Shown: positions 1-28,095 of the stretch, one piece after another
Numbering within the stretch: position 1 is the first letter of the stretch
How the letters are laid out: the number at the start of each line of letters is the position of its first letter
Assembly (NCBI GenBank): GCA_003345595.1
Contig: PRDI01000059.1
Coordinates: 1 to 28,095 of the forward strand
Direction of reading: 5' to 3'
Source: Candidatus Thorarchaeota archaeon
GTDB taxonomy: Archaea > Asgardarchaeota > Thorarchaeia > Thorarchaeales > Thorarchaeaceae
Length of the DNA: 28,095 bases
The notes under the pieces: generated by a model
The model's input: the letters and a program-made list of their open reading frames with translations, nothing else
Told to the model about the DNA's origin: nothing
The model's database searches: none
Made by a program: the position numbers and the translations under genes

Positions 1-285
1 GGCTTTCCTTGATAGGAGCTCGAAAGCCGAACTCATCCAAGCACCAGAGAACAGCATGCCTTGTAGGCGATAGAGCAGGGAATCATCGTTGATGAAGGAA
101 ACATTCACCTCGCAGTCGCTAAGGGAGTGGGCAAAAAGCTGTATCCAGACCACGTCATCAGTCGATTCGGAGAACCTTTCTTCAAGATAGAAACTCATTC
201 CATAGTTGTTGAGCACAAAGACCGTGGAACCTGCTGTCACTGCCAGAATCGAGACAATCGCTATTGCGGCGAGCTTGCGATTCAA
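1..285 (-). CDS. Hypothetical secreted or membrane-anchored protein, 5' part (runs off the window edge)
   Basis: Not in the ORF track. Manual translation from TTG at 285, with GGAGG upstream: MNRKLAAIAIVSILAVTAGSTVFVLNNYGMSFYLEERF..., open to position 1. Basic N-terminus followed by a hydrophobic stretch. Confidence 0.75.
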   Translation of the reverse strand, partial: MNRKLAAIAIVSILAVTAGSTVFVLNNYGMSFYLEERFSESTDDVVWIQLFAHSLSDCEVNVSFINDDSLLYRLQGMLFSGAWMSSAFELLSRKA

Positions 286-351
286 CGACTCGTCCTCCTG
301 TAGCACTCAATTGTCAATCTTCCCACATAAACCCTGCGGACTCCGGGGCGT

Positions 352-1737
352 CTAATCTGAAGAGGCCTCGTGCAGACGCTCTGCCTTCTCCTTGTGCATC
401 TTCTCCATCGCTGTCCTCACCTTGTCCAGTCGCTCCCCGTGCAGGGGGTAGTACTTCAGGCAGACCAGTGCCAGTGCCATTGCAATTAGTGGAATGACCG
501 TCATGGCTATTCTGAATGATAGACTAATCTCCGGTGTCGGTGGTGAACCACCCTGATATCCTGTGAGACCGAAGACCATTGATGCCGTCAGACCACTCAG
601 GACAAACCCAAGCCGACCGAGAAACCCGTTCATTCCGAAGTAGACTCCCTCTCTCCGGGTCCCAGACTTGACCTCATCCTCGTCAATGATCTCGCTGACC
701 ATGACCTCGGGCAGCATCATGTATCCCGACAGGCCCACCCCGGCGAAGAGCATTATAGGCAGCACTTGAACAAGACCTGAAACAAACAGGAAAGGCTGGA
801 GGGCGAGCGCGAAGATTGTCATTGTCACGATGAATGACTTCCTGGTCCCGTATTTCCTGTAGGCTCTTGCCCAGACCGCCAAGAATGGCAGAGCCGAAAC
901 GAACATGAGCAACAGCAAAATCGTCACTTCGCCTTTTGTTATGCCAATGATGTTGGTTGTGAAGAACTCGAGCATGCTCTCCATCCATAGAAAGGCGTAG
1001 TTTATCATCAGGTAGGCCACAGCGAAGATTAAGAATGTCCTATTCCCTAGAGTTGTCGTGAGGGTCTGTCGAAGCGGGGCATTCGGTTCAAGGCTGAGCT
1101 CCTTTCTCTCCTTGTTCCAGATTACGGAGATGATGAAAGGCACAGCCCCAATTGCACCCAAGACCAGACCCACGAGCTTGTACGCATCATACACCGACAT
1201 AGTGGCTGAGAGACTCTCGATCATCATTGGCATCATGAAAGCGAGTATGAGACCGACAGCTGCGAACAGCTGTCTGTAGAGCTGGACCTGGGACCTCTCC
1301 TTTGGGCTCTCGTAAAGCTCTGGAAACATGGAAACATAGGGGACACTCACAAGAGTGTAGAACCCATCGAACGCGATTATGGTGAGGAGGAAGTAGATGA
1401 ATATCGGGATGTTGAAGGGCTCCGCCAAAGGAAGTCCCGTCGCTGGAGGCGTCCAGACCAGCAAGTATGTGACGAAGAGGAAGATTGCACCTATGAATAT
1501 GTAGGGCCTTCTTCTGCCCCACCGACTGCGAGTCCGGTCAGATAGAACCCCGAAAAGGGGATCATTGATCGCGTTCCAGACGCCGTATATCGCGATTGCT
1601 ATCCCGAATAGGACCCCATCAAGACCGATGTACTTCTTGTCTACATAGAAGGTGAGAGCGAATGTTGCGAAAGCATTGTAGAGCAAAGATGCTCCAAGGT
1701 TTCCTGATGCATAGCTTATCTTCCCTCTCAGACCCAT
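352..1737 (-). CDS. MFS transporter, GPH (MelB-like glycoside-pentoside-hexuronide) family
   Basis: 461 aa, about 12 TM. Signature WNAINDPLFGVLSDRTRSRWGRRRPYI and C-half motif IIDEDEVKSGTRREGVYFG. Confidence 0.92.
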   Translation of the reverse strand: MGLRGKISYASGNLGASLLYNAFATFALTFYVDKKYIGLDGVLFGIAIAIYGVWNAINDPLFGVLSDRTRSRWGRRRPYIFIGAIFLFVTYLLVWTPPATGLPLAEPFNIPIFIYFLLTIIAFDGFYTLVSVPYVSMFPELYESPKERSQVQLYRQLFAAVGLILAFMMPMMIESLSATMSVYDAYKLVGLVLGAIGAVPFIISVIWNKERKELSLEPNAPLRQTLTTTLGNRTFLIFAVAYLMINYAFLWMESMLEFFTTNIIGITKGEVTILLLLMFVSALPFLAVWARAYRKYGTRKSFIVTMTIFALALQPFLFVSGLVQVLPIMLFAGVGLSGYMMLPEVMVSEIIDEDEVKSGTRREGVYFGMNGFLGRLGFVLSGLTASMVFGLTGYQGGSPPTPEISLSFRIAMTVIPLIAMALALVCLKYYPLHGERLDKVRTAMEKMHKEKAERLHEASSD

Positions 1738-1928
1738 GTTCGTAGCTCCCAGTCAGCTTCCGGCAACGAAACCGACAGTTGCCATTATGCAGGACCTCCA
1801 TAACATTCTGCCAATCACTTGAACTTGATGCTCATCTCAGCCCGCAACCTAGTTGCCCCAAACTTCCACATGGGAAAGGTTTTACACTGACAGAATAGAC
1901 CCCTCAAGTGTTGAGGAAGGTGGTTGCA

Positions 1929-3191
1929 GTGCGAAAAGAGGAACAGCGAATCGAGAAGAAGGAAGAAGAGGTCAAAGAGGAACTCAAGACGAAGGAAGAA
2001 GAGGTCAAAGAGGAAGTCAAGGTAAAGGAAGAAGAGGTCAAAGAGGAGGTCAAGATAAAGGAAGAAGCAATGCTGCGGCGCTTCGCTCGCGCACTCGGCC
2101 TCTTTATGGACTCAAAACGGATGAAGTGGCTGACGGTAGTCTTCATCATTGGGCTAGTCTGGATGACCTTCATAGATCTTTATGGTATCTACTTCATACC
2201 GAGCTCGCTCCTTGTCCCTGTGACTGTCGTGACCGGAGGCCTATGGCCCGTCTTTTTCATGCTGACCTCGCTGATGGCGCTAATACGTCTCGAGCGCCTT
2301 GTCGCAAGCCAGACGTCCTACGCCAAGTCATTGTCCATTTTCCTGCCGTGGGCAACAATCAGCATCTTGTTGCTGATGATTATATGGTCCCGTTTCTCGG
2401 CGGCATTCCTTCTGGCGATATTTGGCGTGGCATTCTTCGGTTGGATATCATTTCAGGCATTCTTTGCCACTCGGACCAGTTTGCACTATGCAGACGACAT
2501 CTTCATGAAGTCGCACATGACGCTGATCAAGATCATTTCAGTTCTGAGCAACTTCCTTTGTTATGCGATGATTATTGGGTCCTTCTACTACACTGTCTTC
2601 ATTCTGAATCCCACAGAGATAATACACCAACCAAGAGAACTCCCGTTGATAGTCGGTATGCTGTTTGCATTGGGTTTCAACGTTCTCAATCTCGAATTCA
2701 TGATAAGACATCGGCACACAACAGTTCTTGACAACTTGGCACTATTCGGTCTATTCATCTCTCTTTACTCAGCCTATTTCATCTATGAAGCTGGGAAACC
2801 CACGTCGGCCAGCTTCAATCTGGTGTCAGCATCGATCTCACTCTTCTTCGTGATCTACGCTATGGGCTCTGTGGGTGAGACACTCTCGGAGAGGTCTCTC
2901 GTACGCAGGCACTGGACGCTGTCAGCCGAAGCTTCGGTCACTCTGACATTCTTTCTGGCGTCAGGCTACTACTTCGCCAGCACGTTCCTCTCGGTGCTGT
3001 ATGAAGACCCGAACCTGGCTTCCATAATCGGCGTGACAATCAAGCTTCTCATGTTCCCGTTCGTGGCGGCGGTAACCGAGGCTCATCATATGCTAAGACG
3101 CATAGGCGCCCCGCCGGAGAGGGCCGCATCTTCTGAGCGGGAACAAGGCCCTCCAACTCAAGATGAGGCAGATGCAGACAGGAATGAATGA
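1929..3191 (+). CDS. Hypothetical polytopic membrane protein with a charged N-terminal repeat
   Basis: Long ORF with about 10-11 hydrophobic segments. GTG at 1929, behind GGAAGGTG, preferred over the track start at 1908. Confidence 0.8.
   Translation: MRKEEQRIEKKEEEVKEELKTKEEEVKEEVKVKEEEVKEEVKIKEEAMLRRFARALGLFMDSKRMKWLTVVFIIGLVWMTFIDLYGIYFIPSSLLVPVTVVTGGLWPVFFMLTSLMALIRLERLVASQTSYAKSLSIFLPWATISILLLMIIWSRFSAAFLLAIFGVAFFGWISFQAFFATRTSLHYADDIFMKSHMTLIKIISVLSNFLCYAMIIGSFYYTVFILNPTEIIHQPRELPLIVGMLFALGFNVLNLEFMIRHRHTTVLDNLALFGLFISLYSAYFIYEAGKPTSASFNLVSASISLFFVIYAMGSVGETLSERSLVRRHWTLSAEASVTLTFFLASGYYFASTFLSVLYEDPNLASIIGVTIKLLMFPFVAAVTEAHHMLRRIGAPPERAASSEREQGPPTQDEADADRNE
1959..2067 (+). repeat. 33-nt coding tandem repeat, 3 full copies plus a partial: KEEEVKEE(L/V)K(T/V/I)
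   Basis: Units starting aaggaagaagaggtcaaagagga at 1959, 1992 and 2025; partial unit at 2058. Confidence 0.95.
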
Positions 3192-3201
3192 ACGATTCTG
3201 T

Positions 3202-3999
3202 TTAGAGTAGTGTGATTATTAGCCCCCATTCACCAACGCCTAGTTGGAGTTCATCTCTGAATTCCTTCACGTAGCCATTCTCAATCCTAATTCTTGAACC
3301 CTCCTCGACCTGTCTGATTTGGTCATTCCAGAGAACAAGCCCTATTGAGGATGTATCATCAGTCAGCACTGCTTCAGCTACCTTCAGTTGTTCACCCGTT
3401 TTCCTAGATGAGACTGTGCGTGGACTTGCGATTCGGTCCACTCGCCCTTCGACAATGACAAGTTTCTGATCGTTGTGAAGGTTTCCGATTTTCGACATGG
3501 CCTTTGGGAATCCGGCTGAGATCCTCTTCTCGTAGTATCTTTGACTCCACTGAGGTAGGTGATGTGTTGTGCCAATCTGGACGAATCCAACTTTCTCGTA
3601 GAATGGTTTCGTTCTCAGATTCCATTCTGGGGTGTCCAACACCCACAGATCAGCTGATGGATATTGCCCCCAGACGAGCTCGAAGACTTTCTGCCCTATG
3701 CCCTTTCTCATGTGGTTGGGATCTATCCAGATCCTCTCACACACCTGATATCCCGGACCCCTATCTCCTGCAATGAATCCCCCAACGATATCGTTCCCAC
3801 TGACGACTTTGTAGTACTGCAGATATGCATTCTTGATCGCATGTGAATTCCATTCCATCGAGTCGTAGCCTGGAGGACCACCTGGGCCAGGAGCACCCAC
3901 GTCTGAGTCAGAATCGAATGCCCTCTTGCATTTCTCTGTGAGGATTTCGGCATCAGCGACCTCGGCTCCACAGACTATGATCTCGTTTCTCGCCACCAT
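3202..3999 (-). CDS. GNAT-family acetyltransferase fused to a C-terminal SSB/RPA-like OB fold
   Basis: GNAT motif A HMRKGIG and N..FYEKVGF. From 3498 the sequence MSKIGNL...VEGRV...VAEAVLTDDT..IGLVLW...RIENGY..F..ELQL follows the crenarchaeal SSB pattern. Confidence 0.85.
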   Translation of the reverse strand: MVARNEIIVCGAEVADAEILTEKCKRAFDSDSDVGAPGPGGPPGYDSMEWNSHAIKNAYLQYYKVVSGNDIVGGFIAGDRGPGYQVCERIWIDPNHMRKGIGQKVFELVWGQYPSADLWVLDTPEWNLRTKPFYEKVGFVQIGTTHHLPQWSQRYYEKRISAGFPKAMSKIGNLHNDQKLVIVEGRVDRIASPRTVSSRKTGEQLKVAEAVLTDDTSSIGLVLWNDQIRQVEEGSRIRIENGYVKEFRDELQLGVGEWGLIITLL

Positions 4000-4404
4000 A
4001 GAATATGCCCCTTCAGCATCGAGAGAGCCCGCTTTTCATTTCTTCTCTCGACCTTTGCGAGCTGAGATTAGAGTCAATACTGAGTCACGAGTTTCCTCTG
4101 AAAAGGTGTAGTTCGAAGATATAGCATCCCTCAAGAACGTCCAAGCTACCGTTCATTGTAAGTTGGACAAAGTTGGACACAGGAGTCTTTGTCCTCCCAG
4201 AAACGGCACTGGGGTCGTACTCCTTGGGGCTGGAATGTGTCGAGTCAGCCTCAAAGAGATGTCTGATTCGAGCTATTCAAGCCCCTACTCGAAAATGTCC
4301 AGGATTGTCCAACTTCTACGCAGCTGTTGCATACCCTTGGAGTTTCTAATGTCGTTCTGCTTTCGGAACCTAACGATTGGCAGTCCTGTTTCGAGGTTCT
4401 AAAC

Positions 4405-4581
4405 ATGGCAATAGGCCTTGCGAAGTTGAAGACTGAAGTCATCGATTTGATGATGAAGGGAGAATCAGGTGACGTAAGCAGGAGGTTGACGGACGCTCTC
4501 GGAAAGATTGACCACAGCGCAGCTATCCCTGCTCAGTCCCTTTGCCACAGTAGTAACAGGTTTCCAGTGCCTAGGCTGTGA
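4405..4581 (+). CDS. Small hypothetical protein (58 aa), possibly a truncated paralogue of the gene at 21588
   Basis: GAGGT 7 nt before the ATG. MAIGLAKLKTEVIDLMMK matches MGIGLARLEIEVTDLMMK at 21588 (13/18 identical). Confidence 0.5.
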   Translation: MAIGLAKLKTEVIDLMMKGESGDVSRRLTDALGKIDHSAAIPAQSLCHSSNRFPVPRL

Positions 4582-4685
4582 CTTTTCGCGCAGCTGCTAG
4601 CGTTTCCTGCAAACGATGACTCCGCCAAATACGATCACCACTATGATAACTGCAAGAACAACTGCATAGGGGTCCAAGGTCGGAT

Positions 4686-4985
4686 TCTGCGTTGATCTCC
4701 GAATTGACCGAGATAGACGAGAGAAAGAGGATCATGGGACAGTTCTCCATCATTGGCGGATTTGGAGGCCTCGGAGGTGCGTTCCTTGGAGGCTTCCTCT
4801 ACGATGGCGGAGCAGGATTTGCGAGTGGAATCGTATTCAATATCGCTGCTGCTATGATGATGTTTTCAAGCCTCATAGTCTACTTCTCTGTTCGCATCAG
4901 GAGAGTCAAGCGCTATGATGAGTCTGATAAGAGCGAGTCACCGAAGAAACATTCCCTGAGTGAGCTTCCCTCAAGCCTGCGCACT
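4686..4985 (+). pseudogene. Internal fragment of an MFS transporter
   Basis: ALISELTEIDERKRIMGQFSIIGGFGGLGGAFLGGFLYD resembles MFS TM4-5, followed by TM6 and the central loop. No N-terminal helices and no C-half; the frame runs into the 3' end of the convergent LLM gene. Confidence 0.7.
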
Positions 4986-5004
4986 GGTATTACTGTAAGT
5001 TCAC

Positions 5005-5817
5005 TCAACGAGGACCTTTTGCAATTCGTTCGAGGAACCCATCAAAATCATCTCCCATCATGACTTCAACATACCAAGTGGCACCAGTAGCCGCGAACTC
5101 ATCAATCCATGAGTCCTTTTCAGCATCACAAGTGGATCTCCCCATCAGTACAATGTCAAAGTCCTTCATGGATTCTCGATGATTCCTGACGTATTTTGCT
5201 ATATTGACGTAATCATCGAATTGCAGATCTTCAATCCCTAGTGGAAACACACCATCGTATCTTGCTGCTCTTCGGAATGGAGCTTTTATTGGCCACGTTC
5301 CTGCACACCATATTGGCACACGTGGTCGCTGAATTGGGCGAGGATTGAATATGACCTCATCAATACTGTAGTGCTTCCCACAAAACGAAAATGGCTTGCC
5401 AGACCAAAGACCCTCAAGAATTGCTAAGGACTCGTCCAGTTTCTCAGCTCTTACTCTGAGATCAGTATCTTCTCCGAAACTTCCATACTCCGCATCAGCA
5501 GGACCCCCTAATCCAACTCCTAGAATGAACCGTCCCTTGGAAAGAATATCTAAAGTAGTGACCTCCCTTGCTACCTTCTGTGGGCGCCGTCTTGGTAGAG
5601 GAGTCACTGTTGTACCAATTCGAATCCTTTCAGTGTGTGCTGCTATGGCTGCAAGTGTAATCCATGGATCTGCAATCAATTCATCCTTTCCCGGATAATT
5701 GTGGTCCCATATAAAGAAACCATCCCACTTTGCATCTTCAGCAGCCATTGCCAATTCAAGGAATTTGATGGGGTTTCCTTGAAGTGCGTAGTTAGAGATA
5801 TAGACTCCATATTTCAT
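5005..5817 (-). CDS. LLM-class (luciferase-like) flavin- or F420-dependent oxidoreductase
   Basis: AEDAKWDGFFIWDH, DPWITLAAIAAHTERIRIGT, LDILSKGRFILGVGLG, PRPIQRPRVPIW. Start moved to ATG of MKYGVY. Confidence 0.9.
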   Translation of the reverse strand: MKYGVYISNYALQGNPIKFLELAMAAEDAKWDGFFIWDHNYPGKDELIADPWITLAAIAAHTERIRIGTTVTPLPRRRPQKVAREVTTLDILSKGRFILGVGLGGPADAEYGSFGEDTDLRVRAEKLDESLAILEGLWSGKPFSFCGKHYSIDEVIFNPRPIQRPRVPIWCAGTWPIKAPFRRAARYDGVFPLGIEDLQFDDYVNIAKYVRNHRESMKDFDIVLMGRSTCDAEKDSWIDEFAATGATWYVEVMMGDDFDGFLERIAKGPR

Positions 5818-6386
5818 CGTAGTACACAGATCGATGCGCCGAGTCATCTAGTTATATTGTGGTTTCTCGCTTTTCCTGAGTGTTCGACTATACTTCTTTC
5901 ATGAATCATCTATCTACAATCGTTAAGTAGATTCAACTCTGCAAAGAAGCAGGAGTTCATCGACAGGCACATACAGTCTGGTCCAGGCGTCGTTGTCGCC
6001 TTCTCTCGAACCCGTCCTCTCCTATCCGATTCCCTGTAATGATGTCACTGAGTCTTCATGGCCATAATCGACCGCGCCATGTTCTCGATACCATAGACAA
6101 GGAGTTCAAGCTGAGTTCGGGTGTCCTGTCTTTCTAGGAGCATCAGTAGGCTTCCGGGTGCGACTATGTCCGCCATGGTGCCGACTGCTATCCTATTCAG
6201 TCCATCCCGGATGTCCTGTACCTGCATCGCTGTTATGAACCGGGATGTGTTCGGCTCAAACTTGACAGGGAGCTTCGGAATGCAGAGTACTGTTATCGAT
6301 CCGGGTTCATATTCTTTGAGGCCCAGTCCCTCGGCCGCTGGTCTCGCTCCGTACAAGAATGACCGCGCAATAGAGTCGACCGTGAA

Positions 6387-6880
6387 ATGGTGGAACTCGT
6401 GGTCGAGGACGCCGTGCGAGGAAAGAGGCAGTTCGACGTGAACCAGATTCATGCACAGACATACGAGCTGATTCTTGAGTATCGCAGCCAGTACTATGAA
6501 GACAGGCTTGACGAGTTTCTCGACGGCATAGCGGTGAGCGATGACTGCCGCAGAGCGGTTCGCGATGCCCTGTTGAAGCCGGTCAATGTCAGCGGCACCG
6601 AATACAGCAACTTCATGGAGGAACTCACTCGCAGGATTAGTCAGAGCACGCAACCGGTGAGTGGGAGGATCGCCGAGACCTGCTCGGAGCTTGAGCTCAA
6701 GCGAGCCGGGCACAGAGTCCGCGTCCAATACACGCTCATGGAGAAAAAGAACCGACATCACGATTCTTCATTCTTCAGGATCGAGAGGCGTCCAGAGGCA
6801 TCGCAGAGAAGTGAAGAACATGAGGCCGAAAGAAAGGGCCGCAAGAGGCCTAGCATTTGACGGAGATTCCCCGAAGAGCA
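6387..6880 (+). pseudogene. Frameshifted, truncated type II restriction endonuclease-like (PD-(D/E)XK) gene
   Basis: Joining ORF 6387 to the frame of ORF 6661 near 6730-6750 gives ...RISQSTQPVSGRIAE...RTDITILH...EVKNMRPKER..GLAFDGDS, with the QS..G..E / D / EVK / (R,K)ER order seen in CCGG-family (SsoII/Ecl18kI-like) enzymes. Recognised by motif only. Confidence 0.45.
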
Positions 6881-7185
6881 TATGCAAAGGCCGCGTAGGC
6901 ACCGCGCAGCAGGCTCTCCCTCCAGGCATGCTTCTCCTGCTAACAGGGGTTGCATGTCTTGGAGGCTGTTCTTGGCTGCGAACTTGAGCTGTACAAGAAG
7001 TGCAACACACGTGATCGTTGCCTCGCTGATATGAGGCGCAGGCTATCGCCCCTTCAGTGTCAGGTAGGCCTGGTGAAAGTCAGGGTTCAGGATGTACTCA
7101 CCTCAGGCTCGCACTCGCACAAGCCAGAGTAGATATAAGAAGCAAGGACGCTGGATTGACCGAATCAGTTGTCTGGTGAAACAAG

Positions 7186-7656
7186 ATGAGCAGTCCATCA
7201 GCCGAAGATGTCAGAAAGGCCAGTATGGTGACAGTAGCAAGCGTCCACACGGTCTACATCGAAGCGGTCCGAAAGATATCAGGCGAGAAAGGTCTGAGAG
7301 CCGTAGGCGAGGCGAACAGGCTTCACGGCTTGGAGCTTGGCAAAGCGGGTGTAGCCAGCGGAGGCCTGAAGAAGGGTGATCTGAAGTCCATCTATGAGTT
7401 CTTTCAAGGAGCTCACCCATACTTCGGCTTCGAAATAGAGCTTCTCAAGGCCACCAGCCGTGAGCTCGAAATGAAGGTCACTTACTGCCCATGGATTGAA
7501 ACCTTCAAGTCAGAAGGTGCAGGCACGGACATCTGCAATTGGGTCTGCAAAATGGACGAAGGCATCGGCCAAGCTGTTGATTCCAAGCTTGCGATGACAA
7601 TTCCGAAGTGCATGATGCGAGGAGATGCATATTGCATCTATCGCTACCAGAAGTAG
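7186..7656 (+). CDS. V4R / ATC-hydrolase-like small ligand-binding protein
   Basis: 156 aa with CPW, ICNWVCKMD and CMMRGDAYC cysteine pattern typical of the V4R-like L-2-amino-thiazoline-4-carboxylic acid hydrolase family. Confidence 0.75.
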   Translation: MSSPSAEDVRKASMVTVASVHTVYIEAVRKISGEKGLRAVGEANRLHGLELGKAGVASGGLKKGDLKSIYEFFQGAHPYFGFEIELLKATSRELEMKVTYCPWIETFKSEGAGTDICNWVCKMDEGIGQAVDSKLAMTIPKCMMRGDAYCIYRYQK

Positions 7657-7679
7657 CAAACAGACATGCACAATGCTTC

Positions 7680-8810
7680 CTATACTCTAATCGGGTACCG
7701 CCCCTTCTTGAACGCATAGTCGTACATGTCCACAATCTTCTCTGGTGTGGAGTCAGGTTGGATGTTGTGCGCCGGGGCAAGTATGTACCCGCCACCCGGG
7801 GCGAATGCACGCAGGCGCGTTTCGATCTCCTTTCTTACGGCAGCAATAGTGCCCCCAATCGACATTGCCTCTTGGAGGTCCACCCCACCGTGGAAACAGA
7901 TCTTCTCACCGTACTTCCGCTTCAGAGTTGCAGAGTCCATGCCCTTAGCCAGCGGTTGCACAGGATTGAGTATGTCCACGCCAACTTCAATCAGGTCGTT
8001 GATGACAGGTTCGATTGCACCACAGCTGTGGAACAGTATCTTGACATGAGGCGCTCTCTCATGGATTTCCCCGTAGATTCGCTTGTGCCTGGGTTTGATG
8101 AGGCCGCGATACATCGCAGGACTTACGATCATCCCCTGCTGGTGGCCAAGGTCATCTCCCACCTGAACTATGTCGAGATATTCGCCCACTTGGTCGAGAA
8201 AGACCCGATTGATGTCCGTCGCATACTCCATGCACTTGTCCATCATAGCCTCAGCCAAGTCGCGACGGGTGGCCAGGTCAAGCAGGAATGCCTCATAGCC
8301 TCGCATATAGTGTTCACAGAATTCGAGCACACCCCATGGTCCTCCAACCATACCTACTACGGCACAATCACCGTCTTCGTGCAAGTGCCGTGCCCACTCT
8401 ACAACCCCGTCCATTCGAGATGGGTCGTCCACGTTTGGCCATTCGTATTGCGAAACCTGCTCTATCTCAGTGAAGTCTGCCCACGGATGGTGCACAATCT
8501 CCCAGTACGGACCTATCCACTTTCCACGAAATCCATACTCCGTGTCGACTGAGCCGTCCTGATACGTCTTCGGTTTGAAGCTGGACGCTTCTCTCATGTA
8601 CACGCGTCTGAAGTCAACGTGAAGCCGGTTCAGCAGCGCTTCTGAGATTCTCCAGCTACTCATTATACCCCACTCTTGCGTTTCAGGGGCATCTATTCCA
8701 AGGTAGCTTCTGACCTTCTCATAGGCCGCAGGAGTGATCCACAGGTCGAGTGGTACTCTGTCGGCTTCGCTGTGTTCGAGTGCCGCATGAACCCTATCTC
8801 TTGGTTTCAT
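7680..8810 (-). CDS. UroD/MtaA-superfamily protein (methyltransferase-associated type)
   Basis: MKPRDRVHAALEHSEADRVP, GDDLGHQQGMIVSP, FHSCG, GVDILNPVQP, GGGYILAPAHNIQ. Start at ATG 8810 after GGAG. Confidence 0.88.
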   Translation of the reverse strand: MKPRDRVHAALEHSEADRVPLDLWITPAAYEKVRSYLGIDAPETQEWGIMSSWRISEALLNRLHVDFRRVYMREASSFKPKTYQDGSVDTEYGFRGKWIGPYWEIVHHPWADFTEIEQVSQYEWPNVDDPSRMDGVVEWARHLHEDGDCAVVGMVGGPWGVLEFCEHYMRGYEAFLLDLATRRDLAEAMMDKCMEYATDINRVFLDQVGEYLDIVQVGDDLGHQQGMIVSPAMYRGLIKPRHKRIYGEIHERAPHVKILFHSCGAIEPVINDLIEVGVDILNPVQPLAKGMDSATLKRKYGEKICFHGGVDLQEAMSIGGTIAAVRKEIETRLRAFAPGGGYILAPAHNIQPDSTPEKIVDMYDYAFKKGRYPIRV

Positions 8811-8833
8811 TCGCTGGCGTTCTCCTGCCGAAA

Positions 8834-8844
8834 TTGTCAGACTA
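8834..8844. promoter_or_regulatory. Putative operator TTGTCAGACTA
   Basis: GTC(A/T)GAC-core palindrome between the minus-strand TATA-like TTTAATAT (about 8854-8861) and the start at 8810. Confidence 0.5.
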
Positions 8845-8945
8845 TTGGAGCCTATATTAAACCTGCACATAAGGGGGTACCGAAGTGCTTTAATGACGAG
8901 CACGGGTTAGGTTTGAACTTGCACCCTATGGATCACGAATGCCTT

Positions 8946-8958
8946 CGGTCTGACACCT
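8946..8958. promoter_or_regulatory. Putative operator CGGTCTGACACCT
   Basis: The 12 bp GGTCTGACACCT is identical to 14015-14026; lies just upstream of the mtaA-like RBS. Confidence 0.55.
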
Positions 8959-8978
8959 CAAAGGAGTAAAACCTCAGT

Positions 8979-10013
8979 ATGCGTAATTCTCGAGAATTGG
9001 TGCTTCAGAGTCTTCGCCATGAGCCGCCTGACCGCACCCCTGTTATCCCTCTTGCTGGTCTGTTCACAACGACAGTTTCAGGAATCCCCGTGAACAAGTT
9101 GCTGCGTGATGCCGATGCACAGACTCGTTCGCAGCTTGCTTCACTCAGGCAATTCGGCTACGACGGCGTCGTCACGATTATGGACCTCACTGCAGAGGCT
9201 GAGGCGCTCGGAGCTACCGTGAAGTATCAAGAGACCGCATTTCCGTACATCACTAAGCATCCATATCCGGTAGCCGCGGACTTTCCAGACCTCGAACTAC
9301 CAGAGATTAGGAAGACCCGGCTGTCTGTGTTCGTTGAAACAACGAGGAGTCTTGTGAAGCAAGTCGGAAAGACTCACTTCGTCGGCAGCTACGTGATAGG
9401 ACCATTCACTCTCGCGGGCCAGCTGATGGGAGTTGACCCACTATTTGAGCTGATCACAGACGATCCGGACAGGGCTTTGTCCATTGTGAATAGCTGCGAG
9501 AACGTGCTCGAACCATACGTTGAGCGGCTCCTCGAGGCAGGTACGCACAGTGTCATAATCCTGGAACCAACCGCCAGCTCAAGCGTGGTACCGCCTGACT
9601 TCTTCGTCAGGTATTCTGTGCCCAACGTCAAGAAACTGATCTCGCTCGCAAGAGCTCAGGGCGCAGGTTCGACGCTTCATATCTGTGGGAACACGACGAA
9701 GATCATCGGGCTCATGTGCGATACAGGGGCTGATGCTTTGAGTCTTGATTCCAAGATTAGTATTGAGGCAGCCATGAAGACAGTCAATCAGAGATGCACG
9801 ATCATAGGAAACGTCGACACGACCCTGATGCTCACTGGCACAGTCGACGAAATCGTGACGGCAACCGAGCAATGCATTCAAGCAGCAGGTCCAAGTGGAG
9901 CTGGATTCATTGCGAGTACTGGCTGCGACCTCCCGGTCGAAACTCCATTCGACAATGTCCGGGCATTAGTAGATACTGCCAAGGGTCACAAGCCCGCCAA
10001 GCGTTCTTTGTAG
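8979..10013 (+). CDS. MtaA/MtbA-like methylcobamide:thiol methyltransferase (UroD superfamily)
   Basis: DLTAEAEALG and GPFTLA; zinc-ligand pattern LHICG...STGCD (H-x-C...C) is intact. Confidence 0.82.
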   Translation: MRNSRELVLQSLRHEPPDRTPVIPLAGLFTTTVSGIPVNKLLRDADAQTRSQLASLRQFGYDGVVTIMDLTAEAEALGATVKYQETAFPYITKHPYPVAADFPDLELPEIRKTRLSVFVETTRSLVKQVGKTHFVGSYVIGPFTLAGQLMGVDPLFELITDDPDRALSIVNSCENVLEPYVERLLEAGTHSVIILEPTASSSVVPPDFFVRYSVPNVKKLISLARAQGAGSTLHICGNTTKIIGLMCDTGADALSLDSKISIEAAMKTVNQRCTIIGNVDTTLMLTGTVDEIVTATEQCIQAAGPSGAGFIASTGCDLPVETPFDNVRALVDTAKGHKPAKRSL

Positions 10014-10018
10014 GATGA

Positions 10019-10029
10019 TTGTCAGACCA
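10019..10029. promoter_or_regulatory. Putative operator TTGTCAGACCA in a convergent intergenic gap
   Basis: The most symmetrical copy of the recurring motif, but located between two gene 3' ends. Confidence 0.35.
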
Positions 10030-10136
10030 GTTGGCATTCCGACGGTGGACTCGTTTACACACGGACCATTCATTGTGGGATAGACAACCTTGGATTCGGT
10101 CGTCCTGACCATAGCAGACACGGCACACTCTTCGAA

Positions 10137-11579
10137 CTAGGGTTTCTTCTTTGCGCGCGCCTTGATTATCTCCCGCATCTTCGCCTCGACATCCTTGTCC
10201 AGAGGGCTAACCTTGTGAGTCTCTAGGATCTTCTTGATTTTCTCCTTCGCTCTCAAGACCATGTCTTTTGATCCCTTGCCTTCCCAGTCTGGTCTCGAGG
10301 TCCTGTCAGTAAGGGAAGGTATCCAGTACTCCTCCAAGAGGTGCTTGCGAGTGAAGTCTAGGCCCTCGTCACTGGTCAGGTAGTTGCTCTCATGACCAAT
10401 CCTATCAATCAAGTCCACGGCAAGGGTTTCCTTCGTTACCTTCATGCCTTTTGCTATCCGCTTGATTGCTCCGCATATCTCATTGCTGATGGCGAACATC
10501 TCATAGCTTGCCGTGATTCCGGTCTCCACAATGCCGTATACAGCGTCGTGCACTACATCTACGCCTGCAAGAGTTGCCGTTAGCACGTTCATTGTGTTCT
10601 CATAGGCTGCCTGCGCGTCTGGAACTTTCGAATCGACTATGCCCGCTGCTCCATAGTAGGGTATGCCGTAGTAATGGGCCACTTGGCAGAACGCAGCGTG
10701 TATCAGCCCGTTCTCTGGGCAGCCATACGAGGCCGTGCCATGTCTTTGGTCCATGATCGTCGCACATGATCCCCATATCATCGGAGTGCCTGGTCCGACA
10801 AGTTCTGTCAGAACGAGCACGGCGTGATTCTCAGCTACTCCCTGTACAACCATCCCGGCGAGCGTGACAGGGCCGCTTGCACTGGCCAGGGCTCCTGTGC
10901 TTATGTCAAAAGGAATCTTGTACTTAGCGCACTCAAGGGCGATGTCTATTATGTTTGCCGTGTATTTGAGCGGTGGCACATTGTTGAGGCCAGTATCGAT
11001 GATGGACGGGTTTCTAAGAAACTCCTCTTCGCCTCCTGCATATAGCTTGGCCATCTCAATTACGTCCCTGAATCCTTCTTGTGTCACTGCGAGAAAACTC
11101 AGGTGCTTCTCAGAGCTCTTGAACATCGAGAGCGCCATGGTCTGCTCAAGGATGTCTTGTGACACTTCCTGCGGGATTATGTTCGGCTTGATGTAATCCA
11201 CTGCCGGGAAGTAGTCAGCGAGCAATGTGAACTCCTCCAAGTCCCTAAGAGTTGAAGCTCTGCGCTGTCCTGTGTTCAGATCATACGTGGACTGAGCCCC
11301 AAACGCGTTTGTGAAATAGGAGTTGCCGTCGCCAATGAGTATGTTGTATTTCGGATTGATGGCTTTGAAGAGGTGCCTGCTCGGAGTCTTCCTCAACGTT
11401 TCCTTTACCAAGTACTCCGGTATGTGGGCGACCTTCTTCTTCTGATCAATAGTTGCACCTGCCTCTTTGAGTATCTTGAGAGCCTCGTCATGCTGAATGA
11501 GTATTCCGGTTCTCTCCAGTACTTCCATGGCAGCCATGTGTATCGCATAGACTTCGTTCCGACTCAGCAGTTCAAACAT
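10137..11579 (-). CDS. Trimethylamine methyltransferase (MttB) superfamily protein, pyrrolysine-free type
   Basis: IHMAAMEVLERTGI, GPVTLAG, DSKVPDAQAAYE, ETLAVDLIDRIG, WEGKGSKD. Uninterrupted 480 codons with no in-frame TAG. Confidence 0.92.
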   Translation of the reverse strand: MFELLSRNEVYAIHMAAMEVLERTGILIQHDEALKILKEAGATIDQKKKVAHIPEYLVKETLRKTPSRHLFKAINPKYNILIGDGNSYFTNAFGAQSTYDLNTGQRRASTLRDLEEFTLLADYFPAVDYIKPNIIPQEVSQDILEQTMALSMFKSSEKHLSFLAVTQEGFRDVIEMAKLYAGGEEEFLRNPSIIDTGLNNVPPLKYTANIIDIALECAKYKIPFDISTGALASASGPVTLAGMVVQGVAENHAVLVLTELVGPGTPMIWGSCATIMDQRHGTASYGCPENGLIHAAFCQVAHYYGIPYYGAAGIVDSKVPDAQAAYENTMNVLTATLAGVDVVHDAVYGIVETGITASYEMFAISNEICGAIKRIAKGMKVTKETLAVDLIDRIGHESNYLTSDEGLDFTRKHLLEEYWIPSLTDRTSRPDWEGKGSKDMVLRAKEKIKKILETHKVSPLDKDVEAKMREIIKARAKKKP

Positions 11580-11603
11580 TTAGCGTTCACCTACTCCCTG
11601 ATA

Positions 11604-12260
11604 TCAAGCTGGCTTTTTCGCGAGCAGCCGCACGGCAAGACTCACCGCTGTCACCGCATCACCTGCCCATCCATCAGCACCAATATCCCTTGCCCACTTC
11701 TCTGTGGTGGGGGCGCCTCCTATTATGACCTTGACCTTGTCCCTCAAGCCTGCTGCTTTCAGCTCGTCTATTATCTTCCTTTGAACAGGCATAGAGGAAG
11801 TGATGAGCGAGGAAAGGCCCAGAACGTCTGGTTTCTGGTCTCTCACATTCTTCAGGATGACCTCTATCGGTACATCCTCTCCCAAGTTCGCCACTTCGAA
11901 CCCGTGCGCCTCCATCATTGTGGCGACGATGTCCTTTCCAATGCTGTGAATGTCGCCCTGCACAGTTGCTATGACCACCTTGCCCGCACTCTTGATCTTG
12001 CTCTTTGAGGCCTTGATCTCCGGCAGAAGGACTGACATCCCCGCCTTCATAGCCTTGGCTGCTGCCATGAGCTCGACAAGGAAGACCTCGCCTTCACCGA
12101 ACTTGTCGCCAATCTCTCTGACACCTTTGGCCAACCCGTTGGTTATCGCGTCCATGGGAGATATCTTAGCTTCTAGAGCCTTCTTGGCTGCACTCGTGGC
12201 TTTGTCTTTGTTTCCTTGAATGACTGCTTCTCGCATTTCTTCTAGTATGGATGACGACAT
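11604..12260 (-). CDS. Corrinoid (B12-binding) protein, MttC/MtaC family
   Basis: N-terminal cap domain, DIHSIG (DxHxxG), GLSSL, IIGGAP, IGADGW. Confidence 0.95.
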   Translation of the reverse strand: MSSSILEEMREAVIQGNKDKATSAAKKALEAKISPMDAITNGLAKGVREIGDKFGEGEVFLVELMAAAKAMKAGMSVLLPEIKASKSKIKSAGKVVIATVQGDIHSIGKDIVATMMEAHGFEVANLGEDVPIEVILKNVRDQKPDVLGLSSLITSSMPVQRKIIDELKAAGLRDKVKVIIGGAPTTEKWARDIGADGWAGDAVTAVSLAVRLLAKKPA

Positions 12261-12339
12261 CGTTCTGTTACCTCACTTCTGTTGAACCGACTTTCATCTC
12301 AGGATGATATGTCCTCCGATAGTTCTCAGCTTCTGGTGA

Positions 12340-12360
12340 TAAAGAAAAAAAGAGGAGGAG
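12340..12360 (-). terminator. Oligo-T archaeal terminator after the APC permease gene
   Basis: Minus strand ctcctcctcTTTTTTTcTTT about 20 nt after the stop codon. Confidence 0.5.
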
Positions 12361-12371
12361 GCTTAGCCCCC

Positions 12372-13964
12372 TCACTCGGGTGGTAGAGACTCGTAGATAG
12401 ATCCTACTTCGATGTTCTTCTTCCTGAGGTGCCGGGCATACACCACAAACCACAGGGCCGAAAAGCCATACTGCACTGTCATCATGACCACGGAAAAGAA
12501 CGCTGCTCCTTGGAAGAAGCCTATCATCACGAAGAGTGACAACGGCAGTATTATGATACCCAGCAACGACACAACTGGGAACCCGGCAATCTCGGGTTGC
12601 TTCCTTATGCTGCCCTCGTAAAGTGGTCTCTTTAGATATGGAAGCTGCAGGGCGGCCATGGATTGGAATATCATTTCAACGCCCCAAAGTCCGACCAGGG
12701 AAGTGACAACAGCAAGGAAGGCGACCATACCTGGCAACGCAAAGACAAATGCGAATGGCAGGCTAAAGAGGAAGTAGTATGCGATTGCATAGGTCGGGGT
12801 GTGGTACTTCGAGAGCTTTCCAAAGAACGATGGCATCATGCGGTCAAGCGAGCCTTGGAAGAACCCTCGGGTCACCCATGCCATGTTGATCGGGGTCGCA
12901 GTGAGTCCGATTACTGGGGCGGAGAGTAGAATCCAGCCTGAAATAGCGGGGTTCCCCGCTAACACAGCCGTCATTGTACCAAATCCGGTCGTGAAGGTAG
13001 GAGTTATCGTCACGCTGGCAGCTGCCACAGCATACTGAGTGGAGAAGTAACCGAAAGTACCTTGGAACAAGGCTGCTCCTCCTGCGAGCAATACCGCTAG
13101 AATGATGCCGCCAAGGACCTGTACAAGAACGAGGTTCTTCGCAGGGTCAGACATCTCGCCACCATAGTGCAGGATCAGATATGGCCAGACAAGACCGACC
13201 GGCCAAATCGTGGCTAGGAAGGTCATCTGCCAGCTGAACGCCGGTGCAACACCGAACCCCGCACCCGTGGCGACAGTCACCACTTCGCTGTAGGCTCCGG
13301 CTCCGAAAGCGGCGTTCCATCTTGACTCGACCGCAGAGGCGGGAGTGGCGACAAGCACCAGTATCGCCATAATCCATCCTATCGTGGAGAACAGACCACC
13401 AATCATCTGAATACGGGGCTCAAGCCTGAATAGCGGACCTAAGTAGGCAACAATAACGAAGACGAGCATTAGGAATATTGAGAGTCCGACCAGAAGGTAT
13501 GGGTTTCCGATCTGGGCTGACATCGCTGCTCCCCATGATTTCAACATTGCGTTGCCGCTGACTGCTCCCCATTGAGCGAAAGCAGCACCTAGGTATACGA
13601 TAAAGAGGAAGAACTCACTCATCTTGATGATTGGATTCGCGATTATTCCTCGCCACACTGCGAGAATCCCTGTGACTGGGTTGAAACCTCTCGCCGAGAT
13701 TTGGTAGATACCTGCTGACCGCGGCATAGCCATGGACAGCAGTGTTATCATGACTGTGTAGATCAACATGAAGCCGAGACCTATGCTCCAGGTTAAGGCT
13801 GCGCTTATCCCGGGGTAGAGGTCCTGAAGAACGCCGGCGAACATCCACTGATATGTGCCGAGGCTTGCGCCTATTACGGCAAAGAGAGATGTCCAAGTGC
13901 CGAAGTACTTCGTGAGGCCCGATGTTGGTCTTAGAAACAGGACTTCTCCTGTACGTTGTGCCAC
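12372..13964 (-). CDS. APC-superfamily amino acid/amine permease
   Basis: 530 aa, 12 or more TM. FLRPTSGL N-terminus, AMPRSAGIY, GGEMSDP, DRMMPSFFGKLS..HTP, C-terminal YESLPPE. Confidence 0.9.
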   Translation of the reverse strand: MAQRTGEVLFLRPTSGLTKYFGTWTSLFAVIGASLGTYQWMFAGVLQDLYPGISAALTWSIGLGFMLIYTVMITLLSMAMPRSAGIYQISARGFNPVTGILAVWRGIIANPIIKMSEFFLFIVYLGAAFAQWGAVSGNAMLKSWGAAMSAQIGNPYLLVGLSIFLMLVFVIVAYLGPLFRLEPRIQMIGGLFSTIGWIMAILVLVATPASAVESRWNAAFGAGAYSEVVTVATGAGFGVAPAFSWQMTFLATIWPVGLVWPYLILHYGGEMSDPAKNLVLVQVLGGIILAVLLAGGAALFQGTFGYFSTQYAVAAASVTITPTFTTGFGTMTAVLAGNPAISGWILLSAPVIGLTATPINMAWVTRGFFQGSLDRMMPSFFGKLSKYHTPTYAIAYYFLFSLPFAFVFALPGMVAFLAVVTSLVGLWGVEMIFQSMAALQLPYLKRPLYEGSIRKQPEIAGFPVVSLLGIIILPLSLFVMIGFFQGAAFFSVVMMTVQYGFSALWFVVYARHLRKKNIEVGSIYESLPPE

Positions 13965-14001
13965 GTGAATAGCCTCGAAAGCCCGTTACAGCTCACGCTG
14001 G

Positions 14002-14026
14002 CATTTAAAAGTTTGGTCTGACACCT
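14002..14026 (-). promoter_or_regulatory. Permease promoter: TATA box TTTTAAAT with the adjacent AGGTGTCAGACCA motif
   Basis: Minus strand aggtgtcagaccaaacTTTTAAATg; TATA about 40 nt before the GTG at 13964. Confidence 0.6.
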
Positions 14027-14065
14027 GAGAAGCTTAAGTTCCATGGGTTCTGGGATGCCTCTAAT

Positions 14066-14773
14066 CTAAACTACGACTTTAACAATATAGTACCTTCTCC
14101 AAGGCCGGGGTTTCTTCACGACCTCGATATGGTCGTAATCAACAAACCCAAGACCAACCATGTGCTTCTCCGGTTCCTCACCTGCCTGCAACAAGTACTG
14201 TCGCAGTTCGTCGATGAGCATCTGCACGGTTTCGCGAAGGTCAATAGAGCGAAGTTTCTGCGCTTCCGGGTTATCCCTGAAGTACGCATCAATCTTGCCT
14301 GCGATTCTGGATCCGATGAGACCTCTGGAAACAAGGCCCGCAAGTAGTGATCCAAGAGCAATGAAGATCATGTAGGGTCCAATCTGCTGAAGAATGACAA
14401 CCCCCGGGGCAAAGAGTGATATGAATAGTATGAGGAAAGCAATGGGAACCAAGATCTGCCACATTGCCTCTATATAGGACTGCATCTTGGACAATCGGCG
14501 TGCACCGGGGATCTTGACGGTGATTCGAGCCATTTTCCACATCTTGAGCTGGACAGATTTCCAGTCTTCTGCAAACGGGCGGCCAAGATTGCCCGCCTGG
14601 ACCTTCTTATCAATCCAGCTGAAGTCATAGAAGACGTGGGATCTGTAGGCGTCTATCGTATAGGCGACCTTTCCAATCTCGGTGGGGTCCACCTTTCCCC
14701 GACGCGCACTCGGCTGAGAACGTCCGCGGTCTAGGCGTCCGCGCTCATCGTCATCGCCCATCATTTTTGTCAC
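14066..14773 (-). CDS. Hypothetical 2-TM membrane protein
   Basis: Central hydrophobic hairpin with soluble flanks; 11 nt downstream of the phosphoesterase stop, so probably co-transcribed. Start may be the ATG at 14764 or 14761. Confidence 0.75.
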   Translation of the reverse strand: MTKMMGDDDERGRLDRGRSQPSARRGKVDPTEIGKVAYTIDAYRSHVFYDFSWIDKKVQAGNLGRPFAEDWKSVQLKMWKMARITVKIPGARRLSKMQSYIEAMWQILVPIAFLILFISLFAPGVVILQQIGPYMIFIALGSLLAGLVSRGLIGSRIAGKIDAYFRDNPEAQKLRSIDLRETVQMLIDELRQYLLQAGEEPEKHMVGLGFVDYDHIEVVKKPRPWRRYYIVKVVV

Positions 14774-14784
14774 GGCTCTGGCGA

Positions 14785-15735
14785 CTACGCGGACACGTTC
14801 AGTACTTCAACCTTCCCACCCACTTCCTTGGGCAGGTCGAGGACGAAGGCGTTCAGCATACCTTGAACATAGACCGACCCCGAATTCACACATAGGGTTC
14901 GACCTATCTGTTCTATGCCGCCAGATTCGTGAATGTGCCCATGTAGACCAAGTAGGGGTTGGTACTTCTCAAACAGTTCCCGCATGCTCCTGCTGCCCAC
15001 ATGAACCATGTCAATGTTGCCAAAATGGATCTTCACTCTCTGCTGGCTGTCCAGTTTCGGAGCAAGATCGAGTCGCGTTCCGAATGGAGGCGCATGGAAA
15101 TTACAAATCAGGTTTTCGTACTGCCCGACTCGACTAAACTCCTCCTGCAGCCTGACCTTCAAATCCTCGTCAGAGCATTCACGAGGTGTCCCCCAAGGTG
15201 TGGAATTGACCCATTCGCAGCTGATCATCGAGTGAATCTCATCAATCTCCACCACGCGCTCGAGAGGGTATACTATCCTCTTGCTGTTCTTGATGAGATC
15301 ATCGATGGCCTGCGCGTCATCGTTTCCTGGTGATACGACAACCTTCACATCGGCAGGGACAGTTTCTTCAATCCATTGGAGCCAATCTCGTATCCTGTCG
15401 ATCATCAGTTTGGTGAACAGATCGCTTGCTTTCTTTTGGTCTGACTGCAACTCAGTCAGCTCTGACTCGGTGGTCATGAACCAGTAGAAGCCGCGCTTCT
15501 CGAAGGCCTTCTTCGCCGCTTCAACTGCCTCTTGATTCTTGTACTTCTCCCTTGTCCCATATGGAGCTGACCACCAAGAGCCCGGCTTGTCTTCTATGAT
15601 GGGCACAAGAGCCTTCCCGGTCAGGTCCCCACACATCATGACCACATCGCATTTGTATGCTTCGTGGACCTTTGCCATCTTTCGCAGTACTGGAACACTA
15701 CCGTGTGCATCGCATGAGAAGAAGAGTCGTGTCAT
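14785..15735 (-). CDS. Calcineurin-like metallophosphoesterase (Icc-related), GNDD variant
   Basis: All five motifs present: CDAHG, CGDLTG, PGNDD, NFHAPP, HGHIHE. Start moved to MTRLFFS. Confidence 0.9.
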   Translation of the reverse strand: MTRLFFSCDAHGSVPVLRKMAKVHEAYKCDVVMMCGDLTGKALVPIIEDKPGSWWSAPYGTREKYKNQEAVEAAKKAFEKRGFYWFMTTESELTELQSDQKKASDLFTKLMIDRIRDWLQWIEETVPADVKVVVSPGNDDAQAIDDLIKNSKRIVYPLERVVEIDEIHSMISCEWVNSTPWGTPRECSDEDLKVRLQEEFSRVGQYENLICNFHAPPFGTRLDLAPKLDSQQRVKIHFGNIDMVHVGSRSMRELFEKYQPLLGLHGHIHESGGIEQIGRTLCVNSGSVYVQGMLNAFVLDLPKEVGGKVEVLNVSA

Positions 15736-15766
15736 CGGCCGAATCCTTTCGGAAGGCAGCACAGCA

Positions 15767-15778
15767 GATATTTAAGTG
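15767..15778 (-). promoter_or_regulatory. TATA box CACTTAAATATC
   Basis: About 35 nt before ATG 15735. Identical 12-mer at 21150-21161 and variant CACTTATGTATC at 17820-17831, each at similar spacing from a minus-strand start. Confidence 0.6.
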
Positions 15779-15820
15779 TTAACTTGGGGGACTATAATAG
15801 CTTAATATCGAGGACTCTTC

Positions 15821-16603
15821 ATGCAGGGAGTAACAGGGCCGAATGATTCATTCGTCAAGGAAGGCTTGCGAATCGTACGGGCGGCTGAAAAGGAAGGAGT
15901 GGTCTTGAGAGTCATGGGTGCTGTGGCAATCAGGATTCATTGTCCCGGATCCCTTGACCTGCTCCAAAAGCTTGGACGTGATATATCGGACATCGATTTC
16001 GTGGGCTACGAGAAGCAGACCTCAAAGATAGAGAAGCTGATGCCGACACTTGGATACACCAGCAGGCGGCTATCTTACAGTTTTGCACAGGCAGGACGAT
16101 TGATCTTCTTGGACAGCTCCGACCCGACTGGCTCCAAGCACATCGATGTCTTTCTTGATAGATTGGCGATGTGCCATACTATTCCCTACTTGGGACGACT
16201 TGAGGTTGACAGTCCCACGGTTCCTCTTGCAGAGATTCTACTTCAGAAGACTCAGATTGTGCAGCTGAGTGAGAAGGATGTAAAGGACACCATGGTGCTT
16301 TTCAAAGAGCATGACATAGGCGCCGACGACTCGGACACAATCAACATACGCTATATCGCTGAGCTACTCTCGAAAGACTGGGGATTCTATCACACCGTGA
16401 CCACAAACCTGCAGAAGGTGAAATCGCTCGTCGACGGGTTTTCGGTCCTGTCGGCGCAAGACAAGCAACTCGTCGTGTCCAGGATTGACAAGAGCCTTGC
16501 TAGGCTCGATGCTGAGCCGAAGACCAGCGCTTGGAGAATGCGTGCAAAGGTTGGGGTCAAGAAGAAGTGGTACAAGGATGTGTATTCCCCCGCCAAGCTC
16601 TAG
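15821..16603 (+). CDS. Uncharacterised Pol-beta-superfamily nucleotidyltransferase
   Basis: hGAxA motif (VMGAVA), DxD (SDIDFV), third acidic residue (HIDVF), later LQK and KDVKD helices; basic Trp-rich C-terminal tail. Confidence 0.75.
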   Translation: MQGVTGPNDSFVKEGLRIVRAAEKEGVVLRVMGAVAIRIHCPGSLDLLQKLGRDISDIDFVGYEKQTSKIEKLMPTLGYTSRRLSYSFAQAGRLIFLDSSDPTGSKHIDVFLDRLAMCHTIPYLGRLEVDSPTVPLAEILLQKTQIVQLSEKDVKDTMVLFKEHDIGADDSDTINIRYIAELLSKDWGFYHTVTTNLQKVKSLVDGFSVLSAQDKQLVVSRIDKSLARLDAEPKTSAWRMRAKVGVKKKWYKDVYSPAKL

Positions 16604-16712
16604 TCCCTCCAGATCGAATCCTGACTCGGGTTTCCGATGCCTCTCCTGTTCCAGCCGTCTACTGCTTCGGCCTGTTCAACGATACTAGGCCGCCGAGTCC
16701 TCCGAAGCTCGA

Positions 16713-17792
16713 TCATTTCGGGAAGACTATCTGCACTTTGATTGATTTCGACTTCTCCTTGTTCAGAGCGATGTCGAATGCAGCAGGAGCATCATTGAGA
16801 GGATATCGGTGAGTGATGAGCTTCTTGACATCGAACTTACCTCGAGCCAGAAGGTCGAGTGATACAGCGAACTCCTTGATGTGAGTCCAGTTCTCGTATC
16901 CCCAAGCCGATCTCATGACCAGCTCCTTGGTGAGGAATCCGAATGGTTCGATTGAAACCGGCTTCACGTAGATTCCGGTCATCACTAGGATCCCCCTACG
17001 TCTCAGAACCGATAGGCCATCGGTGACCGCAGATGACTCTCCGCCAACAGATTCTATGACCTTGTCTACTCCATTGCCACCTGTCAATTCATTGATTCTG
17101 TCAACAGGTTTCTCAGTGCGTGCATTGATTACGCCTGCGGCTCCGAAATCCTTCGCTGCTCTAAGCTGGAAGTCGTGTGTGCCCACCGCATGAACTTCTC
17201 TGGCACCTGCCAGTAACGCCGCCTTGACTGCTAGAAGTCCGATTGTGCCGGCACCAAACACTGCGACCGTGTCCTCATTGGAAACCTGTGCGAGCCTGAC
17301 TGCATGCTCGGCCACGGAGATGCAGTCCAGCATGGCTGCCTCTTCGAATGACACACTCTCTGGCAGCTTGAAACAACTGTCAGCCGGGACTGCGCAATAC
17401 TCAGCCATGCCACCATTGAGGTAGAATCCTACGAGCCGAGAGGCAGAGCACAGATTGTACCACCCGGCACGGCACCACTTGCACACCCCGCAGCTGATGG
17501 TGGGCTCAACCCCAACTCTGTCACCCTTGGCAATCCCTGTCACGTCAGGTCCTATCTGGTAGACCTCTCCCGCGAGTTCATGCCCAGGCACGTATTTTCC
17601 TTCCCCAAGTTCAGAGGAAACGGGGATGGGAGTCTTCTGTTTGTAGAGATGCAGGTCGCTCCCGCATATCCCTGCCGCTTTCACTTTCAGGAGGACCCAC
17701 CCCGGTCGAAGGTCCGCAATGTTGATGCTTTCCACTCTGACGTCCTTCGGACCGTACAAGACTGCTGCTCGTGTGCTTTTCAAGCTCGACAC
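16713..17792 (-). CDS. Zn-dependent medium-chain dehydrogenase (threonine/sorbitol dehydrogenase-like)
   Basis: GICGSDLH, GHELAG, structural zinc CGVCKWC-x7-C, Rossmann GAGTIG. Confidence 0.93.
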   Translation of the reverse strand: MSSLKSTRAAVLYGPKDVRVESINIADLRPGWVLLKVKAAGICGSDLHLYKQKTPIPVSSELGEGKYVPGHELAGEVYQIGPDVTGIAKGDRVGVEPTISCGVCKWCRAGWYNLCSASRLVGFYLNGGMAEYCAVPADSCFKLPESVSFEEAAMLDCISVAEHAVRLAQVSNEDTVAVFGAGTIGLLAVKAALLAGAREVHAVGTHDFQLRAAKDFGAAGVINARTEKPVDRINELTGGNGVDKVIESVGGESSAVTDGLSVLRRRGILVMTGIYVKPVSIEPFGFLTKELVMRSAWGYENWTHIKEFAVSLDLLARGKFDVKKLITHRYPLNDAPAAFDIALNKEKSKSIKVQIVFPK

Positions 17793-18045
17793 CTCGTGAT
17801 ACGAAAGGAAAAGGAATGCGATACATAAGTGTTATTCCAGAATCTGCAACCTGATCGGCTGTCGTCACACAGACACCATTTCAAATGCCATGATCCCTCA
17901 CGCGATTACGGCGTGACGACCCCTTGTTGTCGACCCACTCTTGACTCGTCTCCGCTGAGTCTGAGTCTAGGCAATGCACGGCTCTTGCGTGGTTCGTCTC
18001 TCTCTGTCTTTTTTTTGCTGGCACTGCCGATGGACGATGAGGCTT

Positions 18046-18343
18046 CCCGTTGTCAGAACAAGCCAAGTGGAGACTTCATTACGTTCAGGCATTACCGTCT
18101 TGACCAGAGAGAGTAGCCATTCAGGAGACTGCACTTCCGGTTCGGCTATGACCTCAAGGGTAGATGCACGTTGAATAAAGAATGCCCACATTGCGGAGGC
18201 AGACTCATTGAGAAGCACGAAGAAACCATGGTCGAGGAAGGGAAGACAATGGTGTTCGTGCACTTCCGCTGTGTGAAATGCGGGAAGTGGACAAAGCGGG
18301 AAAAGACCTAGCCGTCAAGATACTCGCTGATGCCTATGCATTA
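18046..18343 (+). repeat. ~300-bp direct repeat, copy 1
   Basis: Aligns by eye with 21190-21488 across the upstream region, zinc-finger gene and about 30 nt downstream. Confidence 0.9.
18171..18311 (+). CDS. 46-aa CPxCG-type zinc-finger microprotein
   Basis: Below the ORF-track cutoff. TTG start: MNKECPHCGGRLIEKHEETMVEEGKTMVFVHFRCVKCGKWTKREKT. Half the differences from copy 2 are silent. Confidence 0.8.
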   Translation: MNKECPHCGGRLIEKHEETMVEEGKTMVFVHFRCVKCGKWTKREKT

Positions 18344-18548
18344 GTTGCTAGGGCAATTGACGAAACCACTGGTCAAACCGGACTCTGCAATCTGCCCTGT
18401 GTTTATCTCGGTGAAGCGTCTGAAGCCGCGCTAATCTCCTATGATTCTACAGAAACGCCTGCAAACTCCACCAGAGAAAGGGAACTCGCTGAGAGGTGGC
18501 TGGGGTCAAATCGAAACCAAGAACACCCAGGCACCTTGCCCTTGCACC

Positions 18549-19709
18549 TCAAATCACGCGCGCCAGCAACTCCATCAGATCACAAACCTGTAGATGCCCA
18601 CCCGACGAATCGGATGAATCCTTCAGGTTTTGCCTGCAGAATGGACATGTAGTAACGAGATACTGTGCTGCGGTCTGCTCGGCTTCCTTGATCCTTTCAT
18701 TCGCGACCTTCAGTGCTGAATCGGGGAAAGCAGACTTCACACCTCCACCAGCACCGCAGCACCACGCATCTTCGCGTGTACGTTCCATCTCAACAAGCTC
18801 CAACCCGGGTATCGATTTGAGGACTCTTCTGGGGGGGTCGTACACACCTGTGTGCCTTCCCAAGTGGCACGGGTCATGGTAAGTGACTTTCGCGTCGATT
18901 CGGCCATTGAGCTGAAGCTTGCCCCTACCTAGCAGGTCCTCAACAAACTCTGAGAAGTGGAGAACCTTCCACGGCATCTCTCCAAGAAGCTTAGGATAGT
19001 CCAGCTTGAGTGTTCTATAGCATCCCGGGCAATGGGTTACAATGGTTTCCACTCCTAGAGACCTAAACAACTCAACGTTATGATTCGCAAGGTCCAATCC
19101 CACATCTCTTGCACCTGTCCTGAAGGCTACTGAGCCGCAGCACCATTCCTTGGGAGCGACCAGAACCTCAACTCCCGCTGCATCCATGACTTGTAGGGAC
19201 GCTCTTGAGATCTCAGGCTGCCTGTATGGAGCTGTGCACCCAGTGAAGTACAGTATCTTGCTTTGTCCTGAAACATCCTTGCCTTGGGGTATCCATTTCA
19301 CTCTGTCTTCATGCTTTTCCATGTACGGATTATGTTCCTTCTTGATCCAATCTAGTATCTCCTTGTGTCGGGGCATTGGTCCGAGCCCGACGTCTGCCAT
19401 ATCGGCTCTGAGGGCCTCAAGAATATCCACCAAGTCCAAATGGATGATCCTATCGCAGATGGTCTCACAGGATCCGCAGAGTGTGCATTCATAGATCCTC
19501 TTGGCGAGCTCAGGAGAGGGGTGCAGTTCTCCATTCATGAGAGCTCTTGCAATGAGAAGCTTCCCCCTAGCTGTTGAAGATTCAAACCTGCCCAAGAATC
19601 GTGAGGGACAACGGTCTTCGAGATAGCCTCCTCCACAGTAACCACATCTCCCACACTTCCAGATTTGGTTGTAATACTCAGAGATCTGCATTACTTTGCC
19701 TCCGTTCAT
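18549..19709 (-). CDS. Fe-S oxidoreductase with two 4Fe-4S motifs and two CCG domains (GlcF/GlpC/HdrD-like)
   Basis: CGRCGYC...CP, CTLCGSCETIC, WCCG twice, CPGC, YHDPCHLGR, CPFC. ATGA overlap with the upstream gene. Confidence 0.92.
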   Translation of the reverse strand: MNGGKVMQISEYYNQIWKCGRCGYCGGGYLEDRCPSRFLGRFESSTARGKLLIARALMNGELHPSPELAKRIYECTLCGSCETICDRIIHLDLVDILEALRADMADVGLGPMPRHKEILDWIKKEHNPYMEKHEDRVKWIPQGKDVSGQSKILYFTGCTAPYRQPEISRASLQVMDAAGVEVLVAPKEWCCGSVAFRTGARDVGLDLANHNVELFRSLGVETIVTHCPGCYRTLKLDYPKLLGEMPWKVLHFSEFVEDLLGRGKLQLNGRIDAKVTYHDPCHLGRHTGVYDPPRRVLKSIPGLELVEMERTREDAWCCGAGGGVKSAFPDSALKVANERIKEAEQTAAQYLVTTCPFCRQNLKDSSDSSGGHLQVCDLMELLARVI

Positions 19710-21127
19710 CGTATCATCTTCCCCGGATTCAGAATGTCGTTAGGGTCCAGCTCCTTCTTCAGTCGCTTAACAAGCTCATACCAGCCACCAAGTCTGGGAA
19801 TCGAGTATTTCGCTAGGAACAGGTGATCGCCCAATCGCCAAGGCATGAAACCTAGCTCAAACCATTTCTTCGTGAGCTCCTCGGCAGTCTCTCTGATACG
19901 AGGGCGCTCTTCCGGGTCAATATAGCGAAACTCCCCGAAGACTCCCCAGCCTCTAGGAATCAACCATCCCCCGAAGCCGGCCTTTGGCGGAGGTATCCAA
20001 CCGTGCTTCTTGATCACGACCTCTTCCCAAACTTCGAAGAATTTGTTTAGCGAGTAGAGTGGACAATATCCGCCGACATAGTCGATTGGGCCCGGCTCGA
20101 AGTAGTCAGTCAGACCACCCCATAGATAGCCGTGATCGCGATGATGAGTCACCTCTGTCTTCTTGGGATCGCCTTCCTTCCCGCCTGCCTTCTCGCAGAT
20201 GTCTCTTATCCTCTCGCAACGAAACTCAAGTTCCTTTTCGGTATAACCATACGTCCAGACCCTGGCTTCTGCTCCCGGTCCAGTTGACACACATCCCCCT
20301 TTGGTGTACTCCAGATGAAAGACCAACTCATCACCTACAGGCCTAGTCACTTCATCACCGACTTTCTCTACGTTTTCCAGTCCCGGGAATTCGAAGAACA
20401 TGTAGGCATCCAATGGAATCGGCGTTACTCTCAGGGTGACCTCGGTGATCACTCCCAGCTCTCCGCCCGAGCCAATGAAGAACTGCGTCAGGTTTGGCCC
20501 TATCCCTCCGCTATCGAAGGGTCGAAGCCCAAGATACTCTACGGCGGCCGTCTTTACTATCTCGCCAGTCGGTAGGACAACCTCGAGGCCCAAGACGTCC
20601 CATCCTAGTCTTCCTCGTTTCGTCACTCCTATTGAACCCGAACCCCTCTTCGTTATGCTAGCTCCAATCGTTATGGCCCGACCACCCATCTCTCTTGGCT
20701 CACATGATAGGCCTAGCTTCTTGAGCTCATTCCGAAGCTTGAACCAGGTACACCCGCCTTGAACGGTTGCGGTCAATTCCCTCTCATCGATCTCTACGAT
20801 CTGATTCAATGAGGTCATGTCCATCAGGATTCCACCCTGCACCGGGAGCCATTCTCCCCAGTGCGAAGTGCCACCACCTCTGACATAGACCGGTATCCTA
20901 TACCGGTTTGCCACTCTAACGATGGTTGAAACCTGGTCTGTCGTGTAGGGTCGGACGACAAACGATGCTCTCTTTTCTGGAGCTGAGCTCAAGTCCCGAG
21001 TGTAGGCCTCAAGGTCAAAGTCCTTGTCAGACACATTCTCCGGTCCAACTATGTTCTCCAAAGTCTTGTAGAGTAATCCATGATCTTCAGTCAAGCTAAA
21101 ACACCTGGTCAAGTCGCCTAGTCGCAT
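19706..21127 (-). CDS. FAD-binding oxidoreductase (GlcD / D-lactate dehydrogenase / VAO family)
   Basis: VRP..TDQVS, RGGGT, VLGLEVVLPTGE, FIGSGGELGVITE, C-terminal LDPNDILNPGK. Alternative TTG start at 21094. Confidence 0.92.
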   Translation of the reverse strand: MRLGDLTRCFSLTEDHGLLYKTLENIVGPENVSDKDFDLEAYTRDLSSAPEKRASFVVRPYTTDQVSTIVRVANRYRIPVYVRGGGTSHWGEWLPVQGGILMDMTSLNQIVEIDERELTATVQGGCTWFKLRNELKKLGLSCEPREMGGRAITIGASITKRGSGSIGVTKRGRLGWDVLGLEVVLPTGEIVKTAAVEYLGLRPFDSGGIGPNLTQFFIGSGGELGVITEVTLRVTPIPLDAYMFFEFPGLENVEKVGDEVTRPVGDELVFHLEYTKGGCVSTGPGAEARVWTYGYTEKELEFRCERIRDICEKAGGKEGDPKKTEVTHHRDHGYLWGGLTDYFEPGPIDYVGGYCPLYSLNKFFEVWEEVVIKKHGWIPPPKAGFGGWLIPRGWGVFGEFRYIDPEERPRIRETAEELTKKWFELGFMPWRLGDHLFLAKYSIPRLGGWYELVKRLKKELDPNDILNPGKMIR

Positions 21128-21189
21128 CTTAAAGCAGAGCGCACACGCCGATATTTAAGTGCCGCGAATGAATGAGAGGAGAGAACTGA

Positions 21190-21488
21190 CCCGATATCGA
21201 AACCAGCTAAGTGGAAGCTTCATTACGTTTGGCCGCCAAGGTCCGGCTGAGAGAGCCAAGCCATCTCGTGAATGAAGTCGCAGATTTGGACCTGACCTCA
21301 ACAGCAGATACCACATTGAACGGAGAATGCCTACATTGTGGGGGCAGACTTATAGAGAAGCATGAAGAAATCATGGTCGAAGAAGGTTAGACAATCGTGT
21401 CTGTGCATTTCCGCTGTGTGAGATGCGGGAAGTGGACAAAGCGGGAGAAGCTCTAACCGTTAGAATGCCCTCTGATGTCTACGCGTTA
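21190..21488 (+). repeat. ~300-bp direct repeat, copy 2
   Basis: Homologous to 18046-18343. Confidence 0.9.
21316..21456 (+). pseudogene. Second zinc-finger microprotein copy with an in-frame TAG at codon 25
   Basis: MNGECLHCGGRLIEKHEEIMVEEG*TIVSVHFRCVRCGKWTKREKL; AAG to TAG at 21388-21390. 119/141 nt identical to copy 1 by manual count. Confidence 0.75.
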
Positions 21489-21587
21489 TAACCACCTCCG
21501 AGCATGCCCAAGCAAGTCTTGATATCCCGAACACTGATTCACCTTCCGAACCCAGTAGTTAATTGACCAGTATCGAGGTTTTTGACA

Positions 21588-21761
21588 TTGGGCATAGGCC
21601 TAGCAAGGTTGGAGATTGAAGTCACCGACTTGATGATGAAGGATAAGGAAGAGATTGCCGACCTCTCTGTTTCGGTCATCATCAACATGAACAATCCCGA
21701 GATAGCTATGCTTCTCAACAAGATCGAGCAAATCCACAGGACAAACGCAATGGCCGCGTAG
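21588..21761 (+). CDS. Small hypothetical protein (57 aa); may be the 5' half of a frameshifted gene ending at 21988
   Basis: GAGGT 8 nt before TTG. MGIGLARLEIEVTDLMMKDKEEIADLSVSVIINMNNPEIAMLLNKIEQIHRTNAMAA; paralogous to 4405. An overlapping frame stays open to 21988. Confidence 0.55.
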   Translation: MGIGLARLEIEVTDLMMKDKEEIADLSVSVIINMNNPEIAMLLNKIEQIHRTNAMAA

Positions 21762-22009
21762 GCGCCTTCTTTGATGAGATTAATCTTTGCGAACCCAATG
21801 ATGTGCTCTTTATCGTAGAGCACGATCGAGGCGTTCTCATGAATTGGCACGTTTCGGGAGAAGAACCCTTAGTTCTCCTGCCTGCCGACGGCGTCTGGAC
21901 AGCAAGCCATCTGTTTGTTCGACTCTTCTTGAACCACGGCGTCCGAAACAAAAGAAAGAAACCTGGAGAAACCCCTGATTGGCGTTGAGGAGATTCTCCA
22001 GTTGGTTGT

Positions 22010-23329
22010 CTACCAGCAATAGATATTCGTGGTTGTAGTCGATGTGCTGGAATAGACAAGTGACCACAACAGGGTCTGCGGGTTGAACGACTCATAAGCC
22101 CAATCAACAGCGGCCGTGATCTTCACGTACCAGCTACCCGTCTTAGGAGCGGGATACTTCCAGGTCAGCGCATGGGTCGCTACTGCATTACTCACGAAAG
22201 GAGGGTCGTAGCCCGAAACGTCGTAGCTCCATCTCATGAGGGTCGAGTAGTCACTCCCGCCGGTCGCAGAGGGATCAGCTGTCAGAAGTGCGGACCTCAG
22301 AAAATCGAATAGAATCGTAGTGCCGCCCGCTGAACCAGCGTGAAGCGCACCCCCGGAGAGAGCGCTGTTCCCTACTCCAGCCGCACCGGCGACAGCTCCA
22401 ATGCCGAACATTAGTGCCAACTGGGCAATCGCTAACAGCATATCTAGGCCTGCCTGCGCTTCAACTGGATCGAAGTACAAGTCCTGGTCGTTGCCCTGTG
22501 AATAGCCGTCAGTGGTGAGTGAAGCCCAGCGAGTCCCAACATACTGGTCAGTTTCCCACCACCACCAGACCTGATGGATTGGCATCAGATCCACGGCGAT
22601 GCTTACTCGCTGCACGTGGTACGTCCTATCCGATGTCTCAGATTGTGCCCTGAGGCCTATGTCGAGTTGGATGTAGTTCCAGTTATAGATTGAATCCGCC
22701 CAAGCGTTATGAACCCCTCCGACTAGAATCAGGTCGCCCTTCGTTGTGTCGACAACTTTCTTGTCGAACACAGTCAACACGGCATTGTCTACATAGACCT
22801 TAGTGCCACCATCGCCGCCTGCGCCATCTTGCCCGACAATCTGGACTTCAAGAGAGCTGACAGTTGAGGGCAGATTCTCCACGACCGCTTTGACACTAGT
22901 CCACGGCAGGACGCCGTCGCTACTCTGATGGATCCAGTCGCTTGGTGCCGTGATCCCGTTGTACTTCACAACGGCCTTAGCCATGTCATCGCTGTAGGTA
23001 CTCTTGAAGAAGAACGAGAACTGCACAGAACGTCCTTGTACCTGCTGTCGTACCGATGACGAAAGCACTTGCTTGATGGCCACAGGGTCACCAGCAGCGT
23101 CCGTCCCACGTCCGGCACTCGAGCTAGAAAGGCCGCTCCCGGTAATGGTTGTCCATGACCCGGATATCACGGTCCAAGAGCTAGGCGGAGTCCCGCCAGT
23201 TTCAAAGTTGTAGTTCGCTATTGGCGCGTACGCGCCAATTACAGACAGATTTGCTGCGACCTGCATGGGCATCAGAAGAATCATGAATGCCACTGCAGAC
23301 ACTGACAGCAAAGCAACATTACGTTTCAT
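22010..23329 (-). CDS. Secreted protein with an N-terminal CBM-like domain and a Gly/Ala-rich hydrophobic segment
   Basis: Signal peptide MKRNVALLSVSAVAFMILLMPMQVAA behind GGGGTGA. NYNFETG...W...VYVDNAVL brackets a galactose-binding-like beta-sandwich. Confidence 0.75.
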   Translation of the reverse strand: MKRNVALLSVSAVAFMILLMPMQVAANLSVIGAYAPIANYNFETGGTPPSSWTVISGSWTTITGSGLSSSSAGRGTDAAGDPVAIKQVLSSSVRQQVQGRSVQFSFFFKSTYSDDMAKAVVKYNGITAPSDWIHQSSDGVLPWTSVKAVVENLPSTVSSLEVQIVGQDGAGGDGGTKVYVDNAVLTVFDKKVVDTTKGDLILVGGVHNAWADSIYNWNYIQLDIGLRAQSETSDRTYHVQRVSIAVDLMPIHQVWWWWETDQYVGTRWASLTTDGYSQGNDQDLYFDPVEAQAGLDMLLAIAQLALMFGIGAVAGAAGVGNSALSGGALHAGSAGGTTILFDFLRSALLTADPSATGGSDYSTLMRWSYDVSGYDPPFVSNAVATHALTWKYPAPKTGSWYVKITAAVDWAYESFNPQTLLWSLVYSSTSTTTTNIYCW

Positions 23330-23540
23330 TTCCCCGAAATCACCCCAGGACGCATACCAATGCGCCCTATCAATCTGGATAGCGTTTCTTCTAATAAACT
23401 CCATGGAATTCGATGGACTCTAGCCGGAACAAGTGGAGATGACGACCTTGAAGCCTTACCCGTTCGCCAAGAGTAGGCACAGCTCAACGATGGCCACATG
23501 CCTTCCCGGATTTCTACGATGAGATCACTACAACCTGATC

Positions 23541-23933
23541 CTATCTACGGTAATAATAGAATGCAGATATACCTGCAAACGCGACAGCTCCAATCCATAT
23601 TACTGCAAGAGCGAGAGAGGCATCAGGAGAAACGTTGGTGGCAGAAAGACCGACGATTGCAATCGGAATCCCATATAGAACGAAAGCAAATCCGTTGCGA
23701 GCTGACTTGTCTGAGACCTGTATGGCACGTTCGTCTCGAAGTCTCGCCCGGTATATCATGAACCCCATCATTACTGAAATCCATACTATCCCCCCAGAGA
23801 GGTAGACAAGAGAGAAAGGGTACCACGAAGATGGGAAAACGAAACTGATGATCAATCCTGCAAGGAACCAAGAAAAGGCTAGAACGACTAGCATAACAAC
23901 AAGCGATCTATTTGTTGTCGTTGGTTCAGTCAT
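23541..23933 (-). CDS. DUF2178-like 4-TM membrane protein
   Basis: RDERAIQVSDKSARNGF motif, ends FYYYRR. Start MTEPTT behind GGAGGTGA. Confidence 0.78.
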   Translation of the reverse strand: MTEPTTTNRSLVVMLVVLAFSWFLAGLIISFVFPSSWYPFSLVYLSGGIVWISVMMGFMIYRARLRDERAIQVSDKSARNGFAFVLYGIPIAIVGLSATNVSPDASLALAVIWIGAVAFAGISAFYYYRR

Positions 23934-23937
23934 TGGC

Positions 23938-24309
23938 TCACCTCCTATAGTAATAGAACAGAGACACGTATAGTATGACAAGTGATGATATCCATGGTAC
24001 AAAGATCAGACCTGCTGCAATCTGAAGTGTGACCTCTTCCACCCGAATGAGCACGAGAGAACTCAAGGGAAGAATGATCAACAGAAAGACAAAGGCATTG
24101 CGCGCTGCAAGACTCATGATCAGCCTGAACCGTTCATCTTGAAATCGCCGCATATAGGTGACACCAAGAACACCCCCGACCGCACCTCCGAGGCCCCCAA
24201 AGATGTCACTCATAGATGATAGGCCCAGAATCCATAGTATGGCAAGCACTGCCACGACTATCACCACAGCACTGAGAATTGCCAGTAGACTACGATTCAT
24301 TCTTTTCAC
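23938..24309 (-). CDS. DUF2178-like 4-TM membrane protein (paralogue)
   Basis: QDERFRLIMSLAARNAF motif, ends FYYYRR. Confidence 0.78.
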   Translation of the reverse strand: MKRMNRSLLAILSAVVIVVAVLAILWILGLSSMSDIFGGLGGAVGGVLGVTYMRRFQDERFRLIMSLAARNAFVFLLIILPLSSLVLIRVEEVTLQIAAGLIFVPWISSLVILYVSLFYYYRR

Positions 24310-24535
24310 CCCGAAGCTCGAATATATCCTCTATCTTCATCTCGAACAGGTGTGCCAGCTTGAACGCAAGTGCAAGAGAAGGGTTGTAGGTGCCCTTCTC
24401 CATTGAAATGATCGTCTGCCTTGTGACTCCAAGACGCTTCGCGAGACCCTCCTGTGTCCACAACTCAGGCGTTTCTGATTCATTCATCTTGGCCTCACGA
24501 AGTTCTCGCAATCTATTCGTGATCAAGTCAGCCAC
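24290..24535 (-). CDS. XRE-family helix-turn-helix transcriptional regulator
   Basis: NRLRELRE...TQEGLAKRLGVTRQTIISMEKGTYNPSLALAFKLAHLF..IEDIF. Confidence 0.93.
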   Translation of the reverse strand: MADLITNRLRELREAKMNESETPELWTQEGLAKRLGVTRQTIISMEKGTYNPSLALAFKLAHLFEMKIEDIFELRGEKNES

Positions 24536-24544
24536 CAGTTCTGA

Positions 24545-24585
24545 TGTAAGGTCTGTTTTACGTAAAGTAGACTTTACATTTAAGG
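24545..24585 (-). promoter_or_regulatory. Double palindromic operator and TATA box of the XRE operon
   Basis: GTAAGGTCTGTTTTAC (24546-24561) and GTAAAGTAGACTTTAC (24562-24577) together form a 34-bp inverted repeat directly downstream of minus-strand CCTTAAAT. Confidence 0.75.
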
Positions 24586-24644
24586 CTTTGGTCTACCGAA
24601 ACCTATCTTATGTAATCACAGGCCGCCCCTCACTCCGAGGGGAT

Positions 24645-25610
24645 CTAGAACCATTGGATTCTCTTCGTGAAACCTTCGAACCACCGGGGGAGTCCTTTCC
24701 GGTTTCTCAGGGACTCGTGAGCCATCAGGATGACCATATCATCTACACGCAGAAAGAAACTATATGCAACCAGCAAGGGAGAGATGTCCAGACTCTGAAG
24801 CTGATTGGAGCTCAGGTCGAGTTCCTGCAGATTAGTGCAGCCTGACAGAGGAGCCAGGTCCACACTCTGCAGTGAATTCTCGGACAGGTCGAGCTTCTGC
24901 AGACTGGTGCATCTGGAAAGAGAAGAGAGATCTACACTCAGAAGCTGATTGGAGCATAGATGGAGCTCCTGCAGATTGATGCACCCTGACAGAGGGGCCA
25001 AGTCTACTCTCTGTAGGGGGTTCTCGGACAGGTCGAGCGTTTCCAGACCGGTGCAGCTTGACAAAGGAGAGAGGACCACTTTCTTGAGATGGTTGGAGGA
25101 GAGGGCGAGTGTCTGCAAGCTGATGCAGTCTGACAGGGGAGTCAGGTCCACGCTTTGCAGCTGGTTCTCGGACAGGTTGAGCGTCTCCAGACTTGTGCAG
25201 CCAGACAGAGGAGAAAGGTCCACAATCTGGAGCTTGTTCGAGGGCAGGACGAGTCGCTTCAGGCTCGTGCAGCTTGACAGAGGAATCAAGTCCACACGCT
25301 GGAGTTGGTCACTGAACAGGTTGAGTATCTGCAAGTTGGTGCAGTAGATGAGGGGGGAGAGATCTACGTTTCTCAGCTTCTTGCCTTTCAGAGTTATCGC
25401 TTTCACATCAACCTTGAGATGTTTGATTTCAACCCTTCCGTCCTCGGTGACGCACTTCAGCTCAATTCTCTTGGGCAGAGTAGAACCCTCCCGATATCTG
25501 GCGGCCGCTCCTTGATGGGTCTTGCGTTTGTTGTCCAAGAATACGTGATAATTGTCTTCTGCCGTGAAGAACGCAATGCTAGTGGCATGAGAAAGACATG
25601 CAGTTGGCAT
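24645..25610 (-). CDS. Leucine-rich repeat protein
   Basis: Nine 24-aa repeats LxxLxLxxNxLxxVDLxPLxxCxx, the first degenerate. Start uncertain; may be near 25478. Confidence 0.9.
   Translation of the reverse strand: MPTACLSHATSIAFFTAEDNYHVFLDNKRKTHQGAAARYREGSTLPKRIELKCVTEDGRVEIKHLKVDVKAITLKGKKLRNVDLSPLIYCTNLQILNLFSDQLQRVDLIPLSSCTSLKRLVLPSNKLQIVDLSPLSGCTSLETLNLSENQLQSVDLTPLSDCISLQTLALSSNHLKKVVLSPLSSCTGLETLDLSENPLQRVDLAPLSGCINLQELHLCSNQLLSVDLSSLSRCTSLQKLDLSENSLQSVDLAPLSGCTNLQELDLSSNQLQSLDISPLLVAYSFFLRVDDMVILMAHESLRNRKGLPRWFEGFTKRIQWF
24774..25406 (-). repeat. 72-nt-period coding repeats (LRR units)
   Basis: Recurrent ttctcggacagg and ctgacagagg blocks; 24-aa periodicity in the translation. 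Confidence 0.9.
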
Positions 25611-25635
25611 TCGTTGACAGGAAAACTAGAACACA

Positions 25636-28086
25636 CTAGCTGATCTCAACTGCCTTTCGTGCGCCATATTTCCATGCGTTGCTCATCGCTTGCCGGGACT
25701 CATCGGTCTTTCCTAGTTGTTCAAGGGTGAGAGAGAGGAGATACCAAAAGTCCCCTTCCGTGTGGTCCATGTCTATGGCTCTTCTGAGTGCACTCTCGGC
25801 ATCTGTGAGCTTGCCTTGACCCAAGTATGCTTCTCCTTTGTTAGCCCATGCATAGGGCGAGTCCCGGTCCCGGCTCAGGGCTTCCTCCGCTGCTTTCAGA
25901 GCTTCATCCCAGCTGTGCATCGCCAGAAGAACATTGGAGAACGAAAGCCAAGGATCTACTGACAACGGGTTCCTGTCGATGAGTTCTCTTGCCAGCTTCT
26001 CACCCTCGCTGTAACTTTCGGTTAGGCAGAGGTAGTATATCTTGGCAGCTGCTCCCTCGGGACTCTCGGGTTCTTTCTCAAGAATTCTGTCTATCCAGCT
26101 GGAAGCCTCCTCCAATCGTCCTCTGTTGAGGCAAAAGAACGCGACATAGGCCATGGCATTCACACTGTTCTTGCTGACCTCAAGGGCTCTCCTATAGGCT
26201 TCTTCCGCCGCGACATAGAAGTCCCTACCTTTGTGCTCCCGTAGATAGCCGACAGACGCCCAGAGTTCGGCATTGTTCTTGTCCAAAGACAGAGCGGTTT
26301 CCGCGAGCGGGAAGGCCTCATCGTACTTGCGTTCAATGATTAGCACCTTTGATAGCAGACTCAGGACACTGGGGTTGGCATCGTGCGGCTTCACCGCGGC
26401 AAGAAGCAGCTTCTCACACTCCGAATAGCGCCCTTGCTTCATGTATGAGTTCGCAAGTGAAAGACGACCGACATGCGTTTCAGTCTCTTCACCACTCTCG
26501 ACTGTCTGGGTGCTGACAATTCGCTTTCTACTGGCCTGCTCCGAGATGACCCTCTCACGGATTTTGACGCACCTCTCAGCCTCTTCTGCCGCCATGCCTA
26601 ACGCTCCTATTTGACCGAGCTGCTCTCGCATCCCGGCTGACAGGTGGAACACAGCTGTATGATCGAACGTTTCAGGTCTGGCTGGATGCAGAGAGATCGT
26701 ATCTCCGGTCACAATCGGTTCAGTGAGGCTGCTGCCTGGGTGCTCTCTCGCTGTCCAGACATAGTCTAGTGCACTGGGCTCATATCTTGCCACCTCGAAT
26801 GGACCTGTGCGATCATCACAGATGACCAAGTTAGTTCCTTGGCTACTACTCAACACACCAACAGTGAACACAGCTCCGTCCTTCGGAAAGACATCGTGAA
26901 AACCCGTTCTCGACCAATGCAGGAAGTCCTCCAAGGTGGTGCCAGTCGGCACATCGATATCTGGATAGTACCAATGCACATCTGTCGGGGGTGCGCCGCT
27001 GACCTCTGTTCTTGCTGTCATCTCGACCACGCCGCGATCAGCTATGCCTGCGTAGGTCCGCACGGATTCTTCTCCTCGCTCGTAGGTGAGCAGTGCGAAT
27101 CTTTGGGTTGGGCTTCTTCCAATCTCTATCACTAACTTGAGAAATTCCTCTGATGACCGGAGAACCTTTCGAGCCTGAGAAACACCCCCACGCATCAGCA
27201 AGCTGATATCTATTGGTTCGTTTGCCACGTTATCGAGAGCCGCGCTCACAACCCATGCCAACGTCTCTTCTGCGTCCTTCCTTCTTCCAACGAAGAGGTA
27301 CGCACGTGCCAGGAGCAGACCGATCTCGACATCTCGTGGCTCATGTTTTGAGAGAGGCTCTAGCACCTCGATTGCTGAGCTGTACTCACGACTCAGCAGG
27401 TGCATGTGTCCAAGTCGCTCTAGGGCAGCTTTGTCTTCGGGATTCGATTCGAGGAGTCTGGTCAATGTGCGGCGTGCGTTCTTGTAGTCCGCAGAGGAGA
27501 TACACAGATCCGCCAGTACCATCATGTCCTGCTGGATTGTTCGGTTCTCCTCGAACACCCACTCGATATACTCTGTTTCAGGTCGCCCAATTACACGATA
27601 CAGGTCACTCAACAGCTTCCAGACGAGGCGTTTTGACGGATCCAAAGCCAGAGCCGTTCTGCATGGTTGTAAAGCTTCAGCGAGTTCATTCGCAGTTGCT
27701 AGGGCCCGGGAGTATCTGGCCCACGTGTCAGCGTCATTGTCCCACGTTTCAACGGCTTTCCTGAACCATTCTTTGGCTTCCTTTGGTTGGTCGACTCGAA
27801 GGTAACAGTCCCCCAATATCGCAAGAACTGAGCGGACGATGTTCCTGAACATTGCTTCGGAATACAGCATGTGGTCTATCTCGAACCTCGGTTCCGGTTC
27901 TGGCGAAACGGACTTCGGACCCTGTTGCAGTATTCGGTCGAAGAGGTCTGCCGATCTCTTCAGGGATGGGATAGCCTCCTGAAACTCGCCCGCCTGATAC
28001 AACAGCTGCCCGAGGACGCCGTGGGTCATGGGACTCTCTGGGCCTGCCTGCAGCAGTGCAGCAGCTTCTGCGATTGTGATTCCCAT
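25636..28086 (-). CDS. Large TPR-repeat protein with a central non-TPR domain; may extend beyond the window
   Basis: TPR consensus blocks (e.g. AWANKGEAYLGQGKLTDAESALRRAIDMD) at both ends. The frame is open to the window edge upstream of ATG 28086. Confidence 0.88.
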   Translation of the reverse strand: MGITIAEAAALLQAGPESPMTHGVLGQLLYQAGEFQEAIPSLKRSADLFDRILQQGPKSVSPEPEPRFEIDHMLYSEAMFRNIVRSVLAILGDCYLRVDQPKEAKEWFRKAVETWDNDADTWARYSRALATANELAEALQPCRTALALDPSKRLVWKLLSDLYRVIGRPETEYIEWVFEENRTIQQDMMVLADLCISSADYKNARRTLTRLLESNPEDKAALERLGHMHLLSREYSSAIEVLEPLSKHEPRDVEIGLLLARAYLFVGRRKDAEETLAWVVSAALDNVANEPIDISLLMRGGVSQARKVLRSSEEFLKLVIEIGRSPTQRFALLTYERGEESVRTYAGIADRGVVEMTARTEVSGAPPTDVHWYYPDIDVPTGTTLEDFLHWSRTGFHDVFPKDGAVFTVGVLSSSQGTNLVICDDRTGPFEVARYEPSALDYVWTAREHPGSSLTEPIVTGDTISLHPARPETFDHTAVFHLSAGMREQLGQIGALGMAAEEAERCVKIRERVISEQASRKRIVSTQTVESGEETETHVGRLSLANSYMKQGRYSECEKLLLAAVKPHDANPSVLSLLSKVLIIERKYDEAFPLAETALSLDKNNAELWASVGYLREHKGRDFYVAAEEAYRRALEVSKNSVNAMAYVAFFCLNRGRLEEASSWIDRILEKEPESPEGAAAKIYYLCLTESYSEGEKLARELIDRNPLSVDPWLSFSNVLLAMHSWDEALKAAEEALSRDRDSPYAWANKGEAYLGQGKLTDAESALRRAIDMDHTEGDFWYLLSLTLEQLGKTDESRQAMSNAWKYGARKAVEIS

Positions 28087-28095
28087 ACTCCGTGA

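Follow-up and report, generated by a model that had tools for sequence, protein, structure and literature searches.

The glycine betaine:CoM system of the methanogen Methanolobus vulcani, which has CoM and MCR, consists of a non-pyrrolysine MttB-family methyltransferase (MT1, MtgB), a corrinoid protein (MtgC) and a zinc methyltransferase of the UroD superfamily (MT2, MtaA) (PMC6855144). Non-pyrrolysine MT1s, DxHxxG corrinoid proteins and RamA-type activases are also combined in MtgBCA of D. hafniense and in MtcB, MtpB, MtyB and MthB with MtqC and MtqA of E. limosum, where the MT2 is pterin-binding and methylates tetrahydrofolate (PMC13080624, PMC12155760). In marine bacterial MtgBCDE, glycine betaine demethylation is coupled to methionine synthesis, the demethylase of the MttB family and a zinc-dependent homocysteine methyltransferase with a PF02574 domain using one corrinoid protein in common; a pterin module is also part of the system (PMC12478193). 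In organisms without methanogenesis, type 1 mlp clusters combine a corrinoid protein and Ram, but no MttB, with a set of two to three Mlp paralogues, which are His-Cys-Cys homologues of CoM methyltransferases in the UroD superfamily; a role in methyl-sulfur or methyl-selenium metabolism has been proposed (Kountz and Balskus preprint, PMC10418091).

MttB/corrinoid/MtbA/MtrH sets without MCR have already been reported for Hermod- and Thorarchaeota and for Atabeya- and Freyarchaeia, and the architecture has precedents among Asgard archaea. In these genomic reports, built on gene counts and trees, Pyl-free MttB, corrinoid proteins, MtbA/MtaA and MtrH homologues, with MtrH by a corrinoid protein, occur without MCR or a full Mtr complex, and MttB, corrinoid protein and MtrH are modelled as feeding the methyl group into the H4MPT branch (PMC8163825, PMC11291895).

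In this study, we analysed a stretch of 28,095 nucleotides (the window) from a metagenome-assembled genome (MAG) of a Candidatus Thorarchaeota archaeon. A sequence-only reading had proposed a methyl-transfer cluster at 7186-13964 with an MT1, a corrinoid protein, an MtaA-like enzyme, an importer and a V4R-like protein, and strong family scores (Pfam, NCBIfam) confirm every element. The cluster has the three components of the M. vulcani system, but neither CoM synthesis nor MCR was found in the MAG. It resembles the D. hafniense and E. limosum systems in its MT1 and corrinoid protein and in the presence of RamA in the genome, and differs from them in their pterin-binding MT2. As in MtgBCDE, we propose that one corrinoid protein is shared; the zinc enzyme, however, has the URO-D fold, and PF02574 was not found in the MAG. 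The likeness to type 1 mlp clusters lies in the His-Cys-Cys enzyme, the corrinoid protein and the non-methanogenic host. The arrangement of permease, corrinoid protein, MttB and V4R-like protein with its phosphoesterase and alcohol dehydrogenase flanks, the active-site residues and the changing position of the gene for the His-Cys-Cys enzyme are not described in the accessible text of the Asgard reports (PMC8163825, PMC11291895).

Gene content and conservation of the cluster

The cluster and its flanks comprise the following features:

7186..7656, + strand: stand-alone V4R-fold/ATC_hydrolase-family protein, 156 aa (PF14196, E 6.5e-16)
7680..8903, - strand: second, divergent URO-D paralogue (UROD2), about 380-407 aa (PF01208, 98.3 bits, C-terminal two thirds)
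8979..10013, + strand: MtaA/Mlp-like (MtaA/CmuA-like) zinc methyltransferase, UroD superfamily, 344 aa (PF01208, 232 bits)
10137..11579, - strand: non-pyrrolysine MttB-family methyltransferase (MT1), 480 aa (PF06253, 336.7 bits)
10541..10640, - strand: match to Rfam PYLIS_3, the mttB pyrrolysine insertion sequence (51.5 bits, gathering score 38)
11604..12260, - strand: cognate corrinoid protein, 218 aa (PF02310, B12-binding; PF02607, B12-binding_2)
12372..13964, - strand: APC-superfamily permease, 530 aa (AA_permease_2, E 6.5e-9)
14066..14773, - strand: conserved protein of unknown family between phosphoesterase and permease, 235 aa (no Pfam or NCBIfam match)
14785..15762, - strand: metallophosphoesterase of calcineurin-like type, at the head of the co-oriented genes (Metallophos_2, 31.3 bits)
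15821..16603, + strand: conserved gene in divergent orientation, 260 aa, faintly similar to nucleotidyltransferases (NTP_transf_5, E 0.04)
16713..17792, - strand: Zn-dependent medium-chain alcohol/polyol dehydrogenase, conserved outer gene (ADH_N, ADH_zinc_N)

Thorarchaeota MAGs are the closest relatives, and similar cassettes turned up in Loki-type genomes. About 10 Thor- and Hermodarchaeota loci share one gene order, which runs from the phosphoesterase through 235-aa protein, permease, corrinoid protein and MttB to the V4R-like protein: the corrinoid gene adjoins the MttB gene in all related loci, the permease gene lies upstream of the corrinoid gene in 10, the 235-aa protein gene holds its position in 10, and in most relatives the V4R-fold gene comes immediately after MttB in the same orientation. 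The phosphoesterase (64-90% identity) also keeps its position in related loci, as does the 260-aa gene head-to-head with it. Among NCBIfam models the dehydrogenase best matches tdh and IolM, all below cut-off, and in two loci (L003, L025) its gene directly adjoins the MtaA-like gene.

The core set of permease, corrinoid protein, MttB and V4R-like protein is conserved but patchy, an MttB orthologue occurring in 15 of 61 genomes and 6 of 17 genera, and the MtaA-like gene is a variable neighbour. Among the 15 MttB-positive genomes the latter is adjacent to the cluster in three (G000, G019, G038), within 8 kb in two (G004, G048; 6.5-7 kb off, at the cluster's other edge), elsewhere in four and not found in six, a soft count since the clade threshold of E <= 1e-70 would miss other His-Cys-Cys paralogues. 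It is also present in 15 genomes without an MttB orthologue. In one further locus (L023) MtaA-like gene, PAS gene, corrinoid gene and MttB fragment stand in a row. Of the proposed three-component system, the parts are all present and recur together, with the MtaA-like gene at either cluster edge in five genomes, but the MtaA-like enzyme is not a fixed member.

The corrinoid protein carries the predicted DxHxxG motif at residues 103-108, within GDIHSIG, and scores 212.9 bits against TIGR02370 (cut-off 215.3). The permease, presumed to be the importer of the cluster, is of APC rather than BCCT type, as had been read: the Pfam search gave no BCCT match. Its orthologues (at least 68% identity) are almost confined to Asgard MAGs, the next relative is 26% identical and no PDB relative was found; a terminator-like hairpin lies 3' of its stop codon. 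The 156-aa protein belongs to ATC_hydrolase in Pfam and has four invariant cysteines (101, 117, 142, 150). Its AF2 model (pLDDT 94) matches Bet3 and the V4R-type sensor domains of MopR, PoxR and DmpR in Foldseek (TM 0.6-0.7), so that the label V4R-like is fair.

Active sites of the methyltransferases

The MttB-family protein is 69-97% identical to its Thor- and Hermodarchaeota orthologues. In agreement with the absence of an amber codon noted earlier, it has no in-frame stop: residues 308-323 read YYGAAGIVDSKVPDAQ, and Ile314 (codon AUA), replaced by Val in some relatives, aligns to Pyl334 of M. barkeri MttB (7XCL). This MttB is the best solved relative (256.6 bits; MtgB, 9YCE/2QNE, 234 bits), yet the Thorarchaeal protein scores below the TIGR02369 equivalog cut-off (444.9 versus 525 bits).

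Glycine betaine is bound in MtgB by Y97, R312, H348 and F356 (PMC13080624). By alignment these correspond to F93, Y309, H344 and G354, so that two of the four, R312 and F356, are Tyr and Gly here, as they are in M. barkeri MttB. Across the window MttB and 12 orthologues there is no variation at F93, H344 and G354; at position 309, 12 of the proteins have Tyr and one has Phe. R312, the salt-bridge Arg that binds the acid group, is kept in all characterised quaternary-amine MttB enzymes with acidic substrates, including those of D. hafniense and E. limosum (PMC13080624, PMC12155760). Its replacement by Tyr argues against a methylated amino acid. The substrate is probably neither glycine betaine nor another acidic betaine. 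The suggestion that the APC permease hints at a methylated amino acid thus finds no backing, the more so as the permease clade is Asgard-specific without a characterised relative.

The PYLIS_3 match inside mttB, overlooked in the sequence-only reading, begins exactly at codon 314, the AUA in place of UAG, and recurs at the same codon in seven orthologous loci. The NC line of its alignment marks non-standard pairs at eight positions, and an mttB paralogue on contig C125 gave no PYLIS_3 match. The DNA after this codon is close enough to that after the Pyl codon to reach the gathering score. We read the match as coding-sequence homology rather than a working element; there is no UAG here, and PylS was not found in the MAG.

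In the MtaA-like protein the zinc site proposed earlier is intact: its His234-x-Cys236...Cys316 coincide in the alignment with the zinc-binding residues of M. mazei MtaA (4AY7, best solved relative, E 4.5e-28), and all 41 Asgard clade members have the same three ligands. Against TIGR01463 it scores 201.7 bits (235.4 required). The neighbouring UROD2 had escaped attention before; translation probably begins further downstream than the GTG. It has His-Cys-His at the ligand positions and only weak PDB matches, and is a candidate MT1 of the O-demethylase/CdmB type. UROD2 lies close to the cluster in five loci (L001, L004, L008, L009, L010).

Host genome and the fate of the methyl group

The host had been taken for a non-methanogen, and the genome inventory supports this, without a CoM route: neither McrA nor above-cut-off ComA turned up in the order (61 genomes, 24 of them high-quality), and McrB, MtrE, ComA, ComB, ComD and PylS were not found in the MAG, a negative to be read against its completeness of 83%. 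That RamA and pterin methyltransferase genes are missing from the window holds for the whole contig but not for the genome. Matches lie solely on contigs C96, C117, C86 and C75, with two RamA activases (C96, C117) and three MtrH homologues, among them a corrinoid-RamA-MtrH cluster on C96 and a MetV-MetF-MtrH-MtrA-MtrH run on C86. Mch was detected. MtrH is present in 60 of the 61 genomes (1-4 matches each); therefore a route to H4MPT exists. CdhC and CdhD of CODH/ACS were not found in the MAG, which leaves the fate of methyl-H4MPT incomplete there.

We favour, with a probability of about 0.5, that the cluster serves a non-methanogenic Thorarchaeon as an accessory module for uptake and demethylation, from which the methyl group passes mainly via MtrH to H4MPT. 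The permease would bring in an N-methylated, probably permanently charged, amine, the MT1 would transfer one methyl group to Co(I) of the corrinoid protein, and RamA encoded elsewhere (C96 or C117) would re-reduce the cofactor once oxidised. Methyl-Co(III) would most likely lose its methyl group mainly to H4MPT through an MtrH-type methyltransferase, and methyl-H4MPT would then be oxidised along the H4MPT branch. The MtaA-like enzyme would be S-methyl-specific and act on the same corrinoid protein, either diverting methyl groups to a non-CoM thiol or serving as a second entry from methylthio compounds. Since its clade is missing in six of the 15 MttB-positive genomes (E <= 1e-70), the module cannot depend on it. 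Against the MtrH route, neither MtrH nor RamA is encoded in the 28 kb around MttB, and acceptance of the corrinoid protein by MtrH is putative.

A closed system, in which the MtaA-like enzyme serves as dedicated MT2 and methylates a non-CoM thiol (homocysteine, sulfide or an unknown cofactor), is a tentative but serious alternative. The His-Cys-Cys sphere, invariant in the Asgard clade, is typical of S- and Se-methyltransferases of the UroD superfamily (PMC10418091), and linkage to the cluster at two different positions in five genomes, and again in L023, speaks for such a role. On C25, the second MT1 and corrinoid system of the MAG also has a short His-Cys-Cys URO-D gene nearby and no MtrH; this, as on C59, the contig of the window, fits MtaA-like enzymes as real MT2s. 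With MetE found in none of the 61 genomes and no MetH-type homocysteine domain in the MAG, there is room for a methionine-forming role, and orthologues in other Thorarchaeota adjoin Hdr-like genes. Yet the gene is convergent to the mttB operon and not co-transcribed with it, and its distribution is only partly that of MttB. The acceptor thiol is hypothetical, neither CoM synthesis nor MtrE nor Mcr was found, and the family, which also includes MT1s for methylthio compounds (MtsA, MtpA), does not fix the direction of the step. The earlier reading of a thiol acceptor is overstated.

That both URO-D genes encode independent MT1s for methoxy, halo or methylthio substrates, sharing only neighbourhood or corrinoid protein with an MttB chemistry independent of them, seems unlikely. 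They form a divergently transcribed pair of their own, UROD2 like the long C25 paralogues is not of the His-Cys-Cys type, an aminotransferase adjoins URO-D genes in L004 and L022, and the UroD-superfamily MT1s CdmB, MtoB and MtvB have homologues in Asgardarchaeota (PMC13222342). However, no corrinoid protein belongs to the pair itself (the whole MAG yielded only three), and of the two genes it is the MtaA-like one that keeps recurring with the MttB cluster. Highly improbable is a methanogen-like dependence on CoM, either taken up or synthesised by an unknown route, in spite of an architecture mirroring the M. vulcani system (PMC6855144) and of MtaA as best solved relative. Mcr, MtrE and CoM synthesis are missing as described, the scores remain below the MtaA (151.5 versus 400) and MtbA (156.9 versus 600) cut-offs, and FastTree sets the Asgard clade apart from the Methanomassiliicoccus MtaA clade. 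The same low standing applies to a true uroporphyrinogen decarboxylase, given a hemE score of 83.6 bits (cut-off 303).

A B12-dependent gene set, predicted to demethylate an imported methylated amine, is real in this non-methanogenic Asgard archaeon. The cluster is a well-documented example of the gene sets reported for Asgard archaea, and its point of interest is where the methyl group ends up.

Gene layout and conserved neighbourhood

The cluster comprises a co-oriented run that ends with the mttB gene, and a set of genes beyond it that face in both directions.

Genes of the methyl-transfer cluster (window positions, strand, description)
14785-15762, -, metallophosphoesterase, first of the co-oriented run
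14066-14773, -, 235-aa protein without known family, co-oriented run
12372-13964, -, APC-type permease, co-oriented run
11604-12260, -, corrinoid protein (B12-binding 100 bits, B12-binding_2 76 bits)
10137-11579, -, MttB-family methyltransferase (MTTB 336.7 bits), last of the co-oriented run
8979-10013, +, MtaA/CmuA-like URO-D gene (URO-D 232 bits), convergent to mttB
7680-8903, -, UROD2, a divergent URO-D paralogue pointing away from the MtaA-like gene
7186-7656, +, ATC_hydrolase-family gene (PF14196), 156 aa

The combination of MttB, corrinoid protein, MtaA-like enzyme, importer and V4R-like protein recognised by the sequence-only reading is confirmed, with family scores far above chance and the expected motifs present. 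All parts it named are there, but UROD2 (7680-8903, -) had been overlooked. The gene order alcohol dehydrogenase (ADH), NTase-like, phosphoesterase, 235-aa protein, permease, corrinoid protein, MttB, V4R-like is kept in about ten related loci. In the lineage of the window, the block of the V4R-like gene and UROD2 has the reverse orientation, with the MtaA-like gene between this block and mttB. At L006:11139-17424, L007:5772-12109 and L014:2142-8484, a paralogous permease, 235-aa protein, phosphoesterase and NTase-like set is found just downstream of the MttB-V4R genes; the set in L007 also holds an S-Me-THD-like gene (PF06032/PF20906).

The corrinoid protein carries the DxHxxG motif (GDIHSIG, residues 103-108), the B12-binding_2 cap (PF02607, 76 bits) and the B12-binding Rossmann domain (PF02310, 100 bits), and scores just under the cut-off of TIGR02370 (212.9 against 215.3). 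With cap, Rossmann domain and motif, it is a cognate corrinoid protein of the MttC/MtbC/MtgC type. The small 156-aa protein matches PF14196 (E 6.5e-16), and its AF2 model (pLDDT 94) superposes on Bet3 and on the sensor domains of MopR/PoxR/DmpR with TM 0.6-0.7 (Foldseek). Its predicted structure thus places it among the V4R/ATC_hydrolase small-ligand-binding proteins with a V4R-type fold, and four of its cysteines are invariant. Complex prediction of MttB with the V4R-like protein returned a score of 0.00, which is evidence neither way. GTCWGAC was considered as an operator and rejected: 10 matches lie in 8836-14022, the shuffled sequence gives 6.1 +/- 2.5, and at least 10 occur in 9 of 100 shuffles, so that the motif is not enriched. 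Eight kb from the cluster (18549-21127, -) a GlcD-like FAD oxidase is encoded with a CCG/TfrB-like iron-sulfur subunit.

Family, pyrrolysine position and substrate pocket of MttB

The methyltransferase belongs to the MttB superfamily (PF06253/COG5598; 336.7 bits, cut-off 25, over residues 2-478). Its score against TIGR02369, the equivalog model of true trimethylamine MttB, is 444.9 bits and below the threshold of 525. The superfamily comprises 7136 clusters at 50% identity, and in an exhaustive search of their representatives the nearest other cluster is 42% identical. The mttB frame is free of stop codons. Pyrrolysine 334 of Methanosarcina barkeri MttB (7XCL) aligns to Ile314, within YYGAAGIVDSKVPDAQ; codon 314 is AUA, and there is no in-frame UAG.

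A match to PYLIS_3, the Rfam model for the pyrrolysine insertion sequence of mttB, lies inside the gene (10541-10640, -; 51.5 bits), reaches the gathering score and begins exactly at codon 314. The same codon starts a match in seven orthologues (L002, L003, L004, L006, L007, L008, L010), and the codon replacing UAG is AUA (Ile) in the window or encodes Val in the relatives. No match was found in the C125 paralogue or in the orthologues L024 and L025. A relic of a recoding signal was considered, and a working element was rejected, as there is no UAG, eight positions are marked as non-standard pairs and conserved coding sequence carries the score. Given the eight non-standard-pair positions, the match is probably coding sequence common to mttB genes of the pyrrolysine type. 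The C125 paralogue itself (L017:3516-4988, -; 490 aa) is a second MttB-family protein of the MAG with His at the position of MtgB R312 and Leu at the pyrrolysine position, and its gene is not adjacent to a corrinoid gene.

The glycine betaine site of MtgB consists of Y97, R312, H348 and F356, and R312 is kept in all characterised members, the substrates of which are all acidic (PMC13080624, a 2026 study). Residue mapping, used together with bit scores to PDB entries for the comparison with the characterised enzymes, gives F93, Y309, H344 and G354 as the equivalents in the window MttB, which is not the MtgB site. A comparison of the window protein with 12 orthologues shows no variation at F93, H344 and G354; at position 309, 12 of these proteins have Tyr and one has Phe. 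M. barkeri MttB likewise has Tyr and Gly at the positions of R312 and F356. Judged by these residues, the clade does not resemble MtgB, and with Tyr in place of the acid-binding Arg a substrate that bears a carboxylate is less likely. This weakens the earlier idea of a methylated amino acid as substrate. Nor does the permease inform on it: its clade is Asgard-restricted, and because no solved relative in the PDB and no characterised or named relative was found, it gives no pointer to the substrate.

The MtaA-like zinc enzyme and its link to the cluster

In the MtaA-like enzyme the residues H234, C236 and C316 align with the zinc ligands of Methanosarcina mazei MtaA (4AY7) and form the His-x-Cys...Cys pattern, and the His-Cys-Cys set is present in 41 of 41 Asgard members of the clade. 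The protein scores below the equivalog models of MtaA (151.5 against 400) and MtbA (156.9 against 600) and below the cut-off of the MtaA/CmuA subfamily model (201.7 against 235.4). A quick FastTree phylogeny places it in an Asgard-specific clade, apart from a clade of Methanomassiliicoccus MtaA. The possibility that it is a uroporphyrinogen decarboxylase, which had been named as a refuting case, does not hold, the HemE model TIGR01464 giving 83.6 against 302.95 bits. A His-Cys-Cys sphere is reported for S- and Se-methyltransferases of the UroD superfamily, in the O-methyl enzymes of which one or both cysteines are replaced, and MtaA-like clusters have been described in many non-methanogens (Kountz and Balskus, PMC10418091). 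Taken together, zinc sphere, family scores and tree make sulfur (or selenium) chemistry plausible and CoM unlikely as the acceptor.

UROD2, for which no informative solved relative was found, and the long paralogues on contig C25 of the MAG show a His-Cys-His or His-Asp-His ligand pattern. This pattern would fit the branch of MT1 enzymes (those methylating the corrinoid protein) with the O-demethylases and the chloromethane enzyme CdmB, and Asgard homologues have been reported for the branch with CdmB (PMC13222342). Type 1 mlp clusters hold Mlp2 and Mlp3 paralogues, a corrinoid protein and Ram together (PMC10418091); the window encodes a corrinoid protein and two members of the URO-D family but no Ram.

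The distribution of both genes was scanned across 61 genomes of the order, with an MttB orthologue defined by at least 70% identity and the MtaA-like clade by E <= 1e-70. MttB orthologues occur in 15 of the 61 genomes and members of the MtaA-like clade in 24; nine genomes have both genes, six the MttB orthologue only, 15 the MtaA-like gene only and 31 neither. The genes are adjacent in three of the nine genomes with both (the MAG of the window, G019 and G038). In two relatives (G004 and G048) the MtaA-like gene lies 6.5-7 kb off, beside ADH at the other end of the cluster, and most of the approximately ten related loci have no MtaA-like gene beside MttB. On a metagenome contig (L023:4709-7598), an MtaA-like protein (59% identical), a PAS protein, a corrinoid protein and MttB are encoded in a row; this MttB is truncated, with 187 aa that are 58% identical to window residues 1-177 and a gene on the opposite strand next to it. 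The MtaA-like gene thus recurs near the cluster at different positions, which speaks for a functional link between them. Against an obligatory role stand the six MttB-positive genomes in which it was not found and its convergent orientation to mttB in the window. MtaA-like orthologues in L021 and L022 are flanked by Hdr-like genes, and in L022, from another Thorarchaeon, the GlcD-like and CCG/TfrB-like pair (10534-13117) lies 1.5 kb from the orthologue.

Possible methyl acceptors in an apparently non-methanogenic host

The nearest relatives of MttB, the MtaA-like protein and the permease are encoded in MAGs titled Candidatus Thorarchaeota, with few from Hermodarchaeota or Promethearchaeia. The MAG of the window has 2.73 Mb and is 83% complete. 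At this completeness, the genome search suggested by the sequence-only reading for mcr, CoM biosynthesis and pyl genes found no McrA, McrB, MtrE, ComA, ComB, sulfopyruvate decarboxylase (ComD) or PylS; CdhC and CdhD were not found either. Hence neither the known genes for making CoM (ComA/ComB/ComD) nor those for using methyl-CoM through Mcr or Mtr (McrA/McrB, MtrE) were seen. Across the order, a search of 61 genomes (24 of high quality) yielded no McrA and no ComA above the cut-off, absence in MAGs falling short of proof of gene absence. The description of the organism as an apparent non-methanogen is therefore well supported.

It is true of the window that no RamA-type activator or pterin methyltransferase is present, but both occur elsewhere in the genome, which encodes two RamA/RACo activases (contigs C96 and C117), three MtrH homologues and Mch. 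One run on contig C86 (L019:5185-10896, +) comprises MetV-like (DUF5981), MetF, an MtrH homologue, MtrA, MtrH and DUF2114, and MtrH is present in 60 of the 61 genomes with one to four matches each. Only three cap-domain corrinoid proteins are encoded in the MAG, in the window and on contigs C96 and C25. The C96 protein (210 aa) stands in a row (L015:4603-7917, -) with a RamA/RACo of 538 aa carrying a Fer2 domain and an MtrH homologue of 301 aa, likely a generic activation and H4MPT methyltransferase module. A 499-aa ORF beside it was considered as a novel MT1 and dismissed as unrelated, being NurA-like and paired with a HerA-like 587-aa gene. The C25 locus (L018:3942-12746) holds an MFS_2 transporter, a long His-Asp-His URO-D with its corrinoid protein, a GH94 enzyme, a short His-Cys-Cys URO-D and a long His-Cys-His URO-D, which hints at methyl transfer tied to a sugar-like or methoxylated substrate.

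We propose that a non-acidic N-methylated, probably quaternary, amine would be imported and that MttB would transfer its methyl group to the corrinoid protein, the cofactor of which would be kept active by a RamA encoded elsewhere. The main exit would be an MtrH-type transfer to H4MPT, and the MtaA-like enzyme may form an S-methyl branch on the same corrinoid carrier. To the whole module with MtrH and H4MPT as main exit we assign a probability of about 0.5. A serious rival, to which we give clearly lower odds, is the closed system of the sequence-only reading, in which MttB, corrinoid protein and MtaA-like enzyme pass the methyl group to a thiol. The zinc sphere renders such sulfur chemistry plausible, and both loci of the MAG that combine an MT1 with a corrinoid protein have a His-Cys-Cys URO-D gene nearby and no MtrH nearby, but 6 of the 15 MttB-positive genomes would have to manage without the MtaA-like gene.

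In a further, rather improbable version, the MtaA-like enzyme would be a CoM-independent methyl-Co(III):homocysteine methyltransferase, forming with MttB and the corrinoid protein a pterin-independent methionine synthase driven by imported methylamine, and, more broadly, Thorarchaeia would use a thiol other than CoM as methyl carrier. MetE (PF01717) was found in 0 of 61 Thorarchaeia-type genomes and no MetH-type homocysteine methyltransferase domain (PF02574) in the MAG, which accordingly has no recognisable methionine synthase; this would allow for a methionine-forming role of the zinc enzyme. The sharing of a corrinoid protein has a precedent in bacteria (PMC12478193). We continue to prefer MtrH-type transfer to H4MPT as the main exit.

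Zhang et al. 2021 (PMC8163825) describe Hermodarchaeota that lack MCR but encode mtt, mttC, mtbA and a corrinoid-linked mtrH, and they cite this gene set for Thorarchaeota as well. Valentin-Alvarado et al. 2024 (PMC11291895) describe non-pyrrolysine MttB and MtbC of an uncharacterised Asgard/TACK clade, which in their reading probably act as methyltransferases for quaternary amines and supply the Wood-Ljungdahl pathway. The architecture is thus already known from Asgard archaea, and what is added here are the conserved neighbourhood, the active-site signature and the distribution data. In sediments, methylated amines are among the major precursors of methane. If consumed by Asgard archaea that produce no methane, they would be an object of competition with methanogens, as has already been argued in the Asgard literature. 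For a first biochemical assay of an Asgard MttB, the locus offers a well-defined set of candidates, with a compact orthologue group, a conserved importer and V4R-like partner, a pocket missing the acid-binding arginine, and a recurring His-Cys-Cys zinc neighbour the acceptor of which would not be CoM made by any known synthesis route. Identification of the substrate and the acceptor would tell whether these archaea oxidise the methyl group via H4MPT, transfer it to sulfur or use it for methionine formation.

Follow-up and report, generated by a model that had tools for sequence, protein, structure and literature searches.

A nucleotidyltransferase-phosphoesterase pair retained with an APC-superfamily permease in archaea and bacteria: a possible nucleotidylylation switch of solute uptake

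Organization of the locus

The analysed window comprises 28,095 nucleotides of contig PRDI01000059.1 from Candidatus Thorarchaeota archaeon. The four open reading frames that an earlier note had proposed for this DNA, i.e. those of a permease, a 2-TM membrane protein, a metallophosphoesterase (MPE) and a nucleotidyltransferase (NTase), were all recovered (Table 1); the NTase and MPE genes are arranged head-to-head, and the claimed length of the intervening spacer proved to be exact if counted between ATG 15735 and ATG 15821. The MPE reading frame extends further to GTG 15762; homologue alignments begin at ATG 15735. The methyltransferase-cluster setting was likewise borne out: the permease gene is followed by those of a corrinoid protein, an MttB homologue and URO-D/MtaA-like proteins. 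The order permease-corrinoid-MttB is also present in orthologous loci of Thor-, Hermod- and Promethearchaeota, and the Zn-ADH gene also stands beside the NTase gene in the orthologous loci L013-L015 and L037-L048.

Table 1. Genes and features of the module and its immediate context in the analysed window.
Feature	Position	Strand	Description
NTase	15821..16603	+	stand-alone Pol-beta-fold nucleotidyltransferase of an unnamed family, 260 aa
Divergent promoter spacer, 85 nt	15736..15820		sequence and comparison with orthologous loci
Metallophosphoesterase (MPE)	14785..15735	-	binuclear, 316 aa from ATG 15735; GNDD in motif III
2-TM membrane protein	14066..14773	-	235 aa; 11 nt downstream of the MPE gene
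APC-superfamily permease	12372..13964	-	530 aa; own promoter region; conserved C-terminal end
Corrinoid protein (context)	11604-12260	-	Pfam; downstream of the permease
MttB-family methyltransferase, amber-free (context)	10137-11579	-	Pfam; downstream of the permease
Zn-dependent alcohol dehydrogenase (context)	16713..17792	-	Pfam ADH_N + ADH_zinc_N; adjoins the NTase

The NTase/MPE spacer carries AGATATTTAAG at 15766-15776 and TATAATA at 15793-15799. An element of the form AGATATTTAA(G/A) is kept in this spacer in seven of eight orthologous loci, and we infer that it acts as a TATA box. GTC(A/T)GAC was considered as an operator common to the permease and methyltransferase genes and was rejected: there is an exact 9-mer upstream of the permease at 14015, but the pattern with one mismatch shows no enrichment in the window (36 occurrences versus 31.6 expected) and is present neither ahead of the permease gene in seven orthologous loci nor in the NTase/MPE spacer. 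The same genome holds a third NTase paralogue (contig C123, locus L024), whose neighbours, three Pfam-less genes, a methyltransferase, a methylmalonyl-CoA mutase and a corrinoid adenosyltransferase, are uninformative.

Nucleotidyltransferase

According to the AF2 model (pLDDT 92), the NTase adopts a Pol-beta fold with confidence, and every significant Foldseek and VIA match of this model is an NTase (best Z 12.1). The nearest solved structures (VIA) are ANT(2'')-Ia (Z 12.1), MenT1 (11.8) and LnuA (9.9), and similarity to MenT3 (9.7) and MenT4 (8.5) is comparable; the values for messenger synthases are Z 6.0 (cGAS-like receptor) and about 7 (Rel/SpoT). The motifs VMGAVA, SDIDF and HIDVF, from which the enzyme had originally been recognized, are present in the 260-aa protein, which carries the superfamily signature of an hG[GS] turn, a [DE]x[DE] pair and, from a neighbouring strand, a third carboxylate: G33, D57, D59 and D109 are invariant across 65 homologues and at least 97% conserved across 92. 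With a confident model and an intact catalytic triad, the NTase fold, on which the earlier note had made its proposal depend, thus stands. Among the 92 archaeal and bacterial members, 30 residues are at least 97% conserved, 19 of which fall in the C-terminal half, i.e. the acceptor-binding side in ANT and Lnu enzymes.

The NTase scores 13.9 bits (E 0.04) against NTP_transf_5 (PF14907), below the curated cut-off of 31.2 bits, and weak matches to this model occur in 47 of 65 NTase relatives (best E 6.3e-5); the protein is a distant relative of NTP_transf_5 and not a member. Weak, sub-threshold matches to the AbiEii/MenT model PF08843 were obtained for 6 of the 65 relatives (best E 0.0025), and three of them matched the ANT(2'') model PF10706 (Aminoglyc_resit) at E 0.084 or worse; the NTase does not belong to PF10706, its likeness to ANT(2'') being confined to the fold. 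The family is unnamed and distantly related to NTP_transf_5, AbiEii and ANT(2''). The NTase profile found nothing meaningful among the sequences of solved structures, and a search of longer proteins for fused forms of the NTase or the 2-TM protein retrieved none, which is weak evidence. Nor does the NTase belong to the CBASS-type CD-NTases: PADLOC gave no CBASS match, the context is catabolic, and cyclase-type or CD-NTase features were not detected.

Metallophosphoesterase

The MPE matches Metallophos_2 (Pfam; 31.3 bits, cut-off 27) and contains the motifs DxH, GD, GNDD, H and GHxH. All seven metal ligands (D18, H20, D46, N147, H223, H276 and H278 in ORF numbering) are kept and at least 95% conserved. 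In motif III, the His of GNH[DE] is replaced by Asp at a position that is not a metal ligand; the resulting GNDD shows no variation among 20 homologues, and its conservation among 69 is at least 95%. The structural model (pLDDT 92.7) matches aq_1956 (Z 22.5), TT1561 (21.4), MPPED2 (18.7), GpdQ (16.6) and Rv0805 (16.6), whereas MJ0936 (14.5) and YfcE (11.6) are poorer matches than aq_1956 and TT1561; the MPE does not belong to the YfcE/MJ0936 family (TIGR00040), against which it scores 18.7 bits (NCBIfam cut-off 56.25 bits). With Metallophos_3 (PF14582), the family of TT1561 and aq_1956, it reaches 23.9 bits versus a cut-off of 28.2, yet its best structural matches lie there. Compared with the sequences of solved structures, the single MPE sequence gave nothing meaningful and the MPE profile only a weak match to aq_1956. 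Two inserts set the protein apart: a helical one of about 60 residues, located between motifs II and III, and another with LDxAPxL and VGS motifs. In its modelled structure, the MPE sides with phosphodiesterases and not with PPP protein phosphatases, which fits a role as eraser or phosphodiesterase.

Permease and 2-TM protein

The permease matches AA_permease_2 (PF13520; 35.6 bits, cut-off 27) over residues 21-504 and is thus placed in the APC superfamily. Its mean column identity is only 33%, alongside a highly conserved NTase. The C-terminal end ...(Y/F)xx(L/I)PPE is conserved in archaeal and bacterial partners. The suggestion that Tyr or Ser of the tail IYESLPPE might be the modified residue did not hold: most homologues have Phe at the position of Tyr and Gln, Glu or Lys at that of Ser, and modification of these residues was therefore rejected as a family-wide mechanism, only the PPE end being kept. 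This end, retained by archaea and bacteria alike, could be a docking site. Co-folding of the NTase, the MPE and the last 30 permease residues (each with alignment) gave a score of 0.01 (mark 0.32), which speaks neither for binding nor against it.

The 2-TM protein contains two hydrophobic segments at about 99-154, and both ends are probably cytoplasmic. It has no Pfam match and belongs to a family without a Pfam model, with the conserved motifs D-x-Y-R, DY and R-K-x-Y; its Atlas relatives are restricted to Thor-, Bathy- and Thermoplasmatota archaea and have no known fold. The gene is present in 15 of 20 related loci and, among further loci, in 15 of 31 archaeal and 0 of 49 bacterial ones, i.e. 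the family is archaeal only.

Distribution and inheritance of the gene set

Co-occurrence of the four genes in other genomes, the second point on which the proposal had been made to depend, was found widely. In 20 loci from related archaeal genomes, NTase and MPE genes are adjacent in 19, and the APC permease and the 2-TM protein are encoded in 16 and 15, respectively. Among 80 loci from farther afield, where many contigs end early, 22/31 archaeal and 29/49 bacterial ones contain MPE as well as APC genes within 8 kb; for five genomes with a seemingly lone NTase, the MPE was found elsewhere in every case. The NTase-MPE-APC trio occurs in Bathyarchaeia, Chloroflexota, Actinomycetota and the cultured haloarchaeon Halobellus limi; at least 570 species genomes from two domains of life retain it, the fourth gene being added in archaea. 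Recurrence of the same set in dozens of loci of several phyla puts the arrangement well beyond what chance would produce.

The phyletic pattern among 41 relatives is nearly all-or-none: 20 genomes encode the NTase and 21 have a strong MPE match, and 20 of the 21 NTase-less genomes also lack a strong MPE match, the 2-TM protein and this APC subfamily. The sole exception, G021, is NTase-less, yet carries MPE, 2-TM and APC genes at a contig end; apart from this genome, the permease subfamily is confined to NTase carriers. Within the same family, the genes were found in 14 of 24 other genomes searched. Gene order is shuffled while the set is retained: one contig of Bathyarchaeia reads MPE>NTase>2TM>APC on one strand, another NTase> followed by <APC<2TM<MPE. 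Genomes with two modules hold matched sets, with identities to the window proteins of 58-63% (NTase), 64-69% (MPE) and 71-73% (APC) for type A and of 40-47%, 45-48% and 26-29%, respectively, for type B. The module has been inherited and duplicated as a unit.

Catabolic context

The module is inserted into differing nitrogen-compound catabolic operons, and its neighbours vary by lineage: MttB, corrinoid protein and ADH; two DUF917 proteins, racemase, LLM and AFOR; DMGDH, a choline-kinase-like protein and aldolases; or cyclase, CN-hydrolase and Fe-ADH. In locus L068, the module genes are co-directional and tightly spaced with those of catabolic enzymes. A choline/ethanolamine-kinase-like gene lies near the module in 25 loci, choline- or betaine-type contexts were found in three lineages, and in Halobellus an Fe-ADH and an aldehyde dehydrogenase are encoded nearby. 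The recurrence of alcohol-acting neighbours (Zn-ADH, Fe-ADH, choline-kinase-like, LLM, AFOR) is a hint that a hydroxyl handle may be common to the solutes.

Paired CBS domains serve as regulatory modules that bind adenine nucleotides. In place of the 2-TM gene, Chloroflexota have a gene for a protein with four CBS domains, which comes immediately after that of the NTase in 30 of 49 bacterial loci; in this phylum, the linkage of the NTase gene to the CBS and DMGDH genes is tighter than that to the permease gene.

Comparison with known systems

A literature search on the gene combination, on TT1561, aq_1956 and PF14582, and on MttB, Thorarchaeota and permease retrieved no description of the module. 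The systems of GlnD, GlnK (PII) and AmtB and of GlnE and glutamine synthetase resemble it in that a Pol-beta NTase and an opposing removal activity are tied genetically to a membrane transporter; a small accessory protein could serve as the relay that is modified. In contrast to GlnD and GlnE, the module NTase is single-domain, the eraser is a separate calcineurin-like phosphoesterase and the transporter is APC, not Amt, and a Pfam scan of the window ORFs detected no PII, HD, ACT or second NTase domain. The resemblance is confined to the logic.

ANT(2'')-Ia and LnuA, the best structural matches, are of similar size and share the N-terminal catalytic core followed by a helical acceptor domain; however, the module has no antibiotic-resistance context, and its NTase is always paired with a phosphodiesterase and a permease. 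The MenT/AbiEii (DUF1814) toxins are comparably similar in fold, and we take the helix motif K...[KR]DxxD, located beyond the catalytic core, to be common to both; unlike these toxins, the module has neither an antitoxin partner nor a mobile or defence context. On the side of the MPE, the closest structures, aq_1956 (2yvt) and TT1561 (1uf3), both of Metallophos_3, are themselves without known function. In the profile alignment, aq_1956 has PGKNDA at motif III, where the usual His is likewise missing, but this stretch alone is not significant; both inserts described above belong to the MPE of the module.

COG2905 proteins combine cNMP-binding, CBS and DUF294 NTase domains. Together with an RNase-T-like exonuclease they are encoded beside SSS/ActP symporters, which resembles the module in that an NTase, CBS domains and a partner that cleaves phosphodiesters accompany a transporter gene, whereas NTase family, partner nuclease and transporter family are others and the domains are fused there and separate in the module. 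A precedent from a different family comes from mutant fitness data, in which COG2905 genes located beside transporters show cofitness with the respective symporter (bioRxiv 10.1101/072470).

Possible functions of the module

According to the explanation that we favour tentatively, at a likelihood somewhat short of even, the four genes form one conserved solute-uptake module, in which the enzyme pair reversibly nucleotidylylates a solute-independent target of the transport complex. The NTase would use an NTP to attach an NMP to a hydroxyl group and the MPE would cut the phosphodiester made by the NTase; the 2-TM protein (archaea), the CBS protein (Chloroflexota) and the permease are candidate targets, and the modification would turn uptake on or off, whatever catabolic operon hosts the module. 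As far as the models allow, the enzymes look competent, with an NTase fold and intact triad on the one side and a phosphodiesterase-like MPE with complete metal site on the other; we infer what the two enzymes catalyse, which target they have and how transport is affected. The NTase and the MPE are highly conserved across varied catabolic contexts, the NTase also alongside divergent permeases, which argues for a common acceptor rather than a variable solute. The fold is silent on a protein acceptor, because the closest structures include small-molecule O-NTases as well as tRNA-modifying MenT toxins, and the placement inside catabolic operons is typical of pathway enzymes and counts against a switch, as do the tighter linkage of the NTase gene to CBS and DMGDH genes in Chloroflexota and the recurrence of alcohol-acting neighbours. 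The writer/eraser reading of the earlier note, strengthened by the co-occurrence, the NTase fold and the phosphodiesterase-like MPE and deprived of its Tyr/Ser target in the permease tail, is plausible.

With a smaller but appreciable probability, both proteins are pathway enzymes and not regulators: an ANT/Lnu-like NTase would modify an imported small molecule or an intermediate, e.g. an amino alcohol such as choline, and the MPE would cleave the nucleotide-solute diester or an imported diester such as a glycerophospho compound. This would agree with ANT(2'')-Ia and LnuA as top matches of the NTase, with the resemblance of the MPE to the small-molecule phosphodiesterases MPPED2, GpdQ and Rv0805, and with module genes within catabolic operons, where hydroxyl-acting enzymes recur and choline/betaine-type surroundings occur in three lineages. 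However, the DUF917/racemase and cyclase/amidase contexts hint at no common solute, and the permeases diverge to 20-29% identity while the acceptor-side domain of the NTase is nearly invariant; moreover, ATP-spending addition followed by hydrolysis would be a wasteful catabolic route, and the co-inherited 2-TM or CBS proteins would be left without a role. The latter would find one as receptors if the NTase made a local nucleotide messenger from NTPs that the MPE destroys, the CBS protein (bacteria) or the 2-TM protein (archaea) relaying the signal to permease or pathway. The frequent 4xCBS gene right after the NTase gene, the class-III-type phosphodiesterases Rv0805 and MPPED2 among the structural neighbours of the MPE, and the high conservation of both NTase domains in any context, as expected of two nucleotide substrates, are in line with such a signal; nevertheless it is improbable, the NTase being far nearer to ANT and MenT (Z about 12) than to cGAS-like or Rel/SpoT enzymes and devoid of detected cyclase-type/CD-NTase features, and the archaeal module containing no known receptor domain.

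It is highly improbable that a MenT/AbiEii-like NTase toxin is neutralised by the MPE in a toxin-antitoxin or anti-phage system, as the fold likeness to MenT1, MenT3 and MenT4 (Z 8.5-11.8) and the few weak AbiEii matches might suggest: there is no AbiEi or MenA-type partner, the neighbours being MPE, 2-TM, APC and ADH genes, and the genes are vertically conserved in many phyla and strictly coupled to a permease and catabolic operons. This reading was rejected, since PADLOC gave no relevant match (NTase only Cas5, E 0.005; MPE only the candidate model PDC-S10).

Biological implications

To our knowledge, APC-superfamily secondary permeases with nucleotide-adding and -removing enzymes of their own have not been known previously. 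In a bolder and rather unlikely form of the switch on the transport complex, an ATP-consuming cycle of nucleotidylylation and de-nucleotidylylation would gate or even energise the permease, with the 2-TM protein (archaea) or a CBS protein (bacteria) as the modified relay; Asgard archaea, Bathyarchaeia and haloarchaea would then have in common with several bacterial phyla a new and ancient class of post-translational transport control. The presence of the module in the cultured Halobellus limi makes the question open to direct testing. If the pair switches the transporter, it would represent a general, unstudied control of nutrient uptake, including that of methylated amines in uncultured Asgard and Bathyarchaeia lineages; if it acts on the solute, it would add a new nucleotide-dependent step to choline or amine catabolism. 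On either reading, a function would be assigned to two large families whose members are annotated as hypothetical proteins only.

Gene layout and module types

The four reading frames named in the earlier note, for an APC permease, a 2-TM protein, a metallophosphoesterase (MPE) and a 260-aa Pol-beta-type nucleotidyltransferase (NTase), are present in the window, and the observation of this gene set is confirmed. The MPE frame extends to a GTG at 15762, but the ATG at 15735 is where the alignment of every homologue begins, and the gene was therefore delimited from there (see table); the spacer between the head-to-head NTase and MPE genes measures exactly 85 nt. Genes for a corrinoid protein, an amber-free MttB homologue and URO-D/MtaA-like proteins are located on the downstream side of the permease, and a Zn-ADH gene is convergent with the NTase gene.

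Features of the module in the window and in selected other records
Feature	Record	Position	Strand	Remark
NTase-like gene	window	15821-16603	+	ORF call
MPE gene	window	14785-15735	-	ATG start from homologue alignment
2-TM protein gene	window	14066-14773		starts 11 nt past the MPE stop
APC permease gene	window	12372-13964		follows a 101-nt gap carrying a TTTTAAAT box
AGATATTTAAG	window	15766-15776		inside the NTase/MPE spacer
GGTCTGACA, exact 9-mer	window	14015-14023; 8947-8955; 10020-10028; 13145-13153		four occurrences
GlcD-like FAD_binding_4 and CCG/Fe-S gene pair	window	18549-21127	-	also in Bathyarchaeia loci L033 and L058
ATC_hydrolase-family gene	window	7186-7656	+	small flanking gene
AhpC/TSA-NTase fusion gene	L035, JGI metagenome contig	5859-7169	+	436 aa
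Tandem NTase paralogues	searched genome G036, contig C1 (within L032)	1911166-1911900
~310-aa gene	type-B locus L029	3311-4237		example
MPE, NTase and APC trio	Halobellus limi CGMCC 1.10331 plasmid NZ_CP031312.1 (L117)	386259-389795		limits of the record

Two versions of the module, types A and B, were distinguished. Type A, to which the window belongs, has the order ATC-hydrolase-like, MttB, corrinoid, APC, 2-TM and MPE on one side and NTase, ATC-hydrolase-like, ADH and URO-D on the other, an arrangement kept over Thor-, Hermod- and Promethearchaeota. In type B, Mrr-like, APC, ~310-aa, 2-TM, DUF917 and MPE genes are followed by NTase, DUF917, hydantoin racemase, MFS, luciferase-like, AFOR and ferredoxin genes; the genome of the window itself (the window being contig 59 of a 2.7-Mb assembly, 83% complete) holds such a second module on contig 40. 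The parts of each type stay matched within one genome: identities to the window proteins are 58-63% (NTase), 64-69% (MPE), 71-73% (APC) and 45-52% (2-TM) for type A, and 40-47%, 45-48%, 26-29% and 22-30%, respectively, for type B. Both types are old versions of the module.

Several neighbouring genes recur as well: a GlcD-like and CCG/Fe-S gene pair near the module, small ATC_hydrolase-family genes on both flanks of type A in most orthologous loci (L037-L048), and a Mrr_cat-like 263-aa gene flanking the permease in about ten archaeal loci. The type-B loci L016, L019, L022 and L025-L031 share a conserved gene of ~310 aa without Pfam match between the permease and 2-TM genes.

The element AGATATTTAA(G/A) is kept in the short divergent spacer of seven of eight type-A orthologous loci (window, L014, L037, L041, L043, L047, L048) and is probably a TATA element shared by the NTase and MPE genes. 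An operator role for GGTCTGACA is doubtful: a search allowing one mismatch revealed no enrichment within the window, and the motif was not conserved 5' of the permease in orthologous loci.

Co-occurrence and spread

Co-occurrence of the four genes, on which the earlier proposal depended, was checked by whole-genome searches of 41 related archaeal genomes and found to be nearly all-or-none. The NTase is encoded by 20 of these genomes, frequently as two or three copies; strong MPE matches were obtained in 21 genomes, i.e. the 20 NTase carriers and G021, a genome in which a single short contig carries the MPE, 2-TM and permease genes, the MPE match extending as far as a contig end. Likewise confined to NTase carriers or G021 were the 2-TM gene (18-19 genomes) and the permease subfamily (18 genomes), and none of the four genes was found in the remaining 20 NTase-less genomes. 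Among 20 fetched NTase regions, several of those without the full set being interrupted by contig ends, the MPE adjoins the NTase in 19, the permease subfamily lies at a distance of 8 kb or less in 16, and the 2-TM gene is present in 15.

By name, the sources of homologues are Thorarchaeota, Promethearchaeota, Sifarchaeia and Bathyarchaeia, and the host of the window is accordingly placed among the Asgard archaea; a pattern scan (one genome per species) found the family in at least 570 species, including Bathyarchaeia, many Chloroflexota (Anaerolineales), Methylomirabilota and Actinomycetota. In a profile search of 80 fetched loci, the MPE was detected in 26 of 31 archaeal and 33 of 49 bacterial loci, MPE together with APC in 22 and 29, and the 2-TM protein in 15 and none, respectively. 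The core of the module is therefore the NTase/MPE/APC trio, to which archaea add the 2-TM protein. All five bacterial genomes examined with a seemingly lone NTase carry the MPE family elsewhere. The gene set is kept despite shuffled order: one Bathyarchaeia contig has co-directional MPE, NTase, 2-TM and APC genes, another a forward NTase followed by reverse-oriented APC, 2-TM and MPE genes. The cultured haloarchaeon Halobellus limi carries the trio as co-directional MPE and NTase genes convergent with APC, adjoining IclR, Fe-ADH and aldehyde dehydrogenase genes; its NTase, annotated as 'hypothetical protein', is 32% identical to that of the window.

Structural models of the two enzymes

The NTase belongs to no curated family; Pfam gives NTP_transf_5 alone (E 0.04), a weak match shared by 47 of 65 relatives; a few of these 65 match AbiEii or ANT(2''). 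The assignment of the 260-aa protein to the NTase fold holds: the AlphaFold2 model built from 65 homologues is confident (pLDDT 92, pTM 0.90), the significant matches in Foldseek and VIA-align belong without exception to the Pol-beta NTases (the best being ANT(2'')-Ia, Z 12.1; MenT1, 11.8; a fungal NTase-like antigen, 11.4; H. pylori 4ok0, 10.7; LnuA, 9.9; MenT3, 9.7), and G33, D57, D59 and D109 are invariant. ANT(2'')/LnuA and MenT/AbiEii are thus structurally nearest, yet the NTase fails the family models of both and is found outside their contexts; a function in defence or as a toxin-antitoxin system is highly improbable. Among the paralogues, the L035 protein carries an N-terminal AhpC/TSA peroxiredoxin domain (NTase part residues 188-426, 33% identical) and may represent a redox-sensing version; one member of the tandem pair in G036 has a single in-frame TAG, readthrough of which gives a 463-aa open frame.

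The MPE retains all seven metal ligands, and GNDD in motif III, instead of GNH(D/E), is invariant. Its model (pLDDT 92.7) matches aq_1956 (Z 22.5) and TT1561 (Z 21.4) best, both structural-genomics proteins of unknown function, followed by MPPED2, Mre11, GpdQ and Rv0805 (Z 18.7 to 16.6). As modelled, the enzyme falls on the phosphodiesterase/nuclease side of the superfamily and not with the PPP protein phosphatases. Motif III of aq_1956 likewise lacks the histidine (PGKNDA in the printed profile alignment, a stretch not significant by itself), and that of YfcE and MJ0936 we take to be GNCD.

Permease and 2-TM protein

Bacterial partner permeases (540-640 aa) possess about two additional hydrophobic segments near the C-terminus (L083, L062, L073 and other Chloroflexota loci); the archaeal ones (510-535 aa) are accompanied by the separate 2-TM protein, which may complete a 14-helix assembly with the permease. 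In 60 of 63 distinct tails, the permease terminates in (Y/F)xx(L/I/V) plus PPE or one of its near variants (PPD, SPE, PPA), an end that could be a docking motif. Tyr and Ser of the tail IYESLPPE, proposed in the earlier note as targets of a writer/eraser pair, fail as such: these residues are not conserved among the 63 tails, most homologues having Phe and Gln, Glu or Lys, respectively. Co-folding of NTase, MPE and permease tail returned no verdict. Both termini of the 2-TM protein lie on the positive-inside side; its conserved motifs D-x-Y-R, DY and R-K-x-Y are candidate modification sites, but could equally be structural.

Functional context and proposed mechanism

The usual Chloroflexota arrangement comprises DMGDH-like, choline/ethanolamine-kinase-like, APC, MPE and DeoR genes on one side and NTase, 4xCBS protein, DMGDH-like, ETF or transaldolase, class II aldolase, aminotransferase and HAD genes on the other. 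Of the 49 bacterial loci, 30 have a CBS protein gene immediately 3' of the NTase gene. A different Anaerolineae operon combines IclR, NTase, MPE, two cyclase-family genes, APC, CN-hydrolase and Fe-ADH. The module is thus inserted into no fewer than four types of nitrogen-compound catabolism.

Across contexts, the mean column identity of the permease is 33%, whereas 30 NTase residues are at least 97% conserved (19 in the C-terminal half; residues 126-185 form the most conserved stretch) and 44 MPE residues at least 95%. Invariant positions of the NTase include R53, R93, K143, Q145, K152, D153, D156, W187, N196, K234, W238, R241 and W250. The C-terminal domain of ANT and Lnu enzymes holds the acceptor. 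The near-invariant acceptor side of the NTase beside strongly diverging permeases argues for an acceptor that would be common to all modules rather than a variable solute, and thus in favor of either a nucleotide or a transport-complex protein. A nucleotidylyl switch that would act on the transport complex independently of the solute is therefore put forward tentatively; a local nucleotide messenger, for which the common acceptor could be a nucleotide, appears improbable. The same conservation contrast speaks against an action of NTase and MPE on the imported solute, a somewhat less likely reading that nonetheless draws on the alcohol-acting enzymes present in most contexts (Zn-ADH, Fe-ADH with aldehyde dehydrogenase, choline-kinase-like, luciferase-like/F420-type, AFOR) and on the choline or betaine-type compounds indicated by three lineages: the solutes could therefore have a common hydroxyl handle usable by an O-nucleotidylyltransferase.

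The proposed switch on the transport complex resembles GlnD-PII-AmtB in its logic, although none of the defining features of that system is present in the module. That NTase and CBS genes linked to a transporter can be important for transport has a precedent in the COG2905 genes beside SSS symporters, whose cofitness with the symporter is documented by mutant fitness data (bioRxiv 10.1101/072470). No account of the module was found in literature searches. It is real, ancient and undescribed, and its cultured carrier Halobellus limi could allow knock-out tests.
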